NCBI GenBank assembly: GCA_015068545.1 | Contig: SVKH01000001.1 | Coordinates: forward strand, 1 to 59,080 | Origin: Oscillospiraceae bacterium | Lineage (GTDB): Bacteria > Bacillota > Clostridia > UBA1381 | DNA length: 59,080 nt | Direction of reading: 5' to 3' | In this document: piece after piece, positions 1 to 59,080 of the stretch | Position numbering within the stretch: position 1 is the first letter of the stretch | Layout of the letters: every line of letters starts with the position of its first letter | Notes under the pieces: model-generated | What the model was told of the DNA's origin: nothing | What the model saw: only the letters and a program-made list of their open reading frames with translations | Database searches by the model: none | Program-made: the position numbers and the translations under genes

Positions 1-1
1 C

Positions 2-154
2 CCGATTAACGAAAACACGATGCGATTAGAGGTAAAACTGAAGTCAGGTGGCAGAGGTGATATCACTTATATTCGCAACGGAAAGCAATATTCTTGCCGT
101 TACGGTGACATTAGCAAGAAGATGATTGAAGACTACGAAAACAAAATCAAATAA
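2..154 (+). CDS. 3' end of an unidentified CDS that runs off the left edge of the window
   Basis: The frame is open from the window edge (…PINENTMRLEVKLKSGGRGDITYIRNGKQYSCRYGDISKKMIEDYENKIK) to TAA at 152-154. No family was recognised. Confidence 0.3.
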   Translation, partial: PINENTMRLEVKLKSGGRGDITYIRNGKQYSCRYGDISKKMIEDYENKIK

Positions 155-309
155 TGATTAAGGTTTATTCTATATTCTCTCTTATAAATGATGAGATTTC
201 CTTTGAAGACGGAAAGATCTACTTTTTCCCATGCTTAAATGGAACACTATCATACACCTGGGGAATATCAGGATTGTTTCCTATTATTTTCGTAAAAGAG
301 GATTACTAA
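154..309 (+). CDS. small 51-aa hypothetical protein, translationally coupled to the upstream partial gene
   Basis: ATG 154-156 overlaps the upstream TAA (TAATG). It translates as MIKVYSIFSLINDEISFEDGKIYFFPCLNGTLSYTWGISGLFPIIFVKEDY with stop at 307-309. It is below the 60-aa cutoff of the ORF track, has no clear SD and matches no recognised family. Confidence 0.3.
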   Translation: MIKVYSIFSLINDEISFEDGKIYFFPCLNGTLSYTWGISGLFPIIFVKEDY

Positions 310-318
310 TATCCAAAA

Positions 319-359
319 AAAAGCAGATATCTTTAGGTTAACTAAAAATATCTGCTTTT
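319..359. terminator. bidirectional rho-independent terminator shared by the small plus-strand ORF and rubrerythrin
   Basis: A 12-bp perfect stem (aaaagcagatat / atatctgctttt) is flanked by A- and T-runs on both sides. Confidence 0.7.
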
Positions 360-365
360 ATCTTT

Positions 366-899
366 TTAATAATTTTCTTTTCTAACCTCAAAATAGCTCT
401 GAGGATGTGCACAAGTCGGACAAATTTCAGGAGCTTTCTTGCCCATTACCAAGTGTCCACAGTTGCGGCATTCCCAGATTGTTTCCTCGCTCTTTTCAAA
501 CACTTTATTCATTTCCACATTGGACAAAAGTGCACGGTAACGTTCTTCATGAGTCTTTTCTATAGCTGCAACAAGTCTGAACTTTGCGGCAAGCTCTGTA
601 AAACCCTCCTCTTCAGCTTCTTTAGCAAATCGGTCATACATATCTGTCCACTCATAATTCTCGCCCTCAGCAGCTGCCAAAAGATTCTGTTTTGTATCTC
701 CTAACTCTCCAAGAGCCTTGAACCACAATTTAGCATGCTCTTTCTCGTTATTTGCGGTTTCTTCAAAAATGGCTGCAATCTGCTGATATCCTTCTTTTTT
801 CGCTACAGACGCAAAATATGTATACTTATTTCTTGCCTGACTTTCGCCTGCAAACGCCTCCATTAAGTTTCTTTCTGTCTTAGATCCTTTTAGTTCCAT
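366..899 (-). CDS. rbr: rubrerythrin
   Basis: It has ferritin-like diiron motifs (E..E..H repeats) and a C-terminal rubredoxin-like CxxC...CxxC (CRNCG...CPTC). An SD (aaggagg) lies upstream. Confidence 0.9.
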
Positions 900-948
900 G
901 ATTTTTTCCTCCTTATATAAAAATTAATTACGCAGTTTCCTGCATTAT

Positions 949-1776
949 TTATTTTGTACTTATTACGTCTGCTAAACCTGATAACCAATCACCAGCAAAA
1001 AGTTCCACCATGCCCTTATCACAGGCCGCTGCCAGCTTTGGATTTATCGGAATTTTCGCAACTTCTTCTATGCCGTATTTTTCTGCAAGCTCATCAATCT
1101 TGCTTTCACCAAAAATGCTGTGCTTCTTTCCACAATCCGGGCATTCGAAATATGACATATTCTCAACAAGTCCCAAAACAGGAATATTCATCATTTTAGC
1201 CATATTAACTGCCTTCTCAACAATCATTCCCACAAGTTCTTGCGGCGAAGCCACGACTACTATACCGTCAAGTGGCAAGGACTGAAATACAGTAAGAGGT
1301 ACATCTCCGGTCCCCGGTGGCATATCAACAAACATATAATCAACATCCCCCCAGACAACATCTGTCCAGAATTGCTTAACCATACCGGCAATCACCGGTC
1401 CTCTCCAGATTACAGGATCGGTGTCCTTCTCGAGGAGCAGATTAACAGACATAATCTTCACGCCCAGCTTACTTTCTACCGGGAATAGTCCGATTTCTGA
1501 ACTGTCAGCCTTCTCCTTTATTCCGAATGTCTTTGGTATTGACGGGCCTGTCACGTCTGCATCAAGTATTCCTACTTTGTCGCCACGACGCATCATTTCC
1601 ACTGCAAGCATAGAAGTAACTAATGACTTTCCTACCCCGCCCTTTCCACTGACTATGCCTATTACCTTTTTAACATTAGATAGTTCATGCGGCTTTTCCA
1701 AAAAGCTCTGTGGCTCTTTCCTGCTTGCACAGTTTGAACCGCAAGTTGAACAATCGTGTGTGCAACTTTCGCTCAT
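949..1776 (-). CDS. Mrp/NBP35 (ApbC-like) Fe-S cluster carrier ATPase
   Basis: It has the P-loop GKGGVGKS, a Cys-rich N-terminus (CTHDCSTCGSNC) and a C-terminal CPDCG motif. The start was moved to MSES (1776) because the longer ORF would overlap the upstream gene. Confidence 0.85.
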   Translation of the reverse strand: MSESCTHDCSTCGSNCASRKEPQSFLEKPHELSNVKKVIGIVSGKGGVGKSLVTSMLAVEMMRRGDKVGILDADVTGPSIPKTFGIKEKADSSEIGLFPVESKLGVKIMSVNLLLEKDTDPVIWRGPVIAGMVKQFWTDVVWGDVDYMFVDMPPGTGDVPLTVFQSLPLDGIVVVASPQELVGMIVEKAVNMAKMMNIPVLGLVENMSYFECPDCGKKHSIFGESKIDELAEKYGIEEVAKIPINPKLAAACDKGMVELFAGDWLSGLADVISTK

Positions 1777-1795
1777 TATTCTTTCCTTTCTGCGT

Positions 1796-3661
1796 TTACC
1801 TGTTAAGTACAACATGATTGAATGTAGGCACAAGCTTTCTCAATTCCTCAACAACAGCATCAGAGTCATTTTTATCTGCCAGCTCTCTGATTACATTCAA
1901 GGATTTCGGGAATTCTTCCTCATCAATCTCTATTTGTGTTCCTATAAATATCTTTTTGTTTTGTGTTTCTTTAAGACCTTCCTCTGACATCAGAAGCTCT
2001 TCAAATAGCTTTTCTCCCGGTCTTAATCCAGTGAATTTAATATCAATTTCCTTGTAAGGCTCCTTACCGTGAAGTCTTATCAGGTTTTCTGCCAGCGACA
2101 GGATCTTCACCGGCTCACCCATGTCAAGGACAAATATTTCTCCGCCTTTTGCAATAGTTCCTGCTTGAAGAATAAGAGAAACAGCCTCAGGAATTGTCAT
2201 AAAATACCTGATAATATCAGGGTGTGTTACCGTTAATGGTCCGCCTGATGCAATTTGTTTCTCGAATAGCGGAATTACAGAACCATTTGACCCCAATACA
2301 TTGCCAAAACGCACTGCAACAAATTCTGTAAACTTGCTTTTTTGCGCAAAATACTGAACTATCATTTCACAAGCACGTTTTGTTGCGCCCATAACGTTCG
2401 TAGGATTAACAGCCTTGTCTGTAGATACCAGCACAAATTTCTTAACACCGTATTCACTTGCAAGACTTGCAACATTCAGCGTTCCGAATATATTATTTTT
2501 AATAGCCTCTTCAGGGCTTGTCTCCATAAGCGGTACATGCTTATGTGCCGCAGCATGATAAACCAACTCTGGTCTGAACATTTCAAATAATAATTTGATT
2601 TTGTCATAATCTCTCACTGAAGCAATTCTCACCTCAAGATCAAGATTTTTATAATTAGTCAGAAGCTCTTGTTGAATATCGTATGCGTTATTCTCGTATA
2701 TATCTACAATAATTAGTTTTCCCGGATTAAATTCCGCAATCTGACGACATAGCTCCGAGCCGATAGATCCTCCACCGCCGGTTACCATGCAAACCTTGCC
2801 GCAAACCATATCGCGAACATTTGTATCGTCAAACTTTACAACATCCCTGCCCAAAAGATCTTCGATGTTAATATTTTGTGCCTGACCAATAAGGTTGGAA
2901 TCATTCAGAATCTTGTGTATGTACGGGATAACCTTTACTTCGCAAACAGTTTCAGAGCATATATTAATGATTCTCTTCTTCCGCTCGCCGTCCAGAGACG
3001 GAATGGCAACAAAGATTGTATGAATATTAAACCTTTGCACCAGTTGCGGTATATCGTCAGTGCTTCCTCCTACAGTAATTCCGTGCATTTGCCTGCCCTG
3101 CTTCTGAATATCATCGTCTACAATTACTATAGGAGTATATGCGCTGTCCACACTTCGCATCTCCATAATGATACGACTGCAGGCATCACCTCCGCCTACT
3201 ATCAGGGTACGTTTTTTTAACGCACCAGATGCTTCTCTATGCGTTCTGGTATAGAGAAGATTATAGCAAATTCTTACCATAAATACACCAATCGTAGCAA
3301 TAGCTTCGGTGAGTATAGTATGTATATCGGAGTATATAAACTTACTGGCTGCAATCACAATATAATACATTATAAGTCCTAAAACCATACCAGCAAGGCA
3401 CACAACAAGATCCTTTATGCTTGCATATCTCCACAGGCTTTTATAAGCTCCGCACAGATAAAGTCCCAGAACTGACATTGAGGTCAGAAGAGCACAATGA
3501 ATAACAGTCCTTTTAAGGTTAAATTCGATATACGGAAACTGTGAATTAGCGCTCATCAAAAACTTAAGTAAAATGTAAGATATAGCCAACGACATCAGGA
3601 TAGTACACGCATCAATCATCGCCAGAACAAAAGTTCTGCGATGCTTCAATAATATTTTCAT
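1796..3661 (-). CDS. membrane-anchored CapD/PglF-like polysaccharide biosynthesis protein (nucleotide-sugar 4,6-dehydratase family)
   Basis: It has N-terminal TM helices and two Rossmann regions, including VTGGGGSIGSEL. Its length of 621 aa is typical of the family. Confidence 0.85.
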   Translation of the reverse strand: MKILLKHRRTFVLAMIDACTILMSLAISYILLKFLMSANSQFPYIEFNLKRTVIHCALLTSMSVLGLYLCGAYKSLWRYASIKDLVVCLAGMVLGLIMYYIVIAASKFIYSDIHTILTEAIATIGVFMVRICYNLLYTRTHREASGALKKRTLIVGGGDACSRIIMEMRSVDSAYTPIVIVDDDIQKQGRQMHGITVGGSTDDIPQLVQRFNIHTIFVAIPSLDGERKKRIINICSETVCEVKVIPYIHKILNDSNLIGQAQNINIEDLLGRDVVKFDDTNVRDMVCGKVCMVTGGGGSIGSELCRQIAEFNPGKLIIVDIYENNAYDIQQELLTNYKNLDLEVRIASVRDYDKIKLLFEMFRPELVYHAAAHKHVPLMETSPEEAIKNNIFGTLNVASLASEYGVKKFVLVSTDKAVNPTNVMGATKRACEMIVQYFAQKSKFTEFVAVRFGNVLGSNGSVIPLFEKQIASGGPLTVTHPDIIRYFMTIPEAVSLILQAGTIAKGGEIFVLDMGEPVKILSLAENLIRLHGKEPYKEIDIKFTGLRPGEKLFEELLMSEEGLKETQNKKIFIGTQIEIDEEEFPKSLNVIRELADKNDSDAVVEELRKLVPTFNHVVLNR

Positions 3662-3677
3662 AACAACCCCCAGATTT

Positions 3678-5384
3678 TTATCTGTTTTCTTTTATGTGTT
3701 TAACTGCGTTCTCTATTGCATCATTTACTGTCATCTCATCCGGTGCTGCATCACGTCTCAACTTGTATTCTACAACACCCTCTGCTACCTTTTTACCTAC
3801 TACGATTCTCAATGGAATACCAATAAGATCGGCATCTTTGAATTTAACTCCTGCTCTTTCTTCACGATCATCCAGCATTGCATCAATTCCTTGTGCCTTC
3901 AGGCTTTCATAGATTTCCTCCGCAAGCTTCATCTGACCTTCGTCCTTGGCATTTACAGGGATAACAATAGCCTCATATGGTGCAATTGAAACTGGAAGAA
4001 TAATTCCATTCTCGTCATTTCCCTGCTCAATAGCAGCTGCTAAGCATCTTGTTACACCGATACCATAACAGCCCATAACTACTGTCTTTGACACTCCTGT
4101 TTCGTCAAGATAGGTAAGACCAAGCGCATCTGAATATTTTGTTCCCAGCTTAAAAATATGTCCCACTTCGATACCCTGAGCCGTCTTTATAGGCTTACCA
4201 CACACAGGGCATGTATCACCGTCAGTGATTATACGGATATCCGCCACAACAGTCGGCTCAAAATCGCGATGAATATTTACATTCTTGTAATGGTAGTCAG
4301 TTTCATTTGCACCAACTACAAAATTCTTCATTTTCTCAACTTCCAAATCCACATAAACAGGAATGCTGAGTCCAATTGGTCCAGCAAATCCAACCTGTGC
4401 ATTGGTTAATTCACGGACGATTTCCGGGGCGGCAAGCTCCAGGTCATCTGTACAACCAACCAAGTTTTTCAGTTTAACTTCGTTAACTTCACGATCGCCT
4501 CTGACCATGGCAGCGATGTACTTGTCGTCTGCTTTGTAAATAATGGTCTTTGCAAAAACGTGTGGCTTAGTTCCCAGGAACTCAACAAGTTCTTCAATAG
4601 TGTGTGCATTTGGTGTCAGAATCTTCTCAAGGGCAAGGTCCCCATCCTCAAATTCTGCGTCTTGTGGTATGCACGCTGCTTTTTCGTAATTGGCTGCATA
4701 TCCACAGGCATCACAGTATGCAATTCCGTCCTCTCCCACCGGAGACTTAACCATAAATTCCTGGCTGCCGCTTCCGCCCATCGCTCCGGAATCAGCGTCA
4801 ACAATTGTAAAATCCAGACCAAGTCTTTCAAAAATACGACAGTACGCATCATACATTTTCTTATATGAAATGTCTAGCCCTGCCTCATCAAGGTCAAAGC
4901 TGTACGCATCCTTCATTATGAATTCTCTGCCTCGCATCAGGCCAAATCTCGGACGTCCTTCATCACGGTATTTGGTCTGAATCTGGTAAAGTGTCATAGG
5001 ATACTCTTTGTATGAGCGAACCTCATCAATAACTGTCTGTGTAAATAGTTCCTCATGTGTAGGACCAAGACAAAAATCTCTTCCGTATCTGTCTTTCATC
5101 TTGAACATAGAAGGTCCAAAGACCTCCCATCTTCCGGATGCCTGATAAGCCTCTGCCGGCAAAAGTGCTGCCATCAAAAGCTCATTAGCTCCGGCTCTGT
5201 CCATTTCCTCACGAACAATATTCTCAACCTTTTTAAGTGTTTTAAGTCCAAGTGGCAAATATGAATAAATTCCCGCTGCAAGCTTTCTGATATAAGCTGC
5301 ACGAAGCATCAGCTTGTGACTTGTAATCTCCGCCTCTGCCGGTACCTCACGGAGAGTAGGTACCAACAAGTTTTTCATTCTCAT
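3678..5384 (-). CDS. proS: proline--tRNA ligase (bacterial type with editing domain)
   Basis: It is 568 aa and carries class II aaRS motifs plus the typical ProS N-terminus [13 protein letters not shown]. Confidence 0.95.
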
Positions 5385-5409
5385 AGTTTTTTATCCTTTC
5401 AAATATGTT

Positions 5410-7329
5410 TTACACAATTTCCGCACCACTTTGGATGTCGTTAATCGTGGTAAGCGCAGTTAAACCGTCGCCGTACTCAGCTGACAGAATCATTCCCTGA
5501 GACTCAAGTCCCATCATTTTTCTTGGCTTGAAGTTTGCTATAAACACAACATTCTTTCCAATCAACTCCTCAGGTGAGTGGAACTTAGCAATACCTGACA
5601 GTATCTGTCTTGTTTCAGAGCCAACCTGAAGGGTAAATCTTAATAGCTTGTCAGATTTCTTTACCTTTTCGCATTCTATTACCTTACCCACTCTTATATC
5701 AAGCTTCTCAAAATCGTCAAATTCACAGCATTCTTTGTACGGCGCAATTTCGATTTTTTCCTCCTGCTCATTTTCTGCAGCAATTTCTTCCATCTTCTTT
5801 TCTGCATCAATTCTTGCAAAAAGCGGAGTTGCTTCTCCCACCTTTGTTCCTGCATCAATAACTCCGAAGGTAGAAAGACTATCATAATCGGTAGCACCAC
5901 CACCGATCTGATTTATAATTGCCTTTGACGTATCCGGCATAAATGCCTGAAGCAATGCTGCAATAAATCTGATTGATTCAGCAAGGTTATACAGAACAGC
6001 TGCCAGTCTCGGCTTTGTCTCCTCGGACTTAGCCAGAGTCCATGGCATAGTCTCGTCAATATACTTGTTTGCTCTGTCCACAATCTTCCAGATTTCGTCA
6101 AGAGCATCAGCAATATGCCATGTTTCCATTTTCTTAACCACATTTTCTTTTGCATCAAGACAAACACTCATGAGTTCTTCATCGAAATCGCCCATTACCG
6201 AATTATCGCCAATAACACCGTCAAAATACTTATTAATCATAGCAACAGTTCGGTTTACAAGATTTCCTAATGTGTTTGCAAGATCCGAGTTATAACGTGC
6301 GATAAAAGTATCGTATGTTATGTTTCCGTCCTGGGCAAAAGGCATTTCATGAAGCGAATAATATCTCACTGCATCCTTGCCAAAGTGTCGAACCAGGTCT
6401 TCTGCATAAATTACATTTCCACGAGATTTTGACATCTTTTCCTCGCCAAACAACATCCAAGGATGTCCGAATACCTGCTTAGGCAAAGGCTCACCCAATG
6501 CCATAAGCATAATTGGCCAGTAAATAGTATGGAAACGGAGAATGTCCTTACCAATAATATGCACATCACAAGGCCAGTACTTTTCATAAAGTTCTCCCTT
6601 TTTATCAGGTGAATATCCCAGTGCTGTAATATAGTTTGAAAGAGCATCAATCCATACATATACAACGTGCTTTTCATCAAATTCAACCGGTATACCCCAA
6701 TTGAAGCTGGTTCTTGAAACACATAAATCCTGAAGTCCTGGCTTTAAGAAATTATTTACCATTTCTTTCTTTCTTGATTCAGGTTGTATGAACTCAGGAT
6801 TATCTTCAATGTACTGCATCAAACGATCCTGGTACTTGCTCATTTTGAAGAAATAAGCTTCCTCCTTTGTCTTTTCAACAGGGCGTCCGCAATCCGGGCA
6901 CTTCCCGTCCACAAGCTGAGTTTCTGTCCAGAATGACTCACACGGAGTACAGTAAAGACCTTCATACTCCGACTTATAAATATCACCCTGATCATAAAGC
7001 TTTTTAAAGATTTTCTTAACAGCCTCAACGTGATAGTCATCAGTAGTTCTGATAAAATGGTCGTAGCTGACATCAAGCATATCTGCAATATCCCTGATCT
7101 GTCCGGCGATTACGTCTACATATTCCTGAGGAGCAACCCCTTCCTTTTCAGCAATTTCCTGGATTTTCTGACCGTGTTCATCTGTACCTGTCAAAAAGAA
7201 CACATCGTCACCTAAAAATCTCCTGAATCTTGCAATAGCATCAGTCAGAATTATTTCGTAGGTATTACCTATATGCGGCTTTCTTGATGTGTAAGCAATC
7301 GCCGTGGTAATATAAAACTTATTTGCCAT
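5410..7329 (-). CDS. metG: methionine--tRNA ligase with C-terminal tRNA-binding (EMAP-like) domain
   Basis: It has a HIGN (HIGH-type) motif and KMSKS. It also has Zn-knuckle CPxC...CPDCG and a C-terminal OB-fold tail. Confidence 0.95.
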   Translation of the reverse strand: MANKFYITTAIAYTSRKPHIGNTYEIILTDAIARFRRFLGDDVFFLTGTDEHGQKIQEIAEKEGVAPQEYVDVIAGQIRDIADMLDVSYDHFIRTTDDYHVEAVKKIFKKLYDQGDIYKSEYEGLYCTPCESFWTETQLVDGKCPDCGRPVEKTKEEAYFFKMSKYQDRLMQYIEDNPEFIQPESRKKEMVNNFLKPGLQDLCVSRTSFNWGIPVEFDEKHVVYVWIDALSNYITALGYSPDKKGELYEKYWPCDVHIIGKDILRFHTIYWPIMLMALGEPLPKQVFGHPWMLFGEEKMSKSRGNVIYAEDLVRHFGKDAVRYYSLHEMPFAQDGNITYDTFIARYNSDLANTLGNLVNRTVAMINKYFDGVIGDNSVMGDFDEELMSVCLDAKENVVKKMETWHIADALDEIWKIVDRANKYIDETMPWTLAKSEETKPRLAAVLYNLAESIRFIAALLQAFMPDTSKAIINQIGGGATDYDSLSTFGVIDAGTKVGEATPLFARIDAEKKMEEIAAENEQEEKIEIAPYKECCEFDDFEKLDIRVGKVIECEKVKKSDKLLRFTLQVGSETRQILSGIAKFHSPEELIGKNVVFIANFKPRKMMGLESQGMILSAEYGDGLTALTTINDIQSGAEIV

Positions 7330-7331
7330 TA

Positions 7332-8519
7332 TTATTCTCCTTCGTCATCCAAAATAGTCTTAATATTTTTTACTTTCCCTTTTACATAAAGGAAAACGGA
7401 TTTCATAAATTTAATAGGTTCGTCAAACAACCGTACTCTGTAAAGGCTTATAATAAACATCAACAAAATAGGGCCAAAAATCATGCCTCCAAAAGAAAGA
7501 GTACGATAACCAACATACATTGACATAAGTGTTAATAGAGGATGCATCCCGATATTCTTACTTACAATTTTTGGTTCAATAAGCTGCCTTATAAGAACAA
7601 GCACCAGATAAATTATAATAAGCGATACACCAAAGGCATACCTACCCATAATAAATGAAACCAGTGCCCACGGCCATAGCACAGCTCCACTGCCGAAAAT
7701 CGGCAATGCATCTAAAAGTGCCGTGACAAGGGCGATAATCAGTGCATAATCAACTTTCAGAAGTGACAATCCTATAAAAATGATGAAAAAGAAAATGCAC
7801 ATAATAGTAAGCTGAGCCTTCACATACCCGCCCACATATTTTTTTGCTTCCTTCTTTATCTCGCCCACTCTGGCCAAAAACGTTTCAGTAAATGGTTTTT
7901 TTACTGCTTCTGACACAGTTTTCGCATCTGCCACCATAAAATACAAGGACAGCATGAAAACAATAGTGCTGATGAAAACACTCGGAAGCTTTTTCGCAAA
8001 GTTTCCTGCAGACTGAACAATAGTTGTATTTACGGCAAAACCGGAGATCCATTCGGTAGTCTGGTCTATGACACTATCAAGCGCTGTCTGCATGCTTTCT
8101 GGCAAAGCATTCATCAGCTCACTCAGAAAGTCAGATACACTGTACCACGCAGATTGAATATTTCTCCAGATCAGTGGCAAATCATAATAAATCTCACGAA
8201 TTTCTTCCACGATTTTCCAAATCACACCGGTAATAATGCCACCTATTACACCCACTGTAACCAAAACAACAAGTATTGCCGATAATCCACGGGGCATTTT
8301 CAGCCTTTTTTGCAAAGCATCCGCAAAAGGATTTACCAGAAGGGATACAATATAAGCCGCAACAAAAGGCAGGAAAAGCCAAAGTATTTGTCCGGCACCT
8401 GATAACAATACCGGCAGGAACTTGACCGTTCCGAATATCAGTGCTGCAATAATCACCAAGGACAGCACCGATAGAATAATTTTCTTTAACAAGAAACCAC
8501 TTCCCTTAGTTTTTATCAA
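7332..8519 (-). CDS. ytvI: AI-2E family transporter / sporulation integral membrane protein YtvI-like
   Basis: It is a 395-aa polytopic membrane protein with AI-2E (PerM) family architecture. Confidence 0.75.
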   Translation of the reverse strand: MIKTKGSGFLLKKIILSVLSLVIIAALIFGTVKFLPVLLSGAGQILWLFLPFVAAYIVSLLVNPFADALQKRLKMPRGLSAILVVLVTVGVIGGIITGVIWKIVEEIREIYYDLPLIWRNIQSAWYSVSDFLSELMNALPESMQTALDSVIDQTTEWISGFAVNTTIVQSAGNFAKKLPSVFISTIVFMLSLYFMVADAKTVSEAVKKPFTETFLARVGEIKKEAKKYVGGYVKAQLTIMCIFFFIIFIGLSLLKVDYALIIALVTALLDALPIFGSGAVLWPWALVSFIMGRYAFGVSLIIIYLVLVLIRQLIEPKIVSKNIGMHPLLTLMSMYVGYRTLSFGGMIFGPILLMFIISLYRVRLFDEPIKFMKSVFLYVKGKVKNIKTILDDEGE

Positions 8520-9720
8520 TAAATCGGCTCATTAGTTCATATCCTTTTTCAATGTAAATACCGGTCTTTTCAGCATTTTTTTCATTATATGTAAAACCTG
8601 ATCCACTGTTATTTTCTGATGAATAAATGATGTACGGAACAGGATCACTGACATGAGTTTTCAGGCTGATAGGTGTCGGATGATCCGGAAGAATCAGCAT
8701 TTTATAGCTGACACCGGCTGCATCCAGTTCCCTTTTCAGGAAACCTACAACTTTTTCGTCTATCAGTTCAACAGAGAGCTTTTTCTTCTGAGCATTTCCC
8801 TGGTGACCACATTCGTCAGGAGCTTCCATATGTACATAGACAAGATCAGCACCGTCCTTTAAGAGAGTATCCAGCGCCGCCTTTGCTTTTCCGTCAAAAT
8901 TAGTGTCCCAGTTACCTGTTGCACCCTCAACATCTATAGACTTCATGTCAGCACATACTGCAATACCCTTAATCAGGTCAACTGCCGAAATTACACTGGC
9001 AGAAAGTCCGAATTTGTCCTTAAACAACTCAAGCTGTGGCTTGGAGCCTTCTCCCCACAACCAGATTGAAGTGGCAGGATTTTTTCCTCTTGCAATTCTG
9101 TCCTTGTTTACAGGATGATCTTTAAGAATTTTCTCTGACTTTTCCATAAGCTCCAATAACTTCTCAGCATTATCGCCCTTAGGAAGATAATCGGTAATCT
9201 TTTTGTCAGAAATATCATGAGGCGGTGTAAGATTTACATTCTTACTTCCACCATCCCATACAAGGAGATGACGGTAACTAACACCACTGTAAAAATGAAT
9301 TAAGTCTGTGTGCAGCTCCTTTTCAACTGCCTCAATAAGTTGGGCAGCTTCCTCGGTAGAAATTTCTCCTGCCGAATAATCCAGCATAGTTTTATCAGCG
9401 TAATTTTCTTCATCAGACAAAGTCACAAGATTGGCACGGAAAGTAATATCACTGTTTTTAAGCTTTACACCAATACTTGCCGCCTCAAGAGGAGATCTTC
9501 CCGAATAGCAAACCCTTGTATCATACCCCATAACAGAAAGGTTTGCCACATCACTGCCGGGTTTCATCCCATCCTGAACAGTTTTCACCAACCCCAGCTC
9601 ACCATTTTCACACACATAGTCAATATTTGGTTTCTTTGCCACATCCAGTACGGTTTTTCCGTCAAATTCCTCTACGGCATAGTCTGCCATTCCGTCACCT
9701 AAAATAACTATATATTTCAT
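8506..9720 (-). CDS. apgM: cofactor-independent phosphoglycerate mutase, ApgM type
   Basis: The N-terminus MKYIVILGDGMAD and the metalloenzyme-superfamily motif HMEAPDECGH are present. The start was placed at MKYIV (9720). Confidence 0.85.
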   Translation of the reverse strand: MKYIVILGDGMADYAVEEFDGKTVLDVAKKPNIDYVCENGELGLVKTVQDGMKPGSDVANLSVMGYDTRVCYSGRSPLEAASIGVKLKNSDITFRANLVTLSDEENYADKTMLDYSAGEISTEEAAQLIEAVEKELHTDLIHFYSGVSYRHLLVWDGGSKNVNLTPPHDISDKKITDYLPKGDNAEKLLELMEKSEKILKDHPVNKDRIARGKNPATSIWLWGEGSKPQLELFKDKFGLSASVISAVDLIKGIAVCADMKSIDVEGATGNWDTNFDGKAKAALDTLLKDGADLVYVHMEAPDECGHQGNAQKKKLSVELIDEKVVGFLKRELDAAGVSYKMLILPDHPTPISLKTHVSDPVPYIIYSSENNSGSGFTYNEKNAEKTGIYIEKGYELMSRFIDKN

Positions 9721-9733
9721 AGCCTTTTTCTCC

Positions 9734-10606
9734 TTACAGGTCATAGCCTTTTTTTCTGAACATTACAGCAACAGCACCATCACCGATATGTGTGCCGATA
9801 ATCGGTCCGAATTCATATCGACGTACAATATTCTCAATTCCAAATTCTTCTTTCAGAGTTTCTATCATCTTGTCGCCGTATTCTTTGTTTGAATCGACTA
9901 CATAAAATTCACCACTGTTTTCATCAAATTCCGGATTTTCACGAATCAACTCCATAAGCTTGTGGTACATTTTTTTCTTACCTCTTATTTTTTCAAGAGG
10001 CTCAACAAGCCCATTTCTGATACCCAGTACCGGCTTTATATCCAGAAGTCCGCCTACGATGGCAGCAGTTTTTGTAATTCTGCCACCCATTTCCAGGTAC
10101 TTCAGGTCATCCACAAGAACATAAGCATCGTTGGCTTCAATGAACTTAAGACTTTCCGGAATCGCCTCGTCAATGTCCATTCCAGCATTCAAAAGCTTTC
10201 TCAATCTTATAGCCGCCTCGCCAATGTAAATAGAGAACGACATTGTATCAATAATTCTTATATCTGCATCAGGATTTTCTTCCAGAATCTGTTCACAGTT
10301 CAACCTTGCATTATTATACTGCCCGCTTGCCTTGGAGGAAAGTGTGTAGTATACAACTGTATCATATTCCTTTGCTGCATTGTATAGTTTCTCATACATT
10401 GTAGCAGGTGGTGTCTGAGATGTTGTCGGAAGCTTATCCGCTGCCAGCAATTTCTTGAAAAATTCTTCATTTGAAAGTTCTTCAAGAGCCACATAAGACT
10501 CGTCCCCGAATACGCACAAAAAATTAATACAATCAATATCAAATTCTTTTGCCGCATCTAATGGCAAATCAGCACCTGTATCAACAAAAATCTTTATTTT
10601 TTTCAT
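9734..10606 (-). CDS. DegV family fatty-acid-binding protein
   Basis: It is 290 aa with the typical DegV N-terminus (KIKIFVDTGADLP). Confidence 0.85.
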   Translation of the reverse strand: MKKIKIFVDTGADLPLDAAKEFDIDCINFLCVFGDESYVALEELSNEEFFKKLLAADKLPTTSQTPPATMYEKLYNAAKEYDTVVYYTLSSKASGQYNNARLNCEQILEENPDADIRIIDTMSFSIYIGEAAIRLRKLLNAGMDIDEAIPESLKFIEANDAYVLVDDLKYLEMGGRITKTAAIVGGLLDIKPVLGIRNGLVEPLEKIRGKKKMYHKLMELIRENPEFDENSGEFYVVDSNKEYGDKMIETLKEEFGIENIVRRYEFGPIIGTHIGDGAVAVMFRKKGYDL

Positions 10607-10683
10607 AAATTTCTCTCCTTATAATCATGCGCTATGTAAACATAAAACAGAGATTAAAAAAACTATCCTTGAATCAATTAACA

Positions 10684-11193
10684 TTACCAACTGAATTTTG
10701 TAAGCTTTCCTTCGCAGTTCAGCTGCATAAAATCAGTCTGACGAAGCGCCTCATATGCAACAATGGCAACGGCATTTGACAGATTAAGGCTTCTTGCCTC
10801 ATCTATCATCGGGATTCTGATGCACCATTCCTTATTGTCATGTAAGAGTTCCTCCGGCAGACCTTTTGTTTCCTTTCCGAAAAGGATAAAGTCCCCATCA
10901 CAGAATTCAGCATCAGCATAAGTGTTAACCGCCTTTGTTGTGGAATAAAAGAATCTTCCCCCGGAGTTCTTTTCATAGAAATCATCGAGATTTTCGTAAT
11001 ACTGAACTCCCAGAAGATGCCAGTAATCCAGACCCGCTCTTTTCAACTTTTTATCGTCTATAGTAAACCCCATAGGCTTCACTATATGAAGCTTGCAACC
11101 TGTGGCTGCACAAGTCCGGGCAATGTTCCCGGTATTCTGCGGAATCTCCGGCTCTACTAAAACTATATTAAACAAACCAATCACCACTGTCAT
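10684..11193 (-). CDS. trmL: tRNA (cytidine/uridine-34 2'-O)-methyltransferase, SpoU/TrmL family
   Basis: It is 169 aa and contains IVLVEPEIPQNTGNIARTCAATG plus a C-terminal SPOUT knot motif (SLNLSNAVAI). Confidence 0.85.
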   Translation of the reverse strand: MTVVIGLFNIVLVEPEIPQNTGNIARTCAATGCKLHIVKPMGFTIDDKKLKRAGLDYWHLLGVQYYENLDDFYEKNSGGRFFYSTTKAVNTYADAEFCDGDFILFGKETKGLPEELLHDNKEWCIRIPMIDEARSLNLSNAVAIVAYEALRQTDFMQLNCEGKLTKFSW

Positions 11194-11353
11194 ATAAATA
11201 TACTATTTTATTATATAACAAAACTTTGAAAAGTACAAGAGTTTTTAATAAATTGACAATATTTTTTTGTTGTGATATACTTTTTTCAGATACAGAGTAT
11301 TTATTACAGTAAACAAGGGAAAATATTCAAAACAAACATAGCGGAGAAATTTT

Positions 11354-12256
11354 ATGAAACTGTATAAAAAGATTCTGAACATTATAAATATAATAAATAA
11401 AGACAACGTGTTCTTATTTGCGGCTCAGGCAGCATTTTATATAATAATAGCCTCAATTCCGTCAATTATGATGCTTATGTCTCTGGCAAAATTCATACTT
11501 CCGGTATCTCAGGAGTATCTGCTGTCAGCCACATCACCTCTGATTCCGGAAATAATTAAATCTCCGGTTACCGGAATAATTTCAGAGCTTTATAATAACA
11601 GTACCTTTTCCATCGCATCAATCACGGCATTTTCGGCACTGTGGTCCGCATCCCGCGGAGTCGCAGCAGTGGAAAGAGGCATAAGAAACGTCTATCACAC
11701 TCCGCCCAGAAAAAGCTTTATAAAAGCAGTTATTGCCAGTTTCTTTTACACGATAATCTTTACACTGCTCATTATAGTATTTCTCGTGGTGGTGGTTTTC
11801 GGAACCCACATAATTGACCTTCTCCAGGTAAAATCAAATGTAATTCAGCTTATTTTTGGCAGATCATACATTCCGAAATGGATATTCACTTATGTGATGA
11901 TGACCTTCGTGTTTGCCTTTTTATTCTCCGCATTCTCCGGCAAAAAGCTACGATTCCGATACCATTTCCCCGGTGCAATATTCACTGCCGGTGGCTGGAT
12001 GATTTTTTCAGTACTGTACTCATTTTACATTGAAAACTTTGCCAACTACTCATATATCTACGGAAGCCTCACAGCCATAGTATTGCTGATGTTGTGGGTA
12101 TATTTCTGTATGGTAATATTCCTGTTGGGTGGAGAGGTAAACAAATTAGTTCTGGTAAGTAACGTAAATCGCAGAAAACATCAAAAAAATGTACGCGAAA
12201 GCCTGAAAACCACTCTGGACGAAATAATAAATGACAATAAAAGAAGCAACTATTAA
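11354..12256 (+). CDS. YihY/BrkB family membrane protein
   Basis: It is 300 aa with about six TM helices and typical family N-terminal and loop motifs (SASRGV). A TTGACA/TATACT promoter lies upstream. Confidence 0.75.
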   Translation: MKLYKKILNIINIINKDNVFLFAAQAAFYIIIASIPSIMMLMSLAKFILPVSQEYLLSATSPLIPEIIKSPVTGIISELYNNSTFSIASITAFSALWSASRGVAAVERGIRNVYHTPPRKSFIKAVIASFFYTIIFTLLIIVFLVVVVFGTHIIDLLQVKSNVIQLIFGRSYIPKWIFTYVMMTFVFAFLFSAFSGKKLRFRYHFPGAIFTAGGWMIFSVLYSFYIENFANYSYIYGSLTAIVLLMLWVYFCMVIFLLGGEVNKLVLVSNVNRRKHQKNVRESLKTTLDEIINDNKRSNY

Positions 12257-12295
12257 ATAAATGATAAACTTCTACAAAAATATTCAGGAGAAACT

Positions 12296-13348
12296 ATGAA
12301 AAAAGTAATACTGGACTGCTTTAAGGATTTTAAATGTATTGCCGGTGCCTGCCGACATAACTGCTGTATCGGTTGGGAAATAGACATTGACAACGATACC
12401 ATGAAATACTATAATACACTGGAAAACCCTATAAAATCCAGATTGACAGCCAATATATCACAAGATGCCACGCCCCACTTCATTCTTGACGAAAAGGAGC
12501 GGTGCCCCTTCCTGAACAGCGACAATCTATGTGATATTATAATAACTCTCGGCGAAGATAAAATCCCATATATCTGTAAGAACCATCCGCGTTTTTTCAC
12601 CTGGCTACCGGACAGAACCGAAACAGGTATGGGGTTGTGCTGCGAAGTGGCTACCAGGCTTTTATTCGCATCCCGCGACAAACTAAATACGCAGATACCC
12701 TATACTATGTCAGACTCCCTGCCGGATGTTATGACCTATGCACGTCAGATCGCATATTCAATTCTTCAGAACAGAACCTTTCCAATATCCTCACGTCTTG
12801 CACTGTTTTTGGACTATTGCAAAGCCCTTGACGAACACCTGTTTTTTGAAGATACCGGTCTTATTAAAAAAACGGCGGATTTATACAAAAACCGCACCCC
12901 TGGCACAATCACCGAAGGACGCAGTTTAAAAGCAATAACAGCTCTCTATCATAGTCTTTCGCCAATAGATGAAACCTGGAGCAAGCTTTCATCAGATATA
13001 TCTGAAAATCACAGAGAAATCAAAGCATCACTTCAGAATTTTCACAAAAATACTCAGGAAAATTTCTATAAATACGAGCATCTTGCAATTTATTTTACAT
13101 ATCGGCATTTTCTAAACTGCCTGGACGATTATGACATACTGTCTGCCGGGAGATTCATCGTTCTCAGCACACTGTACTGCGGAGTATGTGATGCATATTC
13201 ATACAGTATATGCGGTAACCCTCTAACGGACGAACACGCAAAACTGTACTCCAAACAGGTTGAATATTCCACGGAAAACACAGACAAAATTTCCGGTGCT
13301 AATATAAAAAACATTAAAGGACTTCTGCCACTGGTTTTCGGCAGATAA
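12296..13348 (+). CDS. FliB-family (flagellin lysine-N-methylase-like) Cys-rich protein
   Basis: The N-terminal FKCIAGACRHNCCIGWEIDID..T..YY matches the FliB signature F.C.G..C...CC.GW.I..D. No flagellar context is present in the window. Confidence 0.55.
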   Translation: MKKVILDCFKDFKCIAGACRHNCCIGWEIDIDNDTMKYYNTLENPIKSRLTANISQDATPHFILDEKERCPFLNSDNLCDIIITLGEDKIPYICKNHPRFFTWLPDRTETGMGLCCEVATRLLFASRDKLNTQIPYTMSDSLPDVMTYARQIAYSILQNRTFPISSRLALFLDYCKALDEHLFFEDTGLIKKTADLYKNRTPGTITEGRSLKAITALYHSLSPIDETWSKLSSDISENHREIKASLQNFHKNTQENFYKYEHLAIYFTYRHFLNCLDDYDILSAGRFIVLSTLYCGVCDAYSYSICGNPLTDEHAKLYSKQVEYSTENTDKISGANIKNIKGLLPLVFGR

Positions 13349-13363
13349 AGGAGGAATAATAAA

Positions 13364-14233
13364 ATGATAAACAGAAAAGAACTAAAAACAAAAGCAAAAG
13401 CCGTCCTTTCCCGATCATATTTTATGATCTTTTTAGCATGCCTTGCAGTAACCCTTGTAAGCGGTGGCGGAACGGGTCTGAACCTGCAAAAACTACAGAA
13501 CATCGATCCGTCACAAATATCCAACGTCAAATTGCTGTTAATCTGCGGAATAATCGGCATTTTGACAATTATCGGCATTTTATTCTTTATATTGCTGGTA
13601 TCTCCGCTTTATGTGGGACTGAAAAAATTCATACTGAACACCTCCAAAGGCTCATGTAATTTAGAGGATCTTTTGTTTCCCTTCAAGAACAACTATAAAA
13701 ATATTACATTTACAGTGTTCATGAAGAATTTATACATTTTTCTGTGGTCACTTCCGTCGTTTATCCCACTTGTTCTCGGCATAACAGTATTTGACTTACC
13801 CGACACCGTTATGTTGCTTGTACAAAGAATACAAGCTGATTCTGTGCCGGCTGCCCTGACACTTATAGCGCTTTCCACACTGTTGATGCTATTGACAATC
13901 ATTTTTTCCATTCCGTCCATAATAAAGGATCTGCAATACTCAATGGTTCAATATATTCTGGCAGACGATCCTGATACTAACTGGAAGACAGCCATTGCAA
14001 AAAGCAAAGAAATGATGGTAGGAAACAAATGGGAATATGTAAAGCTTATGTTCTCCTTCACCGGATGGTATCTTCTGTGTAATCTGGCTTGCTGCCTTGG
14101 CAATTTTGTTCTGACTCCGTATATTGAGACAACCTTTGCACAGATGTACATTGAAATAAGCGGACAAAGCTCTGACTATCAGCAAAATTCATATAACGAA
14201 AATAACTTTTTCCGAGGCTTCGGAAGCTTTTAA
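13364..14233 (+). CDS. DUF975 family membrane protein (left copy)
   Basis: It has a multi-TM profile and a typical DUF975 N-terminus (RKELKTKAKAVLS). It is a paralog of 58326..59080. Confidence 0.7.
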   Translation: MINRKELKTKAKAVLSRSYFMIFLACLAVTLVSGGGTGLNLQKLQNIDPSQISNVKLLLICGIIGILTIIGILFFILLVSPLYVGLKKFILNTSKGSCNLEDLLFPFKNNYKNITFTVFMKNLYIFLWSLPSFIPLVLGITVFDLPDTVMLLVQRIQADSVPAALTLIALSTLLMLLTIIFSIPSIIKDLQYSMVQYILADDPDTNWKTAIAKSKEMMVGNKWEYVKLMFSFTGWYLLCNLACCLGNFVLTPYIETTFAQMYIEISGQSSDYQQNSYNENNFFRGFGSF

Positions 14234-14247
14234 TAAGGAGAATTGAT

Positions 14248-15237
14248 ATGTATAATGCAGCAGAAAACCGATACGAAAAAATGAAATATGCTTTCAGCGG
14301 GCACTCCGGGCTTATGCTCCCGAAGGTCAGCCTTGGAATATGGCATAACTTTGGCACTTACGACAACTACGAAAATATGAAGAAAATGTGTTTTACCGCC
14401 TTTGATAACGGCATAACACACTTTGATGCGGCAAATAATTATGGTCCGATAGCAGGAAGCGCAGAGATAAACTTCGGCAAAATCCTGAAGGAAGAAATGT
14501 CCGCATACCGCGATCAGCTCATAATCAGCACAAAAGCCGGATACTATATGTGGGAAGGTCCTTACGGTGATGGCGGAAGCAGGAAATACCTTCTGTCCAG
14601 CCTTGACCAGAGTCTGAAACGTCTGGGTGTTAATTATGTTGATATTTTTTACCACCATAGAATGACCAAGGATACACCACTAGAAGAAACAATGTCAGCA
14701 CTTTCCCATGCAGTAAAAAGCGGAAAGGCTCTTTACGTGGGATTATCTAATTATGATGGTAAAACCTTGGAAAAAGCCACCGAAATACTGAAAAGCAGTA
14801 ATACACCATTTATTATCAACCAGAACCCGTATAACATATTAAACCGTGCAGTTGAAGAGAACGGGCTTTTGGATATGTCTCAAAAGCTTGGTAAAGGAGT
14901 AATCTGTTTCAGTCCCCTTGCTCAGGGCTTGCTGACAGACAGGTATCTGTGCGGAATCCCGGAGGATAGTCGCGCCGCGAAAAAACATTTCCTGAAACCG
15001 GAACACATCACAGACGAGCTTCTTGAGAAAGTAAAAGCACTTAATACCATTGCAAAAAACAGAGGACAAACATTGGCACAAATGTCACTTTCCTGGGTGC
15101 TGAATAACCCAGCAGTAACAAGCGTTCTTATCGGTGCCTCGTCCCCTGCTCAGATACTGGATAACATTGGTTGCATCAATGCTCCTGCTTTCACTCCGGA
15201 TGAACTTAAACAAATCGACCACATCGCTATTGGATAA
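14248..15237 (+). CDS. aldo/keto reductase (YghZ/Tas-like, left copy)
   Basis: It is 329 aa with AKR motifs (FDAANNYG, GGSRKY, LAQGLLT). It is a paralog of 57316..58305. Confidence 0.9.
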   Translation: MYNAAENRYEKMKYAFSGHSGLMLPKVSLGIWHNFGTYDNYENMKKMCFTAFDNGITHFDAANNYGPIAGSAEINFGKILKEEMSAYRDQLIISTKAGYYMWEGPYGDGGSRKYLLSSLDQSLKRLGVNYVDIFYHHRMTKDTPLEETMSALSHAVKSGKALYVGLSNYDGKTLEKATEILKSSNTPFIINQNPYNILNRAVEENGLLDMSQKLGKGVICFSPLAQGLLTDRYLCGIPEDSRAAKKHFLKPEHITDELLEKVKALNTIAKNRGQTLAQMSLSWVLNNPAVTSVLIGASSPAQILDNIGCINAPAFTPDELKQIDHIAIG

Positions 15238-15378
15238 TGCATCATCCTCCGTTCTTGACTTTTGTCCGGTTGTATGATAGTATTGTCATATGAAAACAGA
15301 TTGTGCGGTAATATTCTTTACAAAAACCTATCTGTATGGTTTTTTTGTTTTCATAACACAAAAGGAGGAAGATACTAA

Positions 15379-16704
15379 ATGAATACAAAGAAAAAAGGCT
15401 TTGCCAGCAGATGGGGTTTTATCCTCGCTTCAGTTGGTTCAGCAGTCGGAATGGCAAATGTTTGGGGATTCCCGAACAAAATGGGTTCAAATGGTGGAGG
15501 AGCATTCCTTCTGATTTACCTGTTTTTCGTTTTTATTTTCAGCTACGTGGGACTTCCGTCAGAATTTGCAATCGGCAGAGGATCCGGAACCGGAACCCTG
15601 GGCTCATACTCAAATGCCTGGAAAACAAGAAGCAATAAACTCGAAAAAGCCGGTGGACTTATAGGCTGGCTTCCGCTACTTGGCTCTTTATGTATATCAA
15701 TTGGCTATGCCGTTATTGTTTCATACGTTTTAAAAGCACTGGTAAGCTCACTTACAGGTGCACTTATGGGTTCGGATGTAGATCTGTGGTTTGAAGGCTT
15801 TTCAACAAGACCTTACTCCGTAATACCATACCATATTATTGTAGTAGTAGGGACACTTCTTACTCTGATGTTGGGTGCAAAAAGTATTGAAAAAAGTAAT
15901 AAGATTATGATGCCTATTTTCTTTGTAATCTTTCTGTTCCTTGCAGTTTGTGTGGCATTTCTTCCAAATTCTATTGAAGGCTACAAATTTATGTTTACTG
16001 CTGACTGGAAAAAACTTCTGGACCCATTTGTATGGGTATGGGCAATGGGACAGGCATTCTTCTCTTTGTCATTGACAGGAAGCGGAATGATAGTATACGG
16101 TGCTTATCTCGGAGAAAACGAAGACGTAGTTTCTGTTTCACAAAAAACTGCTATTTTCGACACAATAGCTGCGCTCGTAGCAGCACTTGTTATTATTCCT
16201 GCATGCTTCTCATATAAAATGGACGTAGGTGCAGGCCCTGGTCTTCTGTTCGTAACGTTACCGAAAATTTTGCAGGACATTCCTCTTGGACAGGTTTTTG
16301 CTATAATTTTATACGTTGCAATGATATTTGCAGGGGTAAGCTCATTGCAAAATATGTTTGAAGCTGTATGCGAATCCCTGATTCACAAGTTCCCAAAACT
16401 CAGTCGTAAGGTAGTTCTGGCTATACTTTGCCTGGTATGCCTTGGAGCAGGAATCGGTATGGAAGCAATATATCAATGGGGTCCATGGATGGATATGATC
16501 TCCATTTACATTATTCCAATCGGTGCAACACTTGGCGCAATTTCCTGGTTCTGGATAATGAAAAAGGACGACCTTCTTTCGGAAATCAATAAAGGGGCAT
16601 CAAATAAACATGCTGATATCTGGTACTATACCGGAAAATTTGTATATGTTCCTTTTGCTCTTATCCTTTGCATAGTTGCATTATTTATGAAGGTTGCATT
16701 CTGA
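15379..16704 (+). CDS. sodium-dependent transporter, NSS/SNF family (left copy)
   Basis: It is 441 aa with about 11-12 TM helices and the N-terminal signature RWGFILASVGSAVGMANVWGFP. It is a paralog of 55721..57046. Confidence 0.9.
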   Translation: MNTKKKGFASRWGFILASVGSAVGMANVWGFPNKMGSNGGGAFLLIYLFFVFIFSYVGLPSEFAIGRGSGTGTLGSYSNAWKTRSNKLEKAGGLIGWLPLLGSLCISIGYAVIVSYVLKALVSSLTGALMGSDVDLWFEGFSTRPYSVIPYHIIVVVGTLLTLMLGAKSIEKSNKIMMPIFFVIFLFLAVCVAFLPNSIEGYKFMFTADWKKLLDPFVWVWAMGQAFFSLSLTGSGMIVYGAYLGENEDVVSVSQKTAIFDTIAALVAALVIIPACFSYKMDVGAGPGLLFVTLPKILQDIPLGQVFAIILYVAMIFAGVSSLQNMFEAVCESLIHKFPKLSRKVVLAILCLVCLGAGIGMEAIYQWGPWMDMISIYIIPIGATLGAISWFWIMKKDDLLSEINKGASNKHADIWYYTGKFVYVPFALILCIVALFMKVAF

Positions 16705-16742
16705 TAAAGTATAAATAAATGGTGACTGTAAAATTTATGCAG

Positions 16743-17729
16743 TCACCTTTTTTTATACTGATTTTGAACAACTATCTTGGACGCAGTTAACAATTCATAT
16801 ACTGCCAGCCTGTCTCCATTAAGGTATTCTTTATGCATATCAATTGCATTTATACAGCTGTTATTATAGGTAGTATAATAATAAATTCCCTTACTAAGAT
16901 TACAGCATGAAGTATAGTTTGTGATCTCATATCCACCCTGAACCTGCACGCATCCCTTTTGCTGATATACTGCATATAACGTGTGAAAAAAATGATTCAC
17001 CACTTCTGACTCTATACTGGAATATACAGAATTTTCGCAAATAAAACACGCCTTTACAAATCTGGACATAGAAGAATAATCCCCCGGAAGTCCAATCGCT
17101 CCCATACCTCTGCTATAAGGCTTCATGTATAATTTTTCAGAAAAAAGGTTTGTAGGCTCTTTAGCAGAAAGATTCATATAGTTAGTCAGGTTTTGTATTT
17201 GAACTGAAAACTCAGGGTTATTTGTCAAAACTCCCACATTATTCTCATAAATTTTCAAACCACTTTTTGTTTGTTCTACGGTTAACGCTCTTTTATTGTC
17301 AGCAATAATCCAATGTAGCGGAGATGGAGGCATTTCGGCAGAATAGGCATCATCAGTAATATTGGCATTACTTAGGAAACTTTCTGCCTCATCCACCGAC
17401 GCACAATTTGTCAGAACCCACGAAATAAATTCATAAGATGCCACATTGTCCTTACCGGAAACAGCCTTTTTAAACTCAGCATTTCCGGCAAACCTCAATC
17501 CTGCAATTCCTAAACCTGCTTCATTTATAGCATCAAAAAATAGAGGATATCCATTATCCACTACTGCCATCCCTACTATTGCGTGGTGATTCTTTATTTC
17601 CCTTCCGGACCTGAATGTAAAACCGAAATTTCTCGGAACAACTACAATCTTTTCACCAAAATCCGACTCAAAATCCAAATTTCTCCCAAAATATCCGTCT
17701 CCGGCTCTTGCCAGAATTGCTGTACACAT
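16743..17729 (-). CDS. choloylglycine hydrolase family Ntn-hydrolase (bile salt hydrolase / penicillin V acylase-like, left copy)
   Basis: The start was set at MCTAI so that the catalytic Cys is residue 2, with SD aaggagg 7 nt upstream. GRNLDFE is present. It is a paralog of 54592..55554. Confidence 0.85.
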   Translation of the reverse strand: MCTAILARAGDGYFGRNLDFESDFGEKIVVVPRNFGFTFRSGREIKNHHAIVGMAVVDNGYPLFFDAINEAGLGIAGLRFAGNAEFKKAVSGKDNVASYEFISWVLTNCASVDEAESFLSNANITDDAYSAEMPPSPLHWIIADNKRALTVEQTKSGLKIYENNVGVLTNNPEFSVQIQNLTNYMNLSAKEPTNLFSEKLYMKPYSRGMGAIGLPGDYSSMSRFVKACFICENSVYSSIESEVVNHFFHTLYAVYQQKGCVQVQGGYEITNYTSCCNLSKGIYYYTTYNNSCINAIDMHKEYLNGDRLAVYELLTASKIVVQNQYKKR

Positions 17730-17804
17730 ATCATATCCTCCTTTTTTCCTTATGATATGCATATCATAGCAATTTAATACTTTTTTCAAAATAGGGACGT
17801 TTTT

Positions 17805-17838
17805 TCAAAATGGGGACGTAGTCATTTTTGTTTTCTTA
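17805..17838. repeat. 34-bp direct repeat, copy 1 (preceded by a tandem partial copy at 17781-17800)
   Basis: The sequence tcaaaatggggacgtagTcatttttgttttctta matches 20129-20162 at 33 of 34 positions. ttcaaaatAgggacgt occurs immediately upstream. Confidence 0.9.
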
Positions 17839-17843
17839 CAAAC

Positions 17844-18118
17844 TATATGCACGATATAACAGTAGAGAAGATTGCCCGATACCTAAACCTTGACAGAACA
17901 TATTTTTCTGTCATTTTCAAAAAGACAACCGGACTTTCTCCTAAACAGTATCTTCTTAATATTATAGAATGAGTATTGCCGCCACTCTCATAACCAAAAA
18001 ACATATTGCGATATCTGTTGTAGCAAACTCAGTTGGATATTCTGATTTATATACCTTCCCTAAAATGTTTAAACATCATTTTGGAGTCTCACCATCAAAC
18101 TATTCAATACGAGAATAA
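17844..18118 (+). pseudogene. AraC/XylS-family regulator remnant (C-terminal HTH only, frameshifted)
   Basis: It translates to ...ITVEKIARYLNLDRTYFSVIFKKTTGLSPKQYLLNI, hits a stop, and continues in another frame as RMSIAATLI...VANSVGYSDLYTFPKMFKHHFGVSPSNY. No N-terminal sensor domain is present. Confidence 0.75.
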
Positions 18119-18499
18119 ATGTATAAAACTTGTTTTTTTAGCTCAGATTACACAAAAACGATTATCAGTTTTTATCTTCTTTTATTACGTTTTGTAGTTC
18201 AAGTATGGTTCAAAAACTGCTTGACATCTACCCTTTTGTTTCAATATAGAATTTTACATAAAGACTTTAAACCATTGAAAAAAGCGAACAATATATATAC
18301 ATCTGTGCCGAAGGCACTTTTTCGCAGAAGGTAGGTAGTGAAACAAAGGCATTATGAGTACCTTTACAATCGAATAGACGACTGGAACGTGACCTTTTGC
18401 GAAAAAGGAGCAGCAACGGAGCATATAAAAAATGACCACTTTGCAAGTGGTCATTTAAATTGCAGCGTAGTTTGCTGCGACGTGGAAGAGACGAACAGT

Positions 18500-19294
18500 T
18501 TAGATGCCAAGAAGTTGTTTTTTCTTTGCATCAAATTCTTCTTTGCTTATAATTCCTTCGTTTAATAGTTCTGCATATTTTCTTAATTCCTCGGCATTAG
18601 AATTTGGTCTTGTTGGATTGTTCATTTTTCCCTTGTTTAACATTACACTTTCTATAAATTCCTTTATCTCCTGTACATATTCATTGTCTGCACGATAAAA
18701 TGTAACCGTATTTTCATCGTAATTAGCCTCTTTAACACCATGTTGTCCCTCAATTCCGCCTCCTAAACCAAACTGAATATAACCAACCATTAATCCGGCA
18801 CGTTTCACCTGTATACTCTTTATCTCTGATATAGGAATAGTTTTTGTACCTTTTAACCCTTGAAACGCTAGCGCGAAAATACCTTTCCTTGTTATTTCAA
18901 TTTTATTCTCATATACATAAAGTTGTCCGTTATCACCTTTTAGTGTATACAGAGCACCATTATTGCTTTGAATATCATTTTTGTATTCCTCTATGATAGA
19001 TTTATCACCAGGATTATTTTCTTTTAATATTATTTTCCCATTTAATTTATCTAGTGTTGCGTATATTTCAAAAGTAGTGGCACTTTCTGTTATATTAACA
19101 TTTACTGTCTTCTCACATTTAGCAAACACGCCAACAGGAATAAAACATATTTTATGACTTCCTATACTTATATTTGATTCTATCGTTTCACCATTCGCTA
19201 ATTCTCCTATAACAACATCATCTATTTCTACCTTATATTTTTTTGACCAATAATAAAAAGAAGATTCTCTTTTTATAATAATTCTACTATCCAT
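18500..19294 (-). CDS. PH-like (DUF4429-type) domain protein with C-terminal SHOCT domain
   Basis: The C-terminus AEELRKYAELLNEGIISKEEFDAKKKQLLGI is a SHOCT motif, and the middle has a GYIQFGLGG bacterial-PH-like segment. A TTGACA-17-TAAAAT promoter, an SD (gaggaggg) and a terminator at 18431-18456 are present. Confidence 0.7.
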   Translation of the reverse strand: MDSRIIIKRESSFYYWSKKYKVEIDDVVIGELANGETIESNISIGSHKICFIPVGVFAKCEKTVNVNITESATTFEIYATLDKLNGKIILKENNPGDKSIIEEYKNDIQSNNGALYTLKGDNGQLYVYENKIEITRKGIFALAFQGLKGTKTIPISEIKSIQVKRAGLMVGYIQFGLGGGIEGQHGVKEANYDENTVTFYRADNEYVQEIKEFIESVMLNKGKMNNPTRPNSNAEELRKYAELLNEGIISKEEFDAKKKQLLGI

Positions 19295-19417
19295 TATGAT
19301 CCCTCCTCAATATAATTTTAACACATCTATATTATAATGTCAAAAAGAAAAACCGAATGGTTAGATATGTCATCTAAATCTTTCGGTTTCTATGGCATTG
19401 CACCGATAAAATGATAC

Positions 19418-19569
19418 AATTTCGCATAATATACTATTTAGCATAATTAACCTTTCATCGTAATTTACTTTTTAGCAAAATTAAACTCTTACTAAAATAA
19501 ACCTTTTAGCAAATCTGTACTTTTTAGCAAAATTCATACCTTTCGGCGAAATTCATACCTTTTAGCAGA
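19418..19569. repeat. degenerate tandem array of about 8-9 units of roughly 18-20 bp (iteron-like)
   Basis: The minus-strand units are TGCTAAAAGGTATGAATT / TCGCCGAAAGGTATGAATTT / TGCTAAAAAGTACAGATT / TGCTAAAAGGTTTATT... / TGCTAAAAAGTAAATT... / TGCTAAATAGTATATTA / TGCGAAATTGTATCATT. Confidence 0.75.
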
Positions 19570-20107
19570 ATATGCAACTATATCAAACAAAATATCCCAA
19601 TCTCCATGATGATGCAAGGTTGCTTTATACTGATACAAGTCGGGATACGGTTCGAAACTTTTAGTAGAACCAATTGTCCTTGCATATTTAATAATAGTAT
19701 TATTCTTAATCAGATCAGCAACTCTATCGTCGCAGTTCTTTCCGCCACAAGGATATGCCATACCCTTCACCCCATATCCTACAAGTTCAGAGAGGGTTAT
19801 TCTGTCCTGCTCAACCTGACGCAGAACCTCCATGTCATCTTTAATACTGGTAAGGTTTGGATGCGAAAGTGTATGAACCGCCACCTCGTGTCCATTATAA
19901 ATGTGTTTTATATCTTCGGGATTGTTCTTTTGTATGATTGACATGAACACCATTACGCACTAAAGAACCTGTTTTCCCCAAAAGTTTCGAATTGATGTTA
20001 AAGGCAGCCTTCAAATTATATTTATTAAAAATTTCAATAAGCCTTACATCCTGCGTTACTCCGTCATCATAGCTGAATGTTATGGCTTTATTCTTTCCAC
20101 CAAACAT
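19534..20107 (-). pseudogene. polysaccharide deacetylase (NodB-type) gene split by a frameshift near 19940
   Basis: ORF 19895-20107 (AITFSYDDGVTQD...) and ORF 19534-19953 (...GHEVAVHTLSHPNL...) are consecutive parts of one NodB domain in different frames. A good SD (aggagg) precedes the first ATG. Confidence 0.7.
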
Positions 20108-20128
20108 AACTTCCTCCTAAAAAATCTT

Positions 20129-20162
20129 TCAAAATGGGGACGTAGGCATTTTTGTTTTCTTA
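20129..20162. repeat. 34-bp direct repeat, copy 2
   Basis: The sequence tcaaaatggggacgtagGcatttttgttttctta matches 17805-17838 at 33 of 34 positions. Confidence 0.9.
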
Positions 20163-20262
20163 TTGTTGCACCGCATTTGAAGTGTATCTCCATGCCGCTG
20201 TCCTTCATTACGATGTAGTCTACCACCTTCTTGATTTCCCGATAATTTACGCGATACCCCAA
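20163..20262 (-). pseudogene. possible C-terminal fragment of a recombinase gene
   Basis: It translates to ...GYRVNYREIKKVVDYIVMKDSGMEIHFKCGATI, which resembles the C-terminal tail of large serine recombinases as recalled from memory. There is no N-terminus, no SD and no ATG. Confidence 0.25.
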
Positions 20263-20277
20263 ATTAGTGTTCTTAAT

Positions 20278-20305
20278 TGGTGACCCGTATGGGAATCGAA
20301 CCCAT
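20278..20305 (-). pseudogene. orphan tRNA 3' fragment (acceptor 3' strand plus T-arm plus CCA)
   Basis: The minus strand reads atgggttcgattcccatacgggtcacca, with a T-stem/loop (ATGGG-TTCGATT-CCCAT). No matching 5' acceptor, D-arm or anticodon arm lies upstream. Confidence 0.65.
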
Positions 20306-20349
20306 GTTATAATTGTGCATTACACCATTATATTTTATAAAAATATAAT

Positions 20350-20384
20350 AAAAAATAAAAGACTGCTCAAAAGAACAGTCTTTT
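20350..20384 (-). terminator. rho-independent terminator, apparently the original tRNA operon terminator
   Basis: The stem is aaaagactg / cagtctttt, followed by a T-run on the minus strand. It lies immediately downstream of the displaced tRNA-Lys 3' copy. Confidence 0.7.
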
Positions 20385-20388
20385 CTAC

Positions 20389-20434
20389 TGGTGAGCCATC
20401 GGAGATTCGAACTCCGGACAACTTGATTAAAAGT
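20389..20434 (-). repeat. distal att repeat (displaced 3' portion of tRNA-Lys)
   Basis: The sequence tggtgagccatcggagattcgaactccggacaacttgattaaaagt is identical to 27056-27101. Confidence 0.95.
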
Positions 20435-20572
20435 GACTGCCCATTCGGGCAGTATTGAAATCTATCTCAATCCGTTGATTTCACAAGGTTTATTTACATT
20501 ACACGTTAATTCTAATGCCTTTCGGCACGCTTGATATTTGATACTATTATTATACTATTCCAAGAGGAAAAG

Positions 20573-21181
20573 TCAATTATTTTCTGTCATCTGAACGAGT
20601 TTATAAAAACTTGTTCTTTTTGTTTCGGTCAATTCCATTGCCGTTTTTGCGGTGATTTTTCCGTCTTTCCAGTCTGCATACACCTTTTTCCAATTTGCAG
20701 GATAAGTAAGTGCGGGACGTCCTAACTTCTTTCCGTTTTTCTTTGCCGCCTCAATGCCCTCTGCTTGTCTTGCCTTGATTGTTTTTCTTTCCTGTTCCGC
20801 AATCGTTCCAAGCACTTCAATCAGAATGTTGTTCACCATTTCAAAAACCCATTCTTGACCTTGCGGCAAGTCCATCATTGTTGTTGGTAGGTCAATGACT
20901 TTCAATCTGATGCCGTTGTCTTTAAAGAATTGTAATTCGTTTTTGATGTCTGTTTTGTTTCTTGACAGACGGTCAAGTGATTTCACAATAAGTGTATCAC
21001 CCTTGCGGAGCATCGCATTTTTTAATGCGGTATAGCCTGTGCGGTTCAAGTCCTTGCCGCTTTCTTTGTCGGTGATGATATCCCTATCATCTGCTCCAAG
21101 AGTCTTGAAAGCCTCAATCTGTCGGTCAAGGTTTTGTTCCTTGCTTGATACTCTTGCATAATAGTAAGTACGTGTTTCCAT
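20573..21181 (-). CDS. small serine recombinase (resolvase/invertase family)
   Basis: It has YARVSSKEQNLDRQ with the catalytic Ser, SLDRLSRN, and a C-terminal HTH. It is 202 aa. Confidence 0.9.
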   Translation of the reverse strand: METRTYYYARVSSKEQNLDRQIEAFKTLGADDRDIITDKESGKDLNRTGYTALKNAMLRKGDTLIVKSLDRLSRNKTDIKNELQFFKDNGIRLKVIDLPTTMMDLPQGQEWVFEMVNNILIEVLGTIAEQERKTIKARQAEGIEAAKKNGKKLGRPALTYPANWKKVYADWKDGKITAKTAMELTETKRTSFYKLVQMTENN

Positions 21182-21228
21182 TGTTTGTAAACCTCCTGTG
21201 TGATTATGTATTCATCATACCATAAGTG

Positions 21229-21400
21229 TTCGTAAATGTCAAGCCTTTTACGAATATATTTGTAAATTATTTAAATACATTTGCGAACAAGAAAAACACG
21301 TGCTTTTTATGTGTTTATAAAGGTGTACCTTTACGAATACTTACAATTCATCATTATCCGTTACAATTTAGTATAAATAATATTGCCGAATTACAATTTA
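21229..21400. promoter_or_regulatory. cluster of short repeats upstream of the serine recombinase (candidate res/operator region)
   Basis: TTCGTAAA (21229) is inverted relative to TTTACGAA (21247). TTTGCGAA (21280) and TTTACGAA (21330) follow. Three copies of TTACAATT(T/C)A occur at 21341, 21361 and 21391. Confidence 0.4.
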
Positions 21401-21578
21401 CATTAAACCATCAACTTTTAACAACTTTTTATCAAAATAAAAACTTTTTTAAAAAATATTGCTTGTCATATTTATAGCACATCTTTACCTTATCGGTATG
21501 TTATACTAAATACATAAAGAACAGGGAACAACACAAACCCTGAAAAATAAAAAATATTATAAAAGGAGGTTCATTATT

Positions 21579-22028
21579 ATGAACACAATCAGAATTGAAA
21601 GAAACGCAAACGGAAAAGTAGAGGCAGGAATTGTTACAAAGGCATTCCTAAAAAGAGCAGATGTATTCGGCACAGACGAATATATTGCGGTACAGAGATT
21701 TTATGAGATGCATCCAAATGCAACAATCAAAACAAAGTCAATCAGGAAAAATCCCGACAAGGAAACAAACAAGAATCTTACTTACGCAAATATGGAACTA
21801 TTTATTAAGACAATTGCGTGCGACGAGAAAGAGATGAACAAACTTCTTGAAGAAATGAGCAAAATTAAAAACATTTCACAAATTCAGAAGAGACCTTATA
21901 AGTATGTTCTTGATTGGTTCAAAGCAACATTCCCTGAATACACATCTCACGATATTTTCAAGGATAATAAAGACGAGAATATCGAAAACAAAACTAACAT
22001 CGTCCCACTAAAAACAGTAAATGAGTAA
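21579..22028 (+). CDS. island hypothetical protein (paralog A)
   Basis: An SD (aaaggagg) precedes the start. It shares ...LTYANMELFIKT...RPYKYVLDWFKATFPEY with the next gene. No family was recognised. Confidence 0.7.
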   Translation: MNTIRIERNANGKVEAGIVTKAFLKRADVFGTDEYIAVQRFYEMHPNATIKTKSIRKNPDKETNKNLTYANMELFIKTIACDEKEMNKLLEEMSKIKNISQIQKRPYKYVLDWFKATFPEYTSHDIFKDNKDENIENKTNIVPLKTVNE

Positions 22029-22052
22029 TTAAAAGAAAGGAAGTATAAAATT

Positions 22053-22514
22053 ATGGAAAAGAAGAATGTAGAAATTAAAGGTTACAGAATCGATTTTGGA
22101 AACAACTCAATCGTAATGAATTACAAATTTGCGGCGGCTGCCGAAGTGTACGGCTCACCTGAATACGAACTATTAAAGTCAATCAGAGCAGATTTCCCAA
22201 GCTTTAAAGTTTTCACAAAAGCGGGCAGAGATATCAAAACACCTCGCAAGACAAAGCGTATGACCTATGCAAATATGGAAAAATACATAAATACATTTGC
22301 GAATGCAAGCGAATTGATGGAAATGTTTGAATTAGTTAAAGATAAATCAGCTATCGTAAAGAGTCCGTACAAGTATGTACTTGATTGGTTTAAGATGCAG
22401 TTCCCGAACTACAAAGAATTGCCGGAAAAGGTGGAGATAAAAGCTCCAATTGTCCCGGTTGCCGCTCCGAAAGTCCAGACATATAAATCGGAAAGCGAGG
22501 AAAAAGCATCTTGA
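22053..22514 (+). CDS. island hypothetical protein (paralog B)
   Basis: An SD (aaaggaag) precedes the start. It contains ...MTYANMEKYINT...SPYKYVLDWFKMQFPNY. It is followed by a terminator. Confidence 0.7.
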   Translation: MEKKNVEIKGYRIDFGNNSIVMNYKFAAAAEVYGSPEYELLKSIRADFPSFKVFTKAGRDIKTPRKTKRMTYANMEKYINTFANASELMEMFELVKDKSAIVKSPYKYVLDWFKMQFPNYKELPEKVEIKAPIVPVAAPKVQTYKSESEEKAS

Positions 22515-22526
22515 AATTGAAATAGA

Positions 22527-22561
22527 AGTCACACCAAGTAATTAAGGGTGTGACTTTTTTG
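22527..22561 (+). terminator. rho-independent terminator
   Basis: The stem is agtcacacc / ggtgtgact, followed by tttttt. Confidence 0.8.
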
Positions 22562-22608
22562 TATGTCTGATAAATGGCACAACAAAGCCAAACGCGAGGC
22601 GTCTTACT

Positions 22609-22637
22609 TTGATTTTTCTAAAAAAATATGTTATAAT
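22609..22637 (+). promoter_or_regulatory. sigma-A type promoter of the small-protein/HTH/GIY-YIG operon
   Basis: TTGATT is followed by a 17-nt spacer and TATAAT with an upstream TGn (tgttataat). Confidence 0.65.
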
Positions 22638-22672
22638 ATTTATAGAAAATAAGAAAAGGAGAATAAAAAAAT

Positions 22673-22903
22673 ATGTCTTATAAATCAACAACAGAAAGAA
22701 TGCTTGAAGCACAAAAATCAGATGATATTATTAGAAACTATCAACTCCAAAAGGATATTATAAAGCAATCATATTTTGAAAAACAAAAAATCGAAAAGCT
22801 AAAAAAAGAGATAACGGCAGACGTTTTATCTCAAATCGGCACAAAGCTTGAAGATGAGGCGTTGAAAAAACTAATAGACATGATAAATAAACTTGGCAAA
22901 TGA
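22673..22903 (+). CDS. small 76-aa coiled-coil-like hypothetical protein
   Basis: An SD (aaaggag) precedes the start. The composition is Lys/Glu-rich and helical. The stop overlaps the SD of the next gene. Confidence 0.6.
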   Translation: MSYKSTTERMLEAQKSDDIIRNYQLQKDIIKQSYFEKQKIEKLKKEITADVLSQIGTKLEDEALKKLIDMINKLGK

Positions 22904-22916
22904 AAGGAGAAACAAT

Positions 22917-23501
22917 ATGCCATATACATTTCCACATTAGAAAACAGTAACAATTAACCGAGAAGCGGCAAAGTCCGATTTCCTCGGTATTAAAAACGTG
23001 AATTGGCAATCTGCCGCACGAGATTTAGGAGCACATTCTTTGATGTTGTATCTATATCTTGCATCAAATGCGGATGGATTTAATCTTGCATTATCCCCCG
23101 CCGCAATAAAAAACGCAATCGGTATGCCGACAACAACATACCGAGACCAACTGAAAAAACTAATAAATAAAGGTTATCTTGTTCAAACAGGCGGCAATAG
23201 TTTTGACTTTTATGAAACACCTAATACGGATGCCGTGTCAAATACGCAAAACATTCAAACTTGCGATACGCCTACCGTATTGAATTTTGAAGAATGTACG
23301 TATGACGATACCGTTATTACCCGTGCCGTCCGTGATATATCGTCAGATATTATAGAAATAAATAATACAGAAAATTCTATAAATAATAATGGAATAAATA
23401 ATAGTGATATAAATGGAACGGCAGGCATCTATATTCCAAAAGTAAAGGAAATAAGAATTCCTGTCCCAAAAGTAGAAAGAAAAAAGGAGTTTATATTCTA
23501 A
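22917..23501 (+). CDS. winged-helix/HTH protein (phage replication-organiser-like N-terminus) interrupted by an in-frame TAG at 22938-22940
   Basis: SD GAAAGGAG lies 7 nt before ATG 22917. Codon 8 is TAG, and the same frame then stays open to TAA at 23499-23501. The track ORF starts at GTG 22998, which has no SD. This may be a pseudogene or may need amber suppression. Confidence 0.5.
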
Positions 23502-23920
23502 TGGCTAACAAGAAAAATACTTACGAAGAAAATATGTATAACAAACTAAAACAAAAAGGACTTGCCGACAAGTACGAACACGCAGGAATTTATTGTATAA
23601 AGATTGATGATGATATTGTCTATATTGGCAAAAGTCATAATATGTTAAGGCGTGTGTCATAGCATTGTGTGGGAATAAACACTCAATCAGAATTGAAATA
23701 TAGGATATTATCAGAGGCACACCGCAAGGGACACAGGATAGGCTATGACGTTTTATATTACGCCTCACGCGGCTCGTATTACGATGTAAGAGACGAAATC
23801 GGCAACAAAGAGGGTGAGTATATCAGGCAATACAATCCCGTTTTAAATACACAAATTCCACACTTGGATAATTGGCGAAGATTCGATGTCCGCCATATTC
23901 CTGTGCGAGAATTTTTATAG
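23501..23920 (+). CDS. GIY-YIG nuclease domain protein interrupted by an in-frame TAG at 23660-23662
   Basis: ATG 23501 overlaps the previous TAA (TAATG). The protein reads GIYCIKIDDDIVYIGKSHNMLRRVS-TAG-HCVGIN...EGEYIRQYNPVLN. It terminates at TAG 23918, with TAA at 23927 as the next stop. Confidence 0.5.
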
Positions 23921-23927
23921 ACATTAT

Positions 23928-23955
23928 AAAAGGGCGGTTTTCCGCCCTTTATTTT
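23928..23955 (+). terminator. rho-independent terminator
   Basis: The stem is aaagggcgg / ccgcccttt, followed by a T-rich tail. Confidence 0.8.
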
Positions 23956-24176
23956 AATTTTCAACGATGACGGCAAATCAAAATGCCATTTCAAAATTGT
24001 TGTGCCCACGCATACTGAGAATTGACATTTGGATTTTTAAAAATCCCGAAATACACCCCCGTTCGTAAACCGTCTATAAATATGTTTCTCTTTTGGAAAT
24101 TTAAATAAATTTAAAGTCAGACATTTAACCCAATATTATAAAATGGTTTCTGTTAATTGTCTGACTTTGTTTTTGC

Positions 24177-24773
24177 TTATTCTATAATGTACTTTTGTCC
24201 CATTAAGTAAAGACAAAATTCCAAAGATTTCGGTTCGTTTTTTACTTTTTCTGGAACAGAGATAAATCCACGCACCTGATAAGTTGTATCATCAAGAGGT
24301 TTGTATGTACTATCATAAAATACTGTGTTTTTTATTCCGTTTTTCACCTTAAAAAATTCAGCATCAATATCAGAAGAAAGATAGTACCATTTTGAATCGA
24401 CATTGCGTACAGAACAATAATTCTCATTAAAGTGGTATTCTTTGTCATATATTAAAATTGGTTTTGCATAATCGTGAAAACGGTCTTTAAGTTCTTTTGT
24501 GCCTATATATTTGTATTCGCAAGTGTAATGAAATAAAGCCTCTCCATTACTTGGTTTCAAAGTTTGTTTTGTTTTGTCACTTATTGTTGGCATAAAGAAG
24601 TTTTCATCATTTTCATCCATATTGATTTCATCAACAAATTCTGCACTAATAAGTTTTACTTCAAAATCGTTATTTGAATTGACTGTAATATCTCCAATTT
24701 TTGGAGAATTACTACAACCAACTAACGATAAAAAAGTTAATAAAGAAACAATTAACGATATTATCTTTTTCAT
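24177..24773 (-). CDS. island lipoprotein of unknown function
   Basis: It has a signal peptide with a lipobox (LSLVGC). It is 198 aa. It is divergent from the WYL regulator gene. Confidence 0.75.
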   Translation of the reverse strand: MKKIISLIVSLLTFLSLVGCSNSPKIGDITVNSNNDFEVKLISAEFVDEINMDENDENFFMPTISDKTKQTLKPSNGEALFHYTCEYKYIGTKELKDRFHDYAKPILIYDKEYHFNENYCSVRNVDSKWYYLSSDIDAEFFKVKNGIKNTVFYDSTYKPLDDTTYQVRGFISVPEKVKNEPKSLEFCLYLMGQKYIIE

Positions 24774-24918
24774 CCTTAAAATCCCCTTGTATTCAAAAAT
24801 ATGTAGCGACTACATTATATCACATTTTGTAAATAAGTCAATATAATTTATTAATGCCTTGTGTAAAAGCAAATTTAATGTTATTATATAAATATACCAA
24901 AGAAAGAGGCTTGATCTA

Positions 24919-25941
24919 ATGGCAAAATCAGAAAATCAAAAACTAAAAATACTATACATTGCGAAATACTTTCTTGAATATTCAGACGAAAACCATCCAC
25001 TAACCGCAGAAAAAGATATTTGCGATTATTTGAAAGAGGAATATGGAATAGACGCAGAACGTCGCTCCGTATATAGAGATATAGCACTATTGCGAGACGT
25101 GTTCGGTATGGATATAGACGGCGGGCAAGGCGGCAGATACAGGCTTATGTCAAGACAATTTGACTTTGACGAATTACGTCTATTGGCTGAATGTGTTTAT
25201 TCCGCAAAGTTCATTTCAGAAAGTCAAGCAAGGAATTTCATCAGCACGTTGGGTGAATTTTGTAGCGTGTACCAAGCCGAAAAGTTAGAGTCAGAAGTAT
25301 TTTTGTGTGACAGAGTAAAGACAAAGCAAAAAGGCACAATGACAATCATTAGCGAAATAAACGCCGCAATGTCCAAAAAACAAGACGGCAAGTCACATAC
25401 ACCACAAAAGATAACATTTAAGTATTTAAAGTCCACAATAGACGATGTGCATTCACAAAAGGAACGCAAAAACGGAAATCTCTATAAAGTAAGTCCATAT
25501 AAATTACTTATAAACGACGGCAATTACTATCTTTTGGCATTTGATAGCGATAAGCAGGATTTACGCACATACCGAATTGACCGTATGAAAGAGGTAAATC
25601 GTATAGACGAACCACGAGACGGAGAAAAAGAGTTTGCGGAAGTTGATTTACGTAGCTACACCCGAAGAGTGTTTTCTATGTATGGCGGCAAAAAAGAACG
25701 TGTGACAATCAGATTTATAAATCCACTCCTTGATACCGCAATCGAACGCTTTGGAACAAGTCCCGATGTGTTTTATATGCCAAAAGACAAAAATCACTTT
25801 ATTGTATCGGCAGATGTTGAAATAAGCGATCAATTTTTCGGTTGGCTTTGTGGTTTCGGCAACAAGGCAAAGATCGAAAGCCCTGACCACGTTGTTGAAC
25901 AAATGAAAGAACATTTAAACAAGATACAAAACTTATACTAA
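24919..25941 (+). CDS. HTH plus WYL domain transcriptional regulator
   Basis: It has an N-terminal winged-HTH, a central WYL-type segment (YKLLINDGNYYLLAFDSDKQDLRTYRIDRM) and a C-terminal WCX-like extension. It is 340 aa. Confidence 0.8.
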   Translation: MAKSENQKLKILYIAKYFLEYSDENHPLTAEKDICDYLKEEYGIDAERRSVYRDIALLRDVFGMDIDGGQGGRYRLMSRQFDFDELRLLAECVYSAKFISESQARNFISTLGEFCSVYQAEKLESEVFLCDRVKTKQKGTMTIISEINAAMSKKQDGKSHTPQKITFKYLKSTIDDVHSQKERKNGNLYKVSPYKLLINDGNYYLLAFDSDKQDLRTYRIDRMKEVNRIDEPRDGEKEFAEVDLRSYTRRVFSMYGGKKERVTIRFINPLLDTAIERFGTSPDVFYMPKDKNHFIVSADVEISDQFFGWLCGFGNKAKIESPDHVVEQMKEHLNKIQNLY

Positions 25942-26018
25942 AATGTTAAAAAGAAGTCAAAAGTTGATGCTTTTGACTTCTTTTTTTATAAAAGTTGATA
26001 CCTTGTAATGATTTAATA

Positions 26019-26951
26019 TCATTTATGAATTTTTATCCTTGTACTATTGGATTTCATTTGAGCAAGCGGGGAAAATTTGTCATAATTCTTTGCAATATCC
26101 GCATCAAATATAGCACAATAATGCTTTGTCATATCAAGTGTTGAATGTCCCAAAAGGCGTTGCAATGTAAAAGCATTGCCACCGCAATCGACAAGATATT
26201 TTCGGGCAAAGGTATGACGAAAGGCGTGTATGCTTGTCCTTTGTATTCCTCGTCTGTTGTTATAACGTGCTATGCTGCTCCGCAAACCGTGTTCTTTTAA
26301 CTGTTCGCCGTTTTCTGTTGGAAATAAGAAATCATCATCCGAGCCGCCACGAATACGCATATATTCTTTTAGTATGCCGCATAATTCGGTGCATAATGGA
26401 ATTACTTGCGATTTCTTGCTTTTGGTATGCCTTAAATAGATTACAAGGTTTTCCAAGTCAACGTCCTTGTTTTTGATGTTGCGTACTGTTGCGGCACGTG
26501 TGCCGTTGTTCACAAGTAGGTTGATAATCACCCAAGTGCGATATTCTGAAAAAGCACATTTCCGCGTATTTGGTTTTTTCAAAAGTCGCTCCAACTCTTT
26601 ATCTGAATAGGTTTCCTTAATTGTTTCCTCGCATTTGTAATTGTGCATTTTTAGTGACGTTATTTCTTCGTCATTGCACCAAGAGAGAAAAGTTTTCACA
26701 GTTCTGACATAACTACTGATTGTATTCGGTGCAAGTTCTGATGCACGCATACTTGAAACCATACATTCCAAATCTGACTTTGTTAAATCGTCTATTGGAA
26801 TATCAACATCCAAGTGCCGACGTACCGCTTTGAAATGCTGATTGTAGGTTATAAGTGTTTTGTCACTCAATCCCTTTGCCTTTCGTGAGAGAATAAAATC
26901 CTCAAAAGTTTCTGCAAATGTGTTGCCAATTTTCATTGTAATTTTCTTCAT
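26019..26951 (-). CDS. tyrosine site-specific integrase
   Basis: It has a C-terminal catalytic region with HAFRHTFA...LLGHSTLDMTKHY (R..H-x-x-R..Y signature). It lies about 100 bp from tRNA-Lys. Confidence 0.9.
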   Translation of the reverse strand: MKKITMKIGNTFAETFEDFILSRKAKGLSDKTLITYNQHFKAVRRHLDVDIPIDDLTKSDLECMVSSMRASELAPNTISSYVRTVKTFLSWCNDEEITSLKMHNYKCEETIKETYSDKELERLLKKPNTRKCAFSEYRTWVIINLLVNNGTRAATVRNIKNKDVDLENLVIYLRHTKSKKSQVIPLCTELCGILKEYMRIRGGSDDDFLFPTENGEQLKEHGLRSSIARYNNRRGIQRTSIHAFRHTFARKYLVDCGGNAFTLQRLLGHSTLDMTKHYCAIFDADIAKNYDKFSPLAQMKSNSTRIKIHK

Positions 26952-27055
26952 TTTCTGCCACCTTGATTTCCTTATTTTATTTCAAAAATCAAGCGTGCTG
27001 ATAAAATCTTTCAAACAAAGAAAAAACCGCTGAAATCCTTGGATTTCAACGGTTA

Positions 27056-27131
27056 TGGTGAGCCATCGGAGATTCGAACTCCGGACAACTTGATTAAAAG
27101 TCAAGTGCTCTGCCAACTGAGCTAATGGCCC
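27056..27131 (-). tRNA. tRNA-Lys (anticodon UUU), the island integration target
   Basis: The minus strand reads gggccattagctcagttggcagagcacttgaCTTTTAAtcaagttgtccggagttcgaatctccgatggctcacca and folds as a cloverleaf with an encoded CCA. Confidence 0.9.
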
Positions 27132-27207
27132 TGGCAGGGATAGCAGGATTCGAACCTACGAAATGCCAGAATCAAAATCTGGTGCCTTACCGCTTGGCGA
27201 TATCCCT
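27132..27207 (-). tRNA. tRNA-Gln (anticodon UUG)
   Basis: The minus strand reads agggatatcgccaagcggtaaggcaccagaTTTTGATtctggcatttcgtaggttcgaatcctgctatccctgcca. Confidence 0.9.
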
Positions 27208-27215
27208 AAATAAAA

Positions 27216-27293
27216 TGGGGTGGATAGTGGGATTCGAACCCACGACATTCAGTGCCACAAACTGACGCTCTAACCAGCTGAACTATATCCACC
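27216..27293 (-). tRNA. tRNA-His (anticodon GUG) with extra 5' G(-1)
   Basis: The minus strand reads ggtggatatagttcagctggttagagcgtcagtTTGTGGCactgaatgtcgtgggttcgaatcccactatccacccca. Confidence 0.9.
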
Positions 27294-27305
27294 ATGTAAA
27301 AAAAA

Positions 27306-27382
27306 TGGCGCGTCTGAAGGGATTCGAACCCCTGGCCCACTGCTTAGAAGGCAGTTGCTCTATCCGACTGAGCTACAGACGC
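27306..27382 (-). tRNA. tRNA-Arg (anticodon UCU)
   Basis: The minus strand reads gcgtctgtagctcagtcggatagagcaactgcCTTCTAAgcagtgggccaggggttcgaatcccttcagacgcgcca. Confidence 0.9.
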
Positions 27383-27388
27383 ATAAAA

Positions 27389-27463
27389 TGGAGCGGGTGA
27401 TGGGAATCGAACCCACACAGCCAGCTTGGAAGGCTGGAATTCTAGCCATTGAACTACACCCGC
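27389..27463 (-). tRNA. tRNA-Gly (anticodon UCC)
   Basis: The minus strand reads gcgggtgtagttcaatggctagaattccagcCTTCCAAgctggctgtgtgggttcgattcccatcacccgctcca. Confidence 0.9.
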
Positions 27464-27578
27464 ATATTCAATTAAGTTGATACATTCATCAACTGACCTT
27501 GTCTATTATAGCAGATGATACCATTTTTGTCAACACTTTTTTCTAAAAAAATATAATATTTTTTTGCACAATTATATA

Positions 27579-28715
27579 TCACATATTATTATTGTTTTTT
27601 GACATTTTATACACAGCCAAAGCAAGCTTTTCCATATCCCTTTTAGTTGAGAAGTATCCGAAGCCTGCGCGGATTGCGCCTCCTGATTCTGTACCTAGGG
27701 TTATGTGAGCAGGATATGCGCAGTGATAGCCTCCTCTTGTGGCAATGCTGTATTCGCGGTTTAAAATATCGGAGGCTGTCTGGGAGTCTATATCCTTAAT
27801 ATTAAATGCAACAGTTCCGTTTCGGTTGCCGTGAGTTAATCCATAGACCTTAACTCCTCTGATGTTGTTTAGGGAGGAGATAAGCTGCTGAGCAAGGTGC
27901 TTTTCGTGGTTTAATATATTTTCGCAGCCTACGTTTCGAACATATTTAACCGCTGTTGCCAAGGTCATGATTGCGGGAGTATTCAGCGTACCGGAATGCA
28001 GAATATCGGGAAACTGTGTAGGTTGCAGGAAGCTTTTTGACTCTGTGCCTGTTCCGCCTACTATAAGAGGGGATAGCTCTATGCCTTCCTTTACATAAAG
28101 TCCACCTGTGCCCAATGGACCCATAAGTCCTTTATGACCGGAAAATGCGAGGAGTGACACATTCATGTCCTCTACATCAATGGGCAATATTCCGGCAGAT
28201 TGGGCAGAATCAAGCAGAAATGGAATGCTATGCTTTTTACAGATTTTACCTATTTCTTTAATAGGCAAAACGCTGCCACATACATTGGATACATGTGTTG
28301 CTATTATAAGTTTTGTGTTGCTTTGTATGGCTTTTTCTATATCCTTTGGCAGAATTTCGCCTTTTTCGTTAGCATACACCATGGTATAATCGCAGATTTT
28401 ATGAACTGGACGTATCACGCTGTTGTGTTCCATGGAAGTGATTATTGCGTGGTCATCCGGTTTCAAAATTCCTGCTATTGCCATATTAAGTGCATGAGTT
28501 GCGTTGCAAGTAAATGCAATTCTTTCAGGAGCAGAGATGTTAAACAGCATTGCAAGCTCTTCCTGTGCGTTTATTATACCCTTTGCTCCGGAAATGCTTG
28601 CACTATGACCACCTCTGCCGGTATTAACGCTGAAATTTACGGTGTTTTTGTACATGGCATCGTATACGACTTTTGGCTTTTTGATGCTTGTGGCAGGGTT
28701 ATCAAGATATATCAT
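27579..28715 (-). CDS. class V aminotransferase-fold PLP enzyme (cysteine desulfurase / selenocysteine lyase-like)
   Basis: The start was placed at MIYLDNPATS. The PLP-Lys region SGHKGLMGP is present. It overlaps the upstream DUF3343 gene by 14 nt. Confidence 0.8.
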   Translation of the reverse strand: MIYLDNPATSIKKPKVVYDAMYKNTVNFSVNTGRGGHSASISGAKGIINAQEELAMLFNISAPERIAFTCNATHALNMAIAGILKPDDHAIITSMEHNSVIRPVHKICDYTMVYANEKGEILPKDIEKAIQSNTKLIIATHVSNVCGSVLPIKEIGKICKKHSIPFLLDSAQSAGILPIDVEDMNVSLLAFSGHKGLMGPLGTGGLYVKEGIELSPLIVGGTGTESKSFLQPTQFPDILHSGTLNTPAIMTLATAVKYVRNVGCENILNHEKHLAQQLISSLNNIRGVKVYGLTHGNRNGTVAFNIKDIDSQTASDILNREYSIATRGGYHCAYPAHITLGTESGGAIRAGFGYFSTKRDMEKLALAVYKMSKNNNNM

Positions 28716-28956
28716 GGTAAACCCTCTTTTCGCCTGAGCCTTCTGGGATGTATATTTTTTTGACGTAATTACCTTTAAAAGCCCTGATGAATCCTTCGTT
28801 TTCAAGGCTGGCAATAACCGAATATGAGCAACCACCACCGCCAAGCTCTATGGGTGTACTTATAACTCTCGCTTTGATATCACCTCTGCTTTTTAGTTTT
28901 TTTTCAAGACGTACCGCAGTGGTTATAGGACCAACTACCGCCAAGATTTCTGACAT
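28702..28956 (-). CDS. DUF3343-like small protein (putative S/Se carrier-associated)
   Basis: It is 84 aa. The pattern ...ARVISTPIELGGGGCSYSV... is typical of DUF3343 proteins that accompany class V desulfurases, as recalled from memory. Confidence 0.55.
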   Translation of the reverse strand: MSEILAVVGPITTAVRLEKKLKSRGDIKARVISTPIELGGGGCSYSVIASLENEGFIRAFKGNYVKKIYIPEGSGEKRVYHDIS

Positions 28957-29022
28957 ATTCCCACTCCTTTCAATACTTATATATTATAATATGAAAGTGC
29001 AAGAAAAAAGGCACAGCTTATG

Positions 29023-29790
29023 CTATGCCTTATTGAGAATCAATTGAGAAAGTGCGTATGCTACGCCGTTGTCGCGGCAGGATTTTGTGATAAAGTCTGC
29101 CTTTTCCTTCATAAAATTCGGTGCATTTCCCATTACAACGCCTATTCCAGCGGCATCCAGCATATCTATGTCGTTGGCAGAATCTCCCATAGCTATGGTG
29201 TTCTCCGGCTTGATGCCAAGCTTATTCGCGACAATTTCTATTGCTTTTGATTTGGAACATCCATGTGGACAGCACTCTGTGTATCCCTCGTGCACAAAGG
29301 TGGTGCCTATTTCTTCCCAAAACTCCATCTGCTCCGGCGTCCAGGTGGTTTTTCTGCTTTCGATTTTTTGGAACTTGGAGTTTTTGCAGTTTTCGTACAA
29401 ATACTCCACCGATGGAATTTCGGTAAAATACATACGATAATCCTCAAGCGGATTTACAGCATATCCGCAGTCAACTGACGTGATTATGCCGGGAAAACCT
29501 GTATCAAGAAACATCCGCACAGCTTTTTCTACCGTATCGAAGGGGAAAAAGTTTTCAAAGATTACGTCCTCTCCGAAGGTGATGCGAGAGCCAAGCCCCG
29601 AAATGTATCCGTCAAAGCTGTGGAATTTTGATGCTATTGGCTCTATGCCTTGGTGATTTCTGCCGGTGCTGATGAAAACGTAGTGTCCTAAATCCTGCAC
29701 CAGTTTTAAAACCTTACAGTTTTCTTCGGATACTTTATTTTCCAGACTAAGTGTTCCATCAAAATCAAGAAAAATTGCCCGTTTTTCCAT
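29023..29790 (-). CDS. Cof-type HAD-IIB phosphatase
   Basis: It has DFDGTL motif I and a C-terminal GDSANDIDML motif. Confidence 0.85.
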   Translation of the reverse strand: MEKRAIFLDFDGTLSLENKVSEENCKVLKLVQDLGHYVFISTGRNHQGIEPIASKFHSFDGYISGLGSRITFGEDVIFENFFPFDTVEKAVRMFLDTGFPGIITSVDCGYAVNPLEDYRMYFTEIPSVEYLYENCKNSKFQKIESRKTTWTPEQMEFWEEIGTTFVHEGYTECCPHGCSKSKAIEIVANKLGIKPENTIAMGDSANDIDMLDAAGIGVVMGNAPNFMKEKADFITKSCRDNGVAYALSQLILNKA

Positions 29791-30563
29791 TATTTTATTA
29801 AATCTCCTACTCCGTTTGCTATGTATTTTGGTCTGTATGGGAAGTTATCTATATCCTCCATAGATGTAACGCCGCTAAGAACCAAAACTGTATCTATATT
29901 AGACTCTATTCCTGCAATGATGTCGGTGTCCATTCTGTCGCCTATGAACGCAATTTCATTACTGTGACAATTGATTTTGTTAAGGCCGTGACGAAGCATA
30001 AGAGGATTCGGCTTTCCTACAAAGTATGCCTTTTTGCCTGTGGCAATCTCTATTGGAGCTATCAGCGAGCCGGTAGCAGGCATAATTCCTTTTTCGGTAG
30101 GACCTGTTATGTCCGGATTGGCACCTATGAGCTTTGCACCTTTTAAAACAAGTTCTATTGCTTTTTCTATCTTTTCAAAGCTGTATGTTCTGGTTTCACC
30201 TACTACTACATAATCAGGGTTGACATCATTCATATAAATTTTGTGGTCGTAAAGTGCCTTGGTAAGTGCGGCTTCGCCTATAACGTATGCGGTACACCCC
30301 GGTTTTTGAGAATGTAAAAATTCTGCAGTCGCCATAGCGCTTGTATAAAAATGGTCGGGAGATACCAAAAGTCCCATTCTTTCTAACTTCATACTAAGCT
30401 CGTGAGGCGTCTTTTCCGGACTGTTTGTCAAAAACACAAACTTTTTGTTGTTGTCGATCAACCAGTTAACAAATTCAAAAACTCCGTCAAGAATTTTGTT
30501 GCCGTGATATATAACTCCGTCCATATCACATATAAAACCAACTTTTTCCAAGATCTCTTTCAT
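29790..30563 (-). CDS. HAD-IIA family hydrolase (NagD-like)
   Basis: It has DMDGVIYHG motif I, LTNS, and GDRMDTDI motif IV. Confidence 0.85.
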   Translation of the reverse strand: MKEILEKVGFICDMDGVIYHGNKILDGVFEFVNWLIDNNKKFVFLTNSPEKTPHELSMKLERMGLLVSPDHFYTSAMATAEFLHSQKPGCTAYVIGEAALTKALYDHKIYMNDVNPDYVVVGETRTYSFEKIEKAIELVLKGAKLIGANPDITGPTEKGIMPATGSLIAPIEIATGKKAYFVGKPNPLMLRHGLNKINCHSNEIAFIGDRMDTDIIAGIESNIDTVLVLSGVTSMEDIDNFPYRPKYIANGVGDLIK

Positions 30564-30591
30564 AATATTTTCTCCTTATTGTAAAATTATT

Positions 30592-31422
30592 CTATATTCC
30601 GTGAAACTCGTTGTAAACGTCACGTTTTGGTACATTTCGGTCTTTTGCTGCCTTTTTTATGGCGTCCTTGGGATCGTCACCGTCATTTATGTATTTTTCT
30701 ACATGCTCCTTTGCGGTAATATTCTGCCACCATATATCCTCAGCCGCTTTTTCGGCACCTTCTATGATTATAACATACTCGCCTTTTGGAGATTTTTCGG
30801 TATAAAGGGACTGAGCTTCCTCCAAGGTGGTACGGATAATCTCCTCGTGCAACTTTGTAAGCTCTCGGCACAGAGCAATTTTTCGGTTGCCCAAAATATC
30901 CAGCATATCTTTCAGAGTGTAGATAAGCTTGTGAGGTGCTTCGTAGAAAATAAGGGTATGTGTGTCATTTTTTACACTTTCCAAATGCTCGTGGCGATGC
31001 CGTTTATTCACCGAAAGAAAGCCTTCAAATGCAAATCTCTTGGTGGAAAGTCCCGAAAGAATCAGGGCATTCACTCCGGCTACACATCCTGGGATGGAGG
31101 TGATATTAAGGTCATTTTCTATACACAGCTTTACAAGATCCTCACCGGGATCGGATATGGCAGGTGTGCCTGCATCCGAGACGAGTGCTACGTTTTTTCC
31201 TTCCTTTAGCAGGCTTACTATGTATTCGCCTTTTTCACGTTTGTTATGCTCGTGATAGCTTGTAAGCTGTTTATGTATATCAAAATAATTAAGAAGCTGA
31301 ACAGTCCTTCTGGTATCCTCGCAGGCGATAAGGTCTACCATATTAAAAACCTCTAAAAGTCTGTGGGACACATCGCCTAAATTACCGATAGGTGTTGCAC
31401 ATAAATATAAAGTACCTGTCAT
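30592..31422 (-). CDS. rsmI: 16S rRNA (cytidine1402-2'-O)-methyltransferase
   Basis: It has the N-terminus GTLYLCATPIGNLGDVS and the tetrapyrrole-methylase-fold motifs typical of RsmI. Confidence 0.9.
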   Translation of the reverse strand: MTGTLYLCATPIGNLGDVSHRLLEVFNMVDLIACEDTRRTVQLLNYFDIHKQLTSYHEHNKREKGEYIVSLLKEGKNVALVSDAGTPAISDPGEDLVKLCIENDLNITSIPGCVAGVNALILSGLSTKRFAFEGFLSVNKRHRHEHLESVKNDTHTLIFYEAPHKLIYTLKDMLDILGNRKIALCRELTKLHEEIIRTTLEEAQSLYTEKSPKGEYVIIIEGAEKAAEDIWWQNITAKEHVEKYINDGDDPKDAIKKAAKDRNVPKRDVYNEFHGI

Positions 31423-32153
31423 TTTCCGTATATCCTTTTCAATTCATCAGTTTCGGTACCGTCCTCGTTATACATAAATAGAGGAGGCATAATTCTAAGT
31501 TCTATTCCGCCTTTGTAAGCTCCGTCAACCAGTACTAAAGATGGCTCGGTATCAGGCGCCTTGTGAGCAAATCTTATACGCTTTGGTTCTATTTCGTATT
31601 TTCGCATAAGGCATATTATGTCGGCAAGACGTGTGGGCTTGTGTACTAATACAAGATGACCTTTTTGCTTTAAAAGTTTGGCAGATGCACAGATTACATC
31701 CTCCAAATTACACATTACCTCGTGACGTGCAATGATTTTGCTGTCGGATGGGTTGGTAACTGCAGAGCCCACCGGCATATATGGTGGGTTGCAGGTTATT
31801 AGGTCAAATACACGCTTTGAGTATATCTTGTCCGATTCCTTCAGGTCGCCTTGCTGAACCTTTATCTTGTCATCAAGTCCGTTAAGGCTAACGCACCTTT
31901 GCGCCATTTCGCATATTTCATCCTGAATTTCTAAAGCACAAAACTCTTTAGTGTTAGTTTTGGCAGAAAGAAGGATAGGTACAACTGCGCTACCTGTACA
32001 TAAATCTAATGTTTTTACAGAGTGCAGTGTTTTTGCAAAATCGGAAAGAAGTACTGCGTCTACGCCGAATCGGAAGCCGTCCGTTTTTTGAATAAGTTTC
32101 AGCCCGCAAAGCTGTAAATCTTCTAAAGACTCGTCATTTTTAAGAAGTTCCAT
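31419..32153 (-). CDS. N6-adenine methyltransferase, tRNA1(Val) m6A37 (TrmN6/YfiC)-like
   Basis: It has the SAM motif LDLCTGSA and the NPPY motif (CNPPYMP). Confidence 0.75.
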   Translation of the reverse strand: MELLKNDESLEDLQLCGLKLIQKTDGFRFGVDAVLLSDFAKTLHSVKTLDLCTGSAVVPILLSAKTNTKEFCALEIQDEICEMAQRCVSLNGLDDKIKVQQGDLKESDKIYSKRVFDLITCNPPYMPVGSAVTNPSDSKIIARHEVMCNLEDVICASAKLLKQKGHLVLVHKPTRLADIICLMRKYEIEPKRIRFAHKAPDTEPSLVLVDGAYKGGIELRIMPPLFMYNEDGTETDELKRIYGK

Positions 32154-32156
32154 AGA

Positions 32157-33173
32157 TTAACCCTTTGTAAATACATAAGTGTTTTCCGGCATTTTATCCA
32201 TATTTTCGCAAACTGAGCTTGCACCGCGAAGTACGCACATATCTGCATCTTCTGCAAGGAAAACCTTTACGTTAAGCTCTATTCTAAGTCTTTTTGCCAG
32301 TCCGTACAGTTGTGCTCCGCCGCCTATCAGCAGTATTCCGTCTTCCATAATGTCACCCAAAAGCTCGGTAGGAGTTTCATCTAGCATTGCCTTTATCTCG
32401 GTCACAATCCTTGATATAAGGTCAGAAAAGGCTTCTCTTGTTTCTTCAGAGCGTACTATAATCTTGTCCGGTTTTTCTGATTTTATATTATAGCCGGAAA
32501 CTTCGCACATTTCGTCATCATCTCTTTGGAATGCACAGCCTATTTCCTTTTTAATTCTTTCGGCAGTATGAGTGCCTATCAAAAGTCCGTGCTTTTCCTC
32601 TACATATTTAATAAGAGCTTCGGTAAAGTCATTACCGCCTACCTTTACAGAACGTCCTAAAACCGTCTGATTAAGGGAAATTGCCGCAATGTCACAGCTT
32701 CCGCTGCCAATATCCACAAGCATCATACCTCTTGCAAGACTTACGTCGCAGTTTGCGCCTATGGCACCTGCAATAGGAGCTTCTATCACAAAAACTTCAC
32801 GAATGCCGGATGCTCTTACTACATCGCACATAGCTCTCTTTTCCACATCAGTAATACCGCAAGGGATGCTTACCATAGCTCTTGGCTTTATCATAGAGCC
32901 TGTTATTTTGGACAAAAATCCCTGAAGCATCTGACAAGCAAGCTCGAAGTTTGCTATAACGCCCTTGGAAAGAGGCTTTACCACAGTAATTGCCTCTGGA
33001 TTTTTCTCTATCATGTTATAGGCTTCTGTGCCTATGGCGATAAGGTGGCCGTCGTAACTGTCTATGGCGATGACGGACGGCTCATTTGTGATAATTCCTT
33101 TATAATAAACACGGGTATTGTCTGTGCCCATGTCAATAGCAATATTATTTGAGAATGAACCAAATTTCATCAA
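32157..33173 (-). CDS. MreB/Mbl-like actin homolog
   Basis: It has IAIDMGTDNTRVY phosphate-1, DIGSGSCDIA phosphate-2 and LIGGGAQL adenosine motifs. Confidence 0.85.
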   Translation of the reverse strand: MMKFGSFSNNIAIDMGTDNTRVYYKGIITNEPSVIAIDSYDGHLIAIGTEAYNMIEKNPEAITVVKPLSKGVIANFELACQMLQGFLSKITGSMIKPRAMVSIPCGITDVEKRAMCDVVRASGIREVFVIEAPIAGAIGANCDVSLARGMMLVDIGSGSCDIAAISLNQTVLGRSVKVGGNDFTEALIKYVEEKHGLLIGTHTAERIKKEIGCAFQRDDDEMCEVSGYNIKSEKPDKIIVRSEETREAFSDLISRIVTEIKAMLDETPTELLGDIMEDGILLIGGGAQLYGLAKRLRIELNVKVFLAEDADMCVLRGASSVCENMDKMPENTYVFTKG

Positions 33174-33299
33174 ATATTCCTCCTTATTGTATCATAACTC
33201 TATTTTACATCAAACTGAACCAAAAATCAATAAAAACTATTGAAATAATTATATTCAAGTGGTATAATTATAAGATACAAAAAATAAGGAGGGCGGAGA

Positions 33300-36200
33300 A
33301 TGAAGATAACAGACAGTGATATCAAAAAAATCTGTTCTGACGGTATTTTTCGTGCGGGCTGTGACTACCAGAAGGAAGGCCGTGTTCATATAAGAGTCCG
33401 TAGTGAAGAAAGCGTGGTGGCGTCTGTTGACAGCGATAAGCTGTACAATGTCCATATTGGTTTTGATGCCAGCGGAAATATCAGCGAAACGTTCTGTACC
33501 TGCCCTTATTATCAGACTATGGGAGTGAGCTGTAAGCATATAGTTGCCACATTAAAGACGCGTCAGGCAGAGCTGGAAAGCGGAGAGGATTTTTCCGACG
33601 ATAACGACAGACTTGCCAGAAATCTTTGCTCATCCTTTGAGGAACTCAGCAGAGAAAAAATACCGCTTCATGCCGGTTTTGTCTTTAATATCAGTACAAA
33701 TCACAAAAGAGAATGTTCCTACTCTATGTCTATAAGACTAGGTTATTCCGAAACGCTGATAGCAGGAGTGGAGAGCTTTTTGGAAGCGTATGCAACAGGT
33801 GGAGAATATAAGCTTTCAAAACACAAAACCTATACAAGTGGCACCTATGCTATGGGAGTGAATGAGGAGCATATAATAAAGATTCTTTCCGAGGCATATC
33901 AGAACAAAGCCTTTTCCGGTAACTATTATACAAAAAAGCTGACAGCTACCGATTTTGGAGCATACACAGCAAGCCGTATTTTCCCTCTTTTAAAAAATGT
34001 GGATATCAGGTTTAATATAAATGGTATGCCATATCCTGGTATAATGATTCGTGAAGAGGATCCGGATATTCTGGTGGACGTAACCGCCACTGATGACAAC
34101 ATCAATATCTCCATACCGCAAAGTGGAATGGCACTTGTGCCGGATGGAAGTTGGTTTTTGTACGATGGTGATATTTACAGGACTACGATATCATGGCGTA
34201 GCTGGTATATGCCGATATATCGGGCTCTTGCCACCGAAAGCCGTACCCAGATAGATTTTAAAGGCGCAAATTCCATTTCCTTTGCCACAAATGTCCTGCC
34301 ATGGATAAGGCACAAAAAGGGAGTGATAGCCCAAGGAATAGAGAACGTAATAGTGGATTCCAAGCCGGGGTTTGATATATATTTTGACCGTTACGATGAC
34401 GGTATTTCCGCGGTTGTTATAGCAAAGTACGGGAATATTTCGCTAAGACTTCCCGAAGAGGAAGTAAGTCAGGATAAAATAATAGTTCGTTGCATAAACG
34501 AGGAAAAAAACATCCTGTCACACTTTAAAAACTTTACCGAAGTGGGTAAAACCTTCTACCTTTCGGATAGTGATGATTTATTTGAATTTTTTACAATAAC
34601 ACTAAAAAAGCTGTCTATGCTTGCCATTATACATCCGTCTGACAGCTTCCTTGCCATGCACACAAAAGTAGGTCCGGATTTTTCCGGTAAGGTGAGCTAC
34701 AATAAGGAGATAGACCTTTTGGAGGTGGATTTTGACACTAATATATCACCTTCGGAAGTAGCCGGCATTCTTAGTGCATTAAGGCATAAGAAAAGCTATT
34801 ACAGGATGAAGGACGGTTCATTTTTGGATATGGAGGGTGATGTGACTGTCCTTGACGTTTTAAACACCTTGGATTTTTCCTATCAGGAGCTTAAAGAGGG
34901 TAAGAAGGTTTTGTCAAAGTACAATGCTCTCTACCTTATGGGTTTAGTGGAAAACGGAGAAATCAGTCAGGATGAAGGCTTCGAAGCTCTGTGTGATGAT
35001 ATAAAAAGCATTCGTGCCGATATACCGGACTATCTTGAAAATGTTTTGCGTGACTATCAAAAGACAGGTGTTCATTGGATGAAACAGCTAGCAACGCTAG
35101 GGTTTGGAGGAATCCTTGCCGATGATATGGGTCTTGGAAAAACCTTGGAAGTTATTGCGTTTATCGCAAGTGAAAAAAAGGAAAATGCCGGTGCAAAGCT
35201 GCCGACTTTAGTAGTTTGTCCAAGTGCTCTTACCTATAACTGGTTGGGTGAAATTGTACGTTTTGCGCCCGACCTTAAGGCTTGTATAATAGAAGGGACA
35301 AAGGAGGAAAGAAAGAGACTTTTGGGTTGTACCGAGGACTATGATTTTATTATTACGTCCTATCCTCTTTTGCGACGTGATATTGCAGAATATGTGGAAA
35401 AAAGCTTTGCCTACTGCATTTTAGACGAATCACAGCATATTAAAAATCCAAGGACGCTTAGTGCAAAGGCAGTAAAAAGGATCAAAGCTATGGGATACTT
35501 TGCTCTAAGCGGTACTCCTGTGGAAAATTCTCTTTCCGAGCTGTGGTCTGTTTTCGACTTTATAATGCCGGGGTACTTGCACTCTTTGGCAAGATTTACC
35601 GAAAGATATATAAATCCCATTACCAGAAGTGATGACGAAACCGCTATGGATGCTCTTAGGAAAAAGATAAAGCCTTTCGTTTTGCGAAGAATGAAGTACG
35701 AGGTTTTAAAGGAATTGCCGGAAAAGATAGAGAATACCTTCTTTGCCGAGCCGGATTCTCATCAGAAAAAGCTGTATTCTGCCTATCTTGCGGTATCTCG
35801 GCAGGAAATATCTGTATCGGGAATTTCGGATAATATGAAAATCCTCTCTCTTCTTATGCGTCTGAGGCAGATTTGCTGTCACCCGAAGTTGGTGGATGAG
35901 AGCTACGAAAATGATAGTGGAAAACTGAACCTTTTGGAGGATTTAGTGGAAAGCGGCATAAAATCCGGACACAGAATACTGATATTTTCCCAGTTTACCT
36001 CCATGCTTTCCATTATAAGAGAAAGACTTGCGCAAATGGATATAGATTGCTTCTATCTTGACGGGCAGACATCATCTCACGCAAGAGTAGATTTTGCCGA
36101 CAGATTCAATAGCGGAGAAAAAAAGGTGTTTTTGGTATCCTTAAAGGCAGGAGGCACAGGCCTTAACCTTATTGGAGCCGATATGGTGATTCATTATGAC

Positions 36201-36425
36201 CCATGGTGGAATCCCGCGGCTGTGGAGCAGGCTTCCGATCGTGCATACCGTATAGGCCAGACCAAGGCGGTCCATGTTATAAAATTAGCCACAAAGGGAA
36301 CCATAGAGGAGCAAATATTAAAACTTCAGGAAAAGAAAAAGAATCTGGCAGACGGAGTAATCCGCACAAATTCTTCCATGCTATCCAGCCTTTCGAAGGA
36401 GGAAATTATGGAGCTTTTTAAATAA
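33300..36425 (+). CDS. SNF2-family helicase with N-terminal SWIM zinc finger (YwqA-like)
   Basis: It has SWIM CxC...CxH (CTCPYY...CKH), DEXQ-box ILDESQHIKN and helicase C motifs (QASDRAYRIGQ). Confidence 0.9.
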   Translation: MKITDSDIKKICSDGIFRAGCDYQKEGRVHIRVRSEESVVASVDSDKLYNVHIGFDASGNISETFCTCPYYQTMGVSCKHIVATLKTRQAELESGEDFSDDNDRLARNLCSSFEELSREKIPLHAGFVFNISTNHKRECSYSMSIRLGYSETLIAGVESFLEAYATGGEYKLSKHKTYTSGTYAMGVNEEHIIKILSEAYQNKAFSGNYYTKKLTATDFGAYTASRIFPLLKNVDIRFNINGMPYPGIMIREEDPDILVDVTATDDNINISIPQSGMALVPDGSWFLYDGDIYRTTISWRSWYMPIYRALATESRTQIDFKGANSISFATNVLPWIRHKKGVIAQGIENVIVDSKPGFDIYFDRYDDGISAVVIAKYGNISLRLPEEEVSQDKIIVRCINEEKNILSHFKNFTEVGKTFYLSDSDDLFEFFTITLKKLSMLAIIHPSDSFLAMHTKVGPDFSGKVSYNKEIDLLEVDFDTNISPSEVAGILSALRHKKSYYRMKDGSFLDMEGDVTVLDVLNTLDFSYQELKEGKKVLSKYNALYLMGLVENGEISQDEGFEALCDDIKSIRADIPDYLENVLRDYQKTGVHWMKQLATLGFGGILADDMGLGKTLEVIAFIASEKKENAGAKLPTLVVCPSALTYNWLGEIVRFAPDLKACIIEGTKEERKRLLGCTEDYDFIITSYPLLRRDIAEYVEKSFAYCILDESQHIKNPRTLSAKAVKRIKAMGYFALSGTPVENSLSELWSVFDFIMPGYLHSLARFTERYINPITRSDDETAMDALRKKIKPFVLRRMKYEVLKELPEKIENTFFAEPDSHQKKLYSAYLAVSRQEISVSGISDNMKILSLLMRLRQICCHPKLVDESYENDSGKLNLLEDLVESGIKSGHRILIFSQFTSMLSIIRERLAQMDIDCFYLDGQTSSHARVDFADRFNSGEKKVFLVSLKAGGTGLNLIGADMVIHYDPWWNPAAVEQASDRAYRIGQTKAVHVIKLATKGTIEEQILKLQEKKKNLADGVIRTNSSMLSSLSKEEIMELFK

Positions 36426-36503
36426 ATATATATCTTGATTTTTTATATGCACGGTGCTATAATCGAAAGAGTTAAATGATTTTTAATTTAAGAGGGAAAA
36501 GGA

Positions 36504-37862
36504 ATGAATATTATAATTGTTGGTTGCGGAAAGGTAGGTCAAAAGCTTGCTGAGCAGCTTAGTCAGGAGAAAATACACAATATAACTGTTTTGGACACAA
36601 GGTATAATGTAATTCAGGACCTTATAAACCAATTCGATATTATGGGAGTTGTGGGTAGTTGTACTGATATTGACGTTCTGGCAGAAGCAGGAGTAAAGGA
36701 CGCCAACATACTTATCGCAGTAACCGGTTCGGATGAGCTGAACCTTCTCACCTGCCTTATGGCAAAGAAAACAGGTAATTGCCAGACAATAGCCAGAGTA
36801 AGAAGACCGGAATATTCAAAGGAGCTTCATATATTCAAGGAGGACTTAGGTCTTGCCATGATAATCAATCCGGAGCAAACCGCTGCCGCAGAAATGGCAA
36901 GGATATTGCGTGCGCCTTCTGCTATACAGATAGATACCTTTGCTAAGGGAAGGGCAGAGATTATAAAGTTTAAAATAGGCGAAAAATCGCCTCTTGAGGA
37001 TGTTCGCATAGCGGATATTATAAAAAAGATAGACTCTGATATACTGGTCTGCGGTGTAGAACGTGGGGAAGATGCCTTTATTCCGGGCGGTGATTTTATA
37101 CTTCGCCGCGGAGATTTGGTCAGCATCGTAGCCACATTAAAAAGCGGTGTGGACTTCTTTAAGAAAATCGGATTTAACACAAATCGGGTGCGTGACACCA
37201 TTATAGTTGGAGGTGGAGATACAGCATATTATCTTGCAAAAATTTTGCTGGCCACCGGTGTAAAGGTAAAGCTTGTGGAAAAGAATGAGCAAAGGTGTGA
37301 GGAGCTGTGCAGTAAGTTGCCTAAGGCTACTATAATAAACGGCGACGGCACAGACAACAACCTGCTTTTGGAGGAAGGGCTGGAATATGCCCAGTCCTTT
37401 GTTTCCATGACTAATATAGACGAGGAAAATATTCTTCTTTCCCTTTATGCAAAGAGCAAAATGGAAGGAAAGGTTATTACAAAGGTAAACCGTGTTTCCT
37501 ATGACGATGTAATAGACGGACTGGATTTGGGCAGTGTGATATATCCTAAAAACATCACTGCCGACCATATTGTAAAGTTCGTCCGTGCTATGAATAATTC
37601 CATAGGAAACAATATTGAAACCATGCACGTCATATTGGGGGGTAATGCAGAAGCTTTGGAATTTAGAATAAGGGAAAACTCCAAGGTTACAGGTATTCCG
37701 CTTAGCGAAATTAAGCTAAAATCCAATACCTTGATTGCCTGTATCAACCGAAGCGGAAATATAATTCTGCCTCGTGGTCGTGATACTATTGAGGTTGACG
37801 ATACTGTTATAGTAGTTACCACAAATCATGGATTCAACGATATCAAAGACATATTGGAATAA
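36504..37862 (+). CDS. trkA: Trk potassium uptake system NAD-binding subunit
   Basis: It has two RCK/TrkA-N Rossmann repeats (IIVGCGKVG, IVGGGDTA). It is 452 aa. Confidence 0.9.
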   Translation: MNIIIVGCGKVGQKLAEQLSQEKIHNITVLDTRYNVIQDLINQFDIMGVVGSCTDIDVLAEAGVKDANILIAVTGSDELNLLTCLMAKKTGNCQTIARVRRPEYSKELHIFKEDLGLAMIINPEQTAAAEMARILRAPSAIQIDTFAKGRAEIIKFKIGEKSPLEDVRIADIIKKIDSDILVCGVERGEDAFIPGGDFILRRGDLVSIVATLKSGVDFFKKIGFNTNRVRDTIIVGGGDTAYYLAKILLATGVKVKLVEKNEQRCEELCSKLPKATIINGDGTDNNLLLEEGLEYAQSFVSMTNIDEENILLSLYAKSKMEGKVITKVNRVSYDDVIDGLDLGSVIYPKNITADHIVKFVRAMNNSIGNNIETMHVILGGNAEALEFRIRENSKVTGIPLSEIKLKSNTLIACINRSGNIILPRGRDTIEVDDTVIVVTTNHGFNDIKDILE

Positions 37863-37901
37863 AGGACACCGTGTTATATCGGCATAAAAACGGAGAAAGC
37901 T

Positions 37902-39338
37902 ATGAATTATAAAGTTGTTGCGCACACATTAGGGTGGGTTATGAATATCGAAGCGGCTTGCATGGTATTACCCCTTATTTGTGCAATTATTTACAGGGAG
38001 CCAGAGGCTATGACCTTTGGTATAAGCATTGCAATTTGTCTTGTACTTGGTCTGTGTCTTACATTAAAAGCTCCCAAAAAGAAGGATATGTATGCAAAGG
38101 AAGGAATGGTGGCGGTAGCCCTTTCATGGATTGTTATAAGTATTTTGGGTGCTTTGCCATTTGTCATATCAGGGTATATTCCAAATTTTGTTGATGCTCT
38201 TTTTGAGACTGTTTCCGGTTTTACTACCACAGGTGCATCTATACTGACCGATGTTGAAGCACTTCCAAAGTCAATGCTTTTTTGGCGAAGCTTCACTCAC
38301 TGGATTGGCGGAATGGGAGTTCTGGTATTCATAGTAGCCATACTTCCTCTATCCGGCGGTGCAAATATGCATCTTATAAAAGCGGAAAGCCCGGGGCCAT
38401 CTGTGGGCAAGCTTGTGCCTAAAGTAAAGTCAACTGCTATGATTTTATACGGCATATACCTTGGATTAACAGCTACCGAAATTGTGTTTTTGCTGTTTGC
38501 AGGAATGGACACGTTCAGTGCAATTACTCTTACTTTCGGGACAGTTGGTACGGGCGGATTTGGTGTTTTAAACAGTAGTGTGGCAGACTATTCAAACGCT
38601 GTGCAGATAATAATTACGGTGTTTATGCTGCTTTGTGGTATAAATTTTTCCATATATTATATGTTACTTTTAGGTAAGGTCAGGGATGCTGCAAAATCCT
38701 CTGAGCTTTGGGTATATCTTGGAGTAGTTGCGTTGTCCATATTTGCAATCAGTATAAATTGCTCCGGATTGTACGAAACTGTTGGAGATACAGTAAGGCA
38801 CAGTGCGTTTCAGGTAGCATCCATTATAACTACTACCGGTTACGGAACTACCGATTTTGACCTGTGGCCGTCTTTTTCAAAGACTATTTTGGTGCTATTG
38901 ATGTTTATGGGAGCTTGTGCCGGAAGTACAGGCGGCGGTATAAAGGTTTCCAGAATAGTTATACTTTTTAAAAGCATTTTAAAAGAGGTTAAGCTTTCTG
39001 CTCATCCTAAAACTACCTACAAGCTGACTATGGACGGACATATTATTGAGCATAGCGTGCTTCGTGCAGTAAATGTGTATATGGCGGCGTACCTGATGAT
39101 TTTTGTATTGTCACTGCTTATTATATCCCTTGACAATTTCGATTTTACCACTAATTTTACTGCAGTCACCGCTACTATAAACAATATTGGTCCGGGACTT
39201 TCCAAGGTAGGCCCTACCTGTAATTTCTCCCAGTTCTCATCTCTTTCCAAGCTTGTGTGCATAGCGGATATGCTTGTGGGAAGACTGGAGATTTTCCCGA
39301 TATTGGTTTTATTTACACCTCATACATGGAGAAAATAG
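37902..39338 (+). CDS. trkH: Trk potassium uptake system membrane subunit
   Basis: It is a 478-aa polytopic protein with repeated selectivity-filter-like TTTG/TGG segments. It is adjacent to trkA. Confidence 0.9.
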   Translation: MNYKVVAHTLGWVMNIEAACMVLPLICAIIYREPEAMTFGISIAICLVLGLCLTLKAPKKKDMYAKEGMVAVALSWIVISILGALPFVISGYIPNFVDALFETVSGFTTTGASILTDVEALPKSMLFWRSFTHWIGGMGVLVFIVAILPLSGGANMHLIKAESPGPSVGKLVPKVKSTAMILYGIYLGLTATEIVFLLFAGMDTFSAITLTFGTVGTGGFGVLNSSVADYSNAVQIIITVFMLLCGINFSIYYMLLLGKVRDAAKSSELWVYLGVVALSIFAISINCSGLYETVGDTVRHSAFQVASIITTTGYGTTDFDLWPSFSKTILVLLMFMGACAGSTGGGIKVSRIVILFKSILKEVKLSAHPKTTYKLTMDGHIIEHSVLRAVNVYMAAYLMIFVLSLLIISLDNFDFTTNFTAVTATINNIGPGLSKVGPTCNFSQFSSLSKLVCIADMLVGRLEIFPILVLFTPHTWRK

Positions 39339-39603
39339 CGGTTACAAAAAGGACTCTAAAATAGTCCGGAACATAAAACGGGGAATTAAACCCTGTGTAA
39401 TAGAGGATATTTAGTATTAAAATAGAGGAAATCCCGAATATGAGATTTCCTCTATTTTTATGCCATTTCGTAAATAAACGAGTTACTGCAATGGACAGCT
39501 CAGGTGTCCCCAAAATACCTAGGTCCGTTTTACCTGTATGAACAGTTTTTCCTATACTATAAAATCTTTATATATTTTACAGTCTATGATGATTCGTTTC
39601 CGG

Positions 39604-41106
39604 TTATCTTCTTCTGCGTGTATAGCTATCGTTTCTTGAATTGCGTCTATTTCTGGAATTATAGCTGTCTTTTGCTGTTTTTGGGGTTTCGTTTTCCCTG
39701 CGGTAAGATGCAAGCTTGCTTTGTCTGATTTTACGCTTTCTGTTTTTTATCGCCCTTAGTCTTAGGTAGAATGCTACTGCAAGAATGGCTATAATTATAA
39801 CAAATGGGTTAAATATGAAACCAAAAATCAGGTTGATTATATGCAGTATGAAGTCACGTTTAACTTCGTTTGCAGCAACAAGATTTGCTGTTTTTAAAAC
39901 CTTTCCGTTGTAGCTGTATGTGACAGTACCAAAAATATCGCCCTGCACGATAGGAGCGACAGCATCCTTGGTAATTTCTACATCGCATTCCACATTTTTT
40001 GGATCTACCGAGCTTTTCATTGTGGTGTAAAGGTCGCTGTCGACTGTAAGTGCAAGTCTGGTGGAGTCTTTTGCCTCTTTTACTTTGGAGTCATGGATGA
40101 CATCACCTTGCTTTGCAAGCTCTACCGTCTGGTAATTCTTCAGGACATAGTCAAACATCGCCTTGGTATCGGTAAAGGAATATGCGCCCTCGTTTGCGTT
40201 TTCATTAGGACAATTCATTACCACACTTATAAGGGAAAGCTGACCTTTTTCGGCAGATGCCACAAGGCAATATCCTGCATTTGTGCTATTTCCGGATTTT
40301 ATTCCTGTTGCATTTGGGTAATAATGGTAAGGATATTTATATCTGCTTACCAGATGATTTGTGCTGAGGATAGTTTTTTCCTTACTGCGCATATTTGAAG
40401 CAGGAAAAACATATTTTTGAGTGAGTACAATTTCGCGGAAGGTAGGATTTTTCATAGCGTACTGGGCAAGCTTTGCCATATCGGCTGCTGTGGTATAATG
40501 GTTTTCGTCATGCCAACCGGTAGGATTTGCAAAGTGTGTGCCTGTCATGCCAAGCTCTACGGCTTTGTCGTTCATTTTTTGGACAAAATCCTCCAAGGTG
40601 CCGCATACTGTAAGAGCCAATGTATTTGCCGCGTCGTTATTGGAGTTCATTATGATTGCGTACAAAAGCTGTTCTACGGTAAATGTTTCGCCGGGGAGCA
40701 TACCCAGCTGAGGCTGATCATAGCTCACATTAGCAAGAGCAGCTTCGGAAACTGTGCAGATATCGGTTAGCTTTGTGCTTTCCAGTACAATCATTGCAGT
40801 CATTATGTTGGATGTTCCCGCAGGGAAAACCTTTCTATCCGAGTTCATAGCGAAGATAGCATCTCCGGATTTTGCGTCAATAACTATGGCAGATTCCGCG
40901 TTAGGCTTCGGGAAATCGGTTTTTAAACTGCTTTGTGTCCGGTCCCTTGAAGAGGAGTCTGTGTCTGGGGCAGCATAGGCGAAAGAGCCTAATGCAATTG
41001 TTGCCGCCATAATCAAAACAAATATTTTATTATGCAGGAAATTACTACGTTCATGATTTCTGCGCCCGCAGGCGAAGCTTTTGTAAAAAGCGTTTTTATT
41101 TTTCAT
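39604..41106 (-). CDS. PBP5/DacB-like D,D-carboxypeptidase homolog with degenerate SxxK motif and C-terminal TM plus Arg-rich tail
   Basis: S11 peptidase-like motifs SNN (for SxN) and KSG (for KTG) are present. The position of PASxTKIMT reads PAGTSNIMT (40798-40824). Confidence 0.75.
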   Translation of the reverse strand: MKNKNAFYKSFACGRRNHERSNFLHNKIFVLIMAATIALGSFAYAAPDTDSSSRDRTQSSLKTDFPKPNAESAIVIDAKSGDAIFAMNSDRKVFPAGTSNIMTAMIVLESTKLTDICTVSEAALANVSYDQPQLGMLPGETFTVEQLLYAIIMNSNNDAANTLALTVCGTLEDFVQKMNDKAVELGMTGTHFANPTGWHDENHYTTAADMAKLAQYAMKNPTFREIVLTQKYVFPASNMRSKEKTILSTNHLVSRYKYPYHYYPNATGIKSGNSTNAGYCLVASAEKGQLSLISVVMNCPNENANEGAYSFTDTKAMFDYVLKNYQTVELAKQGDVIHDSKVKEAKDSTRLALTVDSDLYTTMKSSVDPKNVECDVEITKDAVAPIVQGDIFGTVTYSYNGKVLKTANLVAANEVKRDFILHIINLIFGFIFNPFVIIIAILAVAFYLRLRAIKNRKRKIRQSKLASYRRENETPKTAKDSYNSRNRRNSRNDSYTRRRR

Positions 41107-41301
41107 AGGTAACCCTTTCCTCCCACATCAAATTTCTGCGGCATCGTATTTGTGGGTATAATACGGTGCAATAAGAACAATTATACTTTAATTATACATA
41201 AATATATATAATTTTGCAATAATTTTATAAAAAAGTGTAGAAAAAATAATTTTTTGTGATATACTTATAATGTGTAGTTTTGTGCTAGGGTGAGGAAATA
41301 T

Positions 41302-41655
41302 ATGAAAACAACTACAATTTTTACTATTTTCATTTTGTCTTTGTGCATAGGAACGACAGCAACTTACGGGGATTTCTCATGGCTTTGCGATACTGTGGTG
41401 TATGCGCCCTCTGGCGGAGGTGGCGTTTTGCCTTTGTCTGATGCTCCGGGAGTTAAGGACGGCATGGTAAATATAAATACAGCAAATGCGGATGAGCTGG
41501 ATTTGTTGTATGGAATTGGGCAGGCGTATGCCAACAGGATAATAGACTACCGAAAGAATAACGGCAGATTTGAAGTAATACAGGACATTATGAAGGTAAC
41601 GGGAATAGGCGAAAAACGTTTTTCCCGAATTAAAGATAATATAACAGTAGAATGA
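41302..41655 (+). CDS. comEA: ComEA-family helix-hairpin-helix DNA-binding protein
   Basis: It has a signal/anchor and VNINTANADELDLLYGIGQAYANRIIDYR...GIGEKRF HhH repeats. The start was placed at ATG 41302 behind SD ggtgagg. Confidence 0.85.
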   Translation: MKTTTIFTIFILSLCIGTTATYGDFSWLCDTVVYAPSGGGGVLPLSDAPGVKDGMVNINTANADELDLLYGIGQAYANRIIDYRKNNGRFEVIQDIMKVTGIGEKRFSRIKDNITVE

Positions 41656-41669
41656 AAGAGGATTTTAAG

Positions 41670-42350
41670 ATGAAAATACTGGTTGTTGACGATGAAAAGC
41701 TATTAGTCAAGGGGATAAAGTACAATTTGGAGCAGGAAGGCTATCAGGTTGTTACTGCTTTTGACGGAGAGGAAGCGGTGAGGCAAGCTCATGACGACAG
41801 CATAAACCTAATACTATTGGACGTTATGCTTCCTAAAATGGACGGACTTACAGCCTGCCGTACCATTAGGAGCTTTTCCGATGTGCCGATAATTATGCTT
41901 ACAGCCCGAAGTGAGGATATAGACAAGATATTAGGCCTTGAGTACGGAGCAGACGATTACATTACAAAACCTTTTAATATCAGAGAGGTTACATCCAGAA
42001 TAAAGGCTATTCTTCGTCGTGTTAATCCAAAACCAAGGGGAGATGCAGGAAAGTTGGTATCGGGCGACCTTACCATAGACTACAACTTCCGCCGAGTGAT
42101 AATCAACGGAAAAAACATAGACCTTACCGGCAAGGAATTTGAGCTTATCGACCTATTTGTAAAAAATCCTGGGAAGGTGTACACTAGGGACAATCTGCTG
42201 GATATAGCATGGGGTGTGGACTATCCCGGTGACGCAAGAACGGTGGACGTTCATATAAGACGACTTCGTGAGAAGATAGAAGAAAACCCGGCAGAGCCGA
42301 CTTACGTTAAGACTAAATGGGGTGTTGGATATTACTATAAACAAGATTAA
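41670..42350 (+). CDS. OmpR-family response regulator
   Basis: It has a receiver domain (MKILVVDDE...LLDVMLP) and a winged-helix output domain (...TKWGVGYYY). Confidence 0.9.
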   Translation: MKILVVDDEKLLVKGIKYNLEQEGYQVVTAFDGEEAVRQAHDDSINLILLDVMLPKMDGLTACRTIRSFSDVPIIMLTARSEDIDKILGLEYGADDYITKPFNIREVTSRIKAILRRVNPKPRGDAGKLVSGDLTIDYNFRRVIINGKNIDLTGKEFELIDLFVKNPGKVYTRDNLLDIAWGVDYPGDARTVDVHIRRLREKIEENPAEPTYVKTKWGVGYYYKQD

Positions 42351-43797
42351 GGAGTTTTTCTCCTCGGTAAAATTCAGTATGATGGCAACTTATGTTGCGG
42401 TTATACTTGTGGCAATGTCCTTGCTGAGTACATACATTCTGAGTATGCTGTCGGAAAATTTGTATGCTACCGCAAGGGTGGATATGTTTGCTAAAGCGAA
42501 CATTATTTCGGATACAGTGATAACTGTCATGGACGATAATATAGAGTCAGTCCGCGGTAGTATAAATCAGATTCTTTCCGGCAGTAATATGCGTGGAATA
42601 GTGGTAAAGCCGGACTACCGTGTAAGCTTCGATACCAGTGAAGATTCGGACTTGGTGGGAAAAATCATCATGCGTGAAGCTATAAATAAATGCGTAAAAG
42701 ACGGAGAACAGGCGTATGCTGTTACCGAAGGAAGCAACGACTTTAAAATGATGTCGGTAGCCGTCCCTATGAAAAGGGGCGAAAGATTATTGGGAATAGT
42801 GTATATGGTAGAGTCTCTTGAAAAGGTGGATACTACCATTGATACAGTACGCAAAAATATGATTATGTTCGCGGCTATTGTATGTATTTTGGTTGCACTT
42901 ATGAGCTTTGTGCTTTCCCATATGACCACAGCTCCTCTTGACAACTTCACTGCAATAGCAAAGGAAATTTCAAAAGGAAATTTCGGAGTTAAGGCAAAGG
43001 AAAAGGGCAGACATGAGCTTGTTGAGATGGCAAAAGCCATGAACTATATGTCGGCGCAGCTTTCCGGTAATGAAGAAAACCGTAAAAAATTCGTATCCGA
43101 TGTATCCCATGAGCTAAAAACTCCTCTTGCTACTATTAAGCTTATTTGTGACAGTATAGTGTCAACCGAAAATCCTGATCCGGAAATGATACAGGAGTTT
43201 CTGGGCGATTTAAGTGACGAAGTAGACCGACTTACAAGAATTGTGGAGCGTCTTTTGACTCTTACAAAGATGGACCAAAACCAAAATAAAGCAAAGACAG
43301 AGCCTGTGGATTTTATAGTAATGCTGAACGCAGTTATCCGTAAGCTGATACCAAACAGCGAGGCAAAGGATATAGTGCTGTATTCTGAATTTAATGCAGA
43401 AAGCCTTACTCCTATGATGCTGGATTACGACAAGATATGGGAAGCTATATACAATATTGTGGATAATGCCATAAAGTATACCCCGCAGGGAGGATTTGTA
43501 AAGCTAGGACTTGACTTAGAGCCTGGGAAGGTAGTGGTGAAGGTAGAGGATAATGGCCCCGGAATACCGGAGGGAGAACAGGAAAAAATATTTGAAAGAT
43601 TCTACCGCCTAGATGATTCCCGTGCACGAGATACCGGAGGAACAGGATTGGGACTGGCTATCTCAAAGGAGGCTGTACTACTGCATGGAGGTACCATAAC
43701 AGCAGGAAACCTGCCATCAGGTGGCAGTGTGTTCACTATTACTCTGCCGTATGAAGATGGCAATGCGGACAATAAAGAGGAAAGGAAGATTGTATGA
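42322..43797 (+). CDS. sensor histidine kinase (HAMP, HisKA, HATPase)
   Basis: It has the H-box SHELKTPLATI and N/G boxes (DNAIKYT, DNGPGI, GTGLGLAI). The start is uncertain: GTG 42322 or ATG 42379. Confidence 0.85.
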   Translation: MLDITINKIKEFFSSVKFSMMATYVAVILVAMSLLSTYILSMLSENLYATARVDMFAKANIISDTVITVMDDNIESVRGSINQILSGSNMRGIVVKPDYRVSFDTSEDSDLVGKIIMREAINKCVKDGEQAYAVTEGSNDFKMMSVAVPMKRGERLLGIVYMVESLEKVDTTIDTVRKNMIMFAAIVCILVALMSFVLSHMTTAPLDNFTAIAKEISKGNFGVKAKEKGRHELVEMAKAMNYMSAQLSGNEENRKKFVSDVSHELKTPLATIKLICDSIVSTENPDPEMIQEFLGDLSDEVDRLTRIVERLLTLTKMDQNQNKAKTEPVDFIVMLNAVIRKLIPNSEAKDIVLYSEFNAESLTPMMLDYDKIWEAIYNIVDNAIKYTPQGGFVKLGLDLEPGKVVVKVEDNGPGIPEGEQEKIFERFYRLDDSRARDTGGTGLGLAISKEAVLLHGGTITAGNLPSGGSVFTITLPYEDGNADNKEERKIV

Positions 43798-44693
43798 GAA
43801 AATCTCACATAATTACAGTAATAATATTAGTTGTTCTTGCTGTGGCAACAAGTCTTCTTACTCTTACCGAAAAGGAAGAAACGCAGAGTGTTATGAATAC
43901 AGCACTGTATTTTTTCAGCAGCGATAAGTCAACCATAGTGGAAACCGAGAAGGAAATATCATACGAGAGTAGAGAAGATCTTTTTCAAAAAACTGCTCAG
44001 GAGCTTTTAAAAGGTCCATCGGGAAAAAAGTATAATCCTATCATGGATAAGGGTATAAAGATAAACAGCCTTTCCTATAAAGACAGAGTTATGAGTATAG
44101 ATTTTTCCGAGGAGTATAAGAAGGAAACTATTCTGACTACCTATGCTGTGGTGAAGACCATGTCGCAGTTTTCGGATGTGGAAAAGGTACTGGTGACGTC
44201 AGAAGGTATGAACATAATTCCCGGTGACGGTATGCTTTCCGGCGAAGAGATTAACTTGGAATCCGATGATGATTGTTCTACCGGTATGAATCTGTACTAT
44301 GCCAACAAGGAAAAGGATAAACTGGTTCGGGAGTACCGAAAGATAAACATAGACGATACTCAGCCTGTGGAAAGATATATTGTAAATGAGCTTATAAAAG
44401 GACCAAAAAATGAGAATAATCAGGGACTGCTTTCTACCGAAACCGGTGTGATTTCGGTGGAGACAACAGATGGTACCTGCTATGTGAACTTTAAAAAGGA
44501 CTTTATAAGCAAGAATACATCATCGTCAAATATAGAGGCATTGATAGTATACTCTTTGGTAAATTCCCTTACCGAAAGAGAGCATATAAAAAACGTCCAG
44601 TTTCTGATAGAAGGAAAGAAGACGGAGCAATTTGGAAATATGGATATTTCCAGACTTTATTACCGTGACGACACTTATATTGAAACATATTAA
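43794..44693 (+). CDS. gerM: GerMN domain (GerM-like) lipoprotein/anchored protein
   Basis: It has an N-terminal anchor and two GerMN-like repeats (ELLKGP..., ELIKGPKN...). An ATGA overlap links it to the kinase gene. Confidence 0.75.
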   Translation: MRKSHIITVIILVVLAVATSLLTLTEKEETQSVMNTALYFFSSDKSTIVETEKEISYESREDLFQKTAQELLKGPSGKKYNPIMDKGIKINSLSYKDRVMSIDFSEEYKKETILTTYAVVKTMSQFSDVEKVLVTSEGMNIIPGDGMLSGEEINLESDDDCSTGMNLYYANKEKDKLVREYRKINIDDTQPVERYIVNELIKGPKNENNQGLLSTETGVISVETTDGTCYVNFKKDFISKNTSSSNIEALIVYSLVNSLTEREHIKNVQFLIEGKKTEQFGNMDISRLYYRDDTYIETY

Positions 44694-44838
44694 GGGAACC
44701 GACCATGTTAGCCTGTGTAAATTGCAAAAAGTAGGCTGGATGGTCGGTTTTTGCGTAGAAAAATCAAATAAAAAAGCAAGGCAGATTTGGTTTTCCTTGT
44801 AAAGCCGCAAATTATCCGAACATATTTAGAGAAAAAGG

Positions 44839-44867
44839 TTGAAATAAGGTTTTAAGTGTGTTATAAT
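44839..44867 (+). promoter_or_regulatory. strong sigma-A type promoter
   Basis: TTGAAA (44839-44844) is followed by a 17-nt spacer and TATAAT (44862-44867), preceded by TGn. Confidence 0.65.
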
Positions 44868-44886
44868 GAGCTTGCAAAGCAAACTC

Positions 44887-45047
44887 AATGAATTGCCTTT
44901 GGCATGAATTGAAAATTTGAATTTTCATGAATTGAGCCTTACGGCTCATGAATTGCACTAAAGTGCATTAAAGGCAATTCAATTCATGGAGTAAAGCGAG
45001 AATTCACGGCTTTAGCCAATTCATGACAACGAAGGTATCAATTCATT
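44887..45047. repeat. array of eight copies of a 9-mer: four direct (C/A)ATGAATTG, then four inverted CAATTCAT(G/T)-like
   Basis: Direct copies lie at 44887, 44903, 44926 and 44947. They are separated by palindromic spacers cctttgg, aaaatttgaatttt, agccttacggct and cactaaagtg. Inverted copies lie at 44975-44988 (overlapping double), 45000 (GAATTCAC), 45017 and 45039. Confidence 0.85.
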
Positions 45048-45104
45048 AAAAACAAGGTGTATCTTTTCTATCACCTAAATGTATAATTTTCTTAACTTAA
45101 TAAA

Positions 45105-45186
45105 ATTGGGAGCTTGTATACAGGCTGAGAGGAAGGTGTGACCTTCGACCGAGAACCTGATTTGGATAATGCCAACGTAGGGATGC
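45105..45186 (+). promoter_or_regulatory. TPP (THI-box) riboswitch aptamer
   Basis: It contains ...gggagc...caggCTGAGAggaaggtgtgaccttcgACCgagaACCTGATtTGGATAATGCCAaCGTAGGGAt..., which matches the conserved THI-element core. Confidence 0.9.
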
Positions 45187-45222
45187 CTAAACGAAGTTTT
45201 TAGGAATATCGAAGTGTATATT

Positions 45223-45252
45223 AGAAGTTACCAAATCGGTAGCTTCTTTTTT
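45223..45252 (+). terminator. riboswitch expression-platform terminator
   Basis: The stem is agaagttacc / ggtagcttct (one G-U pair), followed by tttttt. Confidence 0.75.
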
Positions 45253-45422
45253 GTTGTAAAGGAGGTGGAATGCAATCCGAAGGAATCGGACGGATAACTG
45301 GCGAGCGTCTTTTGTCTTGTATTTTGCGATGGGAACCCGTGTTTCGGGGTGAGAGGAGAAAACTGATTCTCGACCGAGCAAGGCGTATGCCTTGTATAAT
45401 AACAAGAAAAGAGGAAATAAAA

Positions 45423-46136
45423 ATGAAAAAAAACTTACTAAAAATGATTGTACTGTCCATGTTTGTTGCTATTGGAGTTGTAATATCTCCAATACTAAGG
45501 GTTGAAGGTATGTGCCCAATGGCGCATTTTATCAACATTGTATGCTCTGTTTTTTTAGGACCGTGGTACTCGCTTTTGTGTGCAACCTTAATAGGTATCA
45601 TCCGCATGATAACAATGGGGATACCGCCTATTGCTCTAACCGGAGCCATATTCGGCGCATTTCTATCCGGAGTTTTTTATCGTATGTCAAAGGGTAGGAT
45701 TATATTTGCAGTATTGGGAGAGATTATAGGCACAGGATTTGTGGGAGCTATTGCATCATATCCGGTCATGAGCTTTATATGGGGAAAGGAAGGACTTAGC
45801 TGGCTTTTCTATGTACCATCATTTGTATGTGGAACACTTATCGGTGGAAGCATAGCCTATGTGTTTTTGCGTAAACTCACCGATAACGGAATGCTGGTTC
45901 AAATACAGAATAAACTGGCATCGCCTAGTTATAATGATAAAAGCAGTTTACTTTCGAATACTTTAGTAATTGCTGCTTTTGGAGCAATACTTTTTGTAGT
46001 AATTGAGGTGGCAACGGATGTGTTCAAGATTGAGTCACCTGTGGTGGATTGTTTATCGTATGCTGTTCTTCTGGCTTGTATTTTTGCATCAGGAGTGTAC
46101 TATATTTTCAAGAAGGTGAAAAAGAATGATAAATAG
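45423..46136 (+). CDS. thiW: ECF transporter S component ThiW (thiazole precursor)
   Basis: The start was placed at MKKNLLKMIVLSMFVAIG, preceded by SD aagaggaa. The TM profile and motifs are ThiW-like (PMAHFINI, GEIIGTG). It lies upstream of thiM/E/D. Confidence 0.75.
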   Translation: MKKNLLKMIVLSMFVAIGVVISPILRVEGMCPMAHFINIVCSVFLGPWYSLLCATLIGIIRMITMGIPPIALTGAIFGAFLSGVFYRMSKGRIIFAVLGEIIGTGFVGAIASYPVMSFIWGKEGLSWLFYVPSFVCGTLIGGSIAYVFLRKLTDNGMLVQIQNKLASPSYNDKSSLLSNTLVIAAFGAILFVVIEVATDVFKIESPVVDCLSYAVLLACIFASGVYYIFKKVKKNDK

Positions 46137-46926
46137 AATTTGTGATATTCGGGAGAAGGTGAGATTAAAAAAACCACTCATTCATTGTATTACAAATCCG
46201 ATCTCCATAAACCAATGTGCAAATGCCATACTGTCAGTTGGTGCAAAGCCTATAATGGCGGAGCATCCGATGGAAGTGCATGAAATAACTGCTACGGCAG
46301 ATGCCTTGATGCTAAATATTGGGAACATCACAGATGCAAGGCTGGAATCTATTAGGATATCCCTTGAAACTGCAAAGGAAAAGGATATTCCAGTTTTATT
46401 GGACGTTGTTGGCATTGCTTGTTCCGGATTCAGGCGCAGATACATAATGGATTTACTATCCTTAGCAATGCCTGATGTGATAAAGGGGAATTATTCGGAG
46501 ATTATGGCGCTTTGTAATGTTGATTATTCTTCTTCTGGAGTTGATGCAGAGCCGGGCATTGGTGTTGGGTGCATTACAAAAGCTGTATCTGAGCTTGCTA
46601 CAAGGTCCGGAGGAATTATACTTGCCACCGGTCAAACAGATATCATAACAGACGGCAAAACAACTGTATATGTCAAAAACGGAACATATCAGCTTGCAAC
46701 AGTTACCGGAACAGGATGTATGCTGGGGAGTTTATGCTCTGCTTTTATGACCTCTGCTGTGCCTATGGATGCGGTAGTGTCAGCCTGTGTGTATTTTGGC
46801 ATATGTGGCGAACTGGCGAGAACAAATTCAGGTAACGGCAGTTTTATGGTAAACCTGATGGACAGGATGACAATCCTTAAAAATGATGAAATAGCAAGGT
46901 ATATGAATGTGGAGGAATTAAAATGA
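46126..46926 (+). CDS. thiM: hydroxyethylthiazole kinase
   Basis: PLIHCITNPISINQCANAILSVGAKPIMA is typical of ThiM. Confidence 0.9.
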   Translation: MINRICDIREKVRLKKPLIHCITNPISINQCANAILSVGAKPIMAEHPMEVHEITATADALMLNIGNITDARLESIRISLETAKEKDIPVLLDVVGIACSGFRRRYIMDLLSLAMPDVIKGNYSEIMALCNVDYSSSGVDAEPGIGVGCITKAVSELATRSGGIILATGQTDIITDGKTTVYVKNGTYQLATVTGTGCMLGSLCSAFMTSAVPMDAVVSACVYFGICGELARTNSGNGSFMVNLMDRMTILKNDEIARYMNVEELK

Positions 46927-47573
46927 AAGATTTAGATACACGGTTATATTTTATAACCGATAGCTCCGATTTCTCAGAGGAAGAATTTTTGTATCGTGTA
47001 GAGGAAGGCATATTAGGAGGTGCAACAATACTTCAACTTCGTGAAAAGGAAAAAACTACAAGAGAATACATAGATATTGCAAGTAAAGTTCATAAGATAA
47101 CAAAAAAGTACAATGTTCCCCTTATTATAGATGACAGAGTGGATGTGGCACTTGCAATAGACGCGGAGGGAGTCCATGTGGGAAAATGTGATATGCCTGT
47201 TTCTATGGCAAGAAAACTGATGGGCGAAGATAAAATCATTGGAGCAACTGCGAAAACTGTCCCTCAGGCAAAAGAGGCATATTCCATGGGAGCCGACTAT
47301 TTAGGAGTTGGTGCGATTTATCCTACAACAACCAAGGTTAAGACTGTGCTGACCTCTGTTGAAACATTAAGGGAAATTTGCGGTAGTGTTCCTATTCCGG
47401 TTAATGCTATTGGAGGACTGAATAAAGATAACATAGATATTTTAAAAGGGATTCCTATTGCCGGTATTTGCGTGGTATCTGCTATTATGAAAGCGGAAAA
47501 TCCGCAAAAAGCTACTGCCCGGATTATTGAAAGGATAAAGGAGCTGGAAATGTGGAAGGATGTAAAGAGATGA
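46923..47573 (+). CDS. thiE: thiamine-phosphate synthase
   Basis: It has LYFITD... and LQLREK motifs and spans 216 aa. Confidence 0.9.
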   Translation: MKDLDTRLYFITDSSDFSEEEFLYRVEEGILGGATILQLREKEKTTREYIDIASKVHKITKKYNVPLIIDDRVDVALAIDAEGVHVGKCDMPVSMARKLMGEDKIIGATAKTVPQAKEAYSMGADYLGVGAIYPTTTKVKTVLTSVETLREICGSVPIPVNAIGGLNKDNIDILKGIPIAGICVVSAIMKAENPQKATARIIERIKELEMWKDVKR

Positions 47574-48349
47574 AAAAAGCATTGACTATTGCAGGCAGTG
47601 ATTCAAGTGGTGGAGCAGGCATTCAGGCAGATATAAAAACCATGACCATGAACGGTGTATATGCCATGAGCGTAATTACAGCACTGACTGCCCAGAATAC
47701 TCTTGGAGTAAGGGCGATTTTAGATACTACTCCGGAGTTTTTAAAAGAACAGCTTGACGCGGTATTTGAAGACATATTTCCGGATAGTGTAAAAGTCGGA
47801 ATGGTGTCATCGAAGGAGCTGATAGAGGTAATAGCAGATAGGCTGGTGTATTATGATGCCAAGAATATTGTTGTAGATCCTGTAATGGTAGCTACAAGCG
47901 GTTCTGCCTTAATAAAAACCGAAGCCGTAAAAACTTTGACCTCAAGGCTGCTACCCATAGCCACGTTGGTAACTCCAAACATTCCCGAAGCAGAAATCCT
48001 GTCCGGTGAGAGAATTTATTCTAAAAATGACATGATAAAAGTGGCAAAGTGCATAGGAGATAGGTATGGGTGCAGTACTCTTTTAAAAGGAGGCCATAGC
48101 GTTAATGACGCAAATGACCTTTTATATGAAAAGGGAGAAATAATATGGTTTGAAGGAAAGCGGATAGAAAATCCTAATACTCATGGAACTGGCTGTACTT
48201 TATCCTCTGCAATTGCGTCAAATCTGGCAAAGGGACTGAGCCTTGCAGAATCGGTAAAAATCGCAAAGGAATACATAACACAAGCTCTTGCGTATGGTCT
48301 TGACCTCGGCAGAGGTTCAGGGCCTATAAATCATGCCTTTAGTTTGTGA
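47570..48349 (+). CDS. thiD: bifunctional hydroxymethylpyrimidine / phosphomethylpyrimidine kinase
   Basis: ALTIAGSDSSGGAGIQADIKT is the typical ThiD N-terminus. An ATGA overlap links it to thiE. Confidence 0.9.
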   Translation: MKKALTIAGSDSSGGAGIQADIKTMTMNGVYAMSVITALTAQNTLGVRAILDTTPEFLKEQLDAVFEDIFPDSVKVGMVSSKELIEVIADRLVYYDAKNIVVDPVMVATSGSALIKTEAVKTLTSRLLPIATLVTPNIPEAEILSGERIYSKNDMIKVAKCIGDRYGCSTLLKGGHSVNDANDLLYEKGEIIWFEGKRIENPNTHGTGCTLSSAIASNLAKGLSLAESVKIAKEYITQALAYGLDLGRGSGPINHAFSL

Positions 48350-48463
48350 TAGGGTATGCTCTAAAGAACATTTAAGGGGCTATGTATCTAAAAAGAGGGA
48401 AATGTCATAAGGACTCACATTTTAACTGCATCAATTAGTACTGTATGTGCTAAGTTGGTGCAG

Positions 48464-48629
48464 TTATTTTTTGCTTTATAGGAAACTGCGTTCCCATAAA
48501 GCAAAAAATAATTATACTGCCGTGCAATTTTTTTTGAAAAGCTTTAGCTTTTCAAAAATGCACATGGCATAAGAAAAGCAAAGTTGCTTCGACCTTCCGC
48601 CGTAGGCGGTGCAGCGAAGCTGCTTTTCT
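48464..48629. repeat. three consecutive long palindromes/hairpins in the thiD-sdpR spacer
   Basis: The first is at 48464-48511, with 16-bp perfect arms ttattttttgctttat / ataaagcaaaaaataa. The second is at 48522-48563, with a 12-bp perfect core tttttgaaaagc / gcttttcaaaaa plus gtgca/tgcac. The third is at 48572-48629, a three-segment stem of agaaaagca, gcttcg and ccgcc. Confidence 0.8.
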
Positions 48630-48661
48630 CATTAAACAGTTGATAGCGTACTATTTATTAT

Positions 48662-48741
48662 CTATTTAGAAAAAAATCTAAATAGGTATTGACAATAAAT
48701 ATGTTAAAGTGTATAATCTATTTAGAAATATTTCTAAATAG
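48662..48741 (+). promoter_or_regulatory. promoter bracketed by two copies of an operator palindrome (probable SdpR/ArsR autoregulation site)
   Basis: CTATTTAGA-n6-TCTAAATAG occurs at 48662-48685 and again at 48718-48741. TTGACA (48689-48694), a 17-nt spacer and TATAAT (48712-48717) lie between the two copies. Confidence 0.7.
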
Positions 48742-48767
48742 ATTGCGAAGGAGTGATGCAAGTGGGG

Positions 48768-49028
48768 ATGAATGAAACTTTAAAGGCTATATCTGATCCG
48801 GTAAGGCGAGATATACTGTCTATGCTGAAAAATGGCAAAAAATCAGCAGGGGAGATAGGTGAGCAATTTAACCTAACAGGAGCAACAGTTTCCTACCACC
48901 TGTCAAAACTAAAAAAGGCTGACCTTATTGCTGAGCGAAAGTACAAGAATTTTATATATTACGAGCTGAATACTTCTGTGTTTGAAGATGTGCTTACATG
49001 GATTTATGCTTTAGGAGGGAATGATTGA
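48768..49028 (+). CDS. sdpR: ArsR-family autorepressor, SdpR-like
   Basis: LKAISDPVRRDILSMLKNGKKSAGEIGEQFNLTGATVSYHLSKLKKADLI is a winged-HTH ArsR signature. The start is ambiguous (GTG 48753/48762 or ATG 48756/48768). Confidence 0.8.
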   Translation: MNETLKAISDPVRRDILSMLKNGKKSAGEIGEQFNLTGATVSYHLSKLKKADLIAERKYKNFIYYELNTSVFEDVLTWIYALGGND

Positions 49029-49642
49029 TGAAATTTTTTAAATGGAAAATATTTTTAATTACCGCTGTTGTGTGTCTGCTGCCTATATTACTTGGAGTAT
49101 CACTTTGGAGTAGGCTTCCCGACGCTATGGCAATTCATTTTAATGTTTACGGCGAAGCGGATAACTTTGCTTCTAAGGGGTTCGTGGTGTTTGTGCTTCC
49201 GGTTTTGATGGTGGTGCTTCAGGGCTTCTGCTGTTTTATAAATGATATAAATGCAGAAAAAAACGGAGAGAGAAAAAAGCTTGAGAGGGTAACAAAGTGG
49301 ATTATTCCGGTTATGACTATGATTTTGCAGGTAGTGACGTTGGGCTACGGACTGGGATGGAATTTAGATATTAGGAGAATAGTAACCTTTATTGTTGGTT
49401 CTATTTTTCTTGTAATAGGTAATTATATGCCAAAGTTTGATTATATTAAGAATTTCGATGTTGATACCGAAAAGGTAAGAAAAATCAATAGATTTATAGG
49501 ATACGAAACAATCTGTATGGGACTAGTATTTTTCATTAGCTTGTTTCTGCCGCCAATCAGCACAGTTATCTGCCTTATTCTGCTGATACCGTACAGTATA
49601 GTAGGTGCCGTCTACGGAATAATTACAGCCAGAAAGCAGTAG
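49025..49642 (+). CDS. sdpI: SdpI/YhfL-family membrane protein (DUF1648 plus SdpI immunity-type)
   Basis: It has multiple TM helices and the N-terminal motif LPDAMAIHFN. It overlaps the sdpR-like stop. Confidence 0.7.
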   Translation: MMKFFKWKIFLITAVVCLLPILLGVSLWSRLPDAMAIHFNVYGEADNFASKGFVVFVLPVLMVVLQGFCCFINDINAEKNGERKKLERVTKWIIPVMTMILQVVTLGYGLGWNLDIRRIVTFIVGSIFLVIGNYMPKFDYIKNFDVDTEKVRKINRFIGYETICMGLVFFISLFLPPISTVICLILLIPYSIVGAVYGIITARKQ

Positions 49643-49877
49643 ATTATGTATTTTTAAGGGATGTTGTTTTTTAGATAACATCCTTTTTTTATGCAAATTA
49701 CTACTTTTGTTTTGTGATTTTCGGAATAACTAAATTGTGTTCCTATGCCCGCAGGTGTAGATGTATGTCTTAATTTGTAAATTATCTGTTAAAATTATTG
49801 CAAGATATTCCGTAATGTGATATAATTCTCTAATAAGTACAAGATTTTGCGGTTTGATTTATCGGAGGGATAGATAC

Positions 49878-50507
49878 ATGGAAGTATATGGCGAAAAGCC
49901 AAAGCTGTTTACAAAGGAATGGTGGGATAATTATTTCTACTATTACAAGGTTCATACCATAGTAGCCATAGTGGCTTGTTTTGTCATTGGGTACATCGTT
50001 TATACCGATCTTAACGCAACAAAATACGATTTATCCATAGACTATATTGCAGAAATGGGAATTACTACCGAGCAATGTGAGCTGATTGAACAGCTTGCTG
50101 CGGAAAATATTGACGATGTAACGGGTAATGAAATTTGTGATGCTTATGTGATGATGCTGAATATGGGAGAATCAAATGATATTCAGTATGCGCAGGCTAT
50201 GCAGGTGAAATTCATGACGGAGCAGGCATATTCCGAAGCTTTCGTCTTCATTATGTCCAAGCAGTATGCGGATATGATGTGCGAAAGCGGAATGTTTGAG
50301 GAAGCTTCCGTTTGGAGTGGAGCAGATGAAGAAGGAGAATGTGTAAGCTTGGTAGGTTGCAAAGCTTTTGAAGGCTCCGGCATACCTGTTGACGACCTAT
50401 ATCTGGCTGTTAGAAAGCTACGAGAAGAAGAAACAGATGACGAAGAACAAATTGCAAAGTACGAAAACGGTAAGAAATTTGCAAAGTATTTGATTGATGA
50501 GAGGTGA
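49878..50507 (+). CDS. membrane-anchored hypothetical protein upstream of the sigma factor
   Basis: SD ggaggga lies before ATG 49878. It has a single TM (VHTIVAIVACFVIGYIVY) and an acidic C-terminus. No family was recognised. Confidence 0.55.
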   Translation: MEVYGEKPKLFTKEWWDNYFYYYKVHTIVAIVACFVIGYIVYTDLNATKYDLSIDYIAEMGITTEQCELIEQLAAENIDDVTGNEICDAYVMMLNMGESNDIQYAQAMQVKFMTEQAYSEAFVFIMSKQYADMMCESGMFEEASVWSGADEEGECVSLVGCKAFEGSGIPVDDLYLAVRKLREEETDDEEQIAKYENGKKFAKYLIDER

Positions 50508-51225
50508 GACTGTGACAGCAGAAATGGAGCTGTTTACACAGTATATAGAAACCGGTGACAAAAAAATTCGCGATGAGTTGGTGAATAACTACACATACAT
50601 AGCCAAGATTCTGGCTCACCGATTTAACGGATGTGGAGTAGAGTTCGAAGATATTTATCAGGTTGCCTGTATGGGTATTATCCTTGCGGTGGAAAGATTC
50701 AATCCAAACAGAGGAGTGCAGTTTGCTACCTTCGCAACGCCTACGGTACTAGGGGAAATTCGCAGATTTTTGCGCGATAAAGCTAAGTGCATCAAGGTAC
50801 CGCGCAAAATGTACGAAATCTTCTGCAAGGCGGAAAACCTTAGGAAACAGTCGGAAAATGTATCCATGGAGGAGCTTGCAAGGCTTTTGGATATGCCGGT
50901 GGAAACTATTCATGAGGCATATAAGGCGGGAGATTCCGCTTTTATAAAGTCATTGGAGGACGAAGCATACACAGATGGTGGACTTAGTCTTGCCAATATG
51001 GTAGGTGTTGACGAGGATGGATTCACATTGGTGGAAAATGCGGATTTTGTAAACTACTGTATGTCAAAACTGGACGAAAAGGAGATAAAACTAATCCGCG
51101 CCAGATTTTATGACGAAAAACCCCAAAGTGCCATTGCGGGAGAATGGGGAGTTTCGCAGATGTATATATCACGTCTGGAGAAAAAAGTGATAGAAAAATT
51201 AAAAAGAATATATTTGAATGATTAA
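50494..51225 (+). CDS. sigma-70 family RNA polymerase sigma factor (SigB/F/G-type)
   Basis: It has region 2 (DIYQVACMGIILAVERFNP...FATFATPTVLGEIRRFLRD) and a region 4 HTH (QSAIAGEWGVSQMYISRLEKK). The start is uncertain (GTG 50512 or ATG 50524 are also possible). Confidence 0.85.
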   Translation: MMRGETVTAEMELFTQYIETGDKKIRDELVNNYTYIAKILAHRFNGCGVEFEDIYQVACMGIILAVERFNPNRGVQFATFATPTVLGEIRRFLRDKAKCIKVPRKMYEIFCKAENLRKQSENVSMEELARLLDMPVETIHEAYKAGDSAFIKSLEDEAYTDGGLSLANMVGVDEDGFTLVENADFVNYCMSKLDEKEIKLIRARFYDEKPQSAIAGEWGVSQMYISRLEKKVIEKLKRIYLND

Positions 51226-51228
51226 AAA

Positions 51229-51308
51229 AGGGGAGCTTGATAACAGGCTGAGAGGAGATTGGTTTATCTCGACCCTAAAACCTGATATGGATAATGCCAG
51301 CGTAGGGA
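51229..51308 (+). promoter_or_regulatory. TPP (THI-box) riboswitch aptamer
   Basis: It contains ggggagc...caggCTGAGAggagattggtttatctcgACCCtaaaACCTGATaTGGATAATGCCAGCGTAGGGA. A terminator hairpin lies at about 51327-51358. Confidence 0.9.
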
Positions 51309-51407
51309 TTTTTGATAAGTCATCCTAGGCATATCCGTAAAATCGGATGTGCCTTTTTGTATAGTAATTGATAGCGGGAAATATCTCACCTGAAAGGAAG
51401 TGTATTT

Positions 51408-51920
51408 ATGAGAAAAACAAGAATTATGGCAGAAGTTGCCGTGTCGGTGAGCATGGCGGTTATTTGCAGTTTTATAAAGGTTTGGGAGATGCCTCAGGGA
51501 GGATCGGTTTCTCTTACCATGATACCTATTATATTGGTTTCGCTAAGATGCGGTGCGGCTTGCGGTGTGACGGCAGGTGCGCTCTACGGTGTGATTTCGT
51601 TGATGATTGCAGGGGTGATATATCATCCTATGTCTATACTATTGGACTATGTTCTTGCCTTCGGTGTACTGGGAGTTTCAGGATTTTTCAAAAAGAATGT
51701 GGCAGGAATTGTGTGCGGAACTGTTTTTGGTGTTTTTGGCAGATTTATATGCTCTACCATAAGCGGTGCAACTCTTTTTGCAAGCTATGCACCGGCAGGG
51801 CAAAACCCTTGGATTTATTCTCTTGGGTATCAGGCAACGTATCTTATTCCGGAGCTTATTATTACTCTGATATGTGTTACCCTTTTGTATACAAAAGCAA
51901 GAAGGATTTTTAGTAGATAA
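51408..51920 (+). CDS. thiT: ECF transporter S component ThiT (thiamine)
   Basis: It is 170 aa with six TM helices. It lies immediately behind a TPP riboswitch. The ThiT-like motif WEMPQGGSVSL is present. Confidence 0.8.
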   Translation: MRKTRIMAEVAVSVSMAVICSFIKVWEMPQGGSVSLTMIPIILVSLRCGAACGVTAGALYGVISLMIAGVIYHPMSILLDYVLAFGVLGVSGFFKKNVAGIVCGTVFGVFGRFICSTISGATLFASYAPAGQNPWIYSLGYQATYLIPELIITLICVTLLYTKARRIFSR

Positions 51921-52189
51921 AATGATGTAACAAGGCAGAGTTTTACCGATTTTCTGCAAATTTACAGGCGAAAAAGTCCGTTAGAAATTCTGCAGGTTTT
52001 ATGAAAGGGAGTGGAACCTGACTTGGAATTAGCAGTAATAAATCCGCTGTAAATTAAAGAATCAAATACTACAATCTGAGTAGACGAAAAAACCGCAGGG
52101 AAAAATCTTTTTCCTTGCGGTTTTGTTTAATTAGATTATATAGACATAAAAATATATATGATGAATTTTGGGCTTTTCAATTAACGCTG

Positions 52190-53596
52190 CTATGCCTTTT
52201 CCAAGGTAAATGAGAAGGTGGTTTTATACTGTTCGCCGACCTCCTTTACACTGGTGGCAGTAATCTGCTGTGAATGCAGATTCAGTATGTTTTTTACAAA
52301 TGATAGTCCCAGTCCGGCGCCGGCTCTATCTCTGCCTCTTGATTTGTCACTTTTGTAGAATCTATCGAAAATATGCGGTATGTCTTCTTCGCTTATGCCG
52401 CTTCCGTGATTCACTATATCTACGCAGATTTTCTTGTTTCTTTCGCAAACTTTAATGCCCACAGTTGTGTGTGGATTGCTGAATTTAATTGCGTTTTCCA
52501 GTAGGTTAATTAGTACACGCCGTATAGCATCAGGATCTGCCAACACCATACATGGGTCATTTTCAAACCACACATCAATTTCCAGATTCTTTTCGTCTAT
52601 TTTATGCTCTGCGCTTATTATACAAAGTCTGACAGTTTCGGTAATATTCAGTTCTTTTATAGACAGCTTATATTCCGGAGAGGTCATTTTTGTCATCTCA
52701 AACATCTCATTGGTTAGTCTTGCAAGGCGGTTTGCCTCGTCCAAAACTATCTTCAGATACTCGCGCTCCTTTTCCTTCGGGATAGTGCCATCCAATATTC
52801 CTTCCACAAATCCGGATATAGAAGTCATAGGCGTGCGCAGCTCGTGAGATATGTCGGAAATAAAACTGTTACGCATATCCTCGGTTTGGTTAAGAGTCCT
52901 TGCCATATAATTAAAACTGGAAGCAAGCTGTGCTATTTCGTCTCTGGAATGAATCTCCACATGCTTGTCGTATTTACCTGATGCTATCTCAAGTACCGCT
53001 GTGTTCAGCTCTTTTAGCGGACCGGAAATGTGTCGCGAATCAAAGTACACCAGCCCCATAGCGATTGCCATTGCACATAAAAGAGAAAGGAACACCATAT
53101 AGGAAAAACGTATTATAGTACCCTGCATCATAGATGACGGGAAAAAGTAGAATATTCCGCCTATGACAGCGTCATGGTACTTGATAGGTATTCCTATTAT
53201 ATACTCGCGGGAGTTTTTGTATGATGTTGCCGATGTACGTACAACATTATCCTCCAGTACCGATTGTACATGATCCTTGCTGGGTGGTTTTCTGTCCCCT
53301 GTGGAGGAGAATACGCTGCCGATTGTGTTTATAACGGCTATATCCGCTTCCACCATCAATGACCAAGAGGACAGCATGGTATCGTACATGTTTTTTGCCC
53401 TTGGATCGTCGTTATTAAGGACCATAGAGTTTGTGAGATATTCGATACTTTTTGATGCTTTTTCCGCACTGGAAAATTTCTCGTCAAGAACAAATCGGTT
53501 TAAGAATGCGAACATCGAAGCGGAAACAACAATTACAACAAAGAAGATTATTGCTGTACTGGTCCAGAACAGCCGTTGAAAAATTGATTTAAACAT
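52190..53596 (-). CDS. sensor histidine kinase
   Basis: It has two TM helices, HAMP, the H-box SHELRTPMTSI, and N/G boxes (ENAIKFS, GAGLGLS). Confidence 0.9.
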   Translation of the reverse strand: MFKSIFQRLFWTSTAIIFFVVIVVSASMFAFLNRFVLDEKFSSAEKASKSIEYLTNSMVLNNDDPRAKNMYDTMLSSWSLMVEADIAVINTIGSVFSSTGDRKPPSKDHVQSVLEDNVVRTSATSYKNSREYIIGIPIKYHDAVIGGIFYFFPSSMMQGTIIRFSYMVFLSLLCAMAIAMGLVYFDSRHISGPLKELNTAVLEIASGKYDKHVEIHSRDEIAQLASSFNYMARTLNQTEDMRNSFISDISHELRTPMTSISGFVEGILDGTIPKEKEREYLKIVLDEANRLARLTNEMFEMTKMTSPEYKLSIKELNITETVRLCIISAEHKIDEKNLEIDVWFENDPCMVLADPDAIRRVLINLLENAIKFSNPHTTVGIKVCERNKKICVDIVNHGSGISEEDIPHIFDRFYKSDKSRGRDRAGAGLGLSFVKNILNLHSQQITATSVKEVGEQYKTTFSFTLEKA

Positions 53597-53608
53597 AGCT
53601 GTTTCCTC

Positions 53609-54295
53609 TTATTTTTTTATCTCAAATTTGTATCCTACGCCCCAAACTGTTTTTAGCTGCCAGTTTGCATTTATGCCCTCCAGTTTTTCTCTGAGGCGCT
53701 TTACATGCACGTCCACAGTACGGGAATCGCCAAAGTAGTCAAACCCCCATACTTCCTCCAGTAGCTGCTCTCTTGTGTAAACTCTGTTTGGATTTGACGC
53801 CAAAAAGTACAATAGCTCTATTTCCTTTGGCGGGGCATCCACTTGAGCATCGTTTATTTTAAGCTCATAGTTTTCGATATTGATGCAAAGCTTTTCGTAC
53901 GAAACTTCCTTACTGGATGCGGTTTCATGGGCTTCGCTGCGGCGAAGTACAGCCTTTACCCTTGCCAATAGCTCTTTTGCCTCAAATGGCTTTGTCATAT
54001 AATCATCAGCGCCCAGCTCAAGGCCTAAAACCTTGTCGAAGGTGTCGGATTTGGCTGTAAGCATAATGATAGGGGTGTTGGCACTTTTTCGGATTTCGCG
54101 ACATACCTGCCAACCGTCCATACCGGGAAGCATAATGTCTAATATCACAAGCGCTGGTGAATGATGGTTAAAAAGCGATAGCGCTTCATCGCCGTTGTAC
54201 GCACAAATTGTCTTAAAGCCTTCCTTTTCCAGATAAAGGCGGATAAGTTCCACGATGTTTTTTTCATCGTCTACTATAAGTATTTTTGAGTTCAT
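53609..54295 (-). CDS. OmpR-family response regulator
   Basis: It has a receiver domain (KILIVDDEK...ILDIMLPG) and a winged-helix domain (...TVWGVGYKF). Confidence 0.9.
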   Translation of the reverse strand: MNSKILIVDDEKNIVELIRLYLEKEGFKTICAYNGDEALSLFNHHSPALVILDIMLPGMDGWQVCREIRKSANTPIIMLTAKSDTFDKVLGLELGADDYMTKPFEAKELLARVKAVLRRSEAHETASSKEVSYEKLCINIENYELKINDAQVDAPPKEIELLYFLASNPNRVYTREQLLEEVWGFDYFGDSRTVDVHVKRLREKLEGINANWQLKTVWGVGYKFEIKK

Positions 54296-54591
54296 TTTTG
54301 TGCCTCCTTGTTTTATAGTCCCCTTTTAAGCCTATTATATCATATATTTACCAAATAATAAAGACAGTTTTTAAAAAAAGTTAGACCTAGAGAGCTTTTG
54401 ATTTAATCGGATTTGAAATTAGCCGTTTTAGCTTTACTTTCCGAAAAGCTTTCGCTTGTTTTTTTGTTAAAATCACAAAAACGTGAGATGCTAAGTAAAA
54501 GTAAGGTACTGTGGAAGTGATTTGAGCAGATGTGGGATTTGAGGTTTTGGAATTTATAAATGAAGAGGTTTCTATAACGAAGGAGAGTTGT

Positions 54592-55554
54592 ATGTGTACT
54601 GCGGTTTGGATTAAGGAAGGATATTTTGGAAGGAATCTTGATTATGAAGTAGGGTTTGGAGAGAGAATAGTAATAACTCCCAGAAATTTCTCTTTTCAAT
54701 TTGCTGATGGAAATAGTGTGAAAAGCCATTTTGCTATTATTGGTATGGGTGTAGTGGTAGATGGATATCCGCTGTATTTTGACGGTATAAATGAGGAGGG
54801 GTTAGGGATGGCCGGTTTGAGATTTTTCAAAAATGCTATGTATTTTCCAAGTAAAGATGGGCTTAAAAACATACCGTCATTTGAGCTTATTCCTCGCGTT
54901 TTGTCCTGCTGCAAAGATACCTATGAGGCGGAAGAGCTGCTAAAAAACGCGAACATTACCGATAAAGCATTTTCGGAGGATATGCCGCCGGCGCCGCTGC
55001 ATTGGATGCTATCGGACAAAAAAAGAACTATTGTGGCAGAGCAAACAAAGCATGGACTTTTTATTTATGAAAATCCTATGGGAGTTTTGACCAATAATCC
55101 CACGTTCAATGTGCAGATGGAAAGGCTATCAGGATATATGCAGTCATCCTCAGATGAACCGGAGAATAGGTTTTCTAAAAATTACGAAATTATTCCCGAT
55201 AGCCGAGGTATGGGAGGCATAGGCTTGCCGGGAGATTGGTCATCGGGTTCAAGGTTTATAAAGGCGTGTTTTATCAGGGAAAACTCTGTTTTACAAGGGG
55301 GAGAAAAAGACAATGTAAATCACTTTTTTCATATATTGTACTCTGTGTTTCATCAAAGAGGATGCGTTAGAGTAAACGGTAAATATGAGATTACAAGGTA
55401 TTCGTCCTGCTGTAATTTAAATAGGGGGATATACTATTACACCACCTATGATGACAGCACCATAAAGGGAGTGGATATGATGAAGGAAAATCTGGACGGA
55501 TGCAGGCTTTTGGAATATAATTTGCAGAGTGATGGAATAAAAATGCAAAACTAA
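54592..55554 (+). CDS. choloylglycine hydrolase family Ntn-hydrolase (right copy)
   Basis: The start was set at MCTAV (Cys2), with SD gaaggagag upstream. GRNLDYE is present. By eye it aligns colinearly with 16743..17729. Confidence 0.85.
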   Translation: MCTAVWIKEGYFGRNLDYEVGFGERIVITPRNFSFQFADGNSVKSHFAIIGMGVVVDGYPLYFDGINEEGLGMAGLRFFKNAMYFPSKDGLKNIPSFELIPRVLSCCKDTYEAEELLKNANITDKAFSEDMPPAPLHWMLSDKKRTIVAEQTKHGLFIYENPMGVLTNNPTFNVQMERLSGYMQSSSDEPENRFSKNYEIIPDSRGMGGIGLPGDWSSGSRFIKACFIRENSVLQGGEKDNVNHFFHILYSVFHQRGCVRVNGKYEITRYSSCCNLNRGIYYYTTYDDSTIKGVDMMKENLDGCRLLEYNLQSDGIKMQN

Positions 55555-55720
55555 AAATACCGCCTTATTACGAAAATCTCATACTCTTACCGGAATACCG
55601 GTAAAAGCTAGATAAAACGTAATAAGACGGTTATTATTTCATAGGAATTTGAGCTTTCTATGAGATAAAAAATCAATTAAATGCTTGTGCGATTTTTTTG
55701 CAAAGCCGCTTTGTTCTTCA

Positions 55721-57046
55721 TCAGAATGCAACCTTCATAAATAGTGCCACCATGCAAAGTATGATAGCAAACGGCACATATACAAATCTGCCCATATTGT
55801 ACCAAAAATCACCGTGAGGCTTTTTCGTTCCCTTGTTGATTTCGGACATTAGGACGTCCTTTTTCATTATCCAGAACCATGAAATTGCGCCCAGAGTTGC
55901 ACCGATTGGGATGATGTAGATGGAGATAAGATCCATCCATGGACCCCATTGACTGATTGCTTCCATTCCCACACCAACACCAAGACAGATGATGCAAAGC
56001 AGAAGTAGTACAAAATTTCGGCTAAGTTTTGGGAACTTATTTAAAAGTGATTCCGCAACAGCCTCAAACATATTCTGAAGTGAGCTTATTCCTGCAAAAA
56101 TCATAGCCACATACAGTATGATTGCGAAAAGCTGTCCAAGCGGTATATCCTGCAAAATAGTAGGCAGTGTAACAAACAGAAGTGATGGTCCTGCACCTAC
56201 GTCAAGGTCGTAGGAGAAGCATGCCGGAATGATAACCAGTGCCGCAACTATGGCAGCTATTGTATCGAAAATTGCTGTGTTTTTCGATGCGGAAACCACA
56301 TCCTCCGAGTCGGCAAGATATGCTCCGTAAACAATCATACCGCTACCTGTAACAGACAGTGAGAAGAATGCCTGCCCCATAGCCCATATCCATACAAGAG
56401 GATTGGCAAGCTGTTTCCAGTCAGCAGTAAACATAAACTTGTAACCGTTTGCAGAACCGGGTAAAAACATAACACAAACTGCCAAAAATGCGAATATGAT
56501 GAAGAATATCGGCATCATAATCTTATTGGATTTTTCTATGCTTTTTGCTCCCAATAGCAGGGTTAAAAGTGTGCCAACGACAACTACAATGTGGTATGGT
56601 ATAACAGAGTACGACTCAAAGGAAAATCCTTCAAACCACAGCTGCACATCGGTAGTCATAAGGTTGCCTGTTATAGAGCTAACGAGAGCTTTTAATACAT
56701 AAGAAACTATGACTGCGTAGCCTATGGAGATGCATAGTGAACCGATAAGAGGTAGCCATCCTATTAGTCCGCCTGCTTTTTCCAGATTCTTATTTCTTGT
56801 TTTCCACGCGGCATCGTATGCGCCCAGTGTACCTGTTTTTGCCATTCTGCCTATTGCAAACTCTGCAGGCAGAGCTACATAGCCGAAGATGAAAACGAAG
56901 AAAAGGTAAATCAAAAGGAATGCTCCACCGCCATTAGCTCCCAATTTGTTTGGGAATCCCCATACGTTTGCCATTCCGACTGCTGAACCTACCGATGCGA
57001 GAATAAATCCCCATCTGCTGGCAAAGCCTTTTTTTTCGGTATTCAT
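55721..57046 (-). CDS. sodium-dependent transporter, NSS/SNF family (right copy)
   Basis: It is 441 aa, the same length as 15379..16704, and most positions are identical to it by eye. A TTGACA-17-TACAAT promoter lies at about 57240-57268 on the minus strand. Confidence 0.9.
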   Translation of the reverse strand: MNTEKKGFASRWGFILASVGSAVGMANVWGFPNKLGANGGGAFLLIYLFFVFIFGYVALPAEFAIGRMAKTGTLGAYDAAWKTRNKNLEKAGGLIGWLPLIGSLCISIGYAVIVSYVLKALVSSITGNLMTTDVQLWFEGFSFESYSVIPYHIVVVVGTLLTLLLGAKSIEKSNKIMMPIFFIIFAFLAVCVMFLPGSANGYKFMFTADWKQLANPLVWIWAMGQAFFSLSVTGSGMIVYGAYLADSEDVVSASKNTAIFDTIAAIVAALVIIPACFSYDLDVGAGPSLLFVTLPTILQDIPLGQLFAIILYVAMIFAGISSLQNMFEAVAESLLNKFPKLSRNFVLLLLCIICLGVGVGMEAISQWGPWMDLISIYIIPIGATLGAISWFWIMKKDVLMSEINKGTKKPHGDFWYNMGRFVYVPFAIILCMVALFMKVAF

Positions 57047-57315
57047 AATTATTTCCTCCTTTGTTTAGAAAGCACAAGGTTTAAAATGCTCCTATATAAG
57101 CACCGCCTATGGGCTTAGGAATAAGGTAGCAATTTTGTCATTTTGGAAACTACAATCTGAAAGTAGTAATTTCACATATAATTAAAATAACCTACCTAAT
57201 GCTTTTACATTGGTAGGTTAATTGTACTATAAAATACAGACATTGTCAAGAAATGGAAAAATTAGCCGCCGGTTTATGGGAAAATAATCCGGCAACAAAG
57301 GCAGGTTCTGCCTTA

Positions 57316-58305
57316 TTATTCCATGACTATGCTGTCTATTTGGGATAGCTCTTCGGGAGTAAAGCCTGCAGAATCGGTACACTTTAAATTGTCCAGAATC
57401 TGCTGAGGAGAAGATGCGCCTATCAGTACGCTTGTAACGGCAGGATTTTTCAGTACCCATGCAAGGGACATCTGGGCAAGTGATTGACCTCTTTCCTTTG
57501 CTATACTGTTTAATGCGCTTATTTTTTTTGTCAGCTCCGGAGTGATTTGCTCCTCTTTAAGGAAGTGATTTTTTGATGCACGGCTACCCTTTGGAATACC
57601 GCCTAGGTATCTGTCGGTAAGAAGTCCTTGGGCAAGAGGACTGAAGCATATTACACCTTTCCCCAATTTGCAGGACATATCCAAAAGTCCGTTTTCTTCC
57701 ACATTTCTGTTCAATATATTATACGGATTTTGGTTTATGATAAAAGGTGTTCCGTCCTTTTCCAGTATTTCTGTTGCTTTCTTTAGCGTTTTGCCGTCAT
57801 AGTTGGAAAGTCCTACATACAATGCCTTTCCGCTTTTTACCGCATGAGTAAGTGCAGACATACTCTCCTCTAGTGGTGTTTCCCGGGTCATACGGTGGTG
57901 ATAAAAAATATCCACATAATCTACTCCAAGACGTTTTAGGCTGTTATCCAGACTTGCCAGCATATATTTTCTGCTGCCGCCGTCACCGTAAGGGCCTTCC
58001 CACATATAATATCCGGCTTTGGTGCTGATAATAAGCTGATCACGGTATGCGCTAAGCTCCTCTTTTAAAATTTTGCCGAAGTTAGTCTCGGCACTTCCCG
58101 GCTCCGGACCGTAGTTATTTGCGGCGTCGAAATGAGTTATACCGTTATCAAAGGCGGTAAAGCACATTCTTTTCATATTTTCGTAGTCATCGTATGTGCC
58201 GAAGTTGTGCCATATACCAAGGCTCACTCGAGGTAGTGCAAGACCGGATTTGCCGCAAAAGGCAAATGACGCATTTTCGTAACGTTTTTCGTTAGCAATG
58301 TACAT
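57316..58305 (-). CDS. aldo/keto reductase (right copy)
   Basis: It is 329 aa, the same length as 14248..15237, and highly similar to it. Confidence 0.9.
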   Translation of the reverse strand: MYIANEKRYENASFAFCGKSGLALPRVSLGIWHNFGTYDDYENMKRMCFTAFDNGITHFDAANNYGPEPGSAETNFGKILKEELSAYRDQLIISTKAGYYMWEGPYGDGGSRKYMLASLDNSLKRLGVDYVDIFYHHRMTRETPLEESMSALTHAVKSGKALYVGLSNYDGKTLKKATEILEKDGTPFIINQNPYNILNRNVEENGLLDMSCKLGKGVICFSPLAQGLLTDRYLGGIPKGSRASKNHFLKEEQITPELTKKISALNSIAKERGQSLAQMSLAWVLKNPAVTSVLIGASSPQQILDNLKCTDSAGFTPEELSQIDSIVME

Positions 58306-58325
58306 ATTATATCCCTCCTACTATT

Positions 58326-59080
58326 TTAAAAAGTGCCGAATGATGAAAAGAAGTCATTGCCACCAAACTGCTGTTCTTGGTATTCGTCCCTTTGTCCGCT
58401 GACTTCTATATACATCTGAGCATATGTTGATTCGATGTATGGAGCAATCAGAAAATTTCCTATACAGCAGACCAAGTTTGCCAGTAGCTGCCAACCCAAA
58501 AACGAGAACATTAGCTTGACATAAGCCCATTTGTTGCCCACCATCATTTCCTTGCTGTTTTTAATGGCAGTTTTCCAGTCTTCGTCCGGATTATCCGCCA
58601 GAATGTACTGTACCATAGAGTACTGAAGATCCTTTATAATAGAAGGTATGGAAAAAACGATGGTTGCTACAAGCAAAACTGTGGTTATGAGCATTAATGT
58701 CAAAAGTGCAGAAACAGAATCCTGACGTATTTGGGTAATAAGCATTGTCAGGCGTTGAGGCAGGTTGAAAACAGTAAACGCCACAATTAGCGGTATATAT
58801 CCGGGCAGTGACCACAGAAAAATGTACAGATTTTTCATAAACAGCGTAAGCGTAATATTTTTATAGTTATTTTTAAACGGGAAAAGCAAATCGTTTAAGC
58901 TTCCTCCGCCTTTGGCAGCATTCAGCAGGAATCTTCTGAATCCCACAAGTAACGGCGACAGCAGGAAAATGCTGAACAAAATGCCAACCAGTACCAGTAG
59001 TCCCATTATCATACATATCACAACAATACGAATATTGGACATTTCGGTAAAACTAAGATTTTGAAGCTGTGTAGTATTTA
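58326..59080 (-). CDS. DUF975 family membrane protein (right copy, 5' end outside the window)
   Basis: The frame stays open upstream of the track ATG (59042) to the window edge. The extra residues (..TQLQNLSFTE) align with LQKLQNIDPSQ of the left copy. Confidence 0.7.
   Translation of the reverse strand, partial: NTTQLQNLSFTEMSNIRIVVICMIMGLLVLVGILFSIFLLSPLLVGFRRFLLNAAKGGGSLNDLLFPFKNNYKNITLTLFMKNLYIFLWSLPGYIPLIVAFTVFNLPQRLTMLITQIRQDSVSALLTLMLITTVLLVATIVFSIPSIIKDLQYSMVQYILADNPDEDWKTAIKNSKEMMVGNKWAYVKLMFSFLGWQLLANLVCCIGNFLIAPYIESTYAQMYIEVSGQRDEYQEQQFGGNDFFSSFGTF

Follow-up and report, generated by a model that had tools for sequence, protein, structure and literature searches.

The comparative evidence shows well that TAG behaves as a sense codon, equivalent to Gln, in the operon formed by a small ORF, a rep gene and a GIY-YIG nuclease gene of a small integrative element. 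The element spans 6.67 kb between its attachment repeats, is integrated in the 3′ end of a tRNA-Lys gene, and lies in the stretch of 59,080 nucleotides of an Oscillospiraceae bacterium analyzed here, hereafter called the window. In the interpretation that we favor, and that we regard as probable though with clear reservations, the TAG codons make up a translational gate on replication and on an endonuclease II-like nuclease, a gate that would open when UAG decoding is provided in trans, the provider being probably a recoded phage. Stop-codon recoding is already known for phages and prophages; the literature search yielded no report of it in small elements devoid of structural genes.

The element and its surroundings

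The features of the element are summarized in Table 1. Its borders are a perfect 46-bp direct repeat (20389-20434 = 27056-27101) made of the 3′ part of tRNA-Lys, the right copy being within the intact tRNA-Lys(UUU) gene. The initial annotation had described an island at this place. The island is real, but the attachment repeats, which delimit it better, had been missed. It is of low GC, and a mechanical list of standard-code ORFs fragments its TAG genes.

Table 1. Features of the integrative element, with positions and strands in the window.
Feature	Position	Strand	Basis or remark
Left attachment repeat	20389..20434	-	Displaced copy, last 46 nt of tRNA-Lys(UUU)
Small serine recombinase (resolvase/invertase type)	20573..21181	-	Pfam Resolvase E 5.7e-30; phrog_125 E 1e-47
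p149, protein without assigned function, paralogue of p153	21579..22028	+	No TAG
p153, protein without assigned function	22053..22514	+	No TAG; 91 homologues
Promoter-like site	22609..22637	+	TTGATT-17-TATAAT, TG extension, 10/12 positions; consensus match only
76-aa first ORF of the operon	22673..22903	+	Translation; no TAG in the window copy
Rep-like winged-helix protein, 194 aa	22917..23501	+	phrog_270 E 2.6e-7; DnaD-like loader E 2.2e-4
GIY-YIG nuclease, 142 aa, T4 endonuclease II-like	23501..23929	+	Alignment, profile match
Intrinsic terminator	23929..23960	+	Hairpin 23929-23950, 9-pair stem (6 G-C), then T run
Lipoprotein-like cargo gene, 198 aa	24177..24773	-	Signal peptide with Cys lipobox in the translation
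WYL/WCX-domain regulator	24919..25941	+	Pfam WYL E 1.3e-12, WCX E 4.3e-7; no TAG
Tyrosine integrase	26019..26951	-	Pfam Phage_integrase E 5.6e-29; no TAG
Intact tRNA-Lys(UUU), integration target	27056..27131	-	ARAGORN; Rfam tRNA 70.8 bits

None of the nine genes of the element ends in TAG (0/9), and none matched structural PHROG or Pfam families. The kinship of p149 and p153 is apparent also in the internal DNA repeats D3 and D5. Neither protein was matched in Pfam, PHROG or NCBIfam profile searches, an AlphaFold model of p153 (pLDDT 78) found no Foldseek match in PDB or BFVD, and none of the 91 p153 homologues is named by its source. The cargo gene, also without a family match in Pfam, PHROG or NCBIfam, is specific to the window copy; a 91–93% identical element in another genome (L012) has other DNA at that place.

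Concerning the host, 7 of the 45 host ORFs of the window end in TAG, as judged from the ORF ends, and their downstream extensions are ordinary, with no unusual back-up stops. The three host genes that had been quoted as stopping at TAG are among these seven.

The operon of small ORF, rep and nuclease

The coordinates reported for the operon in the initial annotation (76-aa ORF, both interrupted frames, both TAGs and promoter site) were all found correct. The TGA of the 76-aa ORF overlaps the SD sequence GAAAGGAG. The rep frame opens at ATG 22917, has TAG as codon 8 (22938-22940) and continues for 186 further codons to TAA 23499-23501, which is overlapped by the nuclease start, ATG 23501. Codon 54 of the nuclease is also TAG (23660-23662), within GIYCIKIDDDIVYIGKSHNMLRRVS*HCV, and from there the frame runs on through EGEYIRQYNPVLN. 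A further TAG at 23918-23920 had been taken as the stop of this gene; it is, instead, a third in-frame sense codon, as the nuclease homologues end two residues later (consensus ...ILNTL versus REFL-TAG-TL in the window) and the true stop is TAA 23927-23929, with the terminator hairpin directly on its 3′ side. The three interruptions of the operon are TAG, and none is TAA, TGA or a frameshift. When they are read with Gln, the conceptual peptides spanning them are VSQHCVGINTQSELK, MPYTFPHQK and the C-terminal EFLQTL. The small ORF, free of TAG in the window, has an early TAG in many relatives, e.g. at codon 13 of an 86-aa form.

The mechanical ORF list begins rep at GTG 22998. This codon was rejected as the true start because the 29 codons upstream of it are conserved and under purifying selection. 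As to function, the weak profile matches to phrog_270 and to a DnaD-like loader hint that the rep product may be a replication initiator.

The nuclease family profile matched the T4 endonuclease II structure (DenA, PDB 2WSH) with E 1.9e-8 across the GIY...YIG...R segment, while the Pfam GIY-YIG score of the nuclease itself was borderline (20.6 bits, below the cut-off of 22.6). In the family alignment, G29-I-Y, Y41-I-G, R51, E104/E106 and N116 are invariant or nearly so, and tblastn with the nuclease retrieved endonuclease II genes of T4-like phages with 27–29% identity. Like T4 endonuclease II, the protein is a stand-alone GIY-YIG protein of ~140 aa; the relationship is nevertheless distant, and the role of the nuclease in the element is a predicted one. 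The codon-54 TAG had been placed inside the catalytic core. It lies indeed between YIG and the conserved His, but the position is not a catalytic one: family members have there Q, E, Y, S, A, W or F, and the counterpart in T4 endonuclease II is an Asn.

Conservation of the TAG codons and their equivalence to Gln

Metagenome contigs and 62 related genome loci have TAG at the same positions, where it alternates with CAG or CAA. The assemblies are independent and come from many samples, isolate genomes are among them, and the same TAG codons are kept in relatives with amino-acid identity as low as 45%. The recurrence exceeds what chance would give. For nuclease codon 54, the window and 66 related loci provided 67 motif matches in all, with 39 TAG, 15 CAG, 2 CAA, 5 GAG or GAA, and 6 other codons. 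In the nuclease alignment, column 55 contained TAG in 34 cases and Q in 17, and the Q of the LNTQIP motif (column 124) was TAG in 4 genes, Q in 59 and H in 2. Column 9 of rep was even stricter: in 49 distinct genes it contained TAG (19) or Gln (30) and no other residue, and rep columns 79 and 105 behaved in the same manner. In two database proteins, P0001 (94% identical) and P0041 (67%), a Q is displayed at the nuclease site where the DNA has TAG. TAG has been gained or reverted repeatedly: a neighbor-joining tree requires a minimum of 10 changes at column 55 of the nuclease and of 4 at column 124.

Nucleotide substitution was strongly biased to synonymous sites. Downstream of the TAGs, pN and pS were 0.010 and 0.327 between the window and locus L001, and 0.098 and 0.50 between the window and L012; the median pN/pS values were 0.30/0.73 for the nuclease and 0.25/0.55 for rep. 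In the first 29 rep codons, which span the rep TAG, pN was 0.205 versus a pS of 0.663. These values show purifying selection on both sides of the TAGs. The decoding of amber as Gln, one of the options of the initial annotation, is supported by the alternation of TAG, CAG and CAA at invariant Gln positions.

TAG codons in the rest of the family

The TAG content of the family is very uneven. The nuclease genes sum up 111 TAG versus 297 CAA plus CAG codons, with TAG present in 61 of 72 genes, and the rep genes 37 TAG versus 474 CAA plus CAG codons, with TAG in 32 of 54. On the other hand, TAG was absent from the aligned regions of 37 integrases, 35 resolvases and 16 WYL proteins, and from the 61 p149/p153 genes counted; four family resolvases end at TAG, at the normal C-terminus. 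Across the family, in-frame TAG is thus limited to the small-ORF/rep/GIY-YIG operon. Within it, rep has TAG only where the nuclease has it too (27 versus 0; Fisher p = 3e-4, phylogeny ignored), and at least 8 members have three TAGs in nuclease genes of ~138 codons. In about one-fifth of the family these genes are free of TAG altogether, so the proposed gate would be dispensable. A listing of long TAG-containing ORFs outside the elements, meant to reveal neighboring recoded prophages, was too noisy to use, with spurious antisense ORFs coming from higher-GC hosts.

Distribution and mobility

The elements of the family measure 4.4–8.9 kb and are spread across gut Oscillospirales (Clostridia), being confined to this bacterial order. 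Carriers of TAG-bearing members include Pseudoflavonifractor phocaeensis An901, Oscillibacter valericigenes An860 and Pseudoflavonifractor sp. HCP28S3_F10. At 24 loci, direct repeats of 19–129 bp adjoin various tRNA genes. The flanks of the L012 element, 91–93% identical to that of the window, diverge from those of the window beyond the tRNA cluster. These comparisons show that the element is mobile. Free circular copies were looked for as terminal overlaps in short contigs, with a negative outcome (0/25); no virion-associated copies of the family were found, and a nucleotide search of GenBank phages with the operon gave no match. An identical p153 gene and Topaz-like phage contigs are both present in metagenomes 3300024268 and 3300032167.

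Relationship to recoded phages, satellites and a plasmid-like element

Two phage contigs of ~22–27 kb, L009 and L010, the former with tape measure, tail, terminase and portal genes, contain TAGs in nearly every gene except the integrase. Compared to them, the element shows identities of 31–41% in the integrase, 24–39% in the rep domain and 42–46% in the nuclease; for the integrase at 26019..26951 a range of 33–41% was also obtained. Topaz phages, of 22 ± 3 kb, are TAG-recoded phages integrated in Oscillospiraceae, with TAG-free integrases (Borges et al., bioRxiv 10.1101/2021.08.26.457843). In the structural genes of Topaz-like phages we counted 7–16 TAGs per 1000 codons; as these genes are rich in TAG and yet needed in bulk, efficient decoding must exist in this host group. 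The preprint on the Topaz phages reportedly appeared later in Nature Microbiology (2022).

The element is like the Topaz phages in the host order, the standard code of the host, the occurrence of TAG where homologues have Gln, a TAG-free integrase accompanied by other modules with TAG, the integration next to tRNA genes, the homologous integrase, rep domain and GIY-YIG nuclease, and the mixture of recoded and unrecoded members within a clade. It differs from them in size (6.7 versus ~22 kb), in having TAG in a single three-gene operon instead of in most genes, and in gene order, as its integrase is convergent with the operon and downstream of it. Moreover, it lacks terminase, portal, capsid, tail and lysis genes, and for this reason it cannot be a phage. 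Judging by gene content and size, it is a relative of the Topaz-type phages rather than one of them.

PICI and PICMI satellites (PICMI: PMC10803314) offer another term of comparison. The element resembles them in its small size, tRNA-adjacent attachment site, tyrosine integrase, regulator and replication module, in the lack of structural genes and in the wide spread within one host clade. It contains what is expected of a satellite, i.e. integrase, attachment sites and replication module without structural genes, the rep match being weak (E 2.6e-7). Unlike PICI and PICMI, no TerS, capsid-redirection or helper-interference gene was recognized in the window element, nor any packaging gene, and p149 and p153 are without relatives in sequence or fold. 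The element may be called satellite-like, by a likeness drawn from its genes. The known satellites sense their helpers by protein anti-repressors or by induction that the helper triggers, and sensing by way of the genetic code, as proposed here, is not known from them.

A small non-phage replicon, pRGI00117 (HG796263.1), is a circular element of 7,167 bp from the rat caecum metamobilome (PMC3913684). Its GIY-YIG gene is 38% identical to the window nuclease and has TAG at the same position before the His, several of its other genes have in-frame TAGs, and, like the element, it has no tRNA. Unlike the element, it is a free circle without integrase, with a plasmid-type Rep in standard code (phrog_4402, E 1.2e-44) and with a gene for the small terminase subunit that contains TAG (phrog_2538, E 6.7e-29). 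A TAG-bearing TerS was seen in this distant relative only. The genetic code is not mentioned in the paper that describes pRGI00117 (PMC3913684), and its deposited annotation is fragmented. Such fragmentation of genes by standard-code annotation, seen both in pRGI00117 and in the ORF list of the window, implies that TAG elements are systematically mis-annotated in gut genomes.

Search for a UAG decoder

The ARAGORN scans, which covered the 59-kb window and 68 related loci (53 plus 15 further) with their host flanks, did not turn up any tRNA(CUA). A permissive Rfam scan of positions 17800-27600 detected no tRNA-like RNA in the element, its only matches being five host tRNAs. As a positive control, CUA tRNAs were reported by ARAGORN in two phage contigs, L146 and L150. 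No suppressor tRNAs were present in 33 Topaz-like phage loci, all of them partial genomes. Considering the window, the related loci and the phage loci scanned, no helper or source of UAG decoding was identified. Since no tRNA(CUA) was seen in the covered parts of the candidate Topaz-like helpers, it might be the host, or another factor, that provides the decoding. According to Borges et al. (bioRxiv 10.1101/2021.08.26.457843), only ~40% of the genomes of TAG-recoded phages have suppressor tRNAs, which are thus a common feature but not an obligatory one.

The derivation of a phage suppressor from the host tRNA-Gln was also considered, by searching viral contigs with the anticodon arm of host tRNA-Gln changed to CUA. 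It was discarded, as the tRNA(CUA) genes of L146 and L150 were unrelated to the host tRNA-Gln. The pattern is close to a palindrome, and for this reason nearly all the arm matches corresponded to tRNA-Leu(UAG) read from the other strand.

A proposed translational gate and the alternatives to it

The observations can be arranged in the following scheme. The genes serving the integrated state (tyrosine integrase, serine recombinase, WYL regulator and p149/p153) use the standard code. In an ordinary cell, ribosomes should halt at rep codon 8 and at nuclease codon 54, because TAG acts as a stop in the host and no tRNA(CUA) is encoded by the element. This halt would keep off both replication and a T4 endonuclease II-like nuclease that is potentially damaging to DNA. 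Full-length proteins would be formed only once efficient UAG decoding appears in the cell, and its likeliest source would be a TAG-recoded temperate phage of the same hosts, in the size class of the Topaz phages. The element would be, then, a satellite-like hitcher with its induction gated at translation. We infer in this way the gating of translation, the supplier of decoding and the dependence on a helper.

A helper-sensing switch, which the initial annotation had advanced as a speculation, would fit with the limitation of TAG to the operon, the lack of a suppressor tRNA and the homology of three genes to those of recoded phages. A broader proposal can be made only tentatively, and we lean rather against it: that satellites detect their helper through the genetic code, so that the code change, and not an anti-repressor, would be the signal for induction. 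The operon would then be translatable only after a TAG-recoded phage, by infection or by its own induction, has made the cell read UAG as Gln. In a still stranger variant of this proposal, neither partner would encode a suppressor tRNA, and both would make use of an undiscovered UAG-decoding switch of Oscillospirales. Borges et al. (bioRxiv 10.1101/2021.08.26.457843) suggested something related for phages: by its recoding, a phage might perceive that others of the same code have co-infected the cell.

The TAGs could work instead as leaky stops that attenuate expression without any helper, the near-cognate tRNA-Gln of the host giving a constant trickle of Rep and nuclease at a very low dose. 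We deem this unlikely, although it has some points in its favor. Near-cognate tRNA-Gln reads TAG in E. coli, and the equivalence of TAG to Gln is thus compatible also with attenuation. An initiator and a nuclease are plausibly required in small amounts, the window rep has one TAG, just one of the two nuclease TAGs precedes the catalytic residues, and neither the elements nor the related small recoded phages yielded a suppressor tRNA. Against this, the members that have three TAGs in a 138-codon nuclease, and others in the small ORF and rep, would make essentially no product, because read-through frequencies multiply. Besides, at several independent positions an invariant Gln has given way to TAG, which thus looks like a synonym of CAG, and the bulk structural genes of related phages bear TAG at the high density given above.

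It is rather improbable that the code is switched conditionally by the host itself, for example by a chromosomal tRNA(CUA) of Oscillospirales or by a stress-dependent loss of RF1 activity, with the small recoded phages and the elements both exploiting the switch and no helper phage needed. We know of no host-controlled UAG-decoding switch of this kind in bacteria. The confinement of the family to one bacterial order would agree with it, as would the lack of detectable tRNA(CUA) in the elements and in the scanned parts of Topaz-like phages, and the low frequency of suppressor tRNAs among TAG-recoded phages (Borges et al., bioRxiv 10.1101/2021.08.26.457843). However, TAG is as frequent as normal among the stops of host ORFs of the window, without unusual back-up stops, and scans of the window and of the host DNA flanking the related loci gave no tRNA(CUA).

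That the TAGs are nonsense lesions in the pseudogenes of a decaying island, as contemplated in the initial annotation, or else errors of sequencing or assembly, may be dismissed almost entirely: three stops in two neighboring genes of a low-GC island, fragmented by standard-code callers, could give that impression, but identical TAGs recur in independent assemblies, many samples and isolate genomes, they alternate with Gln codons, no TAA, TGA or frameshift accompanies them, purifying selection on their 3′ side is strong (pN well below pS), and the TL plus stop after the last TAG matches the family C-terminus. Just as hard to sustain is the reading of TAG as pyrrolysine or another non-Gln residue; some Firmicutes do decode TAG as pyrrolysine, and ARAGORN labels any CUA tRNA as 'Pyl', but TAG and Gln codons take each other's place in columns where Gln is otherwise invariant, there is no CUA tRNA near the element, and a non-exhaustive look at the annotated ORFs of the window revealed no pyl genes.

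Significance

Up to now, stop-codon recoding has been regarded as belonging to phages. With these data, the TAG dialect of the phages extends to widespread small integrative elements without virion genes and to a small circular plasmid-like element. If the translational gate is correct, the alternative code would be a shared language within a community of mobile elements centered on phages, and a candidate means of helper sensing of a new type. The element would also provide a simple three-gene system to study UAG decoding in cells that also stop at UAG, a question that bears on the ~60% of recoded phages in which no suppressor tRNA has been found. Experiments are possible because the element is carried by two cultured strains, Pseudoflavonifractor phocaeensis An901 and Oscillibacter valericigenes An860.

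Structure of the element and of its operon

A perfect 46-bp direct repeat bounds the element, whose repeat-to-repeat length is 6,667 bp. The repeat corresponds to the 3′ portion of tRNA-Lys(UUU), which opens a cluster of five tRNA genes. Among characterised proteins, T4 endonuclease II is closest to the nuclease of the element (family profile against PDB 2WSH, E 1.9e-8). The endonuclease II genes of T4-like phages are 27–29% identical to this nuclease by tblastn, and the Pfam GIY-YIG model gave 20.6 bits, slightly under the cut-off of 22.6. The tandem paralogues p149 and p153 are kept across the larger elements of the family, always free of TAG. They gave no sequence-family match, and a confident model (pLDDT 78) resembled no fold in PDB or BFVD; their function may be particular to this element family. 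The block to the left of the element has a low GC content (32–37% versus about 40% in the host) and terminates in a 3′ tRNA fragment, the core of which matches the T-arm of tRNA-Gly at 27400-27415. It was probably left behind by an older island at this tRNA cluster.

Features of the element and of the adjoining low-GC block
Feature	Position	Strand	Remark
Low-GC block	17800-20388
SHOCT/DUF4429 protein	18500-19294	minus	low-GC block
Truncated polysaccharide deacetylase	19534-19953	minus	low-GC block
3′ tRNA fragment	20281-20306		end of low-GC block
46-bp direct repeat	20389-20434 and 27056-27101
Small serine recombinase	20573-21181	minus	Pfam Resolvase E 5.7e-30
p149 and p153, paralogues	21579-22028, 22053-22514		no family match
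76-aa ORF	22673-22903		first gene of the operon
Rep-like winged-helix protein	22917-23501		phrog_270 replication initiation E 2.6e-7; DnaD-like loader E 2.2e-4
GIY-YIG nuclease	23501-23929		profile match to PDB 2WSH
Terminator hairpin	23929-23950
Lipoprotein-like cargo gene, 198 aa	24177-24773	minus	translation only
WYL/WCX regulator	24919-25941		Pfam WYL E 1.3e-12
Tyrosine integrase	26019-26951	minus	Pfam Phage_integrase E 5.6e-29

In the operon, the terminal TGA of the 76-aa ORF overlaps GAAAGGAG, as read from the sequence. The frame opened by ATG 22917 meets TAG at codon 8 (22938-22940) and then runs for 186 further codons up to TAA 23499-23501. This TAA is overlapped by ATG 23501 of the nuclease gene, whose codon 54 is TAG (23660-23662), within VYIGKSHNMLRRVS-TAG-HCV, and whose frame stays open beyond it through EGEYIRQYNPVLN. 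In a mechanical ORF list, the rep gene starts only at GTG 22998, and the nuclease gene is broken into two pieces. The initial annotation had placed these features at the same coordinates, and it was right that the interruptions are solely TAG, with no in-frame TAA, TGA or frameshift, the operon containing three TAGs. The third of them (23918-23920, followed by ACA TTA TAA) had been taken for the nuclease stop. This was a misassignment, as homologues run on to C-termini ...ILNTL, which align with REFL-TAG-TL of the window nuclease, and the terminator hairpin starts immediately 3′ of the TAA. The claim that the other island genes do not end in TAG stands, and it extends to the nuclease: no TAG terminates any of the nine element genes, but it terminates 7 of the 45 host ORFs of the window. 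The sequence downstream of these seven is ordinary, which bears out the earlier view that the host uses TAG as a true stop.

Conservation of the TAG codons and their equivalence to glutamine

A protein search with the nuclease gave 849 homologues, mostly of about 138 aa and chiefly on short contigs. In two of them, P0001 (94% identical) and P0041 (67%), the stored protein has Q where the contig DNA has TAG, and that DNA does not give the stored protein under the standard code. A genome scan, with one genome per species, provided 62 loci, all from Clostridia and mostly from Oscillospirales (Acutalibacteraceae, Oscillospiraceae, Faecousia, Pseudoflavonifractor and Oscillibacter), with cultured isolates among them. 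Considering all loci, the aligned nuclease codon was TAG in 39, CAG in 15, CAA in 2, GAG/GAA in 5 and TAC/TCC/TGG/TTC in 6. In 49 distinct rep genes the N-terminal motif MPxYTFPN-x-R contained TAG (19) or Gln (30) and no other residue. The invariant Q of the nuclease motif LNTQIP is TAG in four genes, further near-invariant Q columns of rep also contain TAG, and the related locus L002 has TAG at codon 9 of the upstream rep and another in the small ORF. Two checks had been proposed initially. The residue of homologues at the aligned positions turned out to be mostly glutamine when not TAG (17 CAG/CAA codons in the nuclease), and many orthologous islands do keep the TAG, nuclease genes with TAG at column 55 being as little as 45% identical in pairs. 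At nuclease column 55, neighbour-joining trees require 10 or more changes of the TAG state; the minimum is 4 at nuclease column 124 and 3 at rep column 9.

Downstream of the TAGs, comparison of the window with L001 gave pN 0.010 and pS 0.327, and with L012 pN 0.098 and pS 0.50; the medians were pN 0.30 and pS 0.73 in the nuclease, and pN 0.25 and pS 0.55 in rep. The 29-codon stretch that starts at ATG 22917, includes the TAG and stops short of GTG 22998 gave a pooled pN of 0.205 and pS of 0.663, so that the true rep start lies upstream of the TAG and an internal restart at GTG 22998 was rejected. Sequencing errors were also rejected, because TAG recurs at the aligned codon across related loci, alternating with Gln codons. 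The same conservation and alternation, together with a pN far below pS, contradict the initial suggestion of nonsense lesions in a decaying island, and it is extremely improbable that these genes are pseudogenes. Equally remote is the reading of TAG as pyrrolysine. From these alignments, the in-frame TAGs are very probably programmed glutamine codons.

Distribution of TAG in the element family

Direct repeats of 19–129 bp beside a tRNA gene (Lys, Pro, Val, Arg, Thr or others) mark out elements of 4.4–8.9 kb in 24 loci. The core order is recombinase; p73 or p149/p153; small ORF, rep and nuclease; optional cargo plus WYL regulator; and integrase. The element of L012 is 91–93% identical in DNA to that of the window, with other cargo and with flanks that diverge past the tRNA cluster, which indicates that the element moves between hosts. 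In the cargo slot between the nuclease and WYL genes (window 24060-24876), the lipoprotein-like gene is replaced by about 2.9 kb of other DNA (L012 10559-13418).

In-frame TAG codons in the genes of the family (for integrase, resolvase and WYL regulator, inside the aligned region)
Gene	Genes	With TAG	TAG codons	CAA+CAG
GIY-YIG nuclease	72	61	111	297
Rep	54	32	37	474
86-aa small ORF	15	9	9	55
Integrase	37	0
Resolvase	35	0
WYL regulator	16	0
p149/p153	61	0

TAG occurred in rep only where the nuclease also had TAG (27 elements versus 0; Fisher p = 3e-4, uncorrected for phylogeny), and 9 of 50 distinct elements had it in neither gene. In four resolvase genes a TAG closes the frame where the protein normally ends, and the codon can therefore also be a true stop within one element. 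In L002 and L003, which represent a 5–6-kb form of the element, an SLH-domain cargo gene (422 aa; L002 949-2250, minus) contains one in-frame TAG, and thus recoding is not strictly confined to the rep operon in every member.

Across most related elements, the recombinase gene together with about 150 bp upstream (window 20572-21337) shows a DNA identity of 84–91% (76% for two of them), whereas their rep and nuclease genes are only about 75% identical to those of the window; this cassette seems to be exchanged between elements. The metagenomic locus L159 (JGI 3300024268) encodes a p153 identical to that of the window, followed by different genes (46, 154 and 235 aa, then a GtrA-like gene), which suggests a variant element or a rearrangement.

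Relationship to recoded phages and to pRGI00117

For phages and prophages whose gut bacterial hosts use the standard code, TAG-to-Gln recoding is established, with proteomic proof in crAss-like phages (PMC9523058). The full-text literature searched, with partial journal coverage, contained no report of it in satellites, integrative islands or plasmids. The element shows the same phenomenon in a different carrier class, with recoding limited to one operon and no encoded decoder.

Two IMG/VR contigs of 22.5 and 27.2 kb (L009 and L010) encode nuclease homologues at 41–42% identity; a comparison of the genes they have in common with the element gave 42–46% for the nuclease, 31–41% for the integrase and 24–39% for the rep winged-helix domain. 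Nearly all their genes contain in-frame TAGs (in L009 including tape measure, tail, terminase, portal and minor head), the exception being the integrase. Contigs with relatives of the L009 terminase make up a clade whose largest members are mostly 19–24 kb long. In 12 of them (L074-L079, L083, L084, L086, L112-L114) long-ORF coverage was 0.23–0.39 with the standard code and 0.65–0.85 with TAG as sense; the remaining members use the standard code. The clade matches the Topaz phages, which are of 22 ± 3 kb, TAG-recoded and integrated beside tRNA genes in Oscillospiraceae, with TAG-free integrases (bioRxiv 10.1101/2021.08.26.457843). Borges et al. read Topaz recoding as a possible lysis-lysogeny switch, and remarked that recoding might let a phage sense co-infecting phages of the same code (same reference). 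Metagenomes 3300024268 and 3300032167 contain both a p153 gene identical to that of the window and Topaz-like phage contigs, which is only weak evidence that element and phages co-occur.

The sole plasmid match was pRGI00117 (HG796263.1, 7,167 bp, circular), a contig of the rat caecum metamobilome (PMC3913684). Its deposited annotation is a run of tiny CDSs, and reading TAG as sense restores genes that include a GIY-YIG gene in which TAG again occupies the site ahead of the His, a small terminase subunit containing TAG twice (phrog_2538, E 6.7e-29) and a winged-helix protein containing it once. Its plasmid-type Rep (phrog_4402, E 1.2e-44) is free of TAG and uses the standard code. No tRNA was found in the 7,167-bp record. 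A 7-kb replicon that has a small terminase subunit but lacks capsid genes fits what is expected of a packaging hitcher, and pRGI00117 looks like an unrecognised, recoded hitcher of plasmid type. Small TAG-recoded non-phage replicons thus occur beyond the family of the window element.

Search for a UAG decoder

ARAGORN found five tRNAs in the window, all of the host, and no CUA anticodon in 53 related loci or in 15 further loci; a permissive Rfam scan found no tRNA-like RNA inside the element. Since ARAGORN did flag tRNA(CUA) in unrelated phage contigs, used as positive control, the absence from the element loci is meaningful. No tRNA(CUA) was detected either in the examined genome parts of the Topaz-like phages. 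Borges et al. could detect suppressor tRNAs in no more than about 40% of the genomes with TAG recoding (bioRxiv 10.1101/2021.08.26.457843).

Possible mechanism

The glutamine meaning of TAG, its confinement to the operon, its use as a stop by the host, the lack of a decoder in the element and the kinship with recoded phages lead us to infer that the operon is gated at translation. In a cell with the standard code, translation of rep would stop after seven residues and that of the nuclease after 53, before the Glu and Asn conserved in the fold are reached, and the integrase, recombinase and WYL regulator would still be produced. On arrival of efficient UAG decoding, the operon would be translated, and the element would replicate and deploy its endonuclease II-like enzyme. 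We somewhat favour this reading as a whole, i.e., programmed glutamine TAGs that gate the operon, with decoding supplied in trans. The most economical source of decoding would be a recoded phage of the same hosts, which would make the element a satellite-like hitcher; this idea is weakened because the phage parts scanned contained no suppressor and the window element no packaging gene. That it is a satellite sensing the phage code specifically is a tentative proposal.

Constitutive leaky attenuation at the TAGs is rather unlikely: at least 8 nuclease genes contain three TAGs, others lie in adjoining genes, and TAG substitutes an invariant Gln at several independent positions, all of which argues for efficient decoding and not for background leak. 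A code switch controlled by the host appears improbable.

Family members also occur in the cultured isolates Pseudoflavonifractor phocaeensis An901 (L026 and L071, two different copies), Oscillibacter valericigenes An860 (L028) and Pseudoflavonifractor sp. HCP28S3_F10 (L027), with the TAG contexts AAIR-TAG-AVGMP in rep and AEA-TAG-RKGH in the nuclease. These cultured strains with TAG-bearing elements make direct experiments possible.
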